From NCBI GenBank assembly GCA_964195995.1, contig CAXMQS010000036.1:31116-95115 (forward strand): 64,000 bases of DNA, given 5' to 3'. Of this stretch, positions 1 through 64,000 are shown in pieces. The notes under the pieces were generated by a model. It did not search any database. It saw nothing but the letters and a program-made list of their open reading frames with translations, and was not told the DNA's origin. The stretch comes from an uncultured Acidimicrobiia bacterium (GTDB lineage Bacteria; Actinomycetota; Acidimicrobiia; Spongiisociales; JAOTWH01). How positions within the stretch are numbered: position 1 is the first letter of the stretch; the number at the start of each line of letters is the position of its first letter. The translations under genes were made by a program, and so were the position numbers.

Positions 1-180
1 CTGTTGACCGAGCGTATCGACCACCTCACCGAGCACTTGAAGGATCACAAAGGTGACCATCACGGCCGTAGAGGACTGTTGATCATGGTGGGACGGAGGC
101 GCCGGCTCCTCGACTACTTGAACTCCAAGGACGTCGAGCGGTATCGAAACCTCATCGCCCGATTGGGGCTGCGGAGGTAA
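1..180 (+). CDS. rpsO: 30S ribosomal protein S15, C-terminal part (5' end outside window)
   Basis: Frame 1 translates to [58 protein letters not shown], a typical S15 C-terminus. It sits immediately upstream of pnp, the conserved rpsO-pnp arrangement. Confidence 0.8.
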
Positions 181-190
181 TCAGCTCAGG

Positions 191-228
191 AAGGCCACCC
201 GGCCTTCTCTCGACCGGAGGGACTCCGG
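191..228 (+). promoter_or_regulatory. rpsO-pnp intergenic stem-loops (rpsO terminator / pnp leader structure)
   Basis: Inverted repeats aaggcc-accc-ggcctt (191-206) and ccggag-gga-ctccgg (214-228) lie between the rpsO stop and the pnp start. This is the position of the pnp leader hairpin in other bacteria. Confidence 0.4.
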
Positions 229-322
229 CCGGTTGTCAGTGGCGACGTCTCGCCAGCACCTTGCGAGGCGTGACCACTGTCAATCAGTCGCCGTCTCCCT
301 CCCCAAAAACATAGGAGACAGA

Positions 323-2785
323 GTGTCTGAACACACAGTGTCAGGCTCCGTGGGTGGCAAAGAGCTCACCCTCAACACCGGCAAGCTTGCCTTGCTGGCC
401 GACGGAGCCGTAGTCGTCACCATGGGTGACACCGAGGTCCTCGTGACCGCAACCGCATCGCGCGGAATGCGGCCCGGCCAGGACTTCTTCCCACTAACAG
501 TCGATGTCGAAGAGCGCATGTACGCCGTTGGCAAGATCCCCGGCTCGTTCTTCCGTCGTGAGGGCCGAGCGACCGATCGCGCGACTCTCACCTGCAGGCT
601 CATCGACCGTCCGCTGCGTCCATCGTTCCGCGATGGCTATATGTCGGAGACCCACGTCGTGGCGACTGTTCTGGCCGTCGACGGCGAGCTGGATTACGAC
701 GTGCTCGCCCTCAATGGAGCGTCGGCCGCACTGACCATCAGCGGACTTCCGTTCGAAGGACCGATCGGCGCCATCCGGTTGGCCCTCAAAGATGGCAACT
801 GGATCGCCAACCCCACATACGAAGATCTCGGTGAGAGCGTCTTCGAGATCGTGGTGGCCGGCACTCGCAATGCCGACGGCGCTATCGACATCAACATGGT
901 CGAGGCCGGAGCGACCGAAGAGGGCTACCGGCTCGTACAGGCCGGTCAGCCTGCTTCCAACGAAGAGAGCGTCGCTCAGGGCCTTGAAGAGGCCAAGACA
1001 TACATCGCCGAGAGCATTGATCTGCAGCTCGCCCTAAAGGCGAAGCTCGGCGACATCGCTGAAGTCGAGCTCGCAACAGTCGAGACCTACAGCCCCGAGA
1101 TCTTGGAGCAGGTCAAGAGCCATGTCGGCTCCTCCGTCTCCGAGGCGGCGACCATCGCCGATAAGAAGGAACGCAAGGACGCTGAGAAGAAGGCTCTCGA
1201 AGGCGCCATTGAGGCCATGGGCCTCGCCGAGGACGACGTCGATGGGCGCAAGCAGGCCGCAGCTGCGTTCAAGTCGGTATCCAAGGAGGCCATGCGCAGA
1301 CGTGTCATCGACGACGGCATCCGGCTTGACGGCCGCAAGCCAGACGAGATCCGCGAGCTGTCCGCAGAGGTTGGGCTGATCAATCGCACCCACGGCACCG
1401 GCCTGTTCCAACGTGGACAGACCCAGGTCCTTTCGGTGGCGACACTCGGCATGCTGCGCATGGAACAGATGCTCGACACGATCCATCCGGAAGAGTCGAA
1501 GCGCTACATGCACCACTACAACTTCCCGCACTACTCCACAGGAGAGACCGGGTTCATGCGTGGTCCCAAGCGCCGTGAGATTGGCCACGGGTTCCTCGCC
1601 GAGAAGGCGCTGCTTCCGGTGATCCCCAATGCAGACGACTTTCCGTACGCCATCCGTGTGGTCTCGGACGTCATGACTTCCAACGGCTCGACATCGATGG
1701 CGTCCGTTTGTGGATCCAGCCTGTCGCTGATGGACGCCGGTGTTCCGATCGCCGCCCCAGTCGGCGGCATTGCCATGGGCCTCATCGCTCATGACGACGG
1801 GTTCATCACGCTGACGGACATCCTCGGAGCCGAGGATGCCCTTGGCGACATGGACTTCAAGGTGGCAGGGACGGCGGACATGATCACCGCCCTCCAGCTC
1901 GACACCAAGATCGCCGGGTTGCCGGCCGATGTGCTCATCGGGGCACTGGCGGCGGCCAAGGTGGCCCGCCTTCAGGTGTTGGCTGCCATGGCAGAGGCGC
2001 TCCCGGCCCCTCGTGAGGAGCTCAACAAGAACGCTCCACGCATCGAGGCTGTCAGCATTCCCAAGGACAAGATCGGCGAGATCATCGGGCCCAAGGGCAA
2101 GATGATCCGCGAGATCGAAGAGCTCACCGGCGCCACCCTCGACATCGAGGACGACGGCACCGTCATCATCGGTGCGGTCAGCGGCGAAGAGCTCGAGGCG
2201 GCGAAGGAGAAGGTCCTCGAGATCGCCTTCCCTCCAGACGTCGAGCTCGGAGAGGTGTACGACGGCGAAGTTGTGAACATCACCAAGTTCGGTGCCTTCA
2301 TCAACCTGATCGCCAACCGCGACGGCCTGCTCCACATCTCCAAGATGGGTGGCGGCCGCCGTATCGAGAACGTCGAGGACGAGTACACGATGGGCGACAA
2401 GATCAAGGTCATCGTTCGCGAGATCGATGACCGCGGCAAGGTCAGCCTCGACCTCGCAGACGCCCCCCAGGGCGGCGGCGACAAGCCGGCCAGAGAGAGC
2501 GGCAACGGCGACCGCGGTCGCTCCGGCGGCGGCGGTCGTGATCGTGAGCCCCGTGGCGGCGGTCGTGATCGTGGCGGCGACGGCGGCGGACGCGAATCCG
2601 GCGGCGGCGGTGGCGGACGCGAGTCCCGCGGCGGCGGTCGTGATCGCGACGGTGGCGGCAGGGGCCGCGACCGTGGCGGCGATAGCGGCGGCAGCCGCGA
2701 CACCGGAGGCGACAGCAAGCCCGCAGGCGGCAAGGCCCGCAAGCAGGTGTCCTTCTCCGACGAGTTCGACGCCGGCGAGAAGTAG
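323..2785 (+). CDS. pnp: polynucleotide phosphorylase with an Arg/Gly/Asp-rich low-complexity C-terminal extension
   Basis: The long ORF shows the RNase PH-like domains, KH domain and S1 domain (…GEVVNITKFGAFINLIANRDGLLHISK…). The probable start is GTG at 323, preceded by GGAGA at 314-318, and the product begins VSEHTVSGSVGGKELTLNTGKLA. The listed ORF start at 233 is likely too early. Confidence 0.9.
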   Translation: MSEHTVSGSVGGKELTLNTGKLALLADGAVVVTMGDTEVLVTATASRGMRPGQDFFPLTVDVEERMYAVGKIPGSFFRREGRATDRATLTCRLIDRPLRPSFRDGYMSETHVVATVLAVDGELDYDVLALNGASAALTISGLPFEGPIGAIRLALKDGNWIANPTYEDLGESVFEIVVAGTRNADGAIDINMVEAGATEEGYRLVQAGQPASNEESVAQGLEEAKTYIAESIDLQLALKAKLGDIAEVELATVETYSPEILEQVKSHVGSSVSEAATIADKKERKDAEKKALEGAIEAMGLAEDDVDGRKQAAAAFKSVSKEAMRRRVIDDGIRLDGRKPDEIRELSAEVGLINRTHGTGLFQRGQTQVLSVATLGMLRMEQMLDTIHPEESKRYMHHYNFPHYSTGETGFMRGPKRREIGHGFLAEKALLPVIPNADDFPYAIRVVSDVMTSNGSTSMASVCGSSLSLMDAGVPIAAPVGGIAMGLIAHDDGFITLTDILGAEDALGDMDFKVAGTADMITALQLDTKIAGLPADVLIGALAAAKVARLQVLAAMAEALPAPREELNKNAPRIEAVSIPKDKIGEIIGPKGKMIREIEELTGATLDIEDDGTVIIGAVSGEELEAAKEKVLEIAFPPDVELGEVYDGEVVNITKFGAFINLIANRDGLLHISKMGGGRRIENVEDEYTMGDKIKVIVREIDDRGKVSLDLADAPQGGGDKPARESGNGDRGRSGGGGRDREPRGGGRDRGGDGGGRESGGGGGGRESRGGGRDRDGGGRGRDRGGDSGGSRDTGGDSKPAGGKARKQVSFSDEFDAGEK

Positions 2786-2811
2786 AAGACAGGCCATAGG
2801 CCATAAGGAAG

Positions 2812-2840
2812 AAAGCCCTCTCGGAAACGAGGGGGCTTTC
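2812..2840 (+). terminator. rho-independent terminator-like hairpin after pnp
   Basis: aaagccctctcg-gaaa-cgagggggcttt is a GC-rich stem with one G-U pair. It is followed by the T-containing run cttctat. Confidence 0.55.
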
Positions 2841-2903
2841 TTCTATGGCCCCCTCCCGAGGGTGGCGACTATCAGGGGGGAGAGCCTCCTCCTCCCGCCG
2901 TTC

Positions 2904-2954
2904 GACCCCCTCCGACCTCGCTTAGCTCGGCCATCCTCCCCCTGAAGGGGGAGG
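2904..2954 (+). repeat. GC-rich double-hairpin repeat unit (copy A, type 1)
   Basis: gaccccctccgacc-tcgcttagctcgg-ccatcctccccctgaagggggagg. The 3' hairpin cctccccc-tgaa-gggggagg (2935-2954) abuts the ATG at 2955. Related copies occur at 16636, 21458(-), 34577 and 37948/38172. Confidence 0.7.
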
Positions 2955-4733
2955 ATGGGCTCCTTGCCTCCGTACTCTCATCAGTTCATGAAGGTCCTCG
3001 ACCCCTCCATCAGGCCCGGCCTGTCGCTGATTCGCACCACCCTCCTCGGGTATAGGTGGGAGGCGGCGCGGGCTATCAGCGGGGCGCTGCTGTGGATGGC
3101 CACCGTTGTGTCAATCCCGCTGATGACGAGACACATCATCGACCGGTCCATCCTGGCCGACCGCGGCTCCGTGCTCGGCGCGCTCGTTCTCGGGCTGTTG
3201 GGACTTGGCTTTCTGCAGGGAGTTGGCATTGGTGTCCGCAGGTACTTCGGCTTCCGCCTCTCGTATAGGGCCGAAGCCGATCTCCGCAATCACATGTTCG
3301 AGCAGGTGCAACGCCTCAGCTTTCGCTTCCATGACGAGGCCAGCACCGGCCAGCTGATGGCCAGGGCGTCGAGCGACCTATCGCAGATGAGGCTGGTCCT
3401 CGCCATGACGCCCATAACGGTCGCCAACATCGGCATGTTCTTGGCGGTGATCACCGTCTTTGTCGTGCTTGATCCTGTCTTGGGCCTTGTGGCCTCGCTC
3501 ACCGTTCCGATCCTCGGCTTGAGCGCCCGTGGCTACGCCAAGCGCGTCATCAAGCTGTCTTTTGACGTCCAGCAGCGCCTTGCCGACCTCAGCGAGGTGG
3601 TGGAGGAAGCTATCGGTGGCATTCAGGTCACGAAGTCACACGGCCAGGAGGACCAGGAGCAGGGCAAACTCGACCACGCCGCCGACCGCATCCTGGACGA
3701 CCAGATCGCGCTGGCCCGCATCCGATCGGTCTTCACCCCGCTGTTCGAGCTCATCCCATCCCTGGGGACCGTCGCGGTGCTGTGGCTCGGCGGCACCCGC
3801 GTTATCAACGGGCAGGTCAGCCTTGGCGAGTTCGTGGCCTTCACTCAATATCTCGGCGTCCTCATGTTCCCGTTGCGCATCACGGGCTGGTTCTTCGCCC
3901 AGGTTCCGAGAGCTGGTGCTGCAGGAACCCGCATCAGCCAGCTGTTCTCCGAAGCTCCAGATATCGCAGATCCCCGCCACCCTGAGACACTGCAGCCGGG
4001 TCCCGGCGAAGTCAGGCTGACCGGTGTCTCCTTCGCCTACCCCGACGGCACCGGCGTGCTGGACAACATCGATCTCACCATCCCTGGCGGGACATCGGTT
4101 GCCCTCGTCGGCGCCACCGGCGCCGGCAAGACCACGCTCTCCTTCCTCATCCCGCGCTTCTACGACGTCGACGAGGGGACCGTTGCCATAGATGGTGTCG
4201 ACGTCCGCCGAATTCAGCTGGCCGACCTGCGCCGAGAGGTCGCCCTGGTGTTCCAGGAGACGTTCCTGTTCTCAGCCTCGGTCAGGGACAACATCGCCTT
4301 CGGCCGTGCCGACGCCTCCGACGAACAGGTGCGCTTGGCGGCCCGCCTGGCGCAGGCCCACGATTTCATCATGGATCTGCCCGATGGATACGACACGGTC
4401 GTGGGCGAGCGCGGTCACTCGCTCTCTGGAGGACAGCGCCAGCGGGTGGCTCTGGCCCGCGCCGTCCTGCGCGACCCGCGGGTCCTCATCCTCGACGACG
4501 CCACCTCGTCTGTTGACGCCATCGTCGAAGCCGAGATGCTTACAGCTCTGGAGCGGGTGATGGCGGGCAGAACCACGGTCATCATCGCCCACCGCACCTC
4601 GACGCTGGCGCTGGTCGATCGGGTCGTCTTCCTTGACGAGAGCGGCATAGCGGCCGTTGGTCCTCACGCCGAGCTGGTCCGCACCGTTCCCAGGTACGCC
4701 GAGGTGCTGGCTCAGGAGGAGTCCCTCAGATGA
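2955..4733 (+). CDS. ABC transporter, fused permease/ATP-binding subunit (heterodimeric exporter, subunit 1)
   Basis: Six-TM N-terminal domain followed by an NBD with Walker A GATGAGKTT, signature LSGGQRQR and Walker B ILILDDATS. 4-nt overlap with the next gene. Confidence 0.85.
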   Translation: MGSLPPYSHQFMKVLDPSIRPGLSLIRTTLLGYRWEAARAISGALLWMATVVSIPLMTRHIIDRSILADRGSVLGALVLGLLGLGFLQGVGIGVRRYFGFRLSYRAEADLRNHMFEQVQRLSFRFHDEASTGQLMARASSDLSQMRLVLAMTPITVANIGMFLAVITVFVVLDPVLGLVASLTVPILGLSARGYAKRVIKLSFDVQQRLADLSEVVEEAIGGIQVTKSHGQEDQEQGKLDHAADRILDDQIALARIRSVFTPLFELIPSLGTVAVLWLGGTRVINGQVSLGEFVAFTQYLGVLMFPLRITGWFFAQVPRAGAAGTRISQLFSEAPDIADPRHPETLQPGPGEVRLTGVSFAYPDGTGVLDNIDLTIPGGTSVALVGATGAGKTTLSFLIPRFYDVDEGTVAIDGVDVRRIQLADLRREVALVFQETFLFSASVRDNIAFGRADASDEQVRLAARLAQAHDFIMDLPDGYDTVVGERGHSLSGGQRQRVALARAVLRDPRVLILDDATSSVDAIVEAEMLTALERVMAGRTTVIIAHRTSTLALVDRVVFLDESGIAAVGPHAELVRTVPRYAEVLAQEESLR

Positions 4734-6496
4734 CCACCGACACAGGGCGTCAGCGCACCGGGCGTTTGCTGCGTAGGGCTGTGATCCTGGATCGTTCGCT
4801 GGCGCGCCCAGCAGCCATCGCGCTGTCCGCCACCATCGTCGCCACCGTTGCTCGCCTCCTGGGGCCGCTGGTCGTCCGCTCTGGCATCGACGACGGCATC
4901 GCGAACAGCGACACCGGCGCCATCACTACCGCTGCGATCGCGTTCTCGGTGCTGCTGGTGGCGCAGTACCTGGCTCAGCGGTGGGCGCAGTTCGGTGTTT
5001 CATCATTGGGAGAGCTCTACCTGCGAATGTTGCGCAGCCGGGTCTTCCGCCACCTCATGGACCTCGATATGGCGTTCTACGGGCGCTCCAAGGCCGGCGT
5101 CCTGGTGAGCCGGATGACCAACGACATCGAGTCGCTCTCCGAGTTCGTTGAGGAGGGTGCCGTCAGCTTGGTCACCAACCTCCTGACCATCGCCGGCGTT
5201 GCCGTCGCCATGCTGCTCGTCGATGTTCCGGTCGCCCTCGCCGTTTTCGCCCTGATCGTGACCCTTGGACTCATCTCACGCATCTTTCAGAAGTTCGCCG
5301 CCCGCGCCTACCAGGAGGTCCGAGAGCAGATCGGCCGGGTGCTCGCCGGCCTCCAGGAGGGCATCACCGGAGTGAGGGTGGTGCAGGCCTTCACCCAAGA
5401 GCAGGAGCAGGCGGGGAGCTTCGGCGGGGTCAACGAGGCCTACTACGAGGCCAACATGCGGGCGGCTCGCCAGATCGCCTGGTACTTCCCGACCGTCGCC
5501 TTCTTCCGCACGGCCGGCGTCGGCGCGCTGCTTTTCGTAGGTGGAAGGCGGGTCATCTCGGGTGACATGTCCTTCGGGTCACTCGTTGCGATGTTGATGT
5601 ACCTGGACTGGTTCTTCCAACCGATCATCAATCTGTCAAACACCTACAACCAGATGCAGTCGGCGGCAGCAGCGCTGGCCAAGCTCTTCCGCTTGATGGA
5701 CACCGCTCCCACCGTCGTGGCCCCAGCCGACGGAGGGGTGCTGCTACCCAATCCCCTGAGCGGGGAGATCGTCTTCGAGGATGTGTCGTTCTCTTACGAC
5801 GGCGTAACGCCGGTCATCAACGGAGTCGACCTCGTGATCCCACCTGGGGAGAGGGTGTCTGTCGTCGGCGAGACCGGCGCCGGCAAGTCCACGTTGGCGC
5901 GTCTGGCACTCCGCTTCTACGATCCAACCGCGGGAACCGTCCGCCTCGACGGCGTTGATCTGACAGGCGTCAGTAACGCCGAGCGAGCCCGGCACGTCGT
6001 TCTGATTCCCCAGGAGGGCTTCCTTTTCAACGGGACGCTGCGCGACAACCTGCGCTACGCCCGAGCGGACGCCACCGATGAAGAGCTGTGGGATGTGTGC
6101 CGCACGATCGGCATCGACGACTGGGTCCACGATCTTCCCGAACGCATGGACACGCTGGTACGAGAGCGCGGCGGTCGGTTCTCGGCAGGGGAGCGACAGC
6201 TCGTGGCACTAGCCAGAGCGCTTCTCGCCGACCCCGAGGTCATCGTCCTCGACGAGGCCACCTCCAACCTCGACCCCGAGACCGAGGCCAGGGTCGAGCG
6301 AGCTCTAGCGACCCTGCTCGAGGGGCGGACCGCCATCGTCATCGCCCACCGCTTGCGCACCGCCGAGAGCTCCGACCGGGTGCTGATGGTCGGCGACGGT
6401 CGAGTGATCGCCGATGGCGCCCACGCCGACCTCGTGAACTCCAGCGTCGAGTACGGCGAGCTGGTGTCGGTGTGGGAGCGGGGGATCCTGCGATGA
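4730..6496 (+). CDS. ABC transporter, fused permease/ATP-binding subunit (heterodimeric exporter, subunit 2)
   Basis: TM domain plus NBD with GETGAGKST, FSAGERQ and VIVLDEATSNLD. Translationally coupled to the upstream paralogue. Confidence 0.85.
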   Translation: MTTDTGRQRTGRLLRRAVILDRSLARPAAIALSATIVATVARLLGPLVVRSGIDDGIANSDTGAITTAAIAFSVLLVAQYLAQRWAQFGVSSLGELYLRMLRSRVFRHLMDLDMAFYGRSKAGVLVSRMTNDIESLSEFVEEGAVSLVTNLLTIAGVAVAMLLVDVPVALAVFALIVTLGLISRIFQKFAARAYQEVREQIGRVLAGLQEGITGVRVVQAFTQEQEQAGSFGGVNEAYYEANMRAARQIAWYFPTVAFFRTAGVGALLFVGGRRVISGDMSFGSLVAMLMYLDWFFQPIINLSNTYNQMQSAAAALAKLFRLMDTAPTVVAPADGGVLLPNPLSGEIVFEDVSFSYDGVTPVINGVDLVIPPGERVSVVGETGAGKSTLARLALRFYDPTAGTVRLDGVDLTGVSNAERARHVVLIPQEGFLFNGTLRDNLRYARADATDEELWDVCRTIGIDDWVHDLPERMDTLVRERGGRFSAGERQLVALARALLADPEVIVLDEATSNLDPETEARVERALATLLEGRTAIVIAHRLRTAESSDRVLMVGDGRVIADGAHADLVNSSVEYGELVSVWERGILR

Positions 6497-6816
6497 GTCT
6501 CGAAGACAGCCTGCGGACTCGTCGCGGCGAGCTGGCTGCCGAGCTCGACCGGCTCACCGAGCCTCCTGAGCCCGGAGCCGGCCTCGGCTTCGGGAAACGG
6601 GTAGGGGATGGCACCGCCGAGGCCGTTGAAAGGATCAGCTCGACCCTGACTGCCCGCTCTATCGCAGCGTCGCTGGCAGAGGTAGACCGCGCCCTGGAGA
6701 AATTGGCCGACGGAACCTACGGCACCTGCGACAACTGCGGCAAGGAGATCCCGGCTGCCCGCCTCGAGGCGATGCCGGCCAAGACGATCTGTGTGGAGTG
6801 TGCCGCCGGGGCCTGA
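6493..6816 (+). CDS. TraR/DksA-family C4-type zinc-finger protein
   Basis: ATG at 6493 overlaps the ABC stop. The C-terminal CDNCGKEIPAARLEAMPAKTICVECA zinc-finger motif follows an N-terminal coiled region (SLEDSLRTRRGELAAELDRL), as in the DksA/TraR fold. Confidence 0.7.
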   Translation: MSLEDSLRTRRGELAAELDRLTEPPEPGAGLGFGKRVGDGTAEAVERISSTLTARSIAASLAEVDRALEKLADGTYGTCDNCGKEIPAARLEAMPAKTICVECAAGA

Positions 6817-6901
6817 TCGACCTGTGGTTCCCGGACATCTCGCAGTGCATGGGTCTATCGGCCCTGGGTCTCGGCTGATTAGCTGTTAGACACTGACGCA
6901 G

Positions 6902-7786
6902 ATGCTGTCTCTGGTTGACCTCCATAAACGATTCGGTGATGTCGTCGCTCTCGACGGCGCCGGCTTCAACGTGGAACCCGGACGCATAGTCGGCTTCCTG
7001 GGTCCTAACGGGGCCGGCAAGACCACCGCCATGCGCTGTGTTCTCGGCCTGGTCTCGCCCGACCAAGGTGAAGTCCTGTGGAACGGGGCGACGCCCACTC
7101 AACCTGATCGACTGCGCTTCGGCTACATGCCCGAGGAGCGTGGCCTCTACCCGAAGATGAAGATCCGCGAGCAGCTGGTCTACTTCTCCGAGTTGTCTGG
7201 CCTCGGACGCTCGGCATCGGCCGCGGCAGCAGACGAGTGGCTGGAGAGGTTGAGCCTCACCGATCGCGCTAACTCCAAGCTCGAGGAGTTGTCGCACGGC
7301 AACCAGCAGCGGGTGCAGCTTGCCGTTTCGCTGGTACACAGCCCGGACTTGGCGGTGCTCGACGAGCCGTTTTCGGGGCTCGATCCGCTGGGGGTCGACA
7401 GCATGGCGGCCATCCTGCGGGAGCTGGCCTCGGCGGGCGTCGGCATCGTCTTTTCCAGCCATCAACTCGACCTCGTCGAGGACGTGTGCCAAGACGTTGT
7501 CATCATCAACCGCGGCCGCGTGGTGCTGGCGGGCACGCTGGACGAGCTTCGCAACCGGTCGGGGCATCTCTACCTGGGTGTCTCTGTTGACGGCCAGGAG
7601 TGGTCGCCTGAAATCGAGGGGATGGAGACGACGACGAGTGCGCAGGGAAGGCGTCGCTACGTCGTCGACGCCGGCGCACCGGTTGACCATGTGATGGCCC
7701 GAGCCATGGCGGACGGCGTCGTCACCAGGTTCGCCCTCGAACCTCCAAGCCTCACCGACCTCTTCCGCGAGGCGGTTAGCGGATGA
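6902..7786 (+). CDS. ABC transporter ATP-binding protein (ABC-2 type exporter)
   Basis: GPNGAGKTT Walker A, LSHGNQQRV signature, VLDEPFSGLDP Walker B. Confidence 0.85.
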   Translation: MLSLVDLHKRFGDVVALDGAGFNVEPGRIVGFLGPNGAGKTTAMRCVLGLVSPDQGEVLWNGATPTQPDRLRFGYMPEERGLYPKMKIREQLVYFSELSGLGRSASAAAADEWLERLSLTDRANSKLEELSHGNQQRVQLAVSLVHSPDLAVLDEPFSGLDPLGVDSMAAILRELASAGVGIVFSSHQLDLVEDVCQDVVIINRGRVVLAGTLDELRNRSGHLYLGVSVDGQEWSPEIEGMETTTSAQGRRRYVVDAGAPVDHVMARAMADGVVTRFALEPPSLTDLFREAVSG

Positions 7787-8967
7787 TCCGACAGGTGTTC
7801 CTGATCGCCAGGCGGGACTTCTTGCAGCGGGCACGCAGCAAGGCGTTCCTGGCCTCGATGCTTGTCATCGTGGGCTTGGTCCTAGTTATGGGCCCGCTCC
7901 TTTCCCTCCAGAACAGGGCGCCATCGCCATACGACATCGGGGTCGTTGGGGCAGAACCCGATGGGCTCGATGCCTCGCTGCACTCGGCCGTTCGGCTCTT
8001 CGACAGGCGAGCAGTCGTCCACCGCTACCAGTCTCTCGCAGCTGCCGAGGAGGCACTCGATGGGGGGAGCGTCGACGTGTTGTTGGTCGATGATCAAGAA
8101 GTCGTGTGGCGCGAGGAGGCGGATCCGCAGCTCGAGGCCGTCGTCGCTGCGGCCTTCGGCGATATCGATCGGCGCCGGGTCATGGCAGAGCTGGGCCTGA
8201 CTGAGGAGGAGGCTTCGCGGTTGCTGTCACCGGCGCAACAACGCGACAGCAGCACCCTGCAAGAACCCGACCCCGATGCCGACGCCAAGAAGATCGCCGC
8301 CTATGCCGGCAACGTCGTTCTCTACATCTCCATCCTGATGTTCGGCCAGTTCGTCCTCATGGGCGTTATGGAGGAGAAGTCGTCTCGAGTGGTCGAAGTC
8401 GTGCTGAGCCGGGCTCAACCCCGCCACCTGTTGGCCGGCAAGGTGCTGGGCATCGGCGCCCTCGGGCTCATCCAGCTCGTGGTGCTGATCGTGGCGGCGC
8501 TGGTGACGCTGAGCATGGCCGACATCGCCGACGTGGATGTGGCTGCCCTCGGTTTTCGCACGGCGGGCATCGTGCTGTTGTGGTTCTTCCTCGGCTTCGC
8601 GTTCTTCAGCGTGCTGTACGCAGGACTGGGAGCGACTATTTCTCGCCAGGAAGACCTGCAGGGTGTTGCCATGATCCCCGTGCTGTTCCTGTTGCCTGGT
8701 TACTTCATCTCGTTCATTGCTCTGGATGATCCAGAAGCCCTCATCGCCCGGATCGCGTCGATCGTCCCGCCGTTATCGCCTCTTGTGATGCCAATCCGCA
8801 CGATCGCTGGCTCCGTGCCGCCCGAGCAGGTGGCGCTGGCTGTGGCGCTGATCCTGTTGGCCACCTACGGGATCATTCGATTCGCCGGACGCGTCTACCG
8901 GGGTTCCATTCTGCGGATCGGCGCCAAGGTGCGCCTCCGAGAAGCATGGCGGGCCTCCAGGGGCTGA
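7783..8967 (+). CDS. ABC-2 family transporter permease with large extracytoplasmic loop
   Basis: An N-terminal TM helix is followed by a soluble loop of about 150 aa, then five hydrophobic helices. 4-nt overlap with the ATPase gene. Confidence 0.7.
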   Translation: MIRQVFLIARRDFLQRARSKAFLASMLVIVGLVLVMGPLLSLQNRAPSPYDIGVVGAEPDGLDASLHSAVRLFDRRAVVHRYQSLAAAEEALDGGSVDVLLVDDQEVVWREEADPQLEAVVAAAFGDIDRRRVMAELGLTEEEASRLLSPAQQRDSSTLQEPDPDADAKKIAAYAGNVVLYISILMFGQFVLMGVMEEKSSRVVEVVLSRAQPRHLLAGKVLGIGALGLIQLVVLIVAALVTLSMADIADVDVAALGFRTAGIVLLWFFLGFAFFSVLYAGLGATISRQEDLQGVAMIPVLFLLPGYFISFIALDDPEALIARIASIVPPLSPLVMPIRTIAGSVPPEQVALAVALILLATYGIIRFAGRVYRGSILRIGAKVRLREAWRASRG

Positions 8968-8996
8968 CGAGTAGTGTCGCCGCGGAAGGAGGAGAT

Positions 8997-9890
8997 ATGC
9001 GCTTGGGGCTCGTCGTTGGGTTGCACGATGCTGACGATCGGGGAAGCGATCCTCCTCGGTGGGAGGAGATCAGCGCCCAGGTGCTGGCGGCCGAGCGAGC
9101 TAGCTTCGACATCGCCGTTTTCGAAGACGCCCTCACCTTCAGCGGCCGCGGCCACTGGGAGGCGATGACCCTGGTCGGTGGCTTGGCCGCCATCACCGAC
9201 ACCATCGAGTTGTCACATTCGGTGGCCAACGCCGCCATGCGGCGGGCACCAACAATCGCCTGGTCAGCAGCCACCCTCGATGAGATCTCTGGCGGCCGTT
9301 ACACCCTGGGCGTCGGCGCTGGCAATACCCCCGACGACTTCGTAGCGTTTGCCGTCCCCGTTGGTAGCAAGTTCAGCCGCTTCGAAGAGTCGCTGGCAGT
9401 TATCCATAGCCTGCTTGGCGACGGCAGGGTTGACTTCGAGGGTGAGTTCCAGAGCGCCCACAGCAAGCGTTTCGCTCCCGCCGGCTCTCGAACGGTGCCC
9501 ATAGTCGTGGCGGGCAAGGGTCCGCGAGTGCTGCGAATGGCCGCCCGCTATGGCGACGGTTGGAACTGGTGGGGCAACGCCGCCGATCCAACGACCGGTC
9601 TCGCTGAGATCCTCGATGAGGTCGGGCGAGCCTGCGACGACGTCGGCCGTGACCCTGCGACGCTTCGACGTTCGCTCGACTTGTACTCATACGACATCCT
9701 GGGGCTGATGGAGGAGGGCCCGGGCGAGTGGGTGTTCTCCGGGAGCTCCGCTGAGATGGCGGATTCGATCCTCGGCCTCGCCGAGCTCGGCATCGACGAG
9801 GTGCGGTGTGACGTCCTTACCAAGCCCGGGCTGCGGGTGGCGGCTGTAGAGGCGATGGCCCAAGTGGCTGAGCTAGTCCACGCCGGGTAA
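8997..9890 (+). CDS. LLM-class (luciferase-like) flavin/F420-dependent oxidoreductase
   Basis: MRLGLVVGLHDAD… TIM-barrel LLM motifs. ATG at 8997 is preceded by GGAAGGAGGAG. Confidence 0.75.
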   Translation: MRLGLVVGLHDADDRGSDPPRWEEISAQVLAAERASFDIAVFEDALTFSGRGHWEAMTLVGGLAAITDTIELSHSVANAAMRRAPTIAWSAATLDEISGGRYTLGVGAGNTPDDFVAFAVPVGSKFSRFEESLAVIHSLLGDGRVDFEGEFQSAHSKRFAPAGSRTVPIVVAGKGPRVLRMAARYGDGWNWWGNAADPTTGLAEILDEVGRACDDVGRDPATLRRSLDLYSYDILGLMEEGPGEWVFSGSSAEMADSILGLAELGIDEVRCDVLTKPGLRVAAVEAMAQVAELVHAG

Positions 9891-9927
9891 AGGGGCGACC
9901 AGGGGCTGGTTGAGGGGCGGTTGCTAA

Positions 9928-9943
9928 TCGAACATGTGTTCGA
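9928..9943. promoter_or_regulatory. LexA (SOS) box of the Gram-positive/actinobacterial type upstream of imuA
   Basis: tcgaacatgtgttcga is a perfect match to TCGAAC-N4-GTTCGA, located about 35 nt before the imuA start. Confidence 0.7.
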
Positions 9944-9977
9944 TTAGTGTTGGGTGCCCTTCTGGAGGGCGGAACGC

Positions 9978-10604
9978 ATGGGATCCATGCCTGCTCTGGA
10001 CGGGCTCTTGGCGCTGGAGCCCGGCCGGGTCGTCGGCTTGACCGGTTCTGTTGGAGCCGGGATGACTCGCCTTGGGCTGTCGCTCATGGCCGAGGCCTCG
10101 CGGCGCGGTCCCGTCGCCTTCGTCGATGTGCGCGGCTGGTTGTGTCCTGTCTCCGCCTGGGAGAGCAGCATCGAGCCCGACCGGCTGGCCGTGGTGCGTT
10201 GCCCCGACCCCGGTCGCTGGCCCAAGGTGGTGGCGGCGTTGCTGGAGGGAATCCCCGCCGTCTACGCCGAGGTGCCAACAGGGGTCAGCGATGCCCTGTT
10301 GCGCCGGCTGGGGGCGTTGGCCCGCAATCGGCGCAGCTCCCTGCTGCTGCGACCGCTGCGGGGATCGCTGCCGTCTGGGTTGACCCATCTGCGCTTGGAG
10401 GGAAGGGGTATCGAGTGGGAAGGAACGGGCGACGGCCATGGCCGGCTGCGGAGCCGTCGTTTGCTTGTCGAGGCGTCTGGTAAGGCAACCGGGGGGATCC
10501 CTCGACTGATCGAGATCGAGGGAGGTGAATATGGAGCGGACGCTATGCGTGTGGTTCCCGGACTGGCCGCTGCGCCTGTTGGAGTCACCACCGCCGCCGG
10601 ATGA
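9978..10604 (+). CDS. imuA: ImuA (ImuA') mutasome accessory protein, RecA/SulA-like fold
   Basis: MGSMPALDGLLALEPGRVVGLTGSVGAGMTRLGLSLMAE… with a P-loop-like motif. It precedes imuB behind an SOS box. ATG at 9978 follows GGAGGG. Confidence 0.7.
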   Translation: MGSMPALDGLLALEPGRVVGLTGSVGAGMTRLGLSLMAEASRRGPVAFVDVRGWLCPVSAWESSIEPDRLAVVRCPDPGRWPKVVAALLEGIPAVYAEVPTGVSDALLRRLGALARNRRSSLLLRPLRGSLPSGLTHLRLEGRGIEWEGTGDGHGRLRSRRLLVEASGKATGGIPRLIEIEGGEYGADAMRVVPGLAAAPVGVTTAAG

Positions 10605-11997
10605 GCCCTACCAGGCGGTAGGGAGTGACAATCGGGTGGCAGCCGTCAACCCGGCTGCTGCTGCGGCTGGCGTTGCTCTTGGCATGTCCCGGCGCGAGGC
10701 GGAAGGGGTGTGCCCGACTGTGACGACCATCGTGCGTGACCTGGGGGCAGAGGCCGTGGCCTTCGAGGAGGTGGCGCGGGCGGTTGAAGATCTGGTGCCC
10801 CGTATCGAGCTTGCTGAGCCGGGGTTGCTGTTCGTACCAGTCACTGGAGCGGTCCGCTATTACGGGGGAGAGGAACCCCTTGTGGAGCGGCTATGCAAAG
10901 AGGTGGAGGGGGTGGCCGGCCCCGGAGCTCACCTCGGTCTGGCCGCCGGCCCCTTCGCCGCCCGTATGGCGGCGGACCACGCCACCGACGCCCCCTACAT
11001 CGTGGATGACGACGCCGCTTTCGTCGAGTCTCTTGACCTGTCGACGGTCGCCCCCGACGACCTGGTGGCCACTTTCCGCTGGCTGGGCATCAGCACGCTG
11101 GGGGAGCTGGCTCGCCTGCCGCGACCGGCCGTGCTGTCCCGCTTCGGTCCCGAGGGTTTGACCGCGCACCGGCTGGCATCGGGGGAGGACAGGGCGGCGA
11201 TGACCCGCCCCATCCCCGCCGACCTGGCCGTCGAGGAGCGCTTCTCCCCTCCGCTGGAGTCGCTGGAGCAGGCGGCTTTCGCGGCTCGGGCGCTGTCGGT
11301 GCGTCTGATCGAAGAGCTGGCGCGTTACGGGGCGATGCCGCACCGGGTCGAGGTAGAGGGGGAGTCGTCAACCGGGGTGGTGCGGAACCGGGTGTGGCGG
11401 AGTGCGGACCCATTCGGGGACACCGAGCTGGCGGAGCGGGTTCGCTGGCAGCTCGGATCATGGGTGGAGGGAGAGGGCATCGTCGGGGGGTTGGTGCGGC
11501 TGCGGTTAGCGCCTGCCGACCTCTCCGACGAGGGACGCCAGCTGGCGCTGCACGAGGACGCGGTGGCCCTGGCGGAGGCACAACGCTCGTTGCTGAGAGC
11601 GCAGTCGCTGGCTGGTCCCGACGCGGTGCTGGCTTCGGAGCCCCAGGGTGGCCGCGACCCCCAAGATCAGGTGCTGTGGCGCCGCTGGGGGGAGCAGGCC
11701 TCGCCGGTCCGCGACGCCGCAGCCCCGTGGCCGGGCCGGCTCCCGGGCCCGGCCCCGGCGTTGGTACCTCCGCAGCCACCTGCTCTCGATGTGGAGTGGG
11801 AGGCGGGGACGCCAACCAGGGTGCGGTTGGGCAGTCGCTGGGAGCCCATCCTGTCATGGGCAGGGCCGTGGCGACGGATGGGCAAGTGGTGGGAAGGGGA
11901 GGGTCACTGCGACCGCTACCAGCTGGTGACATCGGCCGGTGCCTTCCTCGTCGAGGTCGCGGCCGACGGTGCCCGGCTCACCGGCGTCTACGACTGA
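10531..11997 (+). CDS. imuB: ImuB, inactive Y-family polymerase-like mutasome scaffold
   Basis: N-terminus MERTLCVWFPDWPLRLLE… is typical of ImuB. ATG at 10531 follows GGAGG. It overlaps the imuA 3' end by about 74 nt. The proline-rich C-terminal half produces many antisense ORF artefacts. Confidence 0.75.
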   Translation: MERTLCVWFPDWPLRLLESPPPPDEPYQAVGSDNRVAAVNPAAAAAGVALGMSRREAEGVCPTVTTIVRDLGAEAVAFEEVARAVEDLVPRIELAEPGLLFVPVTGAVRYYGGEEPLVERLCKEVEGVAGPGAHLGLAAGPFAARMAADHATDAPYIVDDDAAFVESLDLSTVAPDDLVATFRWLGISTLGELARLPRPAVLSRFGPEGLTAHRLASGEDRAAMTRPIPADLAVEERFSPPLESLEQAAFAARALSVRLIEELARYGAMPHRVEVEGESSTGVVRNRVWRSADPFGDTELAERVRWQLGSWVEGEGIVGGLVRLRLAPADLSDEGRQLALHEDAVALAEAQRSLLRAQSLAGPDAVLASEPQGGRDPQDQVLWRRWGEQASPVRDAAAPWPGRLPGPAPALVPPQPPALDVEWEAGTPTRVRLGSRWEPILSWAGPWRRMGKWWEGEGHCDRYQLVTSAGAFLVEVAADGARLTGVYD

Positions 11998-12725
11998 TTC
12001 ACCTCGTCGAACAGCTTGTGGACTGTGGCTTCGGCCTCGTTGCGTACCCGATCGACGTCGGCGCCGGTCAAACCAGCGACCGAAATCGGAGGAGCCACCT
12101 TTACTCGCACGGTCGCCGGGCGAACGATCTTGCTGCCCGGGGGCCATGCCCGGCGTGAGCCAGACGATGTCGCCATCGGGATGATGTCAAGCCCGTTGTC
12201 TATGGCGATCCGGAACGCCCCTTTCTTGAAAGGCTGGAGGTTGCCGTCGCGAGTCCGGGTCCCCTCGGGGTAGATGATGATCGAGTGCCCAAGCGACACC
12301 GTCCGCTCGACTTGGCTGTTGATGTCGCGGTGGGCCGAGGCGTGGGCTTGGCGGTCGACCTTGATGAAGTCGAGATGGCGCAGCAGGTAGCCGAGGATGG
12401 GGACCTTGAACAGCTCCTTCTTGGCCATGTAGCGGATGGGGTTGCGGCAGGCCAGGAAGTGAGCCGGGATGTCGATGTTCGATTGGTGGTTGGAGACGAA
12501 CACATAGCTGCGGTCTGGGTCGATGTTGTCCTGCCCCTCGACACGAAGCTTTACTCCGATAATGGCGTGAAAGAGGCGGGCCCAGAAGTGAAGCATGCCG
12601 GTGATGAGGGTGGAACGGGGATTGAAGCGAGCGATGGTTGTCGCAACGACTCCGATGTAGATGGTGTTGAAGGCCATCACGGTGATGCCGACGGTGCTGC
12701 GCACCACTGCCACGAGGGTTCCCAC
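11988..12725 (-). CDS. plsC: 1-acyl-sn-glycerol-3-phosphate acyltransferase
   Basis: HQSNID (HX4D) and IYPEGTR motifs. Convergent 10-nt overlap with imuB. Confidence 0.8.
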   Translation of the reverse strand: MGTLVAVVRSTVGITVMAFNTIYIGVVATTIARFNPRSTLITGMLHFWARLFHAIIGVKLRVEGQDNIDPDRSYVFVSNHQSNIDIPAHFLACRNPIRYMAKKELFKVPILGYLLRHLDFIKVDRQAHASAHRDINSQVERTVSLGHSIIIYPEGTRTRDGNLQPFKKGAFRIAIDNGLDIIPMATSSGSRRAWPPGSKIVRPATVRVKVAPPISVAGLTGADVDRVRNEAEATVHKLFDEVNQS

Positions 12726-12747
12726 TGCGGTAGGCTACCCGGCCGCC

Positions 12748-13929
12748 ATGCCTGATCTCTCCCAGCTCGATGCTCGCCGCATCACCCTGCACGCGATGGG
12801 CTTCACCGCGCCGCGGCCGAGTGGCAAGGTCGATATCCGTCACGTCCGCAAGACGCTGGCCCGCCTGCGGGCCATTCAGATCGACTCGGTGAATGTCCTG
12901 GTCCGAGCCCACTACATGCCTCTCTTCTCCCGCCTCGGTCCCTACCGCATGCAGCTCCTTGACGAGCTGGTCTACAAGCGCAAGGAAGCCTTCGAGTACT
13001 GGGGGCATGTCGCATCATTCGTACCCGTCGAGTTCCTGCCGATGCTGCGCTTTCGGATGGAAGCGGAGAGATCGTGGATAAGCGACCTCCTCAAGAAGCA
13101 CCCGACCTACATCGACGACCTCATCTCCGAGGTCAAGCGCCGGGGGCCGATGACCGTGTCAGATCTGGAGGATCCCGGCAACCGCAGCGGGCCCTGGTGG
13201 GGGTGGGCACCGGGAAAGACCGCGCTCGAGTACTTATTCGTCAAAGGAGTGCTTGGGGTGCAAGACCGTCGGAACTTCGCTCGTGTGTATGACTTGTTCG
13301 AGAACACGGTTCCCGCCGAGCACTTCCGAAGCCCTGCATTGCCTCAAGCCGAAGCGCATCAGGCCCTGGCCGTTGAATCGGTGGCAGCTCTGGGGATAGG
13401 CACCTACGCCGACATCGCCGACTATTTCCGGCTTCCCCCCCGGGACGGGCAGAAGGCGATCGACGCACTGGTGGCGTCGGGCGATCTGGAACAGGTGACA
13501 GTCGACGGCTGGAAGCACCCGGCGTATGTGCTGGCGGGCACTGCGGTTCCGCGGAAGCGTTCTCAGGCTGCAGCGCTGCTGACGCCGTTCGACAACCTCA
13601 TCTGGCATCGCGATCGCACCGAGCGGCTGTTCGACTTCCACTACCGCATCGAGATCTACGTCCCGGAGCCGCAGCGGATCTACGGCTACTACGTGTTGCC
13701 GTTCCTGTTGGGGGAGAAGCTGGCGGCCCGCGTCGACCTCAAGGCAGACCGGCAGTCGAGCACGCTGCTGGTCAAGGGGGCCTGGGCCGAGGATGGAGCC
13801 GACCTCGACGAGGTTGCACCCCGGCTGGCAGGCGAGTTGGCGTTGATGGCCACGTGGCTGGAGCTCGACGACATCGCTGTTGGCCGCAAGGGGAACCTCG
13901 CCAACAAGGTGCGGAAGCTGTTGCTCTAG
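12748..13929 (+). CDS. YcaQ/AlkZ-like winged-helix DNA glycosylase family protein
   Basis: LARLRAIQIDSVNVLVRAHYMPLFSRLGPY… and DFHYRIEIYVPEPQRIYGYYVLPFL are characteristic of YcaQ/AlkZ-like proteins. ATG at 12748. Confidence 0.65.
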   Translation: MPDLSQLDARRITLHAMGFTAPRPSGKVDIRHVRKTLARLRAIQIDSVNVLVRAHYMPLFSRLGPYRMQLLDELVYKRKEAFEYWGHVASFVPVEFLPMLRFRMEAERSWISDLLKKHPTYIDDLISEVKRRGPMTVSDLEDPGNRSGPWWGWAPGKTALEYLFVKGVLGVQDRRNFARVYDLFENTVPAEHFRSPALPQAEAHQALAVESVAALGIGTYADIADYFRLPPRDGQKAIDALVASGDLEQVTVDGWKHPAYVLAGTAVPRKRSQAAALLTPFDNLIWHRDRTERLFDFHYRIEIYVPEPQRIYGYYVLPFLLGEKLAARVDLKADRQSSTLLVKGAWAEDGADLDEVAPRLAGELALMATWLELDDIAVGRKGNLANKVRKLLL

Positions 13930-15143
13930 GCGCCGGGGACGAAGAAGGTTGCCGGACCCGGCACGCCGGTTGAGTGGATGCTGAGGCCAGAAACCGCGTC
14001 GACGGTGTCGACCGTGTGCACGGCGGCCGAGCCCACGTCGAAGAAGATCAGACGAGTGCCCGTCTCCTGTCCGGGATCTGCCTTCAGAAGGATCCAACGG
14101 CCATCGGAGCTCCAGCCAACGGGACGGACGAGGTCACCGCCCAGCGTCATCTCCTCGGCGTTGGAGCCGTCAACGCTGGTCAACCACAGGGTCGTCCCCC
14201 CGGGGGGAAAGGTGACTGAGGCGACCCACCTCTTGTTGGGCGACAGCACGGCTTGACTTGCTGGCTCGAGCCGGCTGCCCCGTAAGCCGAAAACGCCGTC
14301 GGGACCGGTTGGCTCGGCGGCTTCCAGGTCAGGGCCGACGATGGCCAGGCTTCCGTCTCCCAGGGTGGCAACGAGGAGCCGGCCATCGCCGAAGTCGTCG
14401 ACGTAGACGAACGGTCCCTCGGCGATGAGGTTGCCGTCGATGTCGAGTGTGGCGAGCTGTCGGCCGCTGGTAGGCGACAAGGTATCCAGGGCAAATCCCC
14501 AATCGCCGTAGGCGGCCAGAACACCCTCGAAGTCGAACCGCACGATTCGGCTGGAGTTGAATGTGCTGCCAAGCGCAATGGTGCGATCGGGGATGGAACG
14601 CCACAGCTCGCGCATCCCATCGGATTGGGGAGCCGTCACCAAGGCGAGGGCTCCGGGTTCGGTGGAGTGCCAGGCGAAGGACTCGACATCGTTGAAGACC
14701 TCGCGCACGTTGGTCGGGGGGCCGAAGTAGAGGGACGTCCCGAAGCTCGACGCGCCGATGGCCGCTATCAGAGCGCTGTCGCCGTTCCAAGAGCCGGACG
14801 CCCCATCGGGCAGCGCGCTGAGTCGGGGCGCGCTGTCGCCGCTTGACCAAGACCAGCCGACAGCTGCCCCATCCCCCGTGAGTCCGATGCCCCGCACCCT
14901 GCCCTGAAAGCCGGGCACCAGTCGCCGCAGCTCCTCCGCGGGACCTGCGACCTCGACCGTAGGAGGCAGGGTGGTCGTTGTCGTTGGGAGGTCGGCCGTG
15001 GTCGTTGGGGTGCTTGGCGACAGGGTGCCGCTGGCGAGGAACAGACCGAAGGCACCAAGGGCGGCTGCGGCTGCGGTTGCCAAGAAGAGGGCGCGGCGCG
15101 GTGGCTGGGGGTCGACATCGAGCGGCCGGACGCGGTCGGTCAT
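13926..15143 (-). CDS. membrane-anchored beta-propeller (TolB-like) protein with Thr/Pro-rich linker
   Basis: An N-terminal TM segment (ALFLATAAAAALGAFGLFLA) and a TTTADLPTTTTTLPPT linker are followed by repeated sheet-rich segments. Family assignment is tentative. Confidence 0.45.
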   Translation of the reverse strand: MTDRVRPLDVDPQPPRRALFLATAAAAALGAFGLFLASGTLSPSTPTTTADLPTTTTTLPPTVEVAGPAEELRRLVPGFQGRVRGIGLTGDGAAVGWSWSSGDSAPRLSALPDGASGSWNGDSALIAAIGASSFGTSLYFGPPTNVREVFNDVESFAWHSTEPGALALVTAPQSDGMRELWRSIPDRTIALGSTFNSSRIVRFDFEGVLAAYGDWGFALDTLSPTSGRQLATLDIDGNLIAEGPFVYVDDFGDGRLLVATLGDGSLAIVGPDLEAAEPTGPDGVFGLRGSRLEPASQAVLSPNKRWVASVTFPPGGTTLWLTSVDGSNAEEMTLGGDLVRPVGWSSDGRWILLKADPGQETGTRLIFFDVGSAAVHTVDTVDAVSGLSIHSTGVPGPATFFVPGA

Positions 15144-15210
15144 GGTCCAAAGCTACCCAGGGGTGGCGACCAGGGCGCGAGGTATCGTTGCGGCGCTCAA
15201 GGAGGTTTCA

Positions 15211-16104
15211 GTGATCGATTTCCAGGACCGCGTTGCGGTCATAACGGGCGCCGGCGGCGGTCTCGGCCGTTCCCATGCCCTGCTCATGGCGTCGCGGGGA
15301 GCTGCCGTCGTGGTGAACGACCTCGGTGGTGACGTGTCGGGCGAAGGGTCGTCGCAGACCGCGGCGCAGTCGGTCGTCAACGAGATCACTGCGGCAGGCG
15401 GCGCCGCCGCCGCCGAGTACTCGTCGGTGGCGACGCCGGAGGGCGGAGAGGCCATCGTTCAGAAGGCCATCGACGAGTTCGGCCGCATCGACATACTCAT
15501 CAACAATGCCGGCATCCTGCGCGACAAGAGCTTCGGCAAGCTGGAGTGGCCCGACTTGGATTCGGTTCTCGATGTTCACCTGCGCGGCGCCTTCTACGTC
15601 ACCAAGCCTGCCTTCGCCTACATGAAGGAGGCGGGCTACGGGCGCATCGTTATGACCTCATCTGCATCGGGGGTGCTCGGTAACTTCGGCCAGAGCAACT
15701 ACGGCGCCGCCAAGATGGGGCTCGTCGGGTTCATGAACGTGCTGAAAATCGAAGGCGCCAAGTACGACATCAAGGTGAACACGATCGCTCCAACGGCGAG
15801 CACGCGCATGACGACCGAGTTGCTAGGGCCGCTGGCCGACAAGCTGCAGCCGGAGCAGGTGTCGCCCGCCGTCGCCTACCTGGCTTCGGAGGCATGTCAG
15901 CTGACTGGTGAGATCTGGTCTGTTGGCGGTGGGGCTGTGTCGCGCATGTTCGTCGGTCTCACCGATGGATACTTCACGGCGGAGCTGCTGACCATCGAGG
16001 ATGTCGAGGCCAACCTCGAGACCATCCGTGACGATGAAGGGTTCATCGTGCCGTTCTCCATCCAGGACGAGCTGACCAAGTTGGGACCGAAGCTCGCCGG
16101 GTGA
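15211..16104 (+). CDS. SDR-family oxidoreductase (HSD17B4-like 3-hydroxyacyl-CoA dehydrogenase type)
   Basis: GTG at 15211 follows AAGGAGG. TGAGGGLGRSHAL Rossmann motif and the YGAAK catalytic motif. Confidence 0.8.
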   Translation: MIDFQDRVAVITGAGGGLGRSHALLMASRGAAVVVNDLGGDVSGEGSSQTAAQSVVNEITAAGGAAAAEYSSVATPEGGEAIVQKAIDEFGRIDILINNAGILRDKSFGKLEWPDLDSVLDVHLRGAFYVTKPAFAYMKEAGYGRIVMTSSASGVLGNFGQSNYGAAKMGLVGFMNVLKIEGAKYDIKVNTIAPTASTRMTTELLGPLADKLQPEQVSPAVAYLASEACQLTGEIWSVGGGAVSRMFVGLTDGYFTAELLTIEDVEANLETIRDDEGFIVPFSIQDELTKLGPKLAG

Positions 16105-16607
16105 CGGCCCGCACACCCGCCGAGTCCCTGCCCGAGGCGTCGCGCCGTGTGGTGGCAGCGGGAGCGGCGCTTGGGGTCTCCGTGGATGTCCACGAGTTCT
16201 CTCAGGGAACGAAGACCAGCCAGGATGCTGCCGATGCCGTTGGCTGCCCCCTCGGAGCCATCACCAAGTCGCTGGTGTTCATGGTCGACGACGTGCCGGT
16301 GGTCGCCATGCTCCCCGGCGATCGCCGATTGGATACAGCGAAGCTGGCCGCGGCCCACGGCGGCGTGGCGTCGCGGCGGGCGTCTCTCGATGAGGTCCGT
16401 GCCGCCACTGGTTTCGCCGCCGGCGGTACCCCGCCATTCGGCCATACCACCGAGATCGCCATCTACGCCGACAATGGCCTGTCGGACCACGAGGCGCGGT
16501 GGGCGGCGGCGGGAACGCCCAGCACGGTGTTTCCGATATCGGTCGAGCAACTCCTCGCAGCCACCGGAGCCAAGTGGGCCGATCTGGCGGAGTCGAGGGT
16601 CGCGTGA
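16101..16607 (+). CDS. YbaK/prolyl-tRNA synthetase-associated deacylase domain protein
   Basis: AIGCPLGAITKSLVF… GGTPPFGH motifs. GTGA overlap with the SDR stop. Confidence 0.7.
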   Translation: MTARTPAESLPEASRRVVAAGAALGVSVDVHEFSQGTKTSQDAADAVGCPLGAITKSLVFMVDDVPVVAMLPGDRRLDTAKLAAAHGGVASRRASLDEVRAATGFAAGGTPPFGHTTEIAIYADNGLSDHEARWAAAGTPSTVFPISVEQLLAATGAKWADLAESRVA

Positions 16608-16635
16608 CCCTCTGGACCCAATCGCAGCCCGCAGT

Positions 16636-16679
16636 TTGACCCCCTCCGGCCCTTCGGGCCACCTCCCACTGAACGGGGA
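16636..16679 (+). repeat. GC-rich double-hairpin repeat unit (copy B, type 2)
   Basis: gaccccctccggcccttcgggccacctcccactgaacggggagg, with hairpins ggccc-ttc-gggcc and cctccc-actgaac-ggggagg. Confidence 0.7.
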
Positions 16680-16753
16680 GGTTTGGCGGGGATTCTGCCT
16701 CTGGCGGAGTTTCCCCAATGCGATAGCGTTATGGCGTCATAGAGAGGGAGACC

Positions 16754-17143
16754 ATGACCATGCTTGATGAGGGCAAAGAGATGTTGCACGAAGTCCTGGG
16801 GAGCGTCAAAGAAGGTATGACCGTCAGCAAAGTGTTCGGCGAGCCATACGAGAAGAACGGCACCACGGTGATCCCCGTAGCGGCCGTCCGCGGCGGCGGC
16901 GGCGGTGGCGGTGGCGGTGGCACGGGTGTCGATGGTGAGGGAGAGGGCCACGGCAGCGGCGGTGGTTTCGGCCTGACCGCACGACCGGTCGGCGCCTACA
17001 TCCTCGACGGAGAGGGCGTGAAGTGGGAACCGGCCCTAGACGTTTCCCGCATCGCCATCGGCGGACAGATCATCGCAGTCATCGCACTGCTGGTGTTGCG
17101 TTCTCTGATCAAGTCCCGCGCCAAGGTGCGTCTGGCGCAATAG
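16754..17143 (+). CDS. GerW/YtfJ-family protein with a poly-Gly insertion
   Basis: VSKVFGEPYEKNGTTVIPVAAV…GFGLTARPVGAYILDGEGVKWEPALD matches the GerW fold. A 10-Gly run interrupts it. Confidence 0.6.
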   Translation: MTMLDEGKEMLHEVLGSVKEGMTVSKVFGEPYEKNGTTVIPVAAVRGGGGGGGGGGTGVDGEGEGHGSGGGFGLTARPVGAYILDGEGVKWEPALDVSRIAIGGQIIAVIALLVLRSLIKSRAKVRLAQ

Positions 17144-17145
17144 CA

Positions 17146-18141
17146 CTAGCTAGAAAGCAGCACGATGCCGGCGGGGTCAACCCGCCACTGAACGGTGGTG
17201 CCCACGTCGGCGCGTTCAGGTCCCGTCGCCAAGATGGTGGGCCCGACCAGGGGCTGCAGCCCTACCGCGAACTCGTTGCCCGTGAAGTCGCACGACACGA
17301 CCTTTGCCGAAAGCGAGCCTGTTTGGTCGATCGTCACCGAGCCCGGTCGCAGGGCTGCTGTGATCCGACCACTTGTAGATGAGGCGACTGGGCCCCATGG
17401 GGTGGCGACTCGGCCTCCCGTCTCCTCGACACTGGCGAAGGTGGTCCACCCCAGGAAACGAGCGACGAACTCGTTGGAGGGGCGCCGCCACACCTCCTCG
17501 GGAGGGCCAGCCTGGACGATGCGGCCTTCGTTCAGGATCACGACACGATCGGCGATAGCCAGCGCTTCGTCCTGATCGTGAGTGACGTAGAGGACCGCGG
17601 TGTCCAGTCCGTCGAAGATGGCGCGAAGGTCGGCGGTGAGGCTCTCACGCAGAATACGATCCAGCGAGCCAAGGGGTTCGTCCAGCATCAGTAGGCGCGG
17701 CCGGGGTGCTAACGACCGTGCCAGGGCTACTCGCTGTTGCTCGCCGCCAGACAACGTGTCGACAGCACGTCCCCCCCTGTCGCCAAGGCCGACGAGGGTG
17801 AGGGCCGCCGCCACCGACTCCTCGATGGCGTTCTCTCCGGTCATCTCGAGGCCGAAGGCAACGTTCCCGGCGACAGAGCGGTGGGGGAACAGCGCCAGGT
17901 CCTGGAACATCAATCCGAACTGGCGTTGATGAGGCGGAGTGTTCTGGAGGTCGGTTCCTCGCCAACTCACCGTGCCAGCGTTGGGTGCCAGCAATCCGGC
18001 GACAACGCGCAGCAGCGTGCTCTTGCCGCTGCCGCTCGGTCCCAATACCACGACGGTTTCGCCGACATCCACGATGACATCGACATCGGACAGGATGGTG
18101 TTCCCATCGATCGAGACAGAGATGCCGGCAGCTTCGAGCAT
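17146..18141 (-). CDS. ABC transporter ATP-binding protein (thiamine/iron-type importer)
   Basis: MLEAAGISVSIDGNTIL…[40 protein letters not shown] overlap with the permease gene. Confidence 0.8.
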   Translation of the reverse strand: MLEAAGISVSIDGNTILSDVDVIVDVGETVVVLGPSGSGKSTLLRVVAGLLAPNAGTVSWRGTDLQNTPPHQRQFGLMFQDLALFPHRSVAGNVAFGLEMTGENAIEESVAAALTLVGLGDRGGRAVDTLSGGEQQRVALARSLAPRPRLLMLDEPLGSLDRILRESLTADLRAIFDGLDTAVLYVTHDQDEALAIADRVVILNEGRIVQAGPPEEVWRRPSNEFVARFLGWTTFASVEETGGRVATPWGPVASSTSGRITAALRPGSVTIDQTGSLSAKVVSCDFTGNEFAVGLQPLVGPTILATGPERADVGTTVQWRVDPAGIVLLSS

Positions 18142-19727
18142 CAGAAGTCGCCGATCGTTCCTGGTCGAGAGCGTTCGAGGATGGCAACAGCGGCGGTGGT
18201 CAGGATCATCAGCACTGTGCTCAGCGCGAAGGCAGACGCGAGATTGTCGGAGCCAGGCTGCGAGAGGAGGCGGAAGATGGCGATGGGGACGGTGGGGTAG
18301 TCGGGCCTGGCGACGAACGCGGTAGCGCCGAACTCGCCGAGCGAGATGGCGGCTGCGAAGGCAGCCCCGACTGCTGCAGCACGGCGGATCAAGGGAAGAT
18401 CGATCTCGCGCCACACCCGGCCGGGCGCCGCCCCCAGCACGGCTGCGGCTTCCCTGAGCCGCGGCTGTACCGAACGCAAGACCGGCAAGGAGGCCCGGAT
18501 CACGAACGGGATGGCGACAAGGGCGTGGGCGATGGGAATCAGCGCAACGGATGCCCTGATGTCGACCGGCCAGTCGAGTGCCACGATGAAGCCGAAGCCG
18601 ACGGTGACAGCCGAGGCTCCGAGGGGAAGCATCAGGAGGGCGTCGAACCAGGCGAGGCGCCGGGTGGAGATGACGGTGGATGCTGCCAGGCCGACGACGA
18701 TCGCGAGCACCACCGTGACCGCGGCAAAGCCGAGAGAGTTGCCGATCGCCTCGGTTGGCGCCACGAAGAGGGCGCTGGGGACGTCATCCAACCCGGTGAA
18801 CGCCGATAGCGACCATGAGCCACCCGGACGTAGTGCCCGCCCCACTAGAACGACGAGTGGACCGCCGAGCAATACCGCCGCCAGCCCCAGCGAGCCGCCG
18901 AGGAGCCAGCGCTCGCCGGGCGTCTCCGGCCTCCTTGCCACATGAGCTGCCGGTCGTAACACCAGACGTCGTGCCGTGCGCTCTTGATAGCGGGCGTAGG
19001 CGATCAAGATCGAAGTCACTCCTACGAGCTGGATCAGGGCCAGCACCGCAGCGGAGCGCAGGTCGAGGAATGCCGTCGTCTGGCGGTAGATCTCGACCTC
19101 GATGGTGGATAGCCGCGGTCCGCCGAGCAGCAACACGATGCCGAACGAGGTGAAGGTGAACAGGAACACGATGCTCGAGGCGGCAGCGATGGCGGGGCGC
19201 AGCAGGGGGAGTGTCACCTTGCGGAAGGCGGCGAGGCGGGAAGCTCCCAGCATCCTCGCGGCGTCGACCAGTTGTGGGTCGAGGTGCTGCCACAGGCCGC
19301 CGACCACCCGCACCACCACCGCATAGTTGTAGAAGACGTGAGCTAGCAAGATGATGGTGATGGTCCGGTCGAGGCGGACACCGGTCGTCCCGTTTGCCCC
19401 GAACAAGGCAAGGAAGGCTGTCGCCACGACGACCGTGGGGAGCATGAACGGAACGGTGATGGCGGCGCGGAAAAAGGCCTTGCCCCGAAACTCGAAGCGC
19501 GAGACGACATAGGCGGCCGGCAGCGCGATAGCCAGGGTGAGCAGCGTCGAGACGACGGCCTGCCAAGTTGTGAACCAGACGACGCCGCCGTCCACGGTGA
19601 CATCACCTGCCTGGGACAAGCCCCTCCACAGGATGCGGCCGAGTGGGTAGGCGAAGAAGTACCCGAAAAAGACCAGCGGAACGACGATGAGGGCAGATCG
19701 CCTCACCGCAACACGATCTCTGTCCAC
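18141..19727 (-). CDS. ABC importer permease, duplicated (two-domain) ThiP/FbpB-like
   Basis: 528 aa with two tandem six-TM permease domains carrying EAA-like loops. Confidence 0.8.
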   Translation of the reverse strand: MDRDRVAVRRSALIVVPLVFFGYFFAYPLGRILWRGLSQAGDVTVDGGVVWFTTWQAVVSTLLTLAIALPAAYVVSRFEFRGKAFFRAAITVPFMLPTVVVATAFLALFGANGTTGVRLDRTITIILLAHVFYNYAVVVRVVGGLWQHLDPQLVDAARMLGASRLAAFRKVTLPLLRPAIAAASSIVFLFTFTSFGIVLLLGGPRLSTIEVEIYRQTTAFLDLRSAAVLALIQLVGVTSILIAYARYQERTARRLVLRPAAHVARRPETPGERWLLGGSLGLAAVLLGGPLVVLVGRALRPGGSWSLSAFTGLDDVPSALFVAPTEAIGNSLGFAAVTVVLAIVVGLAASTVISTRRLAWFDALLMLPLGASAVTVGFGFIVALDWPVDIRASVALIPIAHALVAIPFVIRASLPVLRSVQPRLREAAAVLGAAPGRVWREIDLPLIRRAAAVGAAFAAAISLGEFGATAFVARPDYPTVPIAIFRLLSQPGSDNLASAFALSTVLMILTTAAVAILERSRPGTIGDF

Positions 19728-20719
19728 TCGCGGATCCAGGCGTCGCGGTTGGCATCGACGAAAGCTGGGTCGAAGAGTCGGACCTCGTCGGGGAATTCGG
19801 TGTAGGCGACGAAGTCGGCGGGGAGGGCGGCCTCGCTGTTAGCCGGGTACACGAACATGTTGAGGGGAATGTCTTGTTGGAACTCGATGCTAAGCATGAA
19901 GTCGATGAGTTGACGAGCCGCTGACTGGGCATCCGAACCCTCCAAGACGGCGGCGTATTCGATCTGCCGATAGCAACTGGCCCCCAGAACACCCGTCGGC
20001 GCCTGGTCGGTCGGCTCTGCGGCGAAGATGACCTCTGCCGGTGGCGAGGAGGCGTAGGAGACGACGAGGGGCCGATCTCCTCCGTACAGGCTGAAGTCTC
20101 CGCGGTAGGCCTCCTCCCATCCGGCGGCGACCAGCACGTCGTTGGCAACGAGACCGCGCCAGTAGTCCTGCCAGCCGTCGGCGCCGTACTCGTGGATGGT
20201 CGCCAGCAAGAACGCCAGGCCGGGCGACGAAGTGGCGGGGTCCTGGACCACGAGCAGGCCCGCGAACTCGGGGGAGAGCAAGTCGTCGAGGTTCTGCGGG
20301 AGGGCCCGACCGATTTCGCTGAGGGCTTCGAGGTCGTAGTTGATGCAGACGTCGCCGAAGTCGATTGGCGCCGCCCGCCCCTCAGTTCCAGCTTGGAGGT
20401 CGGCGGGCACGTGGCGGAGACCGTCGGGTTGGTAGCGGTCGAGGATGCCGGCGTCGAGAGCTCGGCCGAGGAGGGCGTTGTCGACGCCGAAGATGACATC
20501 TGCCAGCGGATTGTCCTTGGTGAGGATCGCCTGATTGACGACCGCACCGGCGTCCCCGGAGCGCAGAACCTTGACGGTGATGCCGGTCTCGGCGGTGAAA
20601 GCCGCCAGCACGTCGTCGGAGACCGCGAACGAATCATGAGTGAGCAGCGTCACCGTGTCCGCACTCGATCCACCACACGAGGCGCCGACGAGGATCACGA
20701 TGGCGGCGAGGCGCTTCAT
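19703..20719 (-). CDS. thiamine/iron-type periplasmic substrate-binding lipoprotein (ThiB/TbpA-like)
   Basis: Lipoprotein signal MKRLAAIVILVGASCGG. ThiB-like fold motifs. It follows the thiamine pyrophosphokinase gene behind a TPP riboswitch. Confidence 0.7.
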   Translation of the reverse strand: MKRLAAIVILVGASCGGSSADTVTLLTHDSFAVSDDVLAAFTAETGITVKVLRSGDAGAVVNQAILTKDNPLADVIFGVDNALLGRALDAGILDRYQPDGLRHVPADLQAGTEGRAAPIDFGDVCINYDLEALSEIGRALPQNLDDLLSPEFAGLLVVQDPATSSPGLAFLLATIHEYGADGWQDYWRGLVANDVLVAAGWEEAYRGDFSLYGGDRPLVVSYASSPPAEVIFAAEPTDQAPTGVLGASCYRQIEYAAVLEGSDAQSAARQLIDFMLSIEFQQDIPLNMFVYPANSEAALPADFVAYTEFPDEVRLFDPAFVDANRDAWIREWTEIVLR

Positions 20720-21339
20720 GTCCGGTGGAGGGCTAGGACACAGCCCGCGGTGACTGTCACCGTGGCAGTGACAGCGTCGAGCTCATTGCTGACCCCGCGG
20801 GTGGTGCCCGGCGCGAGCTCCTCGTTGTCGAGTCCCCACCTGAGGCCGGAGGTCGTGACTGTGGCAGGTTCCCCGATGGCGAGCAGAGTGACCTGGTCGC
20901 CGATGGCGCCGACGATCGTGTAGTCCTGGCGAACAACCGCAGCGTGGTAGGAGTCGACGAACCATTCGACGGATGCGGTCTGGTAGCGGTCGGAAGCCAG
21001 CAAGGCGGCATTTGCCAACAGATGGTCCAAGCGTCCGCCACCCCCGCCGACCACGACGATGGAGGAGGCGCCTCTCGTCATCGCGGCGTCTAATGCGAGC
21101 TCGAGGTCAGTGGCGTCTTTATCACTGGGGCGTCGGTCGATGGCGACGCCGGCTGCTTCGACTTGTGCAAGGAGACCTGGTTCGACGGAGTCCATGTCGC
21201 CGATGACGAGGTCGGGAGTGAGCCCGAGCGGCGCCGCCAGCGCCAGGCCGGAGTCCGCGGCGATGACGCCATCGGGGGAGGGGAGGGCCGGCAGTAGGCG
21301 CGGTGCCTCGCCTCCTGCCAAGACGATGATTGTGCCCAC
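20716..21339 (-). CDS. thiamine pyrophosphokinase
   Basis: VIGDMDS…RPSDKDATDLELAL motifs. The proposed start is GTG at 21339, 7 nt after GGAGGA. The ORF-track ATG at 21357 lies inside the conserved riboswitch core. Confidence 0.7.
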   Translation of the reverse strand: MGTIIVLAGGEAPRLLPALPSPDGVIAADSGLALAAPLGLTPDLVIGDMDSVEPGLLAQVEAAGVAIDRRPSDKDATDLELALDAAMTRGASSIVVVGGGGGRLDHLLANAALLASDRYQTASVEWFVDSYHAAVVRQDYTIVGAIGDQVTLLAIGEPATVTTSGLRWGLDNEELAPGTTRGVSNELDAVTATVTVTAGCVLALHRT

Positions 21340-21436
21340 AGGTTCCTCCGCTGGCATTACCCAGATCAGGTTCGGTGGGTCGGTGGCGCCTGTAAGGCCA
21401 CCCTCTCAGCCCGGCTGCCCGAGCTCCCCAGTGACG
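21338..21436 (-). ncRNA. TPP (thiamine pyrophosphate) riboswitch
   Basis: The reverse complement reads CACUGGGGAGCUCGGGCAGCCGGGCUGAGAGGGUGGCCUUACAGGCGCCACCGACCCACCGAACCUGAUCUGGGUAAUGCCAGCGGAGGAACC. This contains the GGGG(U/A)GC…GCUGAGA and ACCUGAUCUGGGUAAUGCCAGCG…GGA thi-box elements. Confidence 0.8.
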
Positions 21437-21457
21437 GCCCCAATGGTACAGCAGTTC

Positions 21458-21506
21458 GCCCCTCCAGGGCGAGGTGGCCGAGCACAGCGAGGTCTGAGGG
21501 GGTCGA
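21458..21506 (-). repeat. GC-rich double-hairpin repeat unit (copy E, type 1, minus orientation)
   Basis: The reverse complement reads gaccccctcagacctcgctgtgctcggccacctcgccctggagggg, matching copies A and C. It lies between the riboswitch and the AT-rich promoter region. Confidence 0.6.
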
Positions 21507-21536
21507 ACTGCGGAAATGAATAGTTGAGAAAACCAC

Positions 21537-21575
21537 TTGACAAGGTGACATCATTATGACATCATCATGACATCA
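21537..21575 (+). promoter_or_regulatory. AT-rich promoter region with TTGACA and three 11-bp-phased direct repeats TGACATCA
   Basis: ttgaca at 21537-21542. tgacatca at 21546, 21557 and 21568, with exact 11-bp spacing. Local GC is near 45% in a genome of roughly 68% GC. Confidence 0.35.
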
Positions 21576-21595
21576 AGAGCCCACTAGGAGGGGAA

Positions 21596-21679
21596 ATGTA
21601 CAGCCAAACACTCACACCAGCCTTCATCCAGACCATCCAGATCGCACGCAGGGCCGACACAGCCCACATCGAGAGGTAA
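21596..21679 (+). CDS. micro-ORF 1 (27 aa), paralogue of micro-ORF 2
   Basis: ATG 6 nt after AGGAGGGG. MYSQTLTPAFIQTIQIARRADTAHIER. The paralogue pair differs mostly at synonymous codon positions. Confidence 0.45.
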   Translation: MYSQTLTPAFIQTIQIARRADTAHIER

Positions 21680-21681
21680 TC

Positions 21682-21774
21682 ATGCATAGCCAAGCACTGA
21701 CACCAACGCTCGTCAGAGCAGTCCAGACAGCCCGCAGGGCGGATGTCGCCCACATAGAGCGCACCAGCAGATGA
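21682..21774 (+). CDS. micro-ORF 2 (30 aa), paralogue of micro-ORF 1
   Basis: ATG 6 nt after GAGAGG. MHSQALTPTLVRAVQTARRADVAHIERTSR. ATGA overlap with the next gene. Confidence 0.45.
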   Translation: MHSQALTPTLVRAVQTARRADVAHIERTSR

Positions 21775-22220
21775 ACATCGAAGCTTCAGTCGTTGCCTTC
21801 GAGGAGACGCTGGCACAGCAGGCCACCCTCGGGGGAGACGCCGTTGAGGAGGCTGCTGGGGCCCTCCTTCAGGCCGTGCGGCCGGCGGTCGAGCGCCTGG
21901 CGCTATCGATAGCCGAGGACGCGGCACAAGAAGTCGCAGCCCAGATCCCGGATGCCACCGTTCGGGTCGTGATCGAAGAAGGATCGCCTGCTCTCATGGT
22001 CGAACGCCAAGAGACCGAGGAAGCGGCCGCATTCAAGGGGGAAGACCTCGAAGCCCGGCTCACGCTGCGCCTGCCGACGGCATTGAAGGGCGCTATCGAA
22101 GATGCAGCCGCTGAGGCTGGCGCATCTGTCAACAGTCAAGTAGTAGACGCACTGGGGAAGGCACTGCACCGTCACCAGCGGAGCAGCACTCGCCGCTTCA
22201 CCGGGACGATCGAAACATGA
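21771..22220 (+). CDS. acidic Ala-rich protein with C-terminal ribbon-helix-helix (Arc/CopG/HicB-like) domain
   Basis: C-terminus ARLTLRLPTALKGAIEDAAAEAGASVNSQVVDALGKAL is a strand-helix-helix RHH signature. ATGA overlaps on both sides. Confidence 0.55.
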   Translation: MNIEASVVAFEETLAQQATLGGDAVEEAAGALLQAVRPAVERLALSIAEDAAQEVAAQIPDATVRVVIEEGSPALMVERQETEEAAAFKGEDLEARLTLRLPTALKGAIEDAAAEAGASVNSQVVDALGKALHRHQRSSTRRFTGTIET

Positions 22221-22984
22221 GCCAATTCGAGAAGAGTTTTGCGATCAGCGGTCGCGCCCGGCTGGAGATCAAGATCAAGTCCGGCGACATTCGCGTTCGG
22301 GAAAGCGCCACCGGCGACGTCGTTGTCATGCTTGACGGATCAGACAAGTGGTTGGAGCGCATCGCCGTCGATCAGATCGGCGATGACATCGTCCGCATCG
22401 AGGGATCGGGTCGCACCGGACTGCTCGGCAGAGTCGAAGTTGTGGTGTCCGTCCCCGCCGGCTCCGACGTTGATGTCAAGGTCGGGTCGGCTGATGTGTT
22501 CGTCGACGTGGAGGTCACCGATCTGCGCGTCGGGGTCGGCTCGGGCGATGTGAGAGCCGGGCTCGTGAGTGGCAACGCCGCGATCAAGGCCGGATCTGGT
22601 GACGTTCACCTCGACGAAGTGCGAGGCGACTTCGATGTTTCGGTCGCCTCGGGAGACGTTCGCGTCAGGGAAGTGCGAGGAGACGTCAAGACCAAGGGGG
22701 CGTCGGGGGACATCATGTTGGACAGAGTTGGCGGTCGCGTCGATGGAAGCACTGCGTCGGGGGACATCACCATCAGGGCGTTCGAGGGCCGGGACCTGCG
22801 GGTAACCGCCTTGGCCGGAGACATCACGCTAGGCATCCCGTCCGGCCGCACGCTGGATGTTGCGCTGCAGACGATGTCGGGAGACGTCATCAACGACCTC
22901 GGGGAAGCATCGGACGAGCGCAGCGGCGCGGCGTCGCTTCGGGTGAAGACGATGGCGGGCGATATCCGACTCAAGCCCGCCTAG
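22217..22984 (+). CDS. DUF4097 (LiaF/YvlB-like) beta-helix repeat protein
   Basis: Many repeats of SGD(V/I)xV / GSGDVR, typical of DUF4097 putative adhesin domains. Confidence 0.7.
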   Translation: MSQFEKSFAISGRARLEIKIKSGDIRVRESATGDVVVMLDGSDKWLERIAVDQIGDDIVRIEGSGRTGLLGRVEVVVSVPAGSDVDVKVGSADVFVDVEVTDLRVGVGSGDVRAGLVSGNAAIKAGSGDVHLDEVRGDFDVSVASGDVRVREVRGDVKTKGASGDIMLDRVGGRVDGSTASGDITIRAFEGRDLRVTALAGDITLGIPSGRTLDVALQTMSGDVINDLGEASDERSGAASLRVKTMAGDIRLKPA

Positions 22985-23760
22985 GCGGCAGGAGGCCGCG
23001 GCAAGAAGGCGCTTGTCCGCCGGATGTATTCCACATAGGCGGGTCGACGCTTGGTGATGGTGCGCTCCAGCATGGCAACGCCGGACACCCGCACCAGCAG
23101 ATAGCTCATCAGAAGAGGCCCGATGAAGGTCCACCACGGCTCGATCGTTCCGAGGGCGACCAGGTAGAGGCCCCACCACACCAGGAAGTCCCCGAAGTAG
23201 TTGGGGTGTCGGGTGTAGCGCCACAGGCCGCGGTCCATCACTTGGCCCGCGTTAGCGGGGTCGGCCTTGAAGCGGGCCAGCTGGATATCACCGATCGTCT
23301 CGAAGAGGAGTCCCGCGGTCCACAGCGCCGCGCCCAACGCCACGGACGGCCAGAAGGTGTCGGCGCCGTCGGCTGCCATCGCCACCTGGACCGGTAGCGA
23401 TACCACCCACATGATCGCGCCCTGGAGAGCGAAGACCGTGAAGAGGCTCACCCACCAGAAGCGGCCGCCCCAGTGGCGGCGCATTGCCTGATAGCGAGCA
23501 TCCTCGCCCTTGCCTATGTTGCGCCAGGCCAGGTAGCCGCCAAGCCGCAGCCCCCACACGGTGACGAGCACAGCTACCACGAGATGGCGTACCTCGGCTA
23601 CCTCTGCCGTCACGAAAGACACCCAGGCCACCAGCACGAACCCCGGGCCCCAGAAGATGTCGACGATGCTGGCGTCTCGCAGAATCAGGCTCAGCAGCCA
23701 CAACCCCACCACAGCCGCGCCGATGACCACTGCCGCCATGACAAGAACGTCGACCATCAC
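22981..23760 (-). CDS. DUF1295 / steroid 5-alpha-reductase-like membrane protein
   Basis: Polytopic membrane protein with the C-terminal motif RHPNYFGDFLVWWG, shared by the ICMT/DUF1295 family. Confidence 0.65.
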   Translation of the reverse strand: MMVDVLVMAAVVIGAAVVGLWLLSLILRDASIVDIFWGPGFVLVAWVSFVTAEVAEVRHLVVAVLVTVWGLRLGGYLAWRNIGKGEDARYQAMRRHWGGRFWWVSLFTVFALQGAIMWVVSLPVQVAMAADGADTFWPSVALGAALWTAGLLFETIGDIQLARFKADPANAGQVMDRGLWRYTRHPNYFGDFLVWWGLYLVALGTIEPWWTFIGPLLMSYLLVRVSGVAMLERTITKRRPAYVEYIRRTSAFLPRPPAA

Positions 23761-24767
23761 AGGCGGGCGTCGATCCAGTCATCGACTTGCTGCCACTCAG
23801 CCATCAGCCACGCCGTTCGTTCGGCCCGGTCGGTCGGAACCTCGCTGCGAGGTATGCGGCGGAATTCGATCTGGAGGTGGCGTCCGGTGATGGAGCCGCT
23901 CCAGATGTCACCGAGGCTGGAGAGGCCGTCCAGGCCGACATGGGAGGCGATCACGATGTCGGCGTCGGGCGCGCCGTCGAGGGCGGCCAGTGTCCCGGCG
24001 GGGCGGGGGGGAAGAGTGTGGCGCAACCTCGCTGCGGTCGCCTGAGCCTCTGGGTCCTTCTGCAGTCGACGCAGGGCCCGCTGTCGCTTCTCGGGGGTGA
24101 AGCGGGTGCCCTCAGGAAAGATCATCACACCGCCGCGATCGCCGAGATCTGTGGCGAGGCGCCTGATCGCGGCAACCTCGTCTGCCGTCCTACCTCGCCT
24201 GTTGACGAAGTAGTTCGGCAACCGCTTACCGCCGATGTCGAGGGCTGCCTCGGACAACAGCTCTCGTTTGATCAACCAGCGGATCCGGATCTTGTAGGGA
24301 TCTCCCATGACGAAGACGAGCGGCAGCAGGTTGTCCACGATGCTGGCATGGCGGAAGAGCAGAATGATCGGAGCAGGCTCCAGCGCCTCGATGCCGGTAA
24401 CGGTTGTCTTCAGTCCCAAGAGAAAGCTGGCCGAGCGGAAGGTGGCTGCACCCCACCACCGCTGGACGGCGTATGCCGAATCGAGGAGAACCTTGTCACT
24501 GCGCCCGAACCCTGCCGCCAACCAGCCGATGAAGAAGCCGATGACGCCAAGTGTCGACAGCGCGAGGTAGGTCCACCCGAATGCCAGCATGCGAATCGCC
24601 ATGAAGGGGGTGCGGTTCCTGAGCCAGCGGAAGACATCGACGATTAGGGCCAGCGGGAGCCACAGCGGCGCCAGCAGGGTGACGACGATGAGGAGGAGAA
24701 AGAGCCGGGGGATGGTGATGAGCCGACGGCGGATGCAGGCGCCGCGGGTCTCGAAGGTCTGTTTCAC
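23757..24767 (-). CDS. membrane-anchored lysophospholipid acyltransferase (PlsC-like)
   Basis: N-terminal TM helices, then HASIVD (HX4D) and FPEGTR motifs. 4-nt overlap with the downstream gene. Confidence 0.7.
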   Translation of the reverse strand: MKQTFETRGACIRRRLITIPRLFLLLIVVTLLAPLWLPLALIVDVFRWLRNRTPFMAIRMLAFGWTYLALSTLGVIGFFIGWLAAGFGRSDKVLLDSAYAVQRWWGAATFRSASFLLGLKTTVTGIEALEPAPIILLFRHASIVDNLLPLVFVMGDPYKIRIRWLIKRELLSEAALDIGGKRLPNYFVNRRGRTADEVAAIRRLATDLGDRGGVMIFPEGTRFTPEKRQRALRRLQKDPEAQATAARLRHTLPPRPAGTLAALDGAPDADIVIASHVGLDGLSSLGDIWSGSITGRHLQIEFRRIPRSEVPTDRAERTAWLMAEWQQVDDWIDARL

Positions 24768-24790
24768 AAGGTGATGCTATTGAGCATGGC

Positions 24791-25555
24791 CTAGCTGTGC
24801 TCTCCTACGGCGTACGGGAGCAGTTCCTCGATGGTCGGCAACGCCTCCTCGGCGAAGATGGCATGACCCTGCCCCGAGACGTGGAACTGGTCCCCTGCCC
24901 ACAGATCGAGATCACCCGAGGCAAAGGCGGTCGACATGCGTCCCCAGTTCTCGGTCTTGGCTGCCCTGTCGAACTGCTCGGCGACCCGAGAAGCAGCGTC
25001 ATCGATGCGGCGGGCCCTGAAGGTCAGGAACGGTTGCAGGCTTCTTGGGAGACGGGGGATGGTGCCGAGGTCTCCAACCCCCATGACCGCTACTGCGCCT
25101 GAGACGTTATGCAGAGCTCCCACGATGGTGGTTAGGTCGGCCTCGTATGAGCTCACTGGGGTGGCCCGGATGGCGTCGTTGGCGCCGACGGATACGAATG
25201 CCAGATCAGGTCGCTGTGCAACCGCCGCTTCGAGCTGCCCGTCGATGACGTCACGGGCCTTGGAGCCGCCGACGGCCAGCGACGTCAGGTCGATGAAGTA
25301 GCGGCCCGAGAGATGGATGGCGATCCGCCGCACGAAGCAGTCGTCGACGTTGTCGACGCCGGGGCAGGTGATGGAGGAGTCACCGATCGCCACCATGCGG
25401 AGCTTGGTGTCTCCCGGGTGACCGAACGTGCCCGACGTCTCCTGGTTGCCAAAGCTCGGCAGGTCCTTGCGATGGCCGGCGCGGTAGACCTGAGATGCGA
25501 CGTACGCCAGTCCGGCGACGGGAAGGGCGACGATGGGCTTGGGGACTTTGGCCAT
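24791..25555 (-). CDS. SGNH/GDSL hydrolase family protein
   Basis: Block I IGDSS and later GANDA / DxxH-like blocks. N-terminal hydrophobic segment. Confidence 0.7.
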   Translation of the reverse strand: MAKVPKPIVALPVAGLAYVASQVYRAGHRKDLPSFGNQETSGTFGHPGDTKLRMVAIGDSSITCPGVDNVDDCFVRRIAIHLSGRYFIDLTSLAVGGSKARDVIDGQLEAAVAQRPDLAFVSVGANDAIRATPVSSYEADLTTIVGALHNVSGAVAVMGVGDLGTIPRLPRSLQPFLTFRARRIDDAASRVAEQFDRAAKTENWGRMSTAFASGDLDLWAGDQFHVSGQGHAIFAEEALPTIEELLPYAVGEHS

Positions 25556-25574
25556 GAAGGGAGAAGGTTAGGAG

Positions 25575-25844
25575 CTAGGCAGACCAGTCGAACAGAAGGC
25601 TTCCGGCCTGGACGAAGAGGACCCAGAACAACAGAGCCGCCGGGGCCGCGGCCAACGCCCACTTCGAGTTCGCACGCACCAGCCGGATGCAAACCACAAG
25701 CCCCACCAGCCAGGCTCCCCAGAGAACGGGGACAACTGCAAAAGGAACGACAAGGCCAGACGGCAAGTACGGCAGGACACCGACGCCCAGATAGGCGACG
25801 ACTGCCACCGCCCCGACAACTCGGTCTCGGGTCCATGCCTTCAT
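25575..25844 (-). CDS. small membrane protein (two or three TM helices)
   Basis: 89-aa ORF with hydrophobic helices, positioned upstream of the SGNH gene. No family assigned. Confidence 0.4.
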   Translation of the reverse strand: MKAWTRDRVVGAVAVVAYLGVGVLPYLPSGLVVPFAVVPVLWGAWLVGLVVCIRLVRANSKWALAAAPAALLFWVLFVQAGSLLFDWSA

Positions 25845-25887
25845 GCCATGACCCTAAGAGCCTCGCGTTGGCGAGCCTGACTGCTCT

Positions 25888-26610
25888 CTACTCAACCTCT
25901 CCCAGATACGCCTGGCGCATCTGGGGGTTGGCCAGCAGGTTGGCGGCGGTGTCGGCGAGCACGATCTGGCCCGTTTGCAGCACGTAGCCGCGGTGGGCGA
26001 TCGACAGCGCCATGTTGGCGTTCTGCTCGACGACGAAGACTGTGGTCCCCGCCTCGTTGATCTGTTTGATGATCTCGAAGTTGGTTGCGACCAGAACAGG
26101 GGCCAAGCCCATGGACGGCTCGTCCATCAGCAGGATCTTTGGTTTGGCCATCAGCGCTCTACCGACGGCAACCATCTGTTGCTCGCCGCCGGACAGGGTT
26201 CCAGCCTTCTGGGCGAGTCGCTCTTTGATCCGGGGGAACAATTCGAAGATACGGTCGTAGTCGGCATCGAGGTCGTCTGAAGACGGCCGCAGGAAGGCGC
26301 CGATCTCGAGATTCTCCTTGACGGTCATCCGCTTGAAAAGACGCCGGTTCTCCGGAACCATCGAGATGCCCCTGCTCACGATCTGGGCTGTCGACATGCC
26401 CGAGATGTCTTCACCGTCGAGCACCACCGAGCCGGAGGACGGAGCCACCATGCCGAGGATGGTCTTCAGCGTCGTGGTCTTGCCAGAGGCGTTGCCGCCG
26501 AGGAGGCTGGTGATCTCGCCCGCGTAGATCTGGATGTCGACATTCTTGAGGATGTGAACGGGTCCGTAGTGGGTGTTGACGTTGCGGAATTCGAGGATCG
26601 GCTCGCTCAT
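25888..26610 (-). CDS. livF: branched-chain amino acid ABC transporter ATP-binding protein LivF
   Basis: GGNASGKTT, LSGGEQQMVAVGRAL, LLMDEPSMGLAP. 4-nt overlap with livG. Confidence 0.85.
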   Translation of the reverse strand: MSEPILEFRNVNTHYGPVHILKNVDIQIYAGEITSLLGGNASGKTTTLKTILGMVAPSSGSVVLDGEDISGMSTAQIVSRGISMVPENRRLFKRMTVKENLEIGAFLRPSSDDLDADYDRIFELFPRIKERLAQKAGTLSGGEQQMVAVGRALMAKPKILLMDEPSMGLAPVLVATNFEIIKQINEAGTTVFVVEQNANMALSIAHRGYVLQTGQIVLADTAANLLANPQMRQAYLGEVE

Positions 26611-27383
26611 GTGTCCGTCTTTCCGAGGTAGGCCTCGATGACCTGCTCATTGGAAGACACCTCGTCGTAGGTGCCCTGGGCGATCCTGGTGCCGTGATCG
26701 AGGACGACCACTCGGTCGGACACGTTTCTCACGACTTTCATGTCATGTTCGATGATGACGATGGTGAAGCCGCGCTCGGAGCGAAGGCGACCGATCAGTT
26801 CTGTGAGTTCGATGGTCTCTCGAGGATTCATGCCGGCTGTCGGCTCATCGAGCAGCAACAGGTCGGGTTGGCTGGCCATCGCCCTGGCGATCTCGAGGCG
26901 CCGGCGGTTGGCATACGACAGCACGTACGCCGCCTGGTCGAAGCGATAGCCAACGAGTCGACTACCGAAGAAGCCCAAGACCTCCTTGGCCCGCTCCCGA
27001 ATCTCCTCCTCTTCGGCCCGGAAGCCCGGCGTCCCGAGGATCGCAGACCACGCCCCCTTGCGCGTCCTGGTGTGCTGGGCGACCATGACGTTCTCGAGGA
27101 CGGTCATCTGGGGGAAGAGGCGAACGTTCTGGAACGTGCGGGCGATGCCAAGGCGAGTGATCTCGGAGGGGTCGAGGCCAACGATGTCATAGTTCTCGAA
27201 GAGAATCTCGCCGCGGTCGGGTTTGATCATCCCGGTGATGTTGTTGAAGAACGTGGTCTTGCCGGCGCCATTGGGTCCGATCACCGAGACGATCTCGCCC
27301 TTGTCGATGTGAAAGTCGAGGCTGTCGATGGCGTGGAGACCGCCGAACGTCTTGCCGAGACCGCGGATGTCAAGCATTGCCAT
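26607..27383 (-). CDS. livG: branched-chain amino acid ABC transporter ATP-binding protein LivG
   Basis: MAMLDIRGLGKTFGG… GPNGAGKTT. The start ATG overlaps the livM stop (TGATG). Confidence 0.85.
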   Translation of the reverse strand: MAMLDIRGLGKTFGGLHAIDSLDFHIDKGEIVSVIGPNGAGKTTFFNNITGMIKPDRGEILFENYDIVGLDPSEITRLGIARTFQNVRLFPQMTVLENVMVAQHTRTRKGAWSAILGTPGFRAEEEEIRERAKEVLGFFGSRLVGYRFDQAAYVLSYANRRRLEIARAMASQPDLLLLDEPTAGMNPRETIELTELIGRLRSERGFTIVIIEHDMKVVRNVSDRVVVLDHGTRIAQGTYDEVSSNEQVIEAYLGKTDT

Positions 27384-29338
27384 CAGGAAGCATCCTCGGT
27401 TTCGGCGTCTTTTGTCTTGATCCAGGCGTCTTGCTCGAATTCCTCCTGGTGCAGTTCCTGAACGCGGCGCGAAGACGGCAGCAGTCCTTCGGGCCGCTTC
27501 AGCATCATGTAGATCAAGAGCGCTCCGTAGATGAGCAGCTTGAAGCCCTCGAACTCGCGCAGCAGCCCTGGCTGGGTGGGGCCTCCGAGGATGCCGACCA
27601 GCATGAGGGCTCCGAGCGCAACGCCGGGAATGTTGCCCATGCCGCCGACGATGATGATCACCAGGACGATGATGGAAACGATCAGCGCGAAGCTGCTGGG
27701 GAAGACCGCACCGATCTTGGCGGCGAACAGTGCTCCACCGAATGATGCCAGTATGGCCCCAGTAATGAAGGCCATCAGCTTGGCGGTGGTCGTGTTGATT
27801 CCCATCGCCTCCGCCACCTGCTCGTCCTCGCGCATCGCCATCCAGGCGCGGCCGATCCGCGAATCCTGGAGTCGCCACGAGACGAAGGCGGCGATGATGG
27901 CGAAGAAGAAGATGGCGTAGAAGATGAGTCTGGGCTTGGTCCCCTGGACGATGAACGTCCCGCTGAGGCCGATCTTGGATGCGGCGACGAGTGCTCCGAC
28001 GCCGATGGCGGCTGCCACCGAGCCAGCGAACAGCTTGAGTTGCTGACGCGCGGGATGGTGGAAGAAACGCCTATAGACGGTCCAGACAACGCCGAGAGCA
28101 GCAGCGATCAAGGCGGCGGAGATGAACCATCTCCACACGGCCACCGATGGAATCGAAAGGATTCCCTGGGCGCCACCAAAGATCGGCTTGAGCCAGTCGG
28201 AAAGGAAGAGGACGCGGGCGATCTCGCCGAAACCCAGCGTCACGATGGCGAGGTAGTCGCCGCGCATGCGAATGACAGGTGTCCCTACGAAGATCCCGGC
28301 GACGGCGGCGGCGAGGAGCACGAAGGGGATGGCGATGATGAATGGCAGAGTCGCCGTCAACCCTGGCGACGAGGGTGAGGTCAATACAGCCGTGGCGTAG
28401 GCGCCGACTGCGAAGAACGCTACATAACCGAGATCCAGCAGCCCGGCGAGACCGATGACGACGTTGAGGCCGAGGCCCATGAGCATGAACAGCCCGACCG
28501 TCGCCAGGATCTCGTTGAAGAAGGTGTTGAGCATCGACGGCAGCGCGAACCCAAGGCCGATCAGCAGGAAGGCGAGCACCAGCCCGACACCGGTCCGCTC
28601 CTTCTCGGGCAATGCGGCCAGGCGGACTCGAAGCGTGATCTTGTTTCTGGAAGAGGTGTAGTTGATGGCGAAGAAGATGGCGAAGATGGCGATGGCGGCA
28701 CCCCACCTCAAGGCGTCATCGACCGTGTAAACCCAATCCTCAACTGTGCCAGGGAGTTCTTCCAGGATGTCGACAATGATGAGCTTGAGCAGCGCGAAGG
28801 TGAACACCCACAGCAAACCCGAAGTGACGGCGTTTCGAATCCGCTCGGGCAGCAGGTGCATGGCGCCTCCGGCTGCTCCAAGAGCGGCTCCCAGCGCCAG
28901 CACTACGAGGATGCCGCCGCCAAGCCCATGGCCAAAGGTCAGAAGCTCGAAGAGCTCTGGGGAGGCGTTAGGAAAGATGTCGCGCAGGTGAATGGCGTCG
29001 AACAGGATCAGGAAGAGCGCCATGATGCCGCCTCCGACGAGGCCGGCGATGGCGCCGCCGACGACGTTGTGAGCGCCGGTGCGGGGCGCCTCCATGCCTT
29101 CGAGAGCCTCGCGGAAGGTGGCGCTGTAGCCGAAGACCACCGGAATCCACAGGAGGGATGCGTCTCCCAGATCGATGAACGGATCGACGAGGACTCGATC
29201 AGAGAACGTCTGCACCATGCCGATGATGGCTACGAACACTGTCGTCAGGCCGATGAAGCCGCCCCAGGTCAGCACACGGCGCATGTCCAGCTCGGTTGTC
29301 AAGTAGATCATCGGGGGAGTGGCGACTGCTTGTGCCAT
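27383..29338 (-). CDS. livM: LivM-type permease with a long N-terminal multi-TM extension (651 aa)
   Basis: The C-terminal half (about 300 aa) is LivM-like. The N-terminal half adds further hydrophobic helices. Confidence 0.75.
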   Translation of the reverse strand: MAQAVATPPMIYLTTELDMRRVLTWGGFIGLTTVFVAIIGMVQTFSDRVLVDPFIDLGDASLLWIPVVFGYSATFREALEGMEAPRTGAHNVVGGAIAGLVGGGIMALFLILFDAIHLRDIFPNASPELFELLTFGHGLGGGILVVLALGAALGAAGGAMHLLPERIRNAVTSGLLWVFTFALLKLIIVDILEELPGTVEDWVYTVDDALRWGAAIAIFAIFFAINYTSSRNKITLRVRLAALPEKERTGVGLVLAFLLIGLGFALPSMLNTFFNEILATVGLFMLMGLGLNVVIGLAGLLDLGYVAFFAVGAYATAVLTSPSSPGLTATLPFIIAIPFVLLAAAVAGIFVGTPVIRMRGDYLAIVTLGFGEIARVLFLSDWLKPIFGGAQGILSIPSVAVWRWFISAALIAAALGVVWTVYRRFFHHPARQQLKLFAGSVAAAIGVGALVAASKIGLSGTFIVQGTKPRLIFYAIFFFAIIAAFVSWRLQDSRIGRAWMAMREDEQVAEAMGINTTTAKLMAFITGAILASFGGALFAAKIGAVFPSSFALIVSIIVLVIIIVGGMGNIPGVALGALMLVGILGGPTQPGLLREFEGFKLLIYGALLIYMMLKRPEGLLPSSRRVQELHQEEFEQDAWIKTKDAETEDAS

Positions 29339-30609
29339 CAGGCGCGCTCCTCTACTGCGAGGCGCTCGCCGAGTAGACCGGTTGGTCGGAACACCAGAAC
29401 CAGGACGAGCGCGGAAAACGCCACAACGTCCTTGAGCTGACTAAGTGATGGGATGACGATCGAGAGCTCGAAATCGCGCCAAGCGGGGATTACGAGGATG
29501 GCCGCCAAAGCGACAGCGGCGCCGCTAAGAGCTGTTCGCCATATGGCGTTCGCCGCCATCGAGCGCTTGAGTAACGCCATGGCCGCGACGCCAGCGACGA
29601 CCCCAGCAGCGAGGATCGGCAGGGCCAGTCCCCAACGAAGGCCTCCGAGGACAACTTGCGGCCCGAGCGACTCGAAGAGGCCGAGGCTGACTCCCCCCAG
29701 CATGGCGCCAGCCATGTTGCCGATGCCGCCGAGTACTGCTGCCGTGAAAGCCTTGATGCCCGGCAGGAACCCGGTCAGGAAATAGACCTGGCGGAACAAC
29801 AGTCCCCACAGCATCCCGGCGATGCCGGCCATGAAGCCGCCGATGGCGAAGGTGGTGACGATGATGCGATCGACGTTGATACCCATGAGGCCGGCGATCT
29901 CCTTGTCCTCCGCAACCGCCCGCATGGCGCGCCCCGTCTTGGTCCGCTCGACGAACTGGTACAGAGTCAACATGGAGATAGCGGCGATAACGATGACTAT
30001 GACTTGGACTTTCTGAAAGCCGAAGAAGGCTTCCCCGCGCAGCGACTCCGGAATCTGCGGGTAGCTCTGGAATCCGGAACCGAAGAGCCCGCGGACGGCG
30101 TACTGGAGGAAGAAGGACATCCCGATCGAGGTGATCAACGGGATCAGCCGCGGTGCATGGCGCAGCTTTCTGTATGCCACCTTCTCGATGAGTACCGCCA
30201 CGATCGTCGAGGTCAAGGCAGAGACCAACAGGGTGAAGGCGATGGCGAGTATCGGGCTCGACTCCCATACCCCGGCCTCGAATAGCGCATCCGCTGCGAA
30301 GTACGCCACCAACGCGCCCGACATGAACACCTCGCCGTGGGCGAAGTTGATGAAACCGAGAACGCCGTAGACCATCGAATAGCCGAGAGCGATGAGTCCG
30401 TACATGGAGCCCTGGGCCAGGCCCGAGATCGTCAGGTCTCTCCACGCATCCCCACTGAGGCCTCCCGTCTGGCCGCTGAGGATGATCGACCCCAGGACGC
30501 CCCACACGATGACGATGAGGGCGAACACCCGGATGGCCATTAGGAAAGCATCCACCCACAGGATGGCGAAGCGAGATGGTCTGCGTGCGGCGACGTCTGT
30601 AGCGGTCAT
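29338..30609 (-). CDS. livH: LivH-type permease with N- and C-terminal extensions (423 aa)
   Basis: Core GYSMVYGVLGFINFAHGEVFMSGA… is typical of LivH. About 60 extra residues at each end. Confidence 0.75.
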   Translation of the reverse strand: MTATDVAARRPSRFAILWVDAFLMAIRVFALIVIVWGVLGSIILSGQTGGLSGDAWRDLTISGLAQGSMYGLIALGYSMVYGVLGFINFAHGEVFMSGALVAYFAADALFEAGVWESSPILAIAFTLLVSALTSTIVAVLIEKVAYRKLRHAPRLIPLITSIGMSFFLQYAVRGLFGSGFQSYPQIPESLRGEAFFGFQKVQVIVIVIAAISMLTLYQFVERTKTGRAMRAVAEDKEIAGLMGINVDRIIVTTFAIGGFMAGIAGMLWGLLFRQVYFLTGFLPGIKAFTAAVLGGIGNMAGAMLGGVSLGLFESLGPQVVLGGLRWGLALPILAAGVVAGVAAMALLKRSMAANAIWRTALSGAAVALAAILVIPAWRDFELSIVIPSLSQLKDVVAFSALVLVLVFRPTGLLGERLAVEERA

Positions 30610-30685
30610 GAACTCCAGGCCTCAATAAGGAAAGCCCGACCCCCTTTCTAGCGGGGCCGGGCAATCCTTGCTTGTCAGTTAGTCG

Positions 30686-32065
30686 TTAGTTGCCAGTTTC
30701 CGAGAAGCCGCCGTCCTTGGTCAGGTTGGCGACAACGGTCGCTGCCGCGATCGCGTCGGTAGCCGTCGCATCCTCATGGAAGAAGATGGCGATGGCCTGG
30801 GATCCACAGTCGCCGAACGCGTCACACGTAAGTGAACCGGTAACGCCGGGGAATCCGGACAGTCCATTCATGTGATCACGTAGGTCCTGACGATCTACCC
30901 ACAGCTCGCCGCCCGGGCCTTCCTTGGCGACGGCCTCGATCGAGCTGAGCAGGATCATGGTCGCGTCGTAAGTGTGGGCGTGGAAGGCCGCAAGTGGTGC
31001 CTCGCCGTAGTCCGCCTCATAACGAGCCTTCAGGTCGCCGTAGTTGACGCCGGTGAAGCCGCTATTGGTGAACACCAGGTTCGGGCCTGAGAAGTACATG
31101 CCCTCGGACTCGGCGAGGCTCATGAAGCCACCCTCGCCGCCAACGAACAAGCCGTCGGCTCCGAACAACTGCACATCCTCGAGACCGGATACTCCGCGGG
31201 CCTGCTGGGCAATGAAGTCACCGGCTGGCTGGAAGATCGGGAAGTAGATCACTTCCGGCTCTCCAGCAGCAACCTCCGTCAGTACCGGCACCATGTCGGT
31301 GTCGGTAGGGGCGACTGCCGTGTATACGGAGACTGTTCCACCAAGGGCGGTGAAAGCATTTGAGAACGATGTTGCAAGACCATCCGTGTAGGGGTCGCCG
31401 TCATGGATGGCAGCAGCGTTCGTAAAGCCGAGAACGCTGAAGGCGTACTCAGCTGCAGCCGCGCCCTGGAACAGGTCGTTGTGGGCTGTCCGGTAGTAGC
31501 CGGGCTGATAGTTCTCGTTGGCGTTGCCCTCAAGGTCAGACGTCAGCGAGGGGCTGGTGTTGGATCCGGAGATCAAGACCATTCCCGCACCGGTGATGAT
31601 CGGGCTCGCCGCTGCGGCAGCACCGGAACACGTGGTTCCGACGACACCGAGGACTCCGTCCTGAGCAACGATGGCCTGGGCTCCTGCAGCTCCGCCTTCA
31701 GGGCCGCACAGGTCGTCCTCGAACACGCCGAGGTCAACGCTGTGACCCAAGAGGTCTCCGTAGTCCTCGACTGCCAGTTCCGTTCCACGGTTCTGGTCAA
31801 CGCCCAGGAACTCCGTACCACCACTGATGGACTGGAGTGTCCTGATCTGGACGGACTCGCCGGCGCCGATTAGCACGCCGCCAAGATCGCTCATGGCCGG
31901 CGGCGGAAATTCCGCTGGCGCGTCTGTTGTCGGCGCGTCTGTTGTCGGCGCCTCTGTGGTTGGCGCCTGTGTTCCGCCGCTGGTCGTTGTTGTGCTGCTG
32001 TCTCCACAGGCAGCGGCAATCAGCGCCAGGACGAACACAAGAGCCAACAGCTTCGTGAATCGCAT
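30686..32065 (-). CDS. branched-chain amino acid ABC transporter substrate-binding lipoprotein (LivK-like)
   Basis: ATG at 32065 follows GGGAGGAA. Lipobox LIAAACGDSS, a Thr/Pro-rich linker, then a type-I periplasmic binding fold. Confidence 0.75.
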   Translation of the reverse strand: MRFTKLLALVFVLALIAAACGDSSTTTTSGGTQAPTTEAPTTDAPTTDAPAEFPPPAMSDLGGVLIGAGESVQIRTLQSISGGTEFLGVDQNRGTELAVEDYGDLLGHSVDLGVFEDDLCGPEGGAAGAQAIVAQDGVLGVVGTTCSGAAAAASPIITGAGMVLISGSNTSPSLTSDLEGNANENYQPGYYRTAHNDLFQGAAAAEYAFSVLGFTNAAAIHDGDPYTDGLATSFSNAFTALGGTVSVYTAVAPTDTDMVPVLTEVAAGEPEVIYFPIFQPAGDFIAQQARGVSGLEDVQLFGADGLFVGGEGGFMSLAESEGMYFSGPNLVFTNSGFTGVNYGDLKARYEADYGEAPLAAFHAHTYDATMILLSSIEAVAKEGPGGELWVDRQDLRDHMNGLSGFPGVTGSLTCDAFGDCGSQAIAIFFHEDATATDAIAAATVVANLTKDGGFSETGN

Positions 32066-32330
32066 ATGGGTATTCCTCCCGTATCTTTCTTTTGGGACTC
32101 CGAAAGCCTCGGCTTCGGAGTTTGGGAAGTCTAGGCGCTTGGTCAGCGCCACGCGTCGAAAAGCCCTAAATGGCACCGATTCCTCCGAAACCGTGTAGTG
32201 TCGTCCGTTCTCAAGACACGAAGACAGCGCAGCGCAGGAATCTGGGATTTTCTAGTGATTTCCCTTGCCAAATGCCGGGATTGTGAAATAATGCACAAGC
32301 TCATCGCGTTGTAACTCCTAGGAGGGTTCC

Positions 32331-33263
32331 ATGGGGGCACAACTGAAAACCGTTGAACTAACTACCGACACCGTCGCTGCTTACCTCAACAACGTCGGCC
32401 AGCACGAGCTGCTAACGGCTGACGAAGAGGTAATGCTTGCCCAGACCATCGAAGAGGGCAAGTCCGCGGAAGAGAAGATCGAAGCCAAGACCTACGACGA
32501 CCTCAGCGAGAGGCGTCGCCTCGGACGCTCCATGCGGCGCGGCGAGGATGCCCGTCACCGGTTCGTCAACTCCAACCTGCGCCTCGTGGTAAGCCAGGCC
32601 CGTCGCTACCGCAACACGCCCGGGATGGATTTCATCGACCTCATCCAGGAGGGGAACCTTGGCCTGATGCGTGCCGTCGAGAAGTTCGACTGGCGCAAGG
32701 GTTTCAAGTTCTCCACCTATGCCACTTGGTGGATCCGCCAAGCCATCCAGCGCGGTATCGCCGAGAAGTCTCGCACGGTCCGCATTCCCGGACAGCTCCA
32801 TGACAAGGCCAACCTGGTCCACGCCGTTGCCGACAGGTTGCGTGCCGAGACCGGTCGCGAGCCCACCATGGAAGAGCTTGTCGGCGAGACCGGCCTCGAG
32901 CAGAAGGTGATCGAGGATGCGCTTGCTCTTCAGGAGTCGGCGAGCCTCGAGGCGCCTGTTGGCGAGGACGGCGCCGTTCTCGGCGACTTCGTCATCGGCG
33001 ACATCGAAGAGGACGATCCGGTGTTCAAGATCGAGGAGCTTGCAGTTTCCGATGACCTGCGATCCGCCGTCTCCCGGCTTCCCGACCGCGAGCGTCGCAT
33101 CCTCGCGCTTCGGTTCGGCTTCGTTGATGGAGTACCACGGCCGCTCGACGAGATCGGCGACGAGTTCGGCCTTACGGCTGAGCGCATCCGTCAGATCGAG
33201 AAGCGAGCGCTCACCCGCATGCGCCATCCCAGCTTCGGCCTGCGCGAGCACGAGCTCGTCTAG
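32331..33263 (+). CDS. RNA polymerase sigma-70 family factor (group 2, SigB-like)
   Basis: Regions 1.2-4.2 are present: DLIQEGNLGLMRAVEKFD, the rpoD box TYATWWIRQAI, and region 4 LTAERIRQIEKRAL. An AT-rich promoter region lies upstream. Confidence 0.85.
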   Translation: MGAQLKTVELTTDTVAAYLNNVGQHELLTADEEVMLAQTIEEGKSAEEKIEAKTYDDLSERRRLGRSMRRGEDARHRFVNSNLRLVVSQARRYRNTPGMDFIDLIQEGNLGLMRAVEKFDWRKGFKFSTYATWWIRQAIQRGIAEKSRTVRIPGQLHDKANLVHAVADRLRAETGREPTMEELVGETGLEQKVIEDALALQESASLEAPVGEDGAVLGDFVIGDIEEDDPVFKIEELAVSDDLRSAVSRLPDRERRILALRFGFVDGVPRPLDEIGDEFGLTAERIRQIEKRALTRMRHPSFGLREHELV

Positions 33264-33337
33264 CCCAGTCCATCAGCCGCCTCACCGAGCTCATCGAGGC
33301 GAGTGACCTCGACGGTCTGATCCACCACATCGACGGC

Positions 33338-34219
33338 TTGGCTTCGTCGCGCTCGTGGGAGGACATCGTCGAGGTAAGGGAGCGCTGCGCCGAAGGCGTT
33401 GAGCGCGGCAAGCAGGTGTGGGCGGCATCTGAGTACGGCGCCTACAGGTTGGCCCTCGACGCTCCAGGAGAGTTCGCAGGCGCCGCCGTTGTCTCTGGCG
33501 CCGGCCGACACACCTTGGGCCCCCTGTGGGAGGTGGCGGCGTCTACCCACGAGTGGGCTGAGTTGGAGCCCCACCTCGACATCGGTGATCACCGGGAGTT
33601 GGTCGCCCGCGAGCGTGCCTTGCGCGGCGAAGACGTCGGGCTGGTCCCCGCTCACACCTACGACATCCCGGTGGCCCCCGAGCAGTGGGAGCCTCGATAC
33701 GCGGTGGCCGTCTACCGGGCCGATGGCGCCGACTTTCCCGAACCTGAGGTCGACCGCTACGAGGTTCTCGAAGTCCCGGCGGCGACGGCCGACGTGATGG
33801 AGGATGACGACGTTCTCGATGCCTTACACGATCTTGTGGAGCCCTGGACGGGCTCCCTGCAGACGGTCGCGGTGAGGGGTTCCACCGCAGACGCCATCGC
33901 AGCCACTGGTGCCGCTGCGGTCGTCGCCAAGCGTCTCGAGTCACAGGATGCGATCGCCCGCATGGGGTGGGCCGGCGCCAGTGGCGGCGCACACGGCCGC
34001 AGGCGCGGCGCCGCGGTCGGCCGCTACAACGCCTGGTGGGCTGTCGCCAACCTCGCCGGAGTCGAATGGCCGGACCTGGGAGGGGAGGGCGGTCGCCTCG
34101 AGTGGCTGGCTTGGCGACCGGCTGACTTCACGGAGGGTTGGGAGCTTCACCTGGCTATCGCCGATCCCGAGCGTGGCCTCGCCTGGGCTATCGCCGCCAC
34201 CGACGTCGTCGACACCTAG
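33338..34219 (+). CDS. hypothetical protein downstream of sigma factor gene (start uncertain)
   Basis: High-GC codon bias with GC3 consistent with coding. No recognisable family. The frame is open upstream back into the sigma gene, and the first start-type codon is TTG at 33338. Confidence 0.4.
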   Translation: MASSRSWEDIVEVRERCAEGVERGKQVWAASEYGAYRLALDAPGEFAGAAVVSGAGRHTLGPLWEVAASTHEWAELEPHLDIGDHRELVARERALRGEDVGLVPAHTYDIPVAPEQWEPRYAVAVYRADGADFPEPEVDRYEVLEVPAATADVMEDDDVLDALHDLVEPWTGSLQTVAVRGSTADAIAATGAAAVVAKRLESQDAIARMGWAGASGGAHGRRRGAAVGRYNAWWAVANLAGVEWPDLGGEGGRLEWLAWRPADFTEGWELHLAIADPERGLAWAIAATDVVDT

Positions 34220-34422
34220 GTCTCGACGAACTCGATCTTTTCGGGGGCGGGGATGCGCTGGCGATTGGCCCGCCAGACGTCCGAAAAGGCGAGCAGTCCC
34301 ACCATGGCGACGATGACGATGATGGCGATGCCGGCGATGATGCGCTTCTTTCGCTGCTGTTGGAGGCGCATCTCGAACAGCTCTGTCTCCGGCGCTACCT
34401 CTTCGTCAGACCATTCCCGCAT
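34216..34422 (-). CDS. small single-TM membrane protein (68 aa) divergent from dnaE2
   Basis: MREWSDEEVAPETELFEMRLQQQRKKRIIAGIAIIVIVAMVGLLAFSDVWRANRQRIPAPEKIEFVET: a charged N-terminus, one TM helix and a short tail. Its upstream region contains repeat copy C and the palindromic LexA box. Confidence 0.4.
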   Translation of the reverse strand: MREWSDEEVAPETELFEMRLQQQRKKRIIAGIAIIVIVAMVGLLAFSDVWRANRQRIPAPEKIEFVET

Positions 34423-34505
34423 TGGGGAAAGATATCGAGCTTTGAGCCTTGGGCTATGGGCTTTGGGCGTAAGCCGTGAGTGGCGTGGCGAGAGGGTGGG
34501 ATTTG

Positions 34506-34620
34506 TGTCTCCCCCCATTGGGGGGAGTACCGGCGGAGCCGGGGAGGGGGGCTTCCTAGCGGGCGTGCTCGTTGCTGACACCCCTCCGCCTCGCTGCGCT
34601 CGGTCACCCTGGAGGGGGAG
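34506..34620 (+). repeat. composite GC-rich repeat (copy C): internal GGGGAG/CCGG module plus type-1 terminal unit
   Basis: tctcccccc-attg-gggggag hairpin, followed by cggcggagccggggaggggggcttcctagcgggcg (nearly identical to 38100-38134), followed by acccctccgcctcgctgcgctcggtcaccctggagggggagg. Confidence 0.65.
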
Positions 34621-34621
34621 G

Positions 34622-34637
34622 GCGAACATATGTTCGA
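34622..34637. promoter_or_regulatory. LexA (SOS) box upstream of dnaE2
   Basis: gcgaacatatgttcga (core CGAAC-N4-GTTCG), about 15 nt before the dnaE2 ATG and immediately after the repeat unit. Confidence 0.7.
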
Positions 34638-34652
34638 CTAGAGTGATTTCCC

Positions 34653-37600
34653 ATGTATGCCGAGTTGCACTGTCACACCAACTACTCCTTTCAGGACGGG
34701 GCCTCGTGGGCAGAGGAGCTGGTGCAGCGGGCGGTCGATCTGGAGTACACGGCCCTGGCCGTCACCGACCACGATGGCTTTCGGGGGGCGGTCCGCTTCC
34801 ATCAGGCGGCCACTGTCACCGGGTTGCCGGCGGTGTATGGCACCGAAATCAGCATGGCGGCGAACGCCAACGAAGACCAAGACAAAGACCCGATACCAGG
34901 GCCGGGGGAGGCGGAGATAGCCGAGCCGGAGAAGCGGCGCGGGCGGACGCATCCGATGCACGGGTCGAAGCCGACGGCGATGGCGGAGGCCGATCATCTC
35001 GTCCTGTTGGCCTCCTCTCCCCAGGGTTATGGAGCCATCAGCCACTTGGTGTCCAAGGCCCAGTTCCGGGGACGCAAGGATCGTCCCGTCTACGACTGGG
35101 GCGATGTCGCGGAGGCCGCGGCCATCGGTGAATTGGTGGCGTTGTCTGGGTGCCACCAAGGGGCCATGGCGCGGGCGGCACAGGCCGGAGACCTCGACGG
35201 CGCGCTGCGAGAGGGCTCTCGCCTCAGGGAGATCTTCGGGGGTCGCTTCTACGTCGAGTTGTGGCATCACGGGATGCCCGAGGACGACCCGCGCAACGAT
35301 CTCATGGCCGAGGCCGCCCGTCGTCTCAATGCTCCAACCATCGCCACCAACAACGCCCACTACCACGACCGGTCGCAGGCGGACCTCTCCGAGGTTCTGG
35401 CCGCCATCGGCGGCAGGCGCGACCTCGACGCCAACGATGGATACCGGCCTGCCTCAGATGAGCGTTACCTCAAGTCTCCCCAAGAGATGGAGCAACGCTT
35501 CGCTCGCTATCCGGGGGCGGTGCGAAGGGCAGGGCGACTTGGGGCCGATCTTGCCTTTGACCTGGCGCTGGTAGCACCGCGGCTTCCCGACTACGGACTC
35601 CCCGGGTCGTTCACCACCGAGTCCGAATACCTGCGACACCTCGTGTTCGAGGGAGCTCAGGAGGTCTACCCAGACGGCGCCGGTGGCGTGGAGTGGCGGG
35701 CCGAGCAACGGCTCAACCACGAGCTGAAGGTCATAGAAGAGCTCGAGTTCGGTGGCTACTTCCTCGTGGTGTGGGACATCGTGCAGTTCGCACGGTCCCG
35801 CGACATCTATTGCCAGATCCGGGGCTCCGGTGCCGACTCTGCGGTGTGTCGCTGTCTCGGACTGACGAGGGTCGATCCGATACGCCTCAACCTGCCGTTC
35901 GAGCGCTTCCTCTCAGAGGAGCGGGCCCGCCCTCCGGACATCGACGTCGACTTCGAGGCGGAGCGCCGCGAGGAGGTCATCCAGTACTGCTACCAGCGCT
36001 ATGGACGGGAGCGGGCGGCCATGGTTGCCAACGTCATCACCTATCGAGCGCGGTCCGTGCTCCAGGACGTCGGCAAGGCGTTCGGGCTCACCCAGGCTCA
36101 GGTGAGCGGCCTCACCCGCTACGTAGACACCCGCAAGCCGCAGCGCTTGGCCGAGGAGCTCGAGTTGCCGCCGGGGCTGACGACCGACCTCATCTATGAC
36201 ATGTGTGCCCGACTCGACGGCTTCCCGAGGCACCTCGGCATCCACTCCGGGGGGATGGTGATGGCGGATCGCCCGTTATGGGAGGTGGTCCCGTTGGAGT
36301 GGGGGCGCATGGAGGATCGGTCGGTGCTGCAGTGGGACAAGGACGACTGTGCTGCCATGGGTGTCGTCAAGTTCGACCTCCTCGCCCTTGGCATGCTCAA
36401 CGCCCTCCACCTTGCGGTCGACATGATCGGCGACGCCCACGGTGTCGCTGTCGATCTGGCGACCATCGACCAGGAGCCGGTGATCTACGACATGCTCACC
36501 AAGGCAGACACGGTTGGCCTCTTCCAGGTGGAGTCGCGGGCTCAGATGGCGACCTTGCCTCGCATGAAGCCGAAGGACTTCTACGACTTGGCCATCGAGG
36601 TTGCCCTCATTCGCCCAGGCCCGATCCAGGGGCACTCAGTCCATCCGTTCCTGCGAAGGCGCAATGGCGAGGAGAAGGTGAGCTACCCCCACCCCCTGGC
36701 CGAGCCCATTCTCCGCAAGACGCTGGGAGTCCCCGTGTTCCAGGAGCAGCTCATGGAACTGGCAAGGGTGTGCGCGGGATTCTCGCCGGGTCAGTCAGAT
36801 CGGTTGCGCTCGGCGATGACCCACAAGCGGTCGGACGAAGCCATGGCCAAGCTCGCAGACGAGGTGTACGACGGCATGGCCCGTAATGGGATCACCGGGT
36901 CCGCCGCAGACGAGATATGGGAGAAGCTGCAGGGGTTCGCCTCGTTCGGCTTCCCCGAGAGTCACTCGGTTTCGTTCGCCTACATCGTCTACGCCTCGGC
37001 CTGGCTCAAGTACCACTGGCCGACCGAGTTCCTGGCGGGGTTGCTCAACGCCCAGCCCATGGGCTTCTACAGCCCCAACACGCTGGCGCAGGACGCCATC
37101 CGCCATGGGGTGGTGGTTCTTGCCCCCGACATCAACACTGCCGAGTTCGACTGCACCATCGAGCACATCGATACCGACCCCAACGACATCGCCATCTACT
37201 ACGGACTGAGCTGGCGTCGGGGGAGAGGACCCACCGATGATCCCGTTCGTCCGGCAACCGCGGTGCGACTCGGCCTTCGCTACGTCCGCAACCTGGGGGA
37301 GGCCGAGATCGCCCGCATCGAGGCCGCCCGTCAGGTTGGCGGTCCCTTTTCGTCTGCCGAGGACCTGGCGCAGCGCACCGGCCTCGACGCCGGCGGTCTC
37401 GAGGGTCTGGCGGCAGCGGGTGCCCTCGGCTCGGTTGGCATGGGAAGGCGTGATGGGATCTGGGCAGCAGGGGCCCTTGCCGACCTCGGTCCGGGGCGGC
37501 TGGCCATCTCCGAGGGTGCCGTTGCCCCATCGCTTGGCGAAATGGAGCCGTATCAGGCTCACCAGGCCGACCTGTGGTCGACGGGGGTGTCGTCGACGCA

Positions 37601-37952
37601 CCCGGTCCACTTCGCCCGCCCCGTTCTCGCCGACCGGGGCTGCTTCACCGTTGCCGACGCCCTTGTGAAGAAGCGTCACGGCATCAGGGCCAAGGTCGGC
37701 GGCATCATCACCCACCGCCAGCGTCCCGGCACCGCCAAAGGCATTCGCTTTCTCAACCTCGAGGACGAGACCGGTCTCCTCAACGTCGTCGTGATGCCCC
37801 AGGTGTGGGACCAGAACTACGAGATCGCCCGCAAGGCAGTCGGGGTGATCATCGAAGGACGCCTCGAGTTCCGCGACGGCGTCACCAACCTGGTCGCCCA
37901 CCGTTTCTGGGAGTGGCCGGTAGATGGAGTGAAGAGCCGCGACTTCCGATAG
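34653..37952 (+). CDS. dnaE2: error-prone DNA polymerase III alpha subunit DnaE2 (ImuC)
   Basis: 1099 aa. PHP domain MYAELHCHTNYSFQDGAS, pol IIIalpha palm/fingers, and an OB domain at the C-terminus. SOS box upstream. Confidence 0.9.
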   Translation: MYAELHCHTNYSFQDGASWAEELVQRAVDLEYTALAVTDHDGFRGAVRFHQAATVTGLPAVYGTEISMAANANEDQDKDPIPGPGEAEIAEPEKRRGRTHPMHGSKPTAMAEADHLVLLASSPQGYGAISHLVSKAQFRGRKDRPVYDWGDVAEAAAIGELVALSGCHQGAMARAAQAGDLDGALREGSRLREIFGGRFYVELWHHGMPEDDPRNDLMAEAARRLNAPTIATNNAHYHDRSQADLSEVLAAIGGRRDLDANDGYRPASDERYLKSPQEMEQRFARYPGAVRRAGRLGADLAFDLALVAPRLPDYGLPGSFTTESEYLRHLVFEGAQEVYPDGAGGVEWRAEQRLNHELKVIEELEFGGYFLVVWDIVQFARSRDIYCQIRGSGADSAVCRCLGLTRVDPIRLNLPFERFLSEERARPPDIDVDFEAERREEVIQYCYQRYGRERAAMVANVITYRARSVLQDVGKAFGLTQAQVSGLTRYVDTRKPQRLAEELELPPGLTTDLIYDMCARLDGFPRHLGIHSGGMVMADRPLWEVVPLEWGRMEDRSVLQWDKDDCAAMGVVKFDLLALGMLNALHLAVDMIGDAHGVAVDLATIDQEPVIYDMLTKADTVGLFQVESRAQMATLPRMKPKDFYDLAIEVALIRPGPIQGHSVHPFLRRRNGEEKVSYPHPLAEPILRKTLGVPVFQEQLMELARVCAGFSPGQSDRLRSAMTHKRSDEAMAKLADEVYDGMARNGITGSAADEIWEKLQGFASFGFPESHSVSFAYIVYASAWLKYHWPTEFLAGLLNAQPMGFYSPNTLAQDAIRHGVVVLAPDINTAEFDCTIEHIDTDPNDIAIYYGLSWRRGRGPTDDPVRPATAVRLGLRYVRNLGEAEIARIEAARQVGGPFSSAEDLAQRTGLDAGGLEGLAAAGALGSVGMGRRDGIWAAGALADLGPGRLAISEGAVAPSLGEMEPYQAHQADLWSTGVSSTHPVHFARPVLADRGCFTVADALVKKRHGIRAKVGGIITHRQRPGTAKGIRFLNLEDETGLLNVVVMPQVWDQNYEIARKAVGVIIEGRLEFRDGVTNLVAHRFWEWPVDGVKSRDFR

Positions 37953-38214
37953 AGAATCCTCCCCCTTCAGGGGGAGGTGGCCCGAAGGGTCGGAGGGGGT
38001 CGAGGCGTGGTTCACCCGTCATCGAGATCGTGGCGAGGCTCGCTTGGGGGAGTACCGGCGAAGCCGGGGAGGAGACCCTCTCCGTTTCTCCTCCCATAGG
38101 GGGGAGAAACGGCGGAGCCGGGGAGGGGGGCTTCCTCGCGGGCGCGTGGTTTTGGTACATCGTGATAGCTGTAAACAGGAAGCCCCCTCCGACCGTCTCG
38201 GCCACCTCCCCCTA
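37948..38214. repeat. MITE-like composite element (copy D) with ~44-bp terminal inverted repeats made of the double-hairpin unit
   Basis: The left arm cctcccccttcagggggaggtggcccgaagggtcggagggggtc (37948-37992) is the inverted complement of the right arm gccccctccgaccgtctcggccacctccccctaggggggagg (38172-38214). The internal part carries gggggagtaccggcgaagccggggagg and cggcggagccggggaggggggcttcctcgcgggcg modules shared with copy C. Confidence 0.65.
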
Positions 38215-38258
38215 GGGGGGAGGAGACGTCAAGCTGCCCTAAGAGGGGAGCGCTTCCT

Positions 38259-39035
38259 TTACGGTGCACGCACGCCGAGCGCTGTTGCCAGCACCACCGA
38301 TAGGCCGAGGACAACCTGCTGGGCCCCGAGCGCCGCTACGACCGGTGGACGGCGGCGAACCTGGACGATGTGCACGACCGCCAACGCGATGAGGGCGATC
38401 ATCCCGGTGAGAGGGACGGCGTCCAACGTGTATCCGACGGTCCCGGCCATTGCCGCCACGAACTGGGCGCCGTCGGAGGTAAGGACCTTGTGAGGTTGCT
38501 CCTTCATTCGCCGAAGCTGTACGCGCACGAATGGAATCGCGGCAACGGCCCTGGCGCCGGCGACGCACCACAGGCCGGCGGCGACCAGAGCACCGCCACC
38601 TCCTGCCAGGGCGATGGCGGCGGCCACCGCGGCAACGCCGACGGAGCCGGCCAGCTCGGGCACCAGCCGCCTGCTGCGGGACCGGATGTCGTACCACGAC
38701 TCGATAGCCACCAGCGGCGCCGCGATCACAAGGGGCCACCAGAACGCCTGCTCAGCGGTGACAACGGCAAGCATCAGCAGCACTGCTGCGATTGCCAGCT
38801 CGACACCCGCCACCCGTTCCGCCAGTTGCGTGCGGCCTAGCCGTCGCTTCCGCAGGCGATCGACCAAGGCGATTCTGAGCGGCGTGCGAGCCACGAACGC
38901 CGTGAGAGCGACACCCGCCAGCGCCAGGCCAGCCGCACTGGGCTCGACCAACAGCCCCAACACGGCAGGCTCGAGAGTGAGGCTCCAACCCCCGTGCTCA
39001 GTGGGGACGGCAACCGATCGGACGGAAACCACCAT
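38259..39035 (-). CDS. YwiC-like polytopic membrane protein
   Basis: 258 aa with about 8 hydrophobic helices. The N-terminus HGGWSLTLEP… is typical of YwiC-like proteins. Confidence 0.5.
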   Translation of the reverse strand: MVVSVRSVAVPTEHGGWSLTLEPAVLGLLVEPSAAGLALAGVALTAFVARTPLRIALVDRLRKRRLGRTQLAERVAGVELAIAAVLLMLAVVTAEQAFWWPLVIAAPLVAIESWYDIRSRSRRLVPELAGSVGVAAVAAAIALAGGGGALVAAGLWCVAGARAVAAIPFVRVQLRRMKEQPHKVLTSDGAQFVAAMAGTVGYTLDAVPLTGMIALIALAVVHIVQVRRRPPVVAALGAQQVVLGLSVVLATALGVRAP

Positions 39036-39079
39036 GCCCGAAGCCTACGAAGGTACAGCTCTGAGAGGGGCGGTGCGCC

Positions 39080-39880
39080 TTAGGTCTGGGATCCCGACAG
39101 CTTGATGACCGACATCACGGCCCCTTGTGGGTCCTGGACAACGGCCATGCGGCCAAAGTCGGGGACGTCGAAGGGCTGCATCAGCACTTTGCCTCCGCTG
39201 GCGGCAACGGTCTCGAGGCAGCCTTCGCAGTCGTCGACCGCGAAGTAGGTGCCCCAGTAGTTGGGAATTGGGCCCATGTTCTCGTTCTTAGCCATCATCC
39301 CGGCGACGGGGTTGGTGACTCCGTCGACGAAGTACATCGTGTACGGACCGCTGGTCCCTTCCATCGTCTTGGCGCTGAGACCGAGGGTTTCCGAATAGAA
39401 CTTCTCCGCGGCGGCGGTGTCATCGGTGAGCAGCTCATTCCACACGAACGCTCCCGGCTCGTTGACCATCTCGGCACCGAAGAAGCCCTTCGCCTGCCAC
39501 AGCCCAACTGAGGCTCCGGTGGGATCGGTGACGAAGGCCATGCGGCCGGACCCAGGAACATCCATCACCTCCATCATGACGCCGCCGCCGGCCGCTTGAA
39601 CCTTGGCGATGGCGGCATCGACGTCGTCAACTGCGATGTAGGTGCTCCACATTGGGGGTACTCCGGCCGCAGCTAGCTCATCGGGCAGCGTCCCCATTCC
39701 GGCAACGGTCTTGCCGTTCTTCTTGTACAGCGTGTAATTACTGCCCTGGTCGTCGGTCGGCATGTCCTCGGCCTCCCAGCCAAAGACCGAGCCGTAGAAA
39801 GCCTTGGCCCCATCGATGTCGCTGGTGGCGAGGTCTACCCAATTGGGCGTGCCGTGGGCGTATTCGGTGCGTTCCGGCAT
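39080..39880 (-). CDS. VOC (glyoxalase/bleomycin-resistance fold) family protein, tandem two-domain
   Basis: Two repeats of the WxDLxT…FYxxVFGW…GMFxxxxVxDxDAA pattern. Confidence 0.8.
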   Translation of the reverse strand: MPERTEYAHGTPNWVDLATSDIDGAKAFYGSVFGWEAEDMPTDDQGSNYTLYKKNGKTVAGMGTLPDELAAAGVPPMWSTYIAVDDVDAAIAKVQAAGGGVMMEVMDVPGSGRMAFVTDPTGASVGLWQAKGFFGAEMVNEPGAFVWNELLTDDTAAAEKFYSETLGLSAKTMEGTSGPYTMYFVDGVTNPVAGMMAKNENMGPIPNYWGTYFAVDDCEGCLETVAASGGKVLMQPFDVPDFGRMAVVQDPQGAVMSVIKLSGSQT

Positions 39881-39924
39881 GGTGACTCCTTGGGTCGTGT
39901 CGTGCCGAGAATATCGGGGCTCGG

Positions 39925-40416
39925 CTACTTGTGGTTCGGAAACAACCGCGGCGGGAGCACGAAGGCGAGGGTTGCCGAGTTGGGCTCGAGTCGCTTCCAG
40001 TCGTCTGGTCCGAGGTCCAGGCCGACGGCAGTCGCCGTCGCGACGCGGACCCGAGCGCCACAGAGAACGGAAACGGTTTGCGACGTCGTGGGCTCGTGGC
40101 CAACGACGAGAAGACGCTCGCTGCGTCCTCCGGCGGAGTGGATGGTGTTGATGACCTCGCTGGCGGAGGCCCCGTAGAGCTCGTCACGAATCTCAACCGG
40201 CACCTCCCAGGCGGCAGACACCAGCTCGGCCGTCGTTCGCGCCCTGACCGCGGGTGATGACAGGATCCTGTCTGGGACCTCGCCGCCGACCGTCAGCACC
40301 CGGCCCATGGCTTTGGCGGACTCGACCCCTCGGTTATTCAGGGGGCGTTCACGGTCGGCGTCGTAAGAGGCATCCCAGTCCGACTTGGCGTGACGCATGA
40401 GGATGAGCCGCTTCAT
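39925..40416 (-). CDS. histidine phosphatase family protein (SixA-like)
   Basis: RLILMRHAKS catalytic RHG-type motif. About 160 aa. Confidence 0.75.
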   Translation of the reverse strand: MKRLILMRHAKSDWDASYDADRERPLNNRGVESAKAMGRVLTVGGEVPDRILSSPAVRARTTAELVSAAWEVPVEIRDELYGASASEVINTIHSAGGRSERLLVVGHEPTTSQTVSVLCGARVRVATATAVGLDLGPDDWKRLEPNSATLAFVLPPRLFPNHK

Positions 40417-40611
40417 GGTCCGACGCTACCGACTATCCGCCCGAGGCGACGGCGATGAGAAACTGGGAGGCGAAGTAGATGGGGAGTCCGCCCACCTCAT
40501 GTTGGCGATGCTGGGTGTTACCAACCGATTCGGCCACCGGGCAAGGACCAGCGGCGAAATTGGGTGGCTTCTTCACCAGGCGCCAACCGGTGGGTCGATG
40601 CCGCCTAGCCG

Positions 40612-41418
40612 CTAAAGGATCTGCGACAGGAACAGTTTGGTGCGATCCTCGGTGGGGTTGTGGAAGAAGTGCTCGGGGGTGCCTACCTCAACGATCTCGC
40701 CGTCGGCCATGAACACGACCCGGTCAGCCACCTCGCGGGCGAAACCCATCTCGTGGGTCACCACCAACATGGTCATGCCCGACTGGGCCAGCTCCTTCAT
40801 CACGTCGAGTACCTCTTTGATCATCTCGGGGTCGAGCGCCGATGTCGGCTCATCGAAGAGCATCACCTTGGGGCTCATGGCGAGAGATCGGGCGATAGCC
40901 ACCCGCTGCTGCTGACCGCCAGACAGCTGGCCTGGGTACTTCTCGGCCTGTTCGGGGATCTGCACTCTGGTTAGCAGCTCCATGCCCAGCTCCTCAGCTT
41001 CCTTCTTTGGCATGTTGCGTGCCTTGCGCGGCCCCAACGTGACGTTGTCGAGCACGGTGAGGTGAGGGAACAGGTTGAACTGCTGGAACACCATCCCGGT
41101 CTCCATGCGAACCTCTTGGATATTGCGGATGTCATTGGACAGCTCGATGCCGCCTACGACGATACGGCCGCGATCATGCTCTTCCAGTCGGTTGATGCAG
41201 CGGATCATTGTCGACTTGCCTGACCCTGAAGGTCCGATGATGACGATGACCTCCTGGCGGGCCACCCTCATGTCGATCCCCTTCAATGCCTGGAAGTCGC
41301 CAAAGAATTTGTCGACGCCGTCGAGCTCGATCATTAGCTCGCCGGAGCCCGCCATCTCAGTGGCGTCAGTGAAGGCCTGGTCGGCGGCGGCTCGTGTCTT
41401 ATCGCTTGTATCTGTCAT
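40612..41418 (-). CDS. polar amino-acid ABC transporter ATP-binding protein (AapP/GlnQ-like)
   Basis: [38 protein letters not shown]. Confidence 0.85.
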
Positions 41419-42626
41419 CGTTCTCCAACTCCGAGCTTCCGTTCCAGACGTTGGCTCTCTCGTGACATCGTGAATGAACCTACCCAGTAGATCAACGCCG
41501 CGAACACCAGAGTCTCCGTGAGGAGGCCCTGACCCCGGAAGTCGCCCTGCTGGGTGATCGCCTGAGCCACACTGAGGACCTCCAGGAGGCCAACGATCGC
41601 AACCAGCGACGTGTCTTTGAACAGGCTGATGAACTGGCCGACGAGCGCCGGGATCACGGCCCGCAGAGCCTGTGGGAGCACTATGGAGGAGATCACCTGA
41701 ATCGGGGACAAACCCACGGCCTGAGCGGCCTCCTCCTGTCCGCTAGGGACCGCCTGCAGGCCACCGCGGACGATCTCGGCCACGTACGCAGCCGTGAACA
41801 GCGTCAGCACCACGACGCCGCGGACAACAAGGCTCGGCGCCGATATCCCCGCCGGTAGGAACAACGTGAGCATCACAAAGCCCATGAAAAGGAGTGCGAT
41901 GAGTGGCACGCCTCGCACGACCTCGATGTAGCTGATCGACAGCCATCGCGCCGCAGGCAGCGTGGAGCGGCGTCCGAGCGCCAGCAACACACCGAACGGA
42001 AACGAAAGGAGGATGCCGCCGATGGCCAGGGTCAGCGTGAGTAGCAGGCCACCCCATTCGTTCCACCCCACGCCGCCGAAGCCAGAGATCACGGTCACCA
42101 CTGCAAGCGGCGAGAGCAGAGCGACGGCAACACCCCATCCTGTCCGCTTCTTGGGGAGCCGATACCCGGCGCCCCTTCCGATCAGGAAGCTGGCGCCAAT
42201 GCCCACGACGACGAGCACTGGGCCGATTGACCCGGCGAGAATCAGCAGCAGGACGACAAGCATCGCCAACGGCCACGCCCGTGTCGCGAACGTGCCAAGA
42301 GCCCGGAAGAAAGACGCAGGTTCGGTGCCTCGCAGGGAGATGCCAAGCAGCAGCCCACCAGCGAAGCCAACGATCAATAGGGCGACCGAGACTCGCCAAA
42401 GCTGTTCGTGCGGGAAACGGCCGACCATGAAGGTCGTGAGATTGACGCGGACGATGTCCCACTTGGCGGACGCGAGGACCCAGATGAGGAACGAACCCAG
42501 CGACCAGGCGAGAAAGCCACCAGCAACGATCGTGACAAGTGAGTCCCACCAGGTACGGAAGAGGTTGTTCTTGATCCACTTCTTGGCACCCGTGGTCACG
42601 ACTGGAGGCGTTGCCGTGGACGTCAT
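41415..42626 (-). CDS. amino-acid ABC transporter permease (AapM-like)
   Basis: Multi-TM protein with an EAA-type loop. Operon position with 4-nt overlaps. Confidence 0.8.
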
Positions 42627-43810
42627 CGTTCAACCAGAGCGAGCCGTCGGTTCATGAAGTTGGTCAGCGCGGCGATCATCAGCGAGAGAATGAGGTAGAT
42701 GAACATCAACAACACGTATGCCTGTGGCGCAGGGCCTCCGTTCCCAATAATGTCGTTCGTGATCTTCGTAACCTCGAAGTAGGACACCGCCACGGCCAGC
42801 GACGAGTTCTTGGTGATGCTCAGGTACTGGTTAGCGAGCGGTGGAATCGCCACCCGGAGTGCCTGAGGCATGATCACGTAGCGAATCCGCTGCAGGGGCG
42901 ACAGCGCGATTGCCGTGGCGGCCTCCTGCTGGCCCTTCGACACCGACTGGATGCTGGCACGGGTGATCTCTCCGATATGAGACGCGGTGTAAAGCACCAG
43001 CGATACCAACAGCGCGGCGTACTCGGGGCTGATGCGAATCCCACCGACCACGAGCTTGCCCTCAAAGGCCGGAACGGTGATCGAAACTGGCCCACCGAGC
43101 GCGAAATATCCGACGATGGCAATCACCCCAAAGGCGCTAGCACCCCACAACAGCGACCGGGCCGGCACACCCGTCCGATCGTGCGATTGTTGGCGCCACC
43201 GGCCGGCCAGGACACCGGCGATCATGCCGATGACGAGGATCAACACATACAGGCCAAAGTTGGACTCGCTCTCATACCACGGAAGGAACAAGCCCCGGAC
43301 GTAGACGATGGCCAGCCCGAGCGGCTCACGCGCATCCTCGATCGGGCCGAGCCGAAGGAAGACAACTAGGTATGCAAAGATGATGATCACGAGCAGCGGG
43401 ATGTTGCGGAAAAACTCGACGTACAGGCGCGCACCCGTGCTGACGAGCCAATTCTTGGACAGCCGGGCCATTCCGAGGAGGCCGCCGAGGATGGTGGCGA
43501 AGACGATGCCAAGGATGGCGACCCGAATGGTATTGCCCACACCAACGAGAATCGCCTCAAGGCGGGTTCCGGTGCGGTCAAAACCCGAGCCGGGGATGGA
43601 GAACTCTGCCGGCTGGGACAAGTAGTCGAAGCCGATGTTGATCCCCTGCCGGCGCATGTTCGTGACCATGTTGCCGATGAAGAAGGCGACCACCGCCACG
43701 ACGGCGACCACGATACCGACCTGCGCAATGGCGCGTAGCACGCGTATGTCCCGAAACCACGAAGGCTTCCCCGCGGCCTCTAGCTCCGGAACGCGCTCAT
43801 TCGTCTGCAC
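42623..43810 (-). CDS. amino-acid ABC transporter permease (AapQ-like)
   Basis: Multi-TM protein with an EAA-type loop. Operon position. Confidence 0.8.
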   Translation of the reverse strand: MQTNERVPELEAAGKPSWFRDIRVLRAIAQVGIVVAVVAVVAFFIGNMVTNMRRQGINIGFDYLSQPAEFSIPGSGFDRTGTRLEAILVGVGNTIRVAILGIVFATILGGLLGMARLSKNWLVSTGARLYVEFFRNIPLLVIIIFAYLVVFLRLGPIEDAREPLGLAIVYVRGLFLPWYESESNFGLYVLILVIGMIAGVLAGRWRQQSHDRTGVPARSLLWGASAFGVIAIVGYFALGGPVSITVPAFEGKLVVGGIRISPEYAALLVSLVLYTASHIGEITRASIQSVSKGQQEAATAIALSPLQRIRYVIMPQALRVAIPPLANQYLSITKNSSLAVAVSYFEVTKITNDIIGNGGPAPQAYVLLMFIYLILSLMIAALTNFMNRRLALVER

Positions 43811-43879
43811 TGGAAGGTCTCAACGGCCAAAAACGTAGGTGAGGTCCCCGTTCGTCGGGAACCTCACCTGCGCTGTTAC

Positions 43880-44911
43880 CTACTTGTATGGCGGTGAGTA
43901 GAGCAAGCCGCCCTTGGTCCAGATGTCGTTCACAGTGCCGGCTCGGTTGATACCGAGCGGCGCAATGTGGTCGTCCCAGATCTCCCCATAGTTCCCGACC
44001 TGCTTGATCACCTGATAGGCGAAGTCGGCCGGCAGACCCAGTCCTGGATCAAAATCTGCAGTTCCCCCGAGGAAGCGCACGATGTCCGGATTGGGCGAAG
44101 ACAGGAAGCTGTCCACGTTCCCGGAGTTGATGCCCCACTCCTCGGCCTGGATGGTGGCGAGCACGGCCCAGTCGACCGCGTCCCTCCACTTCGAGTCACC
44201 GTCCTTCACGGCAGGCGCCAGGGGCTCCTTCGAGAAGATGTCTGGCAGGATCGTCAGCGCTTCCGGCCCTTCGGAGTATGTGGACCGCAGCGCAACGAGC
44301 TGCGAGCTGTCCGATGTCCAGCCATCGCAGCGACCCGCGGCGAAGGCTGCTGCTACGAGATCGGTGTCTGCAAACGACAACGCTTCGGTGAGTGCAATGT
44401 TGTTGAACTCGAAGATCGTCTCAACATTGATCTGCGTGGTCGTCCCCTCCACCAAACATACGGTGGCACCATCCATGTCGGCGACGCTCGTGTACGCGCT
44501 ACCGGTGGCGACCATCATCCCTTGACCGTCGTAGAACGTTGGAGAGACGAAAGCGGCACCCTCAGAGCCGTCACGTGTGCCCGTCCACGTCGTGTTACGG
44601 ACTAACACATCGATCTCGCCAGCCTGCAGAGCCGTGAAGCGGGCGGATGTCTCCAGCGGAACCATCTCCACCTTGCTGGCGTCACCCAGTACGGCGGCCG
44701 CGATCACGCGGCAGAAGTCCGAGTCGAAACCCCGGTACTCACCATCATCACCCAGCACGGCAAAGCCGGGCAGAGCGTCACGGGTCCCGCACTTGATCGA
44801 GTCGTTCGACTTGACAGTATCGAGCAGCGAATTATCGTCGCTACTCGAACAAGCGGTAGTGACAAGCGCCAATGCGAGCGCCAGTACGAGTAGCAATCTC
44901 CCTCTATTCAT
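43880..44911 (-). CDS. amino-acid ABC transporter substrate-binding lipoprotein (AapJ-like)
   Basis: Signal/lipobox LALALVTTACSS. Type-II periplasmic binding fold motifs. Confidence 0.8.
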   Translation of the reverse strand: MNRGRLLLVLALALALVTTACSSSDDNSLLDTVKSNDSIKCGTRDALPGFAVLGDDGEYRGFDSDFCRVIAAAVLGDASKVEMVPLETSARFTALQAGEIDVLVRNTTWTGTRDGSEGAAFVSPTFYDGQGMMVATGSAYTSVADMDGATVCLVEGTTTQINVETIFEFNNIALTEALSFADTDLVAAAFAAGRCDGWTSDSSQLVALRSTYSEGPEALTILPDIFSKEPLAPAVKDGDSKWRDAVDWAVLATIQAEEWGINSGNVDSFLSSPNPDIVRFLGGTADFDPGLGLPADFAYQVIKQVGNYGEIWDDHIAPLGINRAGTVNDIWTKGGLLYSPPYK

Positions 44912-45155
44912 GTCTTCCTCCTAATTGTGGGCCAGGTCTCGCAATGCCTTACGCGAAGTGAAACAAGGCGGACCAAAACTCACCTCATGTGAAGTAACGA
45001 CGGTTGCCGCCGTCGGGCTGCACCAACCTAGCGGCAGGAGATCCTTTTTGCATTTGTCGAACTGACTGAATCCGTGGTTCTAGAGAGTTCATAGTCGACG
45101 CGATCGGCGACGAATTCTTGTTGGCGGCCGAATTCGACCCGGAACTGCGCTAAGT

Positions 45156-45181
45156 GCCACCGCCACCGCCACCGCCACCGC
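45156..45181. repeat. (GCCACC)4 hexanucleotide microsatellite in intergenic DNA
   Basis: gccaccgccaccgccaccgccaccgc read directly from the sequence. Confidence 0.8.
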
Positions 45182-45231
45182 AAGAACGAAACCCGACGAC
45201 ACCAACATCTTGACCAATCCGCCGTTCGCGG

Positions 45232-45780
45232 TCACGATGCTGCGGTCGCTCGCCACCTGCCGGGGTAGTCGGTTACAAAACCCTGGTCGTTCACCGTTAG
45301 CACAGCATCGAATTCGCCAGCTGAGTACCGATAGGTCTCGTCGGAGAGCCGCTCGTAGCGCTGGGTCGCCACTTCGATGTCCCTCTCGGGAAACGAGACG
45401 CGGACAACCTTGATCTCGGCCCCCTCGCCGACACCGAGATCAAGCCGGCGCAGCGGCAGCGTCTTGGTGGCAGGCGTGAAGCCAAAGTCGACGTCTTGGG
45501 CCCCCGCGGCGTCGTCGAGAGCATCTTCGCCCATCGTCCATCGACTCGACTCATCCACCCGCAGCGAGAGTCTCCGTTCGCCGTCGGGACCCTGGAGGTG
45601 AGCCGCCACCACTCGCGTGTTCCACGCCGGGTCGACCAGCACCGAATAGCGGATGTCGTAGGTCCCGTTCTGGTAGGCGAACAGTGCGGTACCAGCGATG
45701 CGGTGCCCGGTAGCGTCGGGAGCGATCGTGGCGCGGTCGTGCCCGGGTGTATCGAGGCGTTCCCACAGGATCGAGGACAT
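45232..45780 (-). CDS. putative glycolipid-binding-domain family protein
   Basis: 182 aa: WERLDTPGHDRATI…FAYQNGTYDIRYSVLVD…. Assignment is by resemblance to that family only. Confidence 0.45.
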   Translation of the reverse strand: MSSILWERLDTPGHDRATIAPDATGHRIAGTALFAYQNGTYDIRYSVLVDPAWNTRVVAAHLQGPDGERRLSLRVDESSRWTMGEDALDDAAGAQDVDFGFTPATKTLPLRRLDLGVGEGAEIKVVRVSFPERDIEVATQRYERLSDETYRYSAGEFDAVLTVNDQGFVTDYPGRWRATAAS

Positions 45781-45851
45781 GGCAGGAGGGTATTGGTGAA
45801 ATCAGTTGTGAGCTGTCAGCCCAGAGCCCGGAGCCCCATAAACTCTCGCTC

Positions 45852-47039
45852 ATGTCTATCTCTCAACGCGCCTCTAACGTCGCTGTCTCCGCCACCGGTG
45901 CTATCACCGAGCGGGCAAAGGAACTGGCCGCCAGTGGACTCGACGTGATCTCCTTCGGCGCCGGTGAGCCCGACTTCCCGACACCCGACCACATCGTCGA
46001 GGCCGCGATAGTGGCAGCGCGTGACCCCAGCAACCACAAGTACAGCCCGGCTGCCGGCCTTCCCCAGCTGCGCGAGGCGGTTGCTGACACCACAACGGCC
46101 TCTGCCCTGTCGATCAGTGCCAAGCAGGTGCTCATAACCAACGGCGCCAAGACCGCGGTGTACATCGCGTTCCAGACGCTGCTTGACTCCGGCGACGAGG
46201 TTCTCGTGCCAGCGCCGTTCTGGGTTAGCTACCCCGAGATCATCAAGCTGGCGGACGGCGTACCCATCCCCGTGTTCGCTGGTGTCGCGCAGGGCTACAA
46301 GGTCACCGTCGAGCAGCTGGAGGCGGCGGTGACCAACAGGACCAAGGCGTTGTTGTTCGTGTCGCCGTCCAACCCGACCGGGTCCGTGTACAGCCAAGAC
46401 GAGATCAAGGCCATCGGCGAGTGGGCCGCGCAACGGGGGCTCTGGGTAGTCACGGACGAGATCTATGAGCACTTCACCTACGGCGCCGAGTTCGCCTCGA
46501 TGCCGGCGTTAGTTCCCGAGGTCGCCGAACGGACGATGGTCATCAACGGCGTTTCCAAGGCCTACTCGATGACTGGATGGCGGGTTGGGTGGCTCATCGC
46601 ACCCCCCGAAGCCGCAGCTGCCGCCATCCGGCTGCAGTCACAGATGTCAACGAACGTGTCCAACGTCAGCCAACGCGCCGCTATCGCCGGCTTGGCAGCG
46701 GGCACCGGCCATCCCGAGATGATGCGAGAGGCCTTTGATGCCAGGCGCCAGGTGATGCACGACGCGCTTTCCGAGATCGATGGCATCGTTTGCCCTGACC
46801 CCCAGGGCGCGTTCTACATGTTCCCCGACGTTTCCAACCTCATCGGAAGGGAAGTCGGAGGGGTCAAGGTGACGTCGTCGCACCACCTCGCCGAGCAGGC
46901 GCTCGAGATCGCCCAGGTCGCGGTCGTGCCGGGAGAGCCCTTTGGGGCGCCGGGGCACGTCCGGTTCTCCTTCGCGCTGAACGACGAGGACCTACGGCGC
47001 GGCATCGACCGCTTCGTGTCGTTCGCCTCCGGCGGCTAA
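45852..47039 (+). CDS. pyridoxal-phosphate-dependent aminotransferase (aspartate aminotransferase class I)
   Basis: ATG at 45852. Motifs SFGAGEPDFPTP, SNPTGSVYS and NGVSKAYSMTGWRVGW (PLP lysine). Confidence 0.85.
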   Translation: MSISQRASNVAVSATGAITERAKELAASGLDVISFGAGEPDFPTPDHIVEAAIVAARDPSNHKYSPAAGLPQLREAVADTTTASALSISAKQVLITNGAKTAVYIAFQTLLDSGDEVLVPAPFWVSYPEIIKLADGVPIPVFAGVAQGYKVTVEQLEAAVTNRTKALLFVSPSNPTGSVYSQDEIKAIGEWAAQRGLWVVTDEIYEHFTYGAEFASMPALVPEVAERTMVINGVSKAYSMTGWRVGWLIAPPEAAAAAIRLQSQMSTNVSNVSQRAAIAGLAAGTGHPEMMREAFDARRQVMHDALSEIDGIVCPDPQGAFYMFPDVSNLIGREVGGVKVTSSHHLAEQALEIAQVAVVPGEPFGAPGHVRFSFALNDEDLRRGIDRFVSFASGG

Positions 47040-47794
47040 CCCGGAGACACGTGATCTGGCGCCAGCCGGCGGGCCAGTTGAAGTGTGTGGTGATCGAGCG
47101 ACTCGATCACCAGTTGTCTGTCGATGCGGTGGGTTATCGCCTCGAGGGTGTCTTCGAACGAGACTCCCGGGACCACGTCGGCGATGGCACCTGTCACCTC
47201 GGGGCGCCACTCCAGTTCGAGAGCGGCATACACGGGTCGCAGGACCTCGCGGATGCCTGCTGAATCGTTCACAACCACGACGCCACCGATGTGGGCTGCC
47301 CGACGCGCCACGCGCTGCCCTAGGCCAACCAACTTGATCGTTCCCGCGGCACTGATGCTGAAGCGCCCCGGGCAGTACTCACCCGCGACCTCCCCGATTC
47401 GAGCATCAACGCCGAGATCGCCGAGGGCGTCTCTCAATAGAGCGGAGACCATCTCGAAGCGCTGTTCGGTCCTCGGTCGCGGCTCGGGGTCGGGGATGGT
47501 CCACCCCAAGGCGATGGTCGATGGAGAGAACACCGCGGGGCGACCGCCGGCAAGCCGCTCGACCGCCTCGAAGCCTCGCTCCCGCGCCGCGCTCGTGGCC
47601 GCTCTGTAGCCGGCCGCAGCAACGTCCTGCTTCCCGAAGGCCACCTCATGGCCCGGCCGGTACAGCCGAAGCGTTTCCGCAACTTCTCCGGCATCGGCGC
47701 GCTGCAGCAGGGCGCTGGATATCGCCGTGTCCAGACCAGGATCATGGGGATAGGCGTCGGCGATGAGGCGCAGTGGGTTGGTTGGTGAGGTCAT
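47036..47794 (-). CDS. lipoate-protein ligase / octanoyltransferase family (BPL/LPL catalytic domain) protein
   Basis: GGRAVFSPSTIALGW… KLVGLGQRV-type motifs. Convergent 4-nt overlap with the aminotransferase gene. Confidence 0.6.
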   Translation of the reverse strand: MTSPTNPLRLIADAYPHDPGLDTAISSALLQRADAGEVAETLRLYRPGHEVAFGKQDVAAAGYRAATSAARERGFEAVERLAGGRPAVFSPSTIALGWTIPDPEPRPRTEQRFEMVSALLRDALGDLGVDARIGEVAGEYCPGRFSISAAGTIKLVGLGQRVARRAAHIGGVVVVNDSAGIREVLRPVYAALELEWRPEVTGAIADVVPGVSFEDTLEAITHRIDRQLVIESLDHHTLQLARRLAPDHVSPG

Positions 47795-47820
47795 TGGCTA
47801 ACCCCATAATGCTCTCATCC

Positions 47821-48504
47821 ATGAGGCCGTTGCTCGGAATTCTCGCGTTCGCCATCGTTGTCGCCGCTTGCGGCGAAGATCCGCTGTCTGGCGTTGGTGA
47901 TTTGGCGAATCAGGTCGTCCACGACGGAACGACCACAACCTTCATCGCCTCGCCGCCAACGGGAATCGCGGCCGTTGGCATCCCCATCTCGACGAGGTCA
48001 GCGGACGAGCTGACCTGGCTCAATATCGATCGTGTTCCCGTCTCGGCCGACCCGCGCGACGTCTTGATCGAGGTGTGGGAGAGGGGTCGCGGGGTAACGA
48101 GTGGATTCGTTCAGGCTGGGCCTGATGAGATCACGCTGGTGCTTCCCGAGCTGATCTTCCCCGGAAGCGTCCCTCTCGACGTGCTTCACGTTTCGAGCCA
48201 GCTCGTGTTCGACTCCTCGGGCATCCTGGATCCCAGGACTTCGGCGGCTTTCGGCCTGTGGAACACGGTGCCCTACTCCGTTGGTCGCGCCGCCGGGCAG
48301 GTGGCCGTCCTCACGGTCGGCCAGACGATCAACGTCGACGTCGCAGACGACGCCATCACTTCGGAGGTCGTTGCAGATGGGATAGCGCTGACGTGGCAAC
48401 ACGTCGGTCTCACCTATGAGATCTTCTGCCGGGATACCTTGCCCGAGGCTGCGTGCTGGGAGATGGCGACCTCGGGTCGACCCCTACGAACAGTCGATCT
48501 CTAG
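47821..48504 (+). CDS. hypothetical lipoprotein
   Basis: ATG at 47821 gives a signal peptide and lipobox, MRPLLGILAFAIVVAACGED. No family recognised. Confidence 0.45.
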   Translation: MRPLLGILAFAIVVAACGEDPLSGVGDLANQVVHDGTTTTFIASPPTGIAAVGIPISTRSADELTWLNIDRVPVSADPRDVLIEVWERGRGVTSGFVQAGPDEITLVLPELIFPGSVPLDVLHVSSQLVFDSSGILDPRTSAAFGLWNTVPYSVGRAAGQVAVLTVGQTINVDVADDAITSEVVADGIALTWQHVGLTYEIFCRDTLPEAACWEMATSGRPLRTVDL

Positions 48505-48520
48505 GGGGGACGAGGAAGCA

Positions 48521-50425
48521 ATGTTCCACTCAGGCGGATGGTGGTCGTACCTGCAGTACGACGAAGATCAGGATCAACCAAAGATCAGTCGAGCCCTCAT
48601 CTTTCGAGTGCTCCACTACGCGAGGCCATACCGTCGCCACTTGCTGATCGTGCTCGGCACGATCGTCGTCATTTCCGGTCTCACCCTGATCCCACCGCTT
48701 CTGATGCGAGACCTCCTGGACAAGGCGATCCCGGATAAGGATGTCGGCAGGGTCACCGTCCTGGGTATCGGGATGGTTCTGGTACCGCTGCTCAATGGTG
48801 GGTTCGGCGTGCTGCAGCGTTGGGCGTCGTCTGTCGCCGGCGAGGGGATCATTCTCGACTTGCGACGCCAGCTGTTCGCCCATCTCCAGCGGATGCCCCT
48901 GGCCTTCTTCACCGGAACTCGCACCGGTGAGTTGATGTCTCGCCTGAACAGCGATGTCGTCGGAGCCCAATCTGCCATCACCGGTACCTTCATCACCCTG
49001 GCGTCGAACATCTTCACGGTGGCCGCCACGCTGGTGATCATGATCGGTATCGAGTGGCGGTTGACTCTGTTGGCAGTAGCGGTGCTGCCCCTGTTCGTCT
49101 ACCCGTCACGCAGTGTCGGCAAGATCCTTCGGCGAATCTCTCGTCAGCAGATGGACGCCAATGCCGAGATGAGCGCCACTATGAACGAGACGCTCAACGT
49201 CAGCGGTGCGCTGGCCGTGAAGCTCTTCGGTCGCAGCACCGCCGAGGATCAGAAGTTCGGCGGCCAGGCGGCAGAACTCGCCAGGCTCGGTGTGCGCCGG
49301 GCGACCGTTGGGCGCTGGTTCTTCATGGCGCTCAGCCTTGTTAGTGCCCTCGGGACGGCGTTGGTGTTCTGGGTCGGTGCGAGGATGGTGATCAACGAAG
49401 ACCTGACCATCGGCTCGATAGTCGCTCTCGCTGCCTACCTGGCCACCCTCTACGGGCCGCTGATCGCTTTGTCCAATGCCAGGGTCGAGTTCGCGACATC
49501 TCTCGTCTCCTTCGAGCGGGTGTTCGAGGTGGTGGATTTGCCGAACTTCCTAACGGAAAAGGAAGATGCCATCTCGCTGGACTCCGTCATAGGTGAGATC
49601 AGCTTCGATGGTGTGTCGTTCAGCTACCAGGAGGATGCTCCGACCATCGAGTCGGTACGACGCTTCCACTGGAGGGGCGGCGGAGATCTTGCCGATGAGC
49701 CAAGCATGGCTGACCCAGAGCAACGGTGGGCGCTGCGCGACGTGACCTTCGCGGTGGAGCCTGGTCAGCTGACGGCGCTGGTTGGCCCAAGCGGAGCCGG
49801 TAAGACAACCGTCACCTATCTGGCGCGCCGGCTCCACGATGTGGCGTCCGGGGCGGTCACTATCGATGGCGTTGATGTTCGCGACGTCACCTTCGACACG
49901 CTGGCAACGACCATCGGTGTCGTCACCCAGGAGACGTACCTCTTCCACGACACGCTCGCCGCCAATCTTCGATATGCCAGAGAAGAGGCAACCGACGCCG
50001 ATCTGGAAGCCGCTTGCCGCGCCGCCAACATCCACGACTTCATCGCGGGCCTGGAGAAGGGTTACGACACCGTGGCTGGCGAGCGCGGCTATCGACTATC
50101 CGGGGGAGAGAAGCAACGGGTTGCCATCGCCCGGGTCATCCTCAAGGACCCGCGAATCCTCATACTCGACGAGGCCACTTCGCATCTCGATGCTCGGTCG
50201 GAGGCGCTCATCCAGGACGCCCTGGAGTCGTTGATGAAGGATCGAACCTCGATCGTCATCGCCCATCGTCTTAGCACCATCCTGGCGGCGGATCAGATCA
50301 TCGTGATGGACCACGGCCAGATTCTCGAGCATGGAACGCACGCCGCCCTCTTGGACGCCGGCGGCCTCTACAGCGAGCTCTACCGTACCCAATTCAACGC
50401 CGCCGAGACTCTACCGAACCCGTAA
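48521..50425 (+). CDS. ABC transporter, fused permease/ATP-binding exporter with an insert before the NBD
   Basis: ATG at 48521. Six-TM domain, then ESVRRFHWRGGGDLADEPSMADPEQRW inserted before Walker A GPSGAGKTT. LSGGEKQRVAIAR and ILILDEATSHLD. Confidence 0.85.
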   Translation: MFHSGGWWSYLQYDEDQDQPKISRALIFRVLHYARPYRRHLLIVLGTIVVISGLTLIPPLLMRDLLDKAIPDKDVGRVTVLGIGMVLVPLLNGGFGVLQRWASSVAGEGIILDLRRQLFAHLQRMPLAFFTGTRTGELMSRLNSDVVGAQSAITGTFITLASNIFTVAATLVIMIGIEWRLTLLAVAVLPLFVYPSRSVGKILRRISRQQMDANAEMSATMNETLNVSGALAVKLFGRSTAEDQKFGGQAAELARLGVRRATVGRWFFMALSLVSALGTALVFWVGARMVINEDLTIGSIVALAAYLATLYGPLIALSNARVEFATSLVSFERVFEVVDLPNFLTEKEDAISLDSVIGEISFDGVSFSYQEDAPTIESVRRFHWRGGGDLADEPSMADPEQRWALRDVTFAVEPGQLTALVGPSGAGKTTVTYLARRLHDVASGAVTIDGVDVRDVTFDTLATTIGVVTQETYLFHDTLAANLRYAREEATDADLEAACRAANIHDFIAGLEKGYDTVAGERGYRLSGGEKQRVAIARVILKDPRILILDEATSHLDARSEALIQDALESLMKDRTSIVIAHRLSTILAADQIIVMDHGQILEHGTHAALLDAGGLYSELYRTQFNAAETLPNP

Positions 50426-50496
50426 ATGGCCTTAACAGTCTCCTAATACGCCCCGGCGATAGTGAGGTCATGAAAGACGCAACCAAAGGAGTCACT

Positions 50497-51177
50497 ATGC
50501 GTCACACGATGAAATTAGGAGTGATGGTCGTTGCTGTCGTCGCAGCCGTCATGGGCGGGATCGCTTTCGCCCAGACGGATGACTCGGTTGATCCGGTCGA
50601 GACAAGACAGTCACAGGTCACTGAACATCTCGCACCACTGGTCGAGGATGGGACGATCACCCAAGACCAGGCTGATGCCATCGCCGAGAACTTCTCAGAG
50701 CGCTTCGCCGACAGGCTGGCCCAGAGGGAAGAGCATCGGGCAGAGCGCGAGGCCTACCACCAGGAGCTGCTGACGCTGCTCGACATGGAGGATGAAGATC
50801 TGCGGGCCGCAATCTCGGAGGGCATGACGTTGGCCGAGATCGCCGAACAGCAGGGAACCACTGCTGAGGCCGTCATCGACCTCATGGTCGGTCACGCCGA
50901 AGAGCGCCTGGCTGATGCTGTTGCCGACGAGCGGCTGACGCAGGCAGAGGCCGATGAGAAGCTGGTCGAGATCACCGCCGATATCACCGACAAGGTGAAC
51001 AACGGTGGTGGCTTGGGCAAGGGCTTCGGCCCCGGACACCGCCACTCTCCTGACGGAGAGGGCTTCGGCGGACAGGGCTTCGGCAGGCGCGGTGCCGGCG
51101 GACCCGGTGCCGGCGGTCAGGGATTCGGTGGATTCGGAGCACCTCAGGATCCAGCGGCTGACGCCATCAACGCTTAA
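50497..51177 (+). CDS. secreted protein with Gly-rich GFG-repeat C-terminus
   Basis: Signal peptide MRHTMKLGVMVVAVVAAVMGGIAFAQ. Acidic helical middle. Tail GGGLGKGFGPGHRH…GQGFGRRGAGGPGAGGQGFGGFG. Confidence 0.45.
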   Translation: MRHTMKLGVMVVAVVAAVMGGIAFAQTDDSVDPVETRQSQVTEHLAPLVEDGTITQDQADAIAENFSERFADRLAQREEHRAEREAYHQELLTLLDMEDEDLRAAISEGMTLAEIAEQQGTTAEAVIDLMVGHAEERLADAVADERLTQAEADEKLVEITADITDKVNNGGGLGKGFGPGHRHSPDGEGFGGQGFGRRGAGGPGAGGQGFGGFGAPQDPAADAINA

Positions 51178-51229
51178 CAGCTAAGCGCCAAACGCCTTCG
51201 AGGCCGGCCTTCGGGCCGGCCTCGTCGCG

Positions 51230-52381
51230 TTATGCGGGTGCTGCGGCCGACAGCGGTAACGAGGCGACATCGGCCCAGCCCGCTTCGATCAGCTTGGCAC
51301 CGCGGCCAACCGGGGGCTGGAGTCGGGGGTGGCAGCGATGGAGCGCCCAGGCCAGCAGCTCGATGCCATCGACGAGGCGCGGTCCTGGACGGGAGAAGTA
51401 CGCCGAGGCGTCAACTGCGAAGGTCCTTGCGAAACGAGTCGCCTCCACGAAGTCCGGGTTGGCGGTCAGCTCTTTGAAACGCGCTTGCGTCTCATAGAGG
51501 TTGTAGCCACAGAAAGCCAGGACGATGACGTCTGGCTGTGCCGCGGCGAGTTCGGCGACCGTCGTTGGTTGTGACGCCTGGCCGCTGGTCCCGAAGACAT
51601 TGATCCCGCCCGCCGCCTCCACCATCTCGGGCACCCAGTGGCCCGGCGCATACAGGGGGTCGGGCCACTCGATGACGGCGACCCGAGGCGGTTCGAGCTC
51701 GGTCACCAACGAGGTCAGTCGATGCAGTCGTGACCGGAGGCGAGCGACAATTGCCTGCCCTGTCGCCCCCGCTCCGGCGACTGCCGCGATGTCGCCGATC
51801 GAGGCCAGCACTTCCTCGAGGTTGGTCGGGTCGAACGAGGCGACCGCGGCTGCTGACGGCATCGAACACCTCTCGACTGTGGCCGTGTCAACTGCGCACA
51901 CCGAGCACAAGGACTGGGCTACGACGAGATCTGGAGTCGTGCCGGCAAGCGCCTCCTCGTCGATGGCGTAGATGGTGTGGGCATCGGTAACCGAGGCCCT
52001 GACCGCCTTGTCGATGAGGGCAGAAGGGAGGCCTGTCTGGATGAGGCTGGAGGTGACAGGCGGGATCTGTGCCGCGTCCTGGGGGAAGTCGCACTCGTGG
52101 GTGCGGGCAACGACGCCATCTCCCATTCCTACTGCGAAGAGGATCTCGGTGGCGCTTGGAACGAGGGAAGCTATCCGCACGGGCCGGGAGAGTAGCCTCG
52201 CCAGGCCCCCCGAAAGGTGACCAATTGCAACCCGCTGGCCTCGCTTCTGTCCGAATACCGTCCGACCCCCAGCTCCATCCAGACGGTCACCGCGCCGCCT
52301 TCGTGGTCTCTCGTGCGGACCTCGAGATCGACACCTACCGGCGTTCACTGTGGCTGTGGGATGGGAACGACGCTGGTGCAC
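51230..52381 (-). CDS. BtuF/TroA-like (class III) periplasmic binding protein; start uncertain
   Basis: RIASLVPSATEILFAVGMGDGVVARTHECDFP is the hallmark N-terminal motif of cobalamin/siderophore binding proteins. The real start is probably internal (around 52150-52200) because the ORF 5' end is Arg-rich and non-signal-like. Confidence 0.55.
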   Translation of the reverse strand: MHQRRSHPTATVNAGRCRSRGPHERPRRRRGDRLDGAGGRTVFGQKRGQRVAIGHLSGGLARLLSRPVRIASLVPSATEILFAVGMGDGVVARTHECDFPQDAAQIPPVTSSLIQTGLPSALIDKAVRASVTDAHTIYAIDEEALAGTTPDLVVAQSLCSVCAVDTATVERCSMPSAAAVASFDPTNLEEVLASIGDIAAVAGAGATGQAIVARLRSRLHRLTSLVTELEPPRVAVIEWPDPLYAPGHWVPEMVEAAGGINVFGTSGQASQPTTVAELAAAQPDVIVLAFCGYNLYETQARFKELTANPDFVEATRFARTFAVDASAYFSRPGPRLVDGIELLAWALHRCHPRLQPPVGRGAKLIEAGWADVASLPLSAAAPA

Positions 52382-54117
52382 TCACCGAGGGCCACGTCGA
52401 TACCGCTCCTCGGTGGTCGCCCGATGGTTCTCAACTGGCCTTTCTGAGGGCAGCGCTCGAAGAACCGACCGCGGCCTCGGTGATGATCATGGATGTGGCC
52501 TCCGGAGAGGTCACCGAGGCGGCTCGGTTCTCGATAGCTGCGCATCAGGTCGAGTGGTCGCCAGACGGATCTGCCCTGGCGGTCGTAGCTACCGAATGGA
52601 CCGCGGAGTACGCCGACCTACCGCAGGGCGAGCGCGACCGGACGCCGGCGCGGCTGACCCGAGAACACTTCCAGGTTGACAACTATCCGCCGACGCACGA
52701 TCGTCGCAAGCATGTTTGGATCGTCGTCAGTGGGGACAAGCGGCTGCTGACGGATGGGCCCTTCGACGAGCACGACGTGGCCTGGCATCCGTCCGGCGAT
52801 CGCATCGCTTTCATCAGCGCCCGCCACGAGAGCCGAGGAACCCGACCTGGAAACCAGGTCTTCGAGATGCAGTTGAGCGGCGGGGAGGCGCAACCGCTCA
52901 CCGAGGTCGGATTCTTCGATGCAGCCACCTATGACCCCACCGGCGCGGCGCATGTCGTTGGCATGCTCGACCCTTGGGATCACCCTGGCGTCGGCGCCAT
53001 CTTCCGGTTGGAGGGCACCGAAACCGTCGACCTTACCGGTCACCTCGACCGCGATCCGCTGCCGTATTCGACGAGCGTCGCCCCCAAGGGTCCCCGCTTC
53101 ACCGAGGACGGGTTCGTCACTGTTTTCGAAGACGATGGGCGGGTCGTCGTCGTCCGCTCAGGCGAAGGAAACTTCGATCGGGTTGTCGACGGGGATGTTG
53201 TCGTAACCGGTGTCGACGCCGGCCTCCATGGCCTCGCCTACGTCGCCTCCACCCCGACGTCACCGGGGGAGCTCTATTGGCACGACGGCGAGTCGTCCCG
53301 CCAGCTCACAGATCTCAATGGACAGCTTGAAGACTTGTTCGTGGCGCCGCAGCAGTTCACGGTCGAGTCCGACGGCATCGAGCTGACGGTCTGGGTGTAC
53401 CTGCCTCCGGGAGATGACAAGGTCCCTGTGCTCTTCAACATCCACGGCGGTCCCGCCAGCCAATACGGTGTCGGCTTCTTCGACGAGTTCCAGGTGTATG
53501 CCGGCGCCGGCTACGGAGTGGTCGCCTGCAACCCGCGGGGCTCCAGTGGTCGTGGCCGCGACTTCGTCAGAGCCGTTGTCGGCACCTGGGCCACGGACGA
53601 TTCACCGGACATACGCGACTTCAATGCGGTGCTTGCTGCTTCGCTCGAGCGGTTCGAACGCCTCGACGCGGATCGCGTCGGGGTTATGGGTGGTTCCTAC
53701 GGTGGATGGGCAACAGCCATGCTCATCGGGCGCGACCATCGCTACCGCTCGGCCGTCGTCGAGAGAGGCGTCACGGCGTGGACGTCCTTTTGGGGGACAT
53801 CCGACATCGGACCTTGGTTTGGAAAGATGTACCTCGGTACTGATCTAGCTGAGGACTGGGATGGCCACCTGCGGGCCAGCCCCATGGCCAACGCCCACAA
53901 GATCACCACTCCAACCCTCGTCCTGCACTCGCAGTCAGACTGGCGAACGCCTTTGGAGCAGGGGCTGCAGCTCTTCACGATGCTGCAGTTCAACGGCGTT
54001 CCGTCTGAGATGGTGCGCTTCCCCGACGAAGGCCACGAGCTGTCGCGGTCCGGAAAGCCGCGACACCGAGTCGAGCGCTTCGAGGCGATCCTGGACTGGC
54101 ACGGCCGTCACCTCTAG
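52225..54117 (+). CDS. S9-family serine peptidase (prolyl oligopeptidase/acylaminoacyl-peptidase type)
   Basis: N-terminal propeller (SDPQLHPDGHRAAFV, WSPDGSQLAF), C-terminal alpha/beta hydrolase with GGSYGG nucleophile elbow and a catalytic D/H region. The start is tentative, TTG at 52225. Confidence 0.75.
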   Translation: MQPAGLASVRIPSDPQLHPDGHRAAFVVSRADLEIDTYRRSLWLWDGNDAGALTEGHVDTAPRWSPDGSQLAFLRAALEEPTAASVMIMDVASGEVTEAARFSIAAHQVEWSPDGSALAVVATEWTAEYADLPQGERDRTPARLTREHFQVDNYPPTHDRRKHVWIVVSGDKRLLTDGPFDEHDVAWHPSGDRIAFISARHESRGTRPGNQVFEMQLSGGEAQPLTEVGFFDAATYDPTGAAHVVGMLDPWDHPGVGAIFRLEGTETVDLTGHLDRDPLPYSTSVAPKGPRFTEDGFVTVFEDDGRVVVVRSGEGNFDRVVDGDVVVTGVDAGLHGLAYVASTPTSPGELYWHDGESSRQLTDLNGQLEDLFVAPQQFTVESDGIELTVWVYLPPGDDKVPVLFNIHGGPASQYGVGFFDEFQVYAGAGYGVVACNPRGSSGRGRDFVRAVVGTWATDDSPDIRDFNAVLAASLERFERLDADRVGVMGGSYGGWATAMLIGRDHRYRSAVVERGVTAWTSFWGTSDIGPWFGKMYLGTDLAEDWDGHLRASPMANAHKITTPTLVLHSQSDWRTPLEQGLQLFTMLQFNGVPSEMVRFPDEGHELSRSGKPRHRVERFEAILDWHGRHL

Positions 54118-54126
54118 GGGCGACTC

Positions 54127-55467
54127 TCAGGACACCTCCGGTGTCTCGATCTGCGCTACCACCCCTGGGGATTCCAGCATCGACGAGGGGTCGATGCGGG
54201 CCCTTTCTGGCGACAGGCTCATCACTACATCGTTGGCTCCGAATTGCACGGGCTCTGGCTCGATCTTGCCGTCGCCGGAATCGAGCACCCGCACCCCGGG
54301 TATCTCGCTGGCAGAGCTGGCGGCGGCGATTACGACAACAGCGGTTCCGTCGTTCAAGCGAACGATGGAACCAGGGGGGAATACGCCCATCATGTGGATG
54401 AAGGCCCGCACCAGCTCGGGATCGTGAGCGCTGCCCATGCCGTGGGCCAACGCCCGCAGGGCGCGAGTCGGAGTCTCGGCACGCCGATACCGACGCCGCG
54501 TGGTGAGGGCGTCATAGACGTCAACGACTGAGACCATGTTGGAGAACATGTGGGGCTCTCGGTGTCCTTCGGCGCTGGGGTAGCCAGCGCCGTCGAAGCG
54601 GGAGTGATGTTCGAATGCAACCGTCGCCGCTACCTCATGGCTGGGGCCGGCAGCCGCCATGATCGCCTGGGCCCCCTCCTGGGGATGCAGGCGAACCTGC
54701 GCCCAGGCATCATCGCTGAGCTTGCCTGCATGGTGCAGAACTTCTGGGGACAGTGCCACCTTTCCAATGTCGTGGAGCAGGGCACCCGTGCCGATGGGAA
54801 GCAGTTCCTCTGGGGTAAGGCCTATGAGCTTGCCAAGCGCCAAAGTGAGGATGCAAGTGTTGACAGAATGATAGAAGGTGTACTCGTCGTGGCTCTTGAC
54901 GGTGCTCAGCAGGAGTGCGGCTTTGGTCTCCGTGAGCGATCTGTTGACCAGATCCTCGACCGACGCCATCACCGCGCTCAGGTCGAAAGCCCCTTCGTGG
55001 GCGAGGCCGTCGGTAGCGCGGCGGAGCGAGTGCAGCGACCCTGCATATGACCGTCGGAGCGGCGACAGACCCTCGGCGCCGGCACCGAGGGAATAGTCGT
55101 TGAGCAGGATGGTCCCGCCGGCCGGAATGTCCTTCGAGATCGAAGCGAGGAAGGCTGCCAGGTCGAAGAGATCGGACTCGATAACGGGCCGGCGGAAAGT
55201 AATCGAGGTCACGGCGCGTTCCTCCAGGCTGTGCACCAGCCCGCTGAACTCGAGGGAAGCGTGTGGCAGGAGGTGACCGTCGCGGTAGAGGCCCTCATCT
55301 CGGACGTTGATAACGAACTCCGGGCTGCTGCCGAAGGCCTCGTCGAGGGCGACGATAGCCACGGCCAAGGACTCCTGGGTCAGCGGGTGTTCTTTGGGAT
55401 AGAGAGCGATCGATCGACTGATGCGGCGCAGACTCTGAAGGAACCCGTGAATGCTCAGTTCATCCAT
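54127..55467 (-). CDS. HD-GYP domain protein (putative c-di-GMP phosphodiesterase / signalling phosphohydrolase)
   Basis: LLHDIGKVAL (HD), FEHHSRFDGAGYPS (GYP). Start taken as ATG at 55467 (MDELSIHGF…). Immediately downstream of the HEAT-repeat gene. Confidence 0.75.
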   Translation of the reverse strand: MDELSIHGFLQSLRRISRSIALYPKEHPLTQESLAVAIVALDEAFGSSPEFVINVRDEGLYRDGHLLPHASLEFSGLVHSLEERAVTSITFRRPVIESDLFDLAAFLASISKDIPAGGTILLNDYSLGAGAEGLSPLRRSYAGSLHSLRRATDGLAHEGAFDLSAVMASVEDLVNRSLTETKAALLLSTVKSHDEYTFYHSVNTCILTLALGKLIGLTPEELLPIGTGALLHDIGKVALSPEVLHHAGKLSDDAWAQVRLHPQEGAQAIMAAAGPSHEVAATVAFEHHSRFDGAGYPSAEGHREPHMFSNMVSVVDVYDALTTRRRYRRAETPTRALRALAHGMGSAHDPELVRAFIHMMGVFPPGSIVRLNDGTAVVVIAAASSASEIPGVRVLDSGDGKIEPEPVQFGANDVVMSLSPERARIDPSSMLESPGVVAQIETPEVS

Positions 55468-57574
55468 TGTCGTTCCTGAGAGCGCGGCGCGCCGCGTTGC
55501 GGCCGGCGCGGTGGGCTGGCTTGAGGGCGAAGCGTCGAGTGGCCAGAGCCCGCATGTCCGCCAGACTGTCCGGAACATGGTCGACGAGGTACTGGGCTAT
55601 CCCGACGAGCGTGGAGTGCGGCAACGCGCCGCTTGCCAGGATCACCTGCAACCTCTTTTCGAACGCTCCGCTCTCCAGGGATCGCAACAAGCCAATGGCA
55701 CCAGATCGGACCCGTTCTTCGGGGTCGCCAAGAGCGTTGAGCACGCTCGGCGTCGCCTCCCGACTATCGAGCCGGACCAGTCCCCGCAGTGCCTCGAGGC
55801 GCACCCGGGGGTCGGCGTGCGCCGTTGTCTGTCGGATGGGCTCGGCTGCCAGCGGCAAACCCGTCTTGGCGAGCACGGCGACCACGTTGCGCACGACGTA
55901 CCAGCGATCGTCGCTAAGCGAGGTCAGCAGTGGTGTCGGGTTGTCTTTTGCCAGAACGGCCAGGAGGTCGATCAGACTTCTCCTGGCGGCCGCATCTTCT
56001 TCGACGGCCAAACGCTCCAACACTCGTCGTACGGCTGGCGATCCGAGCATCAGCATCAACTCGATTATCTGATCCCGACTCTCTCCGGTGGCGAGGGAGG
56101 TGGCGTCCTTCGTCAGTTGTGGCGTCATCAGCGCTGCCAGAACGCCGTCTACAACGCCGGCTCGAGACTCCGGGAACGGCGGATCATCAAGGATGGCTCG
56201 CAGCATGGCGGTGGCCTCGTCGACCCTCCCGCGGTGAAGACGATCCCGCACTCGCCCTGCCCATACCTCAACGAGGCGGGCGAACCGCTGGTCATCGACG
56301 ACGGTGGCGAACAATGCGCGCACCACGCGGACTCCGTAATCGACATGATGATCGGCCGCCAGCTGTTCCCGCAACACCTCGCCCAGATCGGTGGCCGGCG
56401 CGATCGCCAGCTCGGCGAGAAGGTCGCCGATCCGAGAGCCGGTCTCGGCCCGCAAGCTCCGCACCTCGCGGGCGGACCGCAGCAGGGTGAGCAGCTCCTC
56501 GTCGTCGCCGGTGGCTTCCGTCGTCGCTCGGGCGTACTCGACCAGGGCTGCGAACCCCTCGTCGCTGATATCCGGAACCAGCTCGGCCAGCTCATCGCCT
56601 GAGAACTGGTCGAGGAACATCCGACTTTCATCGTCCGTCGTGCTGACTAGGAACGCCTCGAGGATCTCGGCGCGGGTCCTTTCCGTGAGGCGAAAGTAGA
56701 CCTCGATGAACGTTCCCGTCGGTGACGGACCGATGTCGTCAACCGTGTAGGGCATCAGCATGTCGCCAAGGCTGGCGGAGGTCGTCGAGGTCATGGCTCC
56801 GGCGTGCACTTCGCGAAATGAGCCGACGAACTCGATCCGCAGCTTGTCGTCGTCGCCCTTGCTGACCGCAACCAGCTTGGCGTGTATGTCGTCTGCGTTG
56901 GCGCCCTCGTCGATTAGGGAGGCGATCTCGGTCTTGCGTGCCGGCATACGATCGTCCTCGTCCTGGTCGGCAGAGCCCTCATCATCGGCGTCGCGGCTCA
57001 AGAGCCCTCGCAGCGAGATCTGAAACGTCTTCAGGCTTTCGCCGATATTCCCCAACCCGCCCATGGCCTCGGCTCCTGCCCGATCGAGCACGAGCAACCC
57101 GAACAGCACACACAGCTCCTGGGGGTCAGGGTTCGAGCTGATGGTGATTCGGTCAACGTCGTGGATGAACAACCTGGTAGCTAGGTTCTCGACGGTGCCA
57201 CGCTCGGAACCCAGTGTTGTGTCGCCGATGGCGAGAGATCCGGCGCCTACCTCGATCGTGACGCGACCGGCGCCGATGCTGTTCATGCGCTCGATGGCCT
57301 GGCGGAAGCCCGGCTGGTCGACGGGGTTGGGGTAGAGCCGATAGATCGACCAGGTGCTGGCGAGACCGTTGATGGCGGCGGCGGCCGCCTCAACTCCGAT
57401 TTCTTGGGAGTCTGCCCCTTCGGGGGCCCCAACGTCACCCAGGAACCCGTCTCCATCAGGCGTGCCGGTCTCGGCGTCTGCGGCAAGCTGTGCCAGACGC
57501 TCAAGTGGATCAGCTTGTCGCTGGCGAGCGGTCACGAATCGTCCCCGATTGAGGCCAGTCCTATATCGGCCCAT
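55460..57574 (-). CDS. large HEAT/PBS-lyase-repeat protein
   Basis: C-terminal third has repeated DxxVRxxAxxALGxL-type HEAT motifs (DPRVRLEALRGL, DPEERVRSGAIGLL, RWYVVRNVVAVLAK). The N-terminal roughly 450 aa are unassigned. Confidence 0.55.
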   Translation of the reverse strand: MGRYRTGLNRGRFVTARQRQADPLERLAQLAADAETGTPDGDGFLGDVGAPEGADSQEIGVEAAAAAINGLASTWSIYRLYPNPVDQPGFRQAIERMNSIGAGRVTIEVGAGSLAIGDTTLGSERGTVENLATRLFIHDVDRITISSNPDPQELCVLFGLLVLDRAGAEAMGGLGNIGESLKTFQISLRGLLSRDADDEGSADQDEDDRMPARKTEIASLIDEGANADDIHAKLVAVSKGDDDKLRIEFVGSFREVHAGAMTSTTSASLGDMLMPYTVDDIGPSPTGTFIEVYFRLTERTRAEILEAFLVSTTDDESRMFLDQFSGDELAELVPDISDEGFAALVEYARATTEATGDDEELLTLLRSAREVRSLRAETGSRIGDLLAELAIAPATDLGEVLREQLAADHHVDYGVRVVRALFATVVDDQRFARLVEVWAGRVRDRLHRGRVDEATAMLRAILDDPPFPESRAGVVDGVLAALMTPQLTKDATSLATGESRDQIIELMLMLGSPAVRRVLERLAVEEDAAARRSLIDLLAVLAKDNPTPLLTSLSDDRWYVVRNVVAVLAKTGLPLAAEPIRQTTAHADPRVRLEALRGLVRLDSREATPSVLNALGDPEERVRSGAIGLLRSLESGAFEKRLQVILASGALPHSTLVGIAQYLVDHVPDSLADMRALATRRFALKPAHRAGRNAARRALRNDNG

Positions 57575-57636
57575 TGGGGCCTGCGCTGAAGGCAGGCGCT
57601 CCGTAATCTCGGCCGAGCCGACCGCGAAGCATGAAG

Positions 57637-58650
57637 CTAGATGTGGGGCGCGACTTCCTCGGCGAGTTGCTGCATGAGCTCGATCTGGTCCTCGTAGGGG
57701 AGCGTCGGGAGGTAGCTGCGTGCTGCGAATTCGATCGGCATGGCTGCCTTCTCCCGCAGCTCACCGAGGTAGGAGACGATACGCTCGTTGGATCCGGCGA
57801 TGGTCGCCCGTCCTAGCAAGAGAGAGCGTTGGTCTTCGGTATCCGGAGCCCGAGGTGGAGTCCCGTTCCTGTCTGTCGACGCCTCCATGTCGGAGTACTT
57901 CCACATCATCTGCCACACATGATCGGTGTACCTCTCCCAGGCGGCGTCCTCAGATAGGCCGGGGAGCATTACGGAGTAGTGCACGACACGGAGGTCCGAG
58001 ATGTCGCGGCCGATGCGATCGCACTCGTCCCTGAGCCAAACCAGCTGCTGCAAGAACTCGTCGACCGGGGCGTTAGCAAAGAGGCCGTCTGCCAACCGGG
58101 CGGCCCTGCGGATCGCAACCTCGGCCCCGCCACCGATGAGTATCGGAATCTTGCGCGAAGGAGCGGGCCGCACAGCAAGCTCGGGAAAGGAGTAGACGGC
58201 ACCCTCGTGGTGGAAGGTCTTTCCCGACCACGCCTGGGGAAGGATCGTCAGGATCTCTTCCATAGCGGCCCCCCGCCGCCGGATGTCGGCTCCGAGCCCT
58301 CCGAACTCGGTCGTGCTCCAGCCAAGGCCGAGGCCGAGTGTGAAGCGGCCGCCGCTCAGCAGGCTGACCGTGGCAGCGTCCTCCGCCAGGCGCAGTGGGT
58401 GGTGTAGCGGAGCCAGCACGACGCCGGTGGCGATCTCGATCGTCGACGTTGCGGCGGCGATGGCACCGCTCACGACGGCCAGCGATGGCATGTAGCCGTC
58501 GTCAACGAAGTGGTGTTCCGTCGTCCAGATGGATGAGAGGCCGAGTCGTTCGGCCTCGACCGCGATCCTCACCGTCTCGTCGTAGGCCCGAGACCAATCG
58601 CGTTCGCCCGGTCGCAGCTGGGCGCTCAACAATCCGAAACCGAGGGACAC
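57637..58650 (-). CDS. LLM-class flavin/F420-dependent oxidoreductase
   Basis: MSLGFGLLS…WTTEHHF…LGLGLGW motifs. Confidence 0.8.
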   Translation of the reverse strand: MSLGFGLLSAQLRPGERDWSRAYDETVRIAVEAERLGLSSIWTTEHHFVDDGYMPSLAVVSGAIAAATSTIEIATGVVLAPLHHPLRLAEDAATVSLLSGGRFTLGLGLGWSTTEFGGLGADIRRRGAAMEEILTILPQAWSGKTFHHEGAVYSFPELAVRPAPSRKIPILIGGGAEVAIRRAARLADGLFANAPVDEFLQQLVWLRDECDRIGRDISDLRVVHYSVMLPGLSEDAAWERYTDHVWQMMWKYSDMEASTDRNGTPPRAPDTEDQRSLLLGRATIAGSNERIVSYLGELREKAAMPIEFAARSYLPTLPYEDQIELMQQLAEEVAPHI

Positions 58651-59043
58651 CTAGACAGCCAGGTGGTCGACGGCCGACTCGTGGTCGTCGACCACGATGG
58701 CGAACTCAAGGCCTTCAGCCGACGAGCGCAGCAGGTACATGGCCTCGATGTTGGCGTTGGCATCTGCGAGGCTGCGCGCCATGGTGGCGACGCCCGCGGC
58801 GCCGTGGGGGAGCATCTGGGTCAAGGCAGGGCGCTCCTCCCACTCGATGTTGTCGCGGCCGAAGATCTTGCGGGCGAGCGTCTCGTCGTCGACGATGACC
58901 CGGACGACACCCTCGCCATCGACGCCGTAGGCGGCGAGAGCCTCGATATTGATGCCGGCTTCGGCCATCTGCTCGGTGAGGAACGCCAACATGCCGGGGC
59001 GGTTGGCGAGCCTTACGGTGAATTCAGTCATCGGATTCAGCAT
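58651..59043 (-). CDS. ACT-domain protein (tandem ACT)
   Basis: MLNPMTEFTVRLANRPGMLAFLTEQMAEAGINI… repeated as a second ACT. ATG at 59043. Confidence 0.55.
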   Translation of the reverse strand: MLNPMTEFTVRLANRPGMLAFLTEQMAEAGINIEALAAYGVDGEGVVRVIVDDETLARKIFGRDNIEWEERPALTQMLPHGAAGVATMARSLADANANIEAMYLLRSSAEGLEFAIVVDDHESAVDHLAV

Positions 59044-59069
59044 ACGCCTCAGTCGAGAGTTGTGCACCG

Positions 59070-59942
59070 TCAGGCGCCGAGGAAGGCCACGATTCTGCGA
59101 CCAACCTCCTCTCCCTTGTCTTCTTGGAGGAAGTGTCCCGCCCCCTCGATCAGCTCGAGTTCGGCGGCGCCGGGGATCCGCTCGACGAAGCGCTCTCCAA
59201 CCTTGGGGACGAAGACCGGATCTGCCGTCGAGAACAGGACCTGCGCCGGATTGGTCCATTGCTCCAGCCGCTGGCGGACGGCGAGCATCGTTGCGGCTCC
59301 ATCGTCTGCCGGATCCAGCGGGACGATGAGCGGGAATCGATGCGCCCCCTCCTTGTATGACCTGTCGGGGAACGGGGCCTCGTAGGCATCGAGGACGGCA
59401 TCACCCCAGGGCTCGGTCATCGACCGTTCCATAATGAAGCGAACCGGAAGGTCCTCGGACTTCTCAACGAACGCCCGCCACGCCATGAACCCTTTCGACA
59501 TCTTTCCCCCGGTGAAGAGGCCGGTGTTCAAGATCGACAATGCCGAGAACATCTCTGGATGTTCAACGGCTATGCGTAGTCCGATAGGCCCACCCCAGTC
59601 CTGGACGACGGCGCATGCCTCGGAGATATCGAGGCTCGACAGCAGCGCCACCATTGAGTCGGTGTGAGCGTCGTACGTGTAGGCGTCGGCCTGTGCTGGC
59701 TTGTCCGACTTGCCGAAGCCGAAGTAGTCGGGGGCGATGGCTCGATACCCGGCAGCGACGAGGACGGGAATGACCTTGCGATAGAGGAAGCTCCAGGTCG
59801 GCTCTCCATGGAACAGGACGACGGGGCGACCCTCACCTTCGTCGAGATAATGCAGGCGCGTCTCGCCCCATTCGAACCAGTTCGGCGAAAACGGATAGTC
59901 GGGAATGGCTGCGAATCGCTCTTCCGGCGTCCGCAGGATCAC
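59070..59942 (-). CDS. haloalkane dehalogenase-type alpha/beta hydrolase
   Basis: HGEPTWSFLYRKVIP, nucleophile-elbow VQDWGG, and the family N-terminus FSPNWFEW. Confidence 0.8.
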   Translation of the reverse strand: MILRTPEERFAAIPDYPFSPNWFEWGETRLHYLDEGEGRPVVLFHGEPTWSFLYRKVIPVLVAAGYRAIAPDYFGFGKSDKPAQADAYTYDAHTDSMVALLSSLDISEACAVVQDWGGPIGLRIAVEHPEMFSALSILNTGLFTGGKMSKGFMAWRAFVEKSEDLPVRFIMERSMTEPWGDAVLDAYEAPFPDRSYKEGAHRFPLIVPLDPADDGAATMLAVRQRLEQWTNPAQVLFSTADPVFVPKVGERFVERIPGAAELELIEGAGHFLQEDKGEEVGRRIVAFLGA

Positions 59943-60436
59943 GCGTTGTCCTCGTCTTCAGGTTGGCGCGGTAGCGCCGGGACGATCAGGACTGGGATCG
60001 TGCCCTCCTGAACGACCCGCATCGACACGGACTCCCAGCTCGATTCCTCGAAGATGGGCCGCGTTGCTCCAAGGATGATGACGTCGGCCTCCGATCTGAC
60101 CGCGGCCTCATAGATCGTCTTCGCCGGATCCTCGCCCTCGAGGAACGTGGTGGTTGTCTCTAGCCCGAGGCCTCGCAGCGCCGCCAACAACGGGTCGGTG
60201 ATTCGCTTCCCACGTTCCTCGACGTAGCGGCCTATCACCACGTCTTCGTGGGTTCCCCGTGGCTCAGACTCATCGAGTGGGTGCCACTCATCGACGTGGA
60301 TCTCGTCAAGGAAGGATCTTGGAACCTCGATGACGGTGACGACGTGCACCGCACCACCCTCACCGGCTAACCGGGCCGCAAGCCGAGCCGCAGGCTCAGG
60401 TGAGAGCGCTCCGCTCGTCGCGATCAAGACATCCAT
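59939..60436 (-). CDS. universal stress protein (UspA family)
   Basis: The roughly 160-aa Usp fold contains the ATP-binding motif G-x2-G-x9-G(S/T)-like region (IILGATRP). Confidence 0.7.
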   Translation of the reverse strand: MDVLIATSGALSPEPAARLAARLAGEGGAVHVVTVIEVPRSFLDEIHVDEWHPLDESEPRGTHEDVVIGRYVEERGKRITDPLLAALRGLGLETTTTFLEGEDPAKTIYEAAVRSEADVIILGATRPIFEESSWESVSMRVVQEGTIPVLIVPALPRQPEDEDNA

Positions 60437-60482
60437 TATCCCGCGACTCTAGGAGCGCGGAAGCGGGGAGGTGTAGGCCACA

Positions 60483-61013
60483 ATGGACGAATCTGATCGA
60501 AGGAGCCGCGTGGAGCCGGAGACGCTGAACAAGGTGATGTGGTCGATTCCCAATGTTCTATGCCTGTTGGGGAGCCGGTCCGGCGACGAGTGGAACGGTA
60601 TGACGCTGAGTTGGGTGACTCAGGTCTCGATGGAGCCGGTCCTGATAGCTATCTCTGTGGACAACTCGGCGATAACGCACCGCCTGATAACCGAGAGCCA
60701 GGTATTCACCATCAACCTGTGGGACCGTGAGGACACCAGGCCGTTCGTGAAGTTCTCCAAGCCCGCTAGCTACGAGAGCGGCGATCTCAACGGCCAGCCG
60801 GTGCGGGAGGGGACGACGGGCGCCCCGATCTTCGAGAATGCCATCGCCTATGCGGAATGCCGCGTGTGGGGGAGCACCGATGTCGGAACACACACCGTGT
60901 TCTACGGAGAGGTCGTGGCGGCCGACTTCCAGGGAAACGGCGAGGAGGCCGCCGTCGCTCGCATGGAAGACACCCGCATGAAGTACGGCGGCGTCAAGCG
61001 CGGAGGGCACTAG
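60483..61013 (+). CDS. flavin reductase family protein (NAD(P)H-FMN oxidoreductase-like)
   Basis: The sequence LLGSRSGDEWNGMTLSWVTQVSMEPVLIAISV is the canonical flavin reductase-like domain signature. Confidence 0.8.
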   Translation: MDESDRRSRVEPETLNKVMWSIPNVLCLLGSRSGDEWNGMTLSWVTQVSMEPVLIAISVDNSAITHRLITESQVFTINLWDREDTRPFVKFSKPASYESGDLNGQPVREGTTGAPIFENAIAYAECRVWGSTDVGTHTVFYGEVVAADFQGNGEEAAVARMEDTRMKYGGVKRGGH

Positions 61014-61098
61014 GAAACGGCCTTGAGCTCTGAGCTCTGGCCGAGAGTCAGCGCTAGTAGCCCCTAGCTTCTCCTGCTTACCCGGTAGTTTCCCTCAC

Positions 61099-61551
61099 AT
61101 GAAAGCCCTCCAGGACGAGTACGGCCCCGACACCATCTGTTTCGGATGCGGTCCAGCCAACGAGGCTGGCCTCCAGATCAAGAGTTTCGTTGAGGGCGAC
61201 GAAGTGGTCGCCGACTTCACTCCCCAGGACCACCACCAGGCGTTCCCGGGGGTCATCAACGGTGGGATCATCGGAGCCCTCTTCGACTGCCACATGAACT
61301 GGACGGCGGCCTATCACCTCAAGGGTGACGGAGAAGGGGTCCCGGTGACCGTCACCGCCGAGTACTCGGTAAAGCTGCGTCGGCCGACGCCGGCGGGGAC
61401 GCCGCTGCACCTCACGGCTCACATCACCGAGAGCTCACGAAGCCGGGCAACGGTCGAGGCGACGCTCCTAGCCGACGACGTCGTGTGCGCCGAGGCCTTC
61501 GGCAAGTTCGTTGCTGTTGAAGAAGGACATCCCGCTTATCACCGGTGGTAG
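61099..61551 (+). CDS. PaaI/hotdog-fold thioesterase
   Basis: CFGCGPANEAGLQI…GVINGGIIGALFD matches PaaI-type thioesterases. Confidence 0.75.
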   Translation: MKALQDEYGPDTICFGCGPANEAGLQIKSFVEGDEVVADFTPQDHHQAFPGVINGGIIGALFDCHMNWTAAYHLKGDGEGVPVTVTAEYSVKLRRPTPAGTPLHLTAHITESSRSRATVEATLLADDVVCAEAFGKFVAVEEGHPAYHRW

Positions 61552-61628
61552 GAGTGAGCTTTGAGCCTTGAGCTCCGGACCTGAAGCCGCAAGCCTGAAG
61601 CGTGATGTCTGAGTGTTAGGTTCGCCTT

Positions 61629-62408
61629 ATGGATGTTCGCGTAGACGACAAGGTCGCATTGGTGACCGGCGCCAGCCGGGGTATCGGGGAGGCGGTGGCA
61701 GCAGAGCTTCTGGCAAGTGGAGCCCGCGGCGTCGTCATCACCAGCCGCAAACCGGAGAACATCGAGCCGGCTGCCGAGCGCTTGGGCGAGCCGGACCGCG
61801 TGCTGGCCGTCGTCGCCAAGGCAGATGAGCCCGAGCATGCCACCGACGCCGTAGCCAGGGCGGTATCGCGATTCGGCGCCTGCGACATCCTCGTCAACAA
61901 CGCCGGAACGAGCCCCGCGGTAGGCGATATGGCGACTGTCGACATCGGCGCCGTGCAGAAGACTTGGGCGGTCAATCAGCTGGGACCCCTCCTCTACGCC
62001 AGGGAATCCTGGAGCCAGTGGATGCAGGCCAACGGTGGCTGCATCGTCAATGTCGCGTCGATCGCCGGTCTCGAACCGAGCCCGTGGCTCGGTGCCTACA
62101 ACGTCTCCAAGGCGGGTGTCATCCATCTGACCCGACAGCTGGCGCTCGAGATGGCACCGGGTGTGCGAGTCAATGCGGTTGCGCCTTCAGTGGTACGCAC
62201 CCAGTTGGCAGCGGCACTGTGGAAGGACCACGAGCCCGAGGCGGCCGCCGCCCATCCGCTCGGCCGCATAGGAGAGCCCGCGGACATCGCCAACGCCATC
62301 GTGTTCCTGGCGTCAGACGCCGCCTCCTGGATCACCGGCGTCACGCTGGCGGTCGACGGGGGAGCGAGCGGTGCCAAAGGCGGGACGCTGGGTCAGGTCA
62401 GCGGGTAG
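61629..62408 (+). CDS. SDR-family oxidoreductase (FabG-like)
   Basis: TGASRGIGEAVA, NNAG, YNVSKAG catalytic tetrad motifs. Confidence 0.85.
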   Translation: MDVRVDDKVALVTGASRGIGEAVAAELLASGARGVVITSRKPENIEPAAERLGEPDRVLAVVAKADEPEHATDAVARAVSRFGACDILVNNAGTSPAVGDMATVDIGAVQKTWAVNQLGPLLYARESWSQWMQANGGCIVNVASIAGLEPSPWLGAYNVSKAGVIHLTRQLALEMAPGVRVNAVAPSVVRTQLAAALWKDHEPEAAAAHPLGRIGEPADIANAIVFLASDAASWITGVTLAVDGGASGAKGGTLGQVSG

Positions 62409-63622
62409 CCGGGAAGCCCCATTGCCACCCACCGTTCGAACGCCTCGTCGCTGTCGACGTCCCGCTGAGTCTCCGTCGCCATCAAATACCGATGATTGAG
62501 GAAGTCGGCGTAGCCCTGGATCGGATTGGCAGTTGCACCGGCCACGTGGCGTATTCGCTCGAGCAGCGGCTCGAATACCTCAGTTCTCCAACGCACGGCG
62601 GCCATCGCCCTCTCGCTTGGCGTGGCTGTCTTGTCACGGGCGTGATAGTGCAGGTCGTCGAGGATCACTCGGGCCTGGCCCTCGGTAGCGTCAATGCCGG
62701 TGATGTCACGCAGCCGCGAGCTGTGGAACCGACGCCCTCCCACCTTGAGCCGAAAGCGGAGCGAGCCATCGGGGTCGCCTGAGGAGATCTCGACGTCATC
62801 GACCTCGTATCCGAGCTCGTTGAGGCGACGGATACGCGCCGAGATGAGGTAGCGCTCGTTACGGTCGACGACCTCGCTACGCGTCAACTCATCCCAGAGA
62901 TCGTGGTATCGAGCTGCGATGTCCTCTCCGAGGCTCAGATCGGCTTCGTCGAGAGTCAACGACATGGCCATGGGCTTGGCCCACTCTGGAAGGTCCTCGC
63001 TGCGAGCTGCGATGTCGGCCATGCCGGCGGCGACGTTCTCGATCATGATCTCGAGATCGTGATGGCGCTGTCCGTCTGTTAGCTCGTCATGGATATCGAC
63101 GGTCTCGGCGTCGACCATCGTCACCTGGAGTGCTTCGGCGTCGAAGCGGTAGAGCACATTTGACAGCGAAGCGTCTCCCCAGAAACAGCCGAGGACATGC
63201 AGCTCCGCCAGCAGGTTAGCGAAGGCATTGAGCATCTGATTGCGTCGTGACCCGAACCCGTCGCCTTCGAGCAGCTCGCGATAAGAGACGGAGTAGTCGA
63301 GGTATCGGGTGATCACCGCCCCCGCCCCCTCGGCGTGCGGATCGAGCCACGGGCGCTCGACCACTCCTACCGGCTCGACGGCTGAGGCCTGTAGTTCGCG
63401 AAGCTTGCGCAGCATGGCGTATTCGTGGCGGGCAGTTCGCAGCGAGAGCTCTTTTATGGCGTAGATATCTCTCCGGTATGGCACGAAGACAATGGGATGG
63501 CGGTGGATGCCAGTCGGCAGATCGACCGTGCGCTCGTTGGTCCAATCTTCTATTCGGCTCGACCAATCGAGGTCCAGAAAGTCGGGGTGCCCGGCTCGAA
63601 TGCTTAGGCGAGGTGTATCCAC
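62393..63622 (-). CDS. DUF4032-like domain protein (kinase-like fold, hypothetical)
   Basis: 409 aa with LGCFWGDASLSNVLYRFD… resembling DUF4032 proteins. Overlaps the SDR 3' end by 16 nt. Confidence 0.5.
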   Translation of the reverse strand: MDTPRLSIRAGHPDFLDLDWSSRIEDWTNERTVDLPTGIHRHPIVFVPYRRDIYAIKELSLRTARHEYAMLRKLRELQASAVEPVGVVERPWLDPHAEGAGAVITRYLDYSVSYRELLEGDGFGSRRNQMLNAFANLLAELHVLGCFWGDASLSNVLYRFDAEALQVTMVDAETVDIHDELTDGQRHHDLEIMIENVAAGMADIAARSEDLPEWAKPMAMSLTLDEADLSLGEDIAARYHDLWDELTRSEVVDRNERYLISARIRRLNELGYEVDDVEISSGDPDGSLRFRLKVGGRRFHSSRLRDITGIDATEGQARVILDDLHYHARDKTATPSERAMAAVRWRTEVFEPLLERIRHVAGATANPIQGYADFLNHRYLMATETQRDVDSDEAFERWVAMGLPGYPLT

Positions 63623-63641
63623 GAACTCAGTTCGGACGCCG

Positions 63642-64000
63642 CTACGCGGTGCCGAACCTGGCCTCGAAGCGCTCTGCTTGCCGGAGAATGCGGTCGGGAA
63701 CGGCCATCAGCTTCTCCTGGAACTCTGCTGCTTTCGGCGTCAGGTCCTTCAGCTCCGCGATGTTCCACTGCTTGAGAAGCGGAACCACAACGTGTTCGTA
63801 GTGGACACGCATGTTGTAGACCCCGGCCCTAGCCATCTCGACGGACCGGCGCATGAAGCCGGGAATGCCGACACCGGGCATCTGGAAGTTGTCGAAGGTG
63901 GTGTAGATGCCCTCCATCACGACGGACGGCGCCTCGCGCAGCATGGCGGCCATTACGCCCTTGTAGAACACGAAGTGATGGTTCTCGTCCGCGGCGATGT
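63642..64000 (-). CDS. ferritin-like/iron-containing redox enzyme-like protein, 3' part only (gene continues past window end)
   Basis: The frame stays open to position 64000, reading …AADENHHFVFYKGVMAAMLREAPSVVMEGIYTTFDNFQMPGVGIPGFMRRSVEMARAGVYNM…, so the N-terminus is outside the window. Confidence 0.4.
   Translation of the reverse strand, partial: IAADENHHFVFYKGVMAAMLREAPSVVMEGIYTTFDNFQMPGVGIPGFMRRSVEMARAGVYNMRVHYEHVVVPLLKQWNIAELKDLTPKAAEFQEKLMAVPDRILRQAERFEARFGTA

Follow-up and report, generated by a model that had tools for sequence, protein, structure and literature searches.

A DUF559-associated, MITE-like repeat family beside the error-prone polymerase gene dnaE2 of an uncultured Acidimicrobiia bacterium

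Several described systems bring together short repeats, hairpins and mobility. MITEs, such as Correia/NEMIS of Neisseria and Nezha of cyanobacteria, are small non-coding elements with terminal inverted repeats in multiple dispersed copies, and their autonomous partner encodes a transposase between the same ends, whereas in composite transposons complete insertion sequences with a transposase flank the gene that is carried. REP, BIME and REPIN sequences, known together with RAYT (a Y1 HUH transposase) from E. coli, Pseudomonas and Stenotrophomonas (SMAG), are short intergenic imperfect palindromes that are normally lineage-specific, and Rickettsia palindromic elements (RPEs) occur in frame inside genes. 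Nucleases of the Vsr fold are proven drivers of selfish-gene mobility, among them the EDxHD homing endonucleases such as I-Bth0305I (PMC3239194). The Vsr-like fold family groups VSR, DUF559 and DUF2726 (PMC3424549), and predicted targets of inversion include DUF559 proteins more often than expected, with an odds ratio of 14 (PMC9881135).

The gene beside the repeats described here belongs to an SOS mutagenesis cassette. In M. tuberculosis, dnaE2 and imuA'-imuB are split in the same manner as in the present genome. The arrangement of the imuA'-imuB/dnaE2 cassette has been described as "contiguous or split" (PMC3919608).

The dnaE2 locus and its flanking repeat blocks

The window, that is, the whole stretch of 64 kb that was analysed, contains both halves of the cassette:

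34653-37952, + strand: dnaE2, error-prone DNA polymerase (1099 aa) with the Pfam domains PHP, DNA_pol3_alpha, finger, HHH_6 and OB
34623-34636, + strand: LexA box of dnaE2 (Cheo-type, perfect), CGAACATATGTTCG, 1-2 nt from the end of the 5' repeat element
34639-34644, + strand: TAGAGT, candidate -10 hexamer read from sequence, 8 nt before the ATG, conserved in the relative L116
9929-11997, + strand: second half of the split cassette, comprising a LexA box (9929-9942), putative imuA' (9954-10604) and imuB (10525-11997), without repeat units

The database names of the DnaE2 homologues are "error-prone DNA polymerase", and imuB, which carries an IMS domain (Pfam), lies about 22.7-23 kb upstream of dnaE2. 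Pfam domains, and for dnaE2 also the homologue names, place the two with the DnaE2-type Pol III alpha homologue and the inactive Y-family ImuB of such cassettes. Both transcription units are preceded by a perfect LexA box (9929, directly before putative imuA', and 34623), and the window has no third. The relatives L116, L118 and L119 conserve the dnaE2 box, and L117 has it as well. TAGAGT was not called by a consensus promoter scan. The absence of a Shine-Dalgarno sequence from the start region of dnaE2 suggests that its mRNA may be leaderless.

Repeat units were located with a covariance model of the unit (R1), and those around dnaE2 are arranged as follows:

34509-34551, + strand: left unit of the 5' element (B-type), CTCCCCCC-ATT-GGGGGGAG-TA-CCGGC(GGA)GCCGG-GGAGGGGGG; R1 59.9 bits, E 7e-15
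34552-34580, + strand: linker of the 5' element (CTTCCTAGCGGGCG...), its first ~14 nt common to the 3' copy (family D2)
34581-34621, - strand: right unit of the 5' element, reversed and degenerate (A'-type); weak R1 match, 10.5 bits, E 0.38
37958-37999, + strand: outer left unit of the 3' block (A-type), CCTCCCCC-TTCA-GGGGGAGG-T-GGCCC(GAA)GGGTC-GGAGGGGG; R1 52.1 bits; inverted arm I1
38039-38074, + strand: truncated B-type unit of the 3' block, without the left arm of hairpin 1; R1 26 bits, model positions 6-42
38088-38130, + strand: inner B-type unit of the 3' block; R1 48.8 bits; direct-repeat partner of 34509-34551, 90% identical
38131-38182, + strand: linker of the 3' block with an internal inverted repeat, GGGGGCTTCCT / AGGAAGCCCCC (pair I7, 11 nt, 100% complementary)
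38183-38224, - strand: right unit of the 3' block, reversed; R1 31.6 bits; closes the inner pair 38088-38224 and the outer pair 37958-38224

The two sides of dnaE2 share a 61-nt direct repeat (family D2; 34505-34565 and 38084-38144, 90% identity) with a diverged third copy at 38030-38090 (62%), and the flanking copies agree without a mismatch over at most 27 nt (34531-34557 and 38110-38136). The core motif GGGGGAGnnnCGGCGRAGCCGGGGAGG has three matches in 64 kb, all of which flank dnaE2, against 0.00 expected from shuffled sequences. The preliminary description was right that related GC-rich repeats lie on both sides of the gene, that the 5' copy directly adjoins the LexA box and that the build is MITE-like; the elements have inverted ends and no ORF. 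Its ~44-bp terminal inverted repeats at the 3' side proved real as inverted arms (37962-37999 and 38183-38220), of a computed length close to that figure, 38 nt, and 82% complementary.

The 5' element forms an inverted pair of ~113 nt whose halves pair in the DNA fold; its left unit, identical in the sister MAG BS1bin.31, folds as DNA into two hairpins. The fold of 38084-38226 reaches -43.9 kcal/mol (z = -6.1). Both 34509-34621 and 38088-38224 are small and non-coding, with terminal inverted repeats, and neither flanking block (113 nt and 267 nt) contains an ORF with a family match or a transposase.

The repeat family and its neighbouring nuclease gene

The unit of ~43 nt consists of a C-rich/G-rich hairpin (CTCCCCCC...GGGGGGAG), a covarying hairpin with a C-GNA-G triloop and, last, a G-rich tail, GGAGGGGGG, in which the unit's G arm recurs. 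Units begin (T)TTCTCCCCCC (127 aligned copies). Two inverted units make an element, and units also stack, nest or stand alone. The second hairpin was assessed in 48 units, chosen by eye for diversity out of 103: 92.9% of cells are paired, 64 cells show double changes, and the covariation score is 0.67 compared with 0.16 in shuffles (0/500 reach 0.67), slid controls being far lower. Its loops are C-GAA-G (29), C-GGA-G (12), C-GTA-G (4) and C-GCA-G (2), and 93 distinct middle segments form many different stems. A search of Rfam gave no family match, only chance miRNA-type hairpin matches far below threshold.

R1 finds five intergenic sites with units in the window, not only those around dnaE2, and 10 matches at E<0.01. 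The three further sites are:

2906-2954, - strand: solo unit downstream of pnp; R1 29.7 bits, fold z = -3.4
16640-16680, - strand: solo unit downstream of a YbaK/tRNA_edit gene; R1 42.5 bits, E 5e-10
21455-21502, + strand: degenerate unit beside a TPP riboswitch; weak by R1 (10.5 bits, E 0.4), with BLAST matches to repeat copies of the sister MAG

The chance that two of ~60 intergenic regions are adjacent is ~0.3 (our own estimate, not computed by a tool). Copies are dispersed over these five sites, further loci of the sister MAG (L063 and L095) and, among the matches listed, more than 115 loci elsewhere with the exact core motif, which belong to Acidimicrobiia, Acidobacteriota, Caulobacteraceae and other groups of several phyla, a single MAG often contributing more than one. 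Apart from the orthologous site of the sister genome, no listed locus has a link with dnaE2 or with a LexA box. Neither plasmids nor 2.9 million viral contigs contain the core pattern. Units fall "inside" an ORF in 17 of 77 cases against 56% expected, and those 17 calls are probably stop-to-stop overshoot. In essence, the repeats are widespread and intergenic, without enrichment near dnaE2 or SOS boxes, which goes against the special connection with the polymerase that the preliminary description had drawn.

When 1554 ORFs near units (115 loci, up to 8 kb) were clustered without bias, no neighbour except DUF559 recurred in different lineages. The 769 kb of motif-selected loci contain 10 DUF559 ORFs, each no more than ~330 nt away from a unit and each with a match to Pfam PF04480 (E 1e-24 to 1e-34); these ORFs are bracketed by oppositely oriented units. 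The association was also approached from the protein side, with 45 DUF559 loci selected solely by similarity of the protein. Of 22 close homologues, ~20 are flanked by units, and inverted repeats (z 4.6-70) of the same architecture and of different sequence flank 16 of the 20 distant homologues (L142-L163) that could be tested; the protein clades match the type of the flanking unit. The DUF559 profile matches PDB 3hrl (E 1e-31), and D53, E64, D66 and H70 are invariant in the alignment (A5). A nuclease ORF with intact catalytic residues (D, E-x-D and H invariant) inside the element occurs in related loci and not in the window, which has no DUF559 gene in its 64 kb. At one locus (L023) the G-rich tail, Shine-Dalgarno-like, stands 5 nt before the DUF559 ATG, and at another (L112) the DUF559 ORF is interrupted by a unit.

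As an association, units of this architecture are shown in other genomes to be the inverted ends of a small cassette with a DUF559 endonuclease (Vsr-like, PD-(D/E)XK-fold) as its sole gene, and the copies that flank dnaE2 look like ORF-less derivatives of such cassettes. What lies between the ends is DUF559 (PF04480) rather than the transposase of an autonomous MITE partner. To our knowledge this family has no transposase activity; we also know of no DUF559 protein that acts on hairpin DNA, and of no homing site or cleavage activity. Across phyla, the 27-nt core is better conserved than the adjacent DUF559 proteins, which are 37-59% identical; a simple model in which one protein recognises its own ends does not explain the pattern. 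The association may also run the other way, with the cassette preferring to land in pre-existing repeats.

Origin of the copies beside dnaE2

A comparison is provided by the relative L116, whose DnaE2 is 87% identical to that of the window. Gene order is the same on both sides: ABC transporter, solute-binding protein, sigma-70, a hypothetical gene, a small membrane ORF, dnaE2, a YwiC-like gene and a glyoxalase gene. The spacers beside dnaE2 in L116 are short (95 bp at the 5' side, 28 bp at the 3' side) and free of units, and therefore the repeats entered pre-existing intergenic regions. No repeat unit occurs in 86 kb of L116-L119, and in none of the four does an imuB (IMS) gene lie closer than 10 kb to dnaE2, so that the split from imuA'-imuB is independent of the repeats. 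Judged from gene order and spacers, the flanking elements are shown to have inserted after the split from a relative that kept empty sites, dnaE2 itself being unmoved; by the same comparison the separation from imuA'-imuB is older than the repeats and independent of them. The preliminary description had proposed that the dnaE2 cassette was mobilised in the past and that the repeats explain the ~23 kb between dnaE2 and imuA-imuB; neither proposal is supported by this comparison, since dnaE2 has the same context in L116 without the repeats and has no imuB within 10 kb in the four relatives where they are absent. The sister MAG, with a dnaE2 98.6% identical in DNA, has the same insertions, and the rearrangement of its 3' block, which goes by modules, shows that arrays are dynamic. 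On the recombination hotspot that the preliminary description had suggested as another possibility bear two observations: the direct copies share no more than 27 nt of perfect identity, and the gene is kept in both genomes that have the repeats.

Our preferred reading, to which we assign a probability of about 0.72 as a whole, is that the flanking repeats are later-inserted, ORF-less members of a MITE-like family that is linked to DUF559 and probably spread by its nuclease, and that dnaE2 has not moved. One could instead take the two blocks for what is left of a composite, transposon-like event which carried dnaE2 and its LexA box from imuA-imuB, since related modules are directly oriented on both sides and all three core-motif copies flank the gene. 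We hold this to be very improbable given the unchanged neighbours in repeat-free L116, the four relatives without imuB nearby, the units at three other window sites, the prior description of split cassettes (PMC3919608) and flanking elements that are neither complete insertion sequences nor equipped with a transposase. Chance resemblance between low-complexity G/C-rich spacers, which a window of 64% G+C and units dominated by G and C runs might favour, was rejected as having next to no probability: shuffles expect 0.00 cores, identity is 90% over 61 nt, R1 E-values fall to 7e-15, and the exact 27-mer recurs in more than 115 listed loci of other genomes.

Units that are not mobile, kept by host selection as terminators, mRNA 3'-end stabilisers or protein-binding sites, with a position at dnaE2 that reflects regulation, would account for several observations. 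Flanking genes are convergent in 22 cases, tandem in 33 and divergent in 5, so that convergent spacers hold more units than expected and divergent ones fewer; the 3' block has four predicted terminator-like hairpins against 0.2 expected; and the tail at L023 resembles a Shine-Dalgarno sequence. We nevertheless consider such a role unlikely as the primary explanation, because units in tandem contexts show no strand bias (18 vs 15), most hairpins lack T-runs, Rfam has no match, presence and absence differ between close relatives, blocks are rearranged by modules, and L117 dnaE2 carries an in-frame, copy-like insertion of ~69 aa in a PHP-domain loop. Secondary co-option of mobile repeats would be compatible with it. 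Quite unlikely, too, is that the units are REP/BIME-type elements (REPINs) kept by a RAYT encoded elsewhere, with DUF559 as a secondary association: short intergenic imperfect palindromes in inverted pairs and mosaics, with hairpins seemingly suited to single-stranded DNA, fit that proposal, whereas the lack of any recurrent neighbour except DUF559 among the 1554 ORFs, the absence of the GTAG/GTGG head typical of REPs and a core that is the same across phyla speak against it.

If the repeats are nuclease-linked insertions, the ORF-less copies would be non-autonomous derivatives, spread or homogenised in trans through nuclease-initiated nicking at extruded or single-stranded hairpins, after which another copy might serve as template for copying or gene conversion. 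The 5' element would replace sequence upstream of the LexA box, where the -35 region would lie, and an effect on dnaE2 regulation is possible from this placement. The 3' block would provide stable hairpins between convergent genes, and the direct copies with their 27 nt of perfect identity could mediate rare dnaE2 deletion.

Comparison with known systems

With MITEs the copies share small size (about 110-270 nt), the lack of an ORF, inverted ends, strong hairpin potential, many copies at dispersed intergenic positions, presence or absence between relatives and longer relatives that hold a gene between the same ends. They differ in that this gene encodes a DUF559/Vsr-like nuclease with no known transposase activity and in that the ends are modular two-hairpin units found also alone, in tandem arrays and nested. 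No target-site duplication is obvious in the listed unit flanks, the L116 spacers being too diverged to fix insertion boundaries. REP/BIME/REPIN sequences resemble the units as short intergenic imperfect palindromes that form inverted doublets and mosaics, often at gene 3' ends, and are probably recognised as hairpins; in contrast, the 127 aligned copies have no GTAG head, no Y1 transposase lies beside units (115 loci, up to 8 kb), and a near-identical core in several phyla is associated with DUF559.

The unit-associated ORF belongs to the Vsr-like fold family of the EDxHD homing endonucleases, and its acidic and histidine residues are conserved. Its cassette, however, stands free, outside any intron or intein, between hairpin inverted repeats; it is accompanied by many ORF-less copies and encodes a protein without the N-terminal NUMOD DNA-binding region of I-Bth0305I. 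The insertion in L117 dnaE2 recalls RPEs, although the sequences are unrelated, RPEs have no associated nuclease gene and the window copies are all intergenic. Compared with the split imuA'-imuB / dnaE2 cassettes of Actinobacteria, the halves lie ~23 kb apart with a LexA box each and the cassette itself does not differ; particular to this lineage is only the repeat insertion beside the dnaE2 operator.

Repeats flanking dnaE2

The dnaE2 gene of the window encodes a protein whose homologues carry the name 'error-prone DNA polymerase', and together with imuA'-imuB it forms a LexA-controlled split cassette with halves 22.7 kb apart; the two LexA boxes concerned are the only perfect ones in the 64-kb window. 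The imuA'-imuB/dnaE2 cassette has been described as 'contiguous or split' (PMC3919608). Both dnaE2 spacers, of 228 bp (5') and 306 bp (3'), consist mostly of repeat sequence.

Features of the window (nt)
2906-2954: solo unit, found with R1
9929-9942: second perfect LexA box, with a putative imuA' (216-aa ORF) directly 3' of it
10525-11997: imuB, IMS domain
16640-16680: solo unit, found with R1
21455-21502: weak unit, found with R1
end near 34424: small membrane-protein ORF, divergent, upstream of dnaE2
34509-34621: 5' element, B unit + 29-nt linker + degenerate reversed A unit
34623-34636: LexA box before dnaE2, perfect Cheo-type, CGAACATATGTTCG
34653-37952 (+): dnaE2, 1099 aa; PHP, DNA_pol3_alpha, finger, HHH_6 and OB domains
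37958-37999: forward A unit, making the outer pair of the 3' block with the reversed A unit common to the inner element
38039-38074: truncated B unit of the 3' block
38088-38224: 3' inner element, B + linker + reversed A
38259-39035: YwiC-like gene, convergent, downstream of dnaE2

The preliminary description had noticed related repeats on both sides of dnaE2, and this was confirmed: 34505-34565 and 38084-38144 share 90% identity over 61 nt, with a third, diverged copy of the module at 38030-38090. The inverted arms of the 3' block are also real (37962-37999 and 38183-38220, 38 nt, 82% complementary), and more inverted repeats lie inside the block, where the outer pair encloses both the inner element and the truncated B unit. 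Every copy is built from one ~43-nt block that folds as single-stranded DNA into two neighbouring hairpins, and the single-stranded DNA fold of the 3' inner element (38084-38226) reaches -43.9 kcal/mol (z = -6.1). The core motif, GGGGGAGnnnCGGCGRAGCCGGGGAGG, has three matches in the window versus 0.00 expected from shuffles.

Anatomy of the two-hairpin unit
Hairpin 1: C-rich and G-rich arms, CTCCCCCC-loop-GGGGGGAG
Middle: 1-3-nt spacer, then short hairpin 2
Hairpin 2, B-type unit (window): CCGGC-GRA-GCCGG
Hairpin 2, A-type unit (window): GGCCC-GAA-GGGYC
Tail: G-rich, GGAGGGGGG, a near-repeat of the hairpin 1 G arm

A covariance model of the unit (R1), built on an alignment (A7) of 48 diverse units, scores the dnaE2-flanking copies at 26-60 bits and also matches beyond dnaE2; therefore, five intergenic sites of the window hold units. 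With ~60 spacers available, two neighbouring occupied sites are not a significant pairing by a rough estimate (P ~0.3).

Several other features of the window were recorded. The degenerate unit at 21455-21502 lies directly 5' of a TPP riboswitch (57.5 bits; 21325-21440, minus strand), which precedes the gene for thiamine pyrophosphokinase (20716-21357). At 34436-34470, the small membrane ORF and the 5' element are separated by a short, imperfectly repeated tandem motif (GAGCTTTGAGCCTTGGGCTATGGGCTTTGGGC); the sister MAG has a variant of this motif, and its sequence before the unit is 29 nt shorter. The C-terminal tail of pnp (233-2785, 850 aa) consists at 2499-2691 of 27-nt periodic repeats encoding a G/R/D-rich low-complexity tract (GGRDR...), an unusual extension for a PNPase.

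History of the locus in relatives

An exact-sequence look-up returned no entry for the DnaE2 of the window. The closest genome is that of the Acidimicrobiia MAG BS1bin.31, in which one contig (L027) carries dnaE2 (98.6% DNA identity) with the 3' block and another (L114) the LexA box with the 5' element and the genes upstream of it; each of the two contigs is broken within repeats. The 5' element is identical in the two genomes, and in the 3' block whole modules are swapped and duplicated relative to the window, so the arrays rearrange quickly. In a more distant dnaE2 locus (L116, DnaE2 87% identical), the gene order is the same on both sides of dnaE2 and the LexA box, TAGAGT and ATG context are conserved, with spacers of 95 bp and 28 bp that contain zero units. 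These spacers are empty sites, and the repeats entered around a dnaE2 already in position. No target-site duplication was seen in the comparison with L116, whose spacers are too diverged to fix boundaries. Across the dnaE2 loci of four relatives (L116-L119, 73-87% identity), R1 gave no match in 86 kb, and IMS/imuB was absent within 10 kb of dnaE2 in 4/4.

Mobilization of dnaE2 by the repeats, and its separation from imuA-imuB on their account, had been suggested earlier. Both readings are unsupported, because among the 115 listed motif-selected loci a unit has dnaE2 or a LexA box nearby at the sister-MAG orthologue only; a general link of the unit to SOS genes was rejected on the same count. 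The repeat-free L116 keeps the flanking gene order, the four repeat-free relatives likewise have no imuB within 10 kb, and the repeats are widespread and intergenic with no enrichment near dnaE2, in essence the outcome that the preliminary description had set as refuting its reading. Actinobacteria usually have the cassette in split form, as in M. tuberculosis (Rv3370c versus Rv3394c/Rv3395c), and that of the window is the ordinary actinobacterial arrangement. The result is deflationary for dnaE2, a polymerase gene that was not mobilized and for which the finding is ordinary.

Possible local consequences are modest. The 5' element stops 1-2 nt short of the LexA box and appears to replace the sequence ...GCATTAGAAT found upstream of the box in L116, which may alter basal or induced dnaE2 expression. 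Regarding the proposed effect on SOS regulation, TAGAGT (34639-34644) could, from its sequence, serve as the -10 for a dnaE2 transcript that has no leader, and the -35 position would then now lie within the repeat's GGGAGG; a sigma-70 consensus scan upstream of dnaE2 in the window and L116 called no promoter. The 3' block holds four terminator-like hairpins versus 0.2 expected, which it probably supplies between the convergent genes. A recombination hotspot had also been envisaged; the direct B copies, between which dnaE2 might be deleted, have 27 nt of perfect identity in common, which would be marginal for homologous recombination, and dnaE2 is retained in both repeat-carrying genomes.

The dnaE2 of another relative (L117, DnaE2 82% identical) has a ~69-aa in-frame insertion (2760-2990) in a variable loop of the PHP domain that leaves the ORF open. 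The inserted DNA looks like a hairpin-unit pair in degenerate form (…CTCCCGCTTGCGGGAGTAC… and …CCCCCTTCGACCCGGCCCTTCGGGCCGGCCCACTTCCCCCGCTGCCGCGGGGGAAGAAC) and has no R1 score, and the gene call begins after it, giving 998 aa.

A dispersed family of hairpin units

The repeats flanking dnaE2 are inserted members of a hairpin-unit family that is dispersed among genomes. When one genome per species was scanned for the exact pattern, the matches listed placed the core motif at more than 115 loci elsewhere, in Acidimicrobiia, Acidobacteriota and Caulobacteraceae/Brevundimonas, with MAGs often having several; Dormibacterota, Elusimicrobia, Ignavibacteria, Armatimonadota and other groups contributed single listed cases. 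The GC-rich unit is present even in AT-rich genomes (L046, L104). No match was obtained for the core motif in viral contigs or for the 3' inner element in plasmids, an exact full-text literature search with core sequences found no paper, and Rfam at gathering and permissive thresholds returned just chance miRNA-type hairpin matches to the repeats. A CRISPR-like array was rejected, as the 50-nt tandem arrays of L036 repeat the 'spacer' too, and so was a tRNA-derived or integron attC origin, the architecture being dissimilar.

Pairing in hairpin 2 is kept while the stem varies (CGGC/GCCG, GGCCC/GGGCC, ACCAC/GTGGT, CGCC/GGCG, GTCGCC/GGCGAC and more): pairing holds in 92.9% of cells, 64 cells show a double change, and the covariation score is 0.67 versus 0.16 for shuffled alignments (0/500 shuffles as high), slid-register controls scoring far below the true register. 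The closing C-G pair and GNA triloop are almost invariant, distinct variants having C-GAA-G (29), C-GGA-G (12), C-GTA-G (4) or C-GCA-G (2). Because C-GNA-G mini-hairpins of the d(GCGAAGC) type are exceptionally stable in DNA, this suggests that the structure of the unit matters as DNA. In tandem contexts the strands are split 18 versus 15 and show no bias, which counts against a strand-specific RNA function. The units are chiefly intergenic: by a crude gene call, 17 of 77 lie 'inside' an ORF versus 56% expected, and these 17 are likely stop-to-stop overshoot. Convergent (22) and tandem (33) spacers hold units more often than divergent ones (5).

The G and C runs of the unit may have G-quadruplex or i-motif potential. 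In many Brevundimonas species (L012, L015, L021, L030, L040, L041, L050, L069, L085 and L108), one B unit occupies an orthologous site adjoining 2-oxoacid dehydrogenase genes; the unit can therefore pass stably through a genus.

DUF559 genes between inverted units

The part worth following is the link of the unit family to DUF559, a very common bacterial domain of 'unknown function'. In another Acidimicrobiia MAG (L036), a 125-aa ORF between two unit arrays belongs to DUF559 (PF04480), and by tblastn and HMM such ORFs occur in 10/115 listed motif loci, all at most ~330 nt from a unit; none lies away from units in 769 kb of motif-selected loci, and the window has no DUF559 gene. In these loci units in opposite orientation bracket the ORF (L101, L023, L036, L064, L004), its inverted ends are ~75 nt long and near-perfect in L006, and in the AT-rich L104 it follows five tandem units and is followed by reversed units. 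When all 1554 ORFs near units were clustered without bias, DUF559 was the sole neighbour recurring across lineages, the two larger clusters representing one orthologous Brevundimonas site.

The association was also approached from the protein side, with 45 metagenomic DUF559 loci chosen by protein similarity alone. Flanking units were found in ~20/22 close homologues (at least 50% identity), and among distant homologues (L142-L163, 37-48% identity) flanking inverted repeats were significant in 16/20 testable cases (z 4.6-70). The latter repeats match the unit in architecture and differ from it in sequence, as in CCTTCTCCCC-loop-GGGAGAAGG-TG-hairpin(C-GNA-G)-GGATGAGGGG or CCCTCCCCCC-loop-GGGGGAGGG-TTAGGGTGGGGGG. 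DUF559 cassettes of several phyla have units of the kind seen at dnaE2 as their inverted ends. In a neighbour-joining tree, DUF559 protein clades correspond to flanking unit types. In a published screen, DUF559 proteins were over-represented among the predicted targets of inversion (odds ratio 14; PMC9881135), which fits genes with inverted repeats on both sides. The profile matches PDB 3hrl (E 1e-31), its invariant residues are D, E-x-D and H, and DUF559 has been grouped with Vsr and the Vsr-like 'EDxHD' homing endonuclease I-Bth0305I (PMC3424549, PMC3239194). A search of the literature for DUF559/COG2852/PF04480/Vsr-like genes with repeats found no described link.

Individual loci show further arrangements. 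In a Rhizomicrobium MAG (L112 6123-6888, minus strand) the DUF559 ORF is in pieces with a unit (6429-6458) between, so units can insert into the nuclease gene too. The G-rich tail (GGAGGGGGG) of the upstream unit in L023 (725-800) ends 5 nt before the DUF559 ATG, in Shine-Dalgarno position, and translation of the nuclease gene may thus be initiated within this unit. In L036 (3306-4529, minus strand, and 4593-5620), the DUF559 gene and its unit arrays, 50-nt tandem arrays among them, lie immediately 5' of a divergent gene for a dinB-like Y-family polymerase, a second translesion polymerase beside the unit family, with no LexA box seen; this neighbourhood is probably coincidence.

We propose, at a probability of roughly 0.35, that the units are recognition or processing sites of DUF559 and that the DUF559 gene with its inverted hairpin ends represents an undescribed class of nuclease-driven selfish elements in many phyla, with lineage-specific unit types, and that a large share of GC-rich palindromes between genes, those at the dnaE2 LexA box among them, consists of ORF-less derivatives of this class. 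ORF-less pairs are far more numerous than ORF-bearing ones, and would be non-autonomous derivatives analogous to MITEs. The nuclease would nick or cut hairpins when extruded or single-stranded, the sheared G·A mismatch of the GNA loop being a feature that a mismatch-nuclease fold could plausibly recognize, and repair templated by another copy would then spread and homogenize the units.

That DUF559 is the active agent is given a similar probability. It is weakened by the lack of a DUF559 gene in the window, of a target-site duplication and of a phage or plasmid match, and by a core that varies less between phyla than the proteins do. Alternatively, the DUF559 cassette may simply target repeats already present, or a RAYT-like enzyme encoded elsewhere may drive the units. 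DUF559 genes lie consistently between inverted hairpin units in unrelated phyla, alongside many ORF-less copies. If the nuclease acts on these hairpins, DUF559 would gain a function, a nuclease-based, transposase-free route to MITE/REP-like repeats would be added, and the G/P/R-rich pseudo-peptides at gene ends of GC-rich genomes, a recurrent annotation nuisance, would be explained. The units resemble MITE and REP-like elements as repeats, and their gene-bearing relatives encode a DUF559 nuclease and not a transposase.
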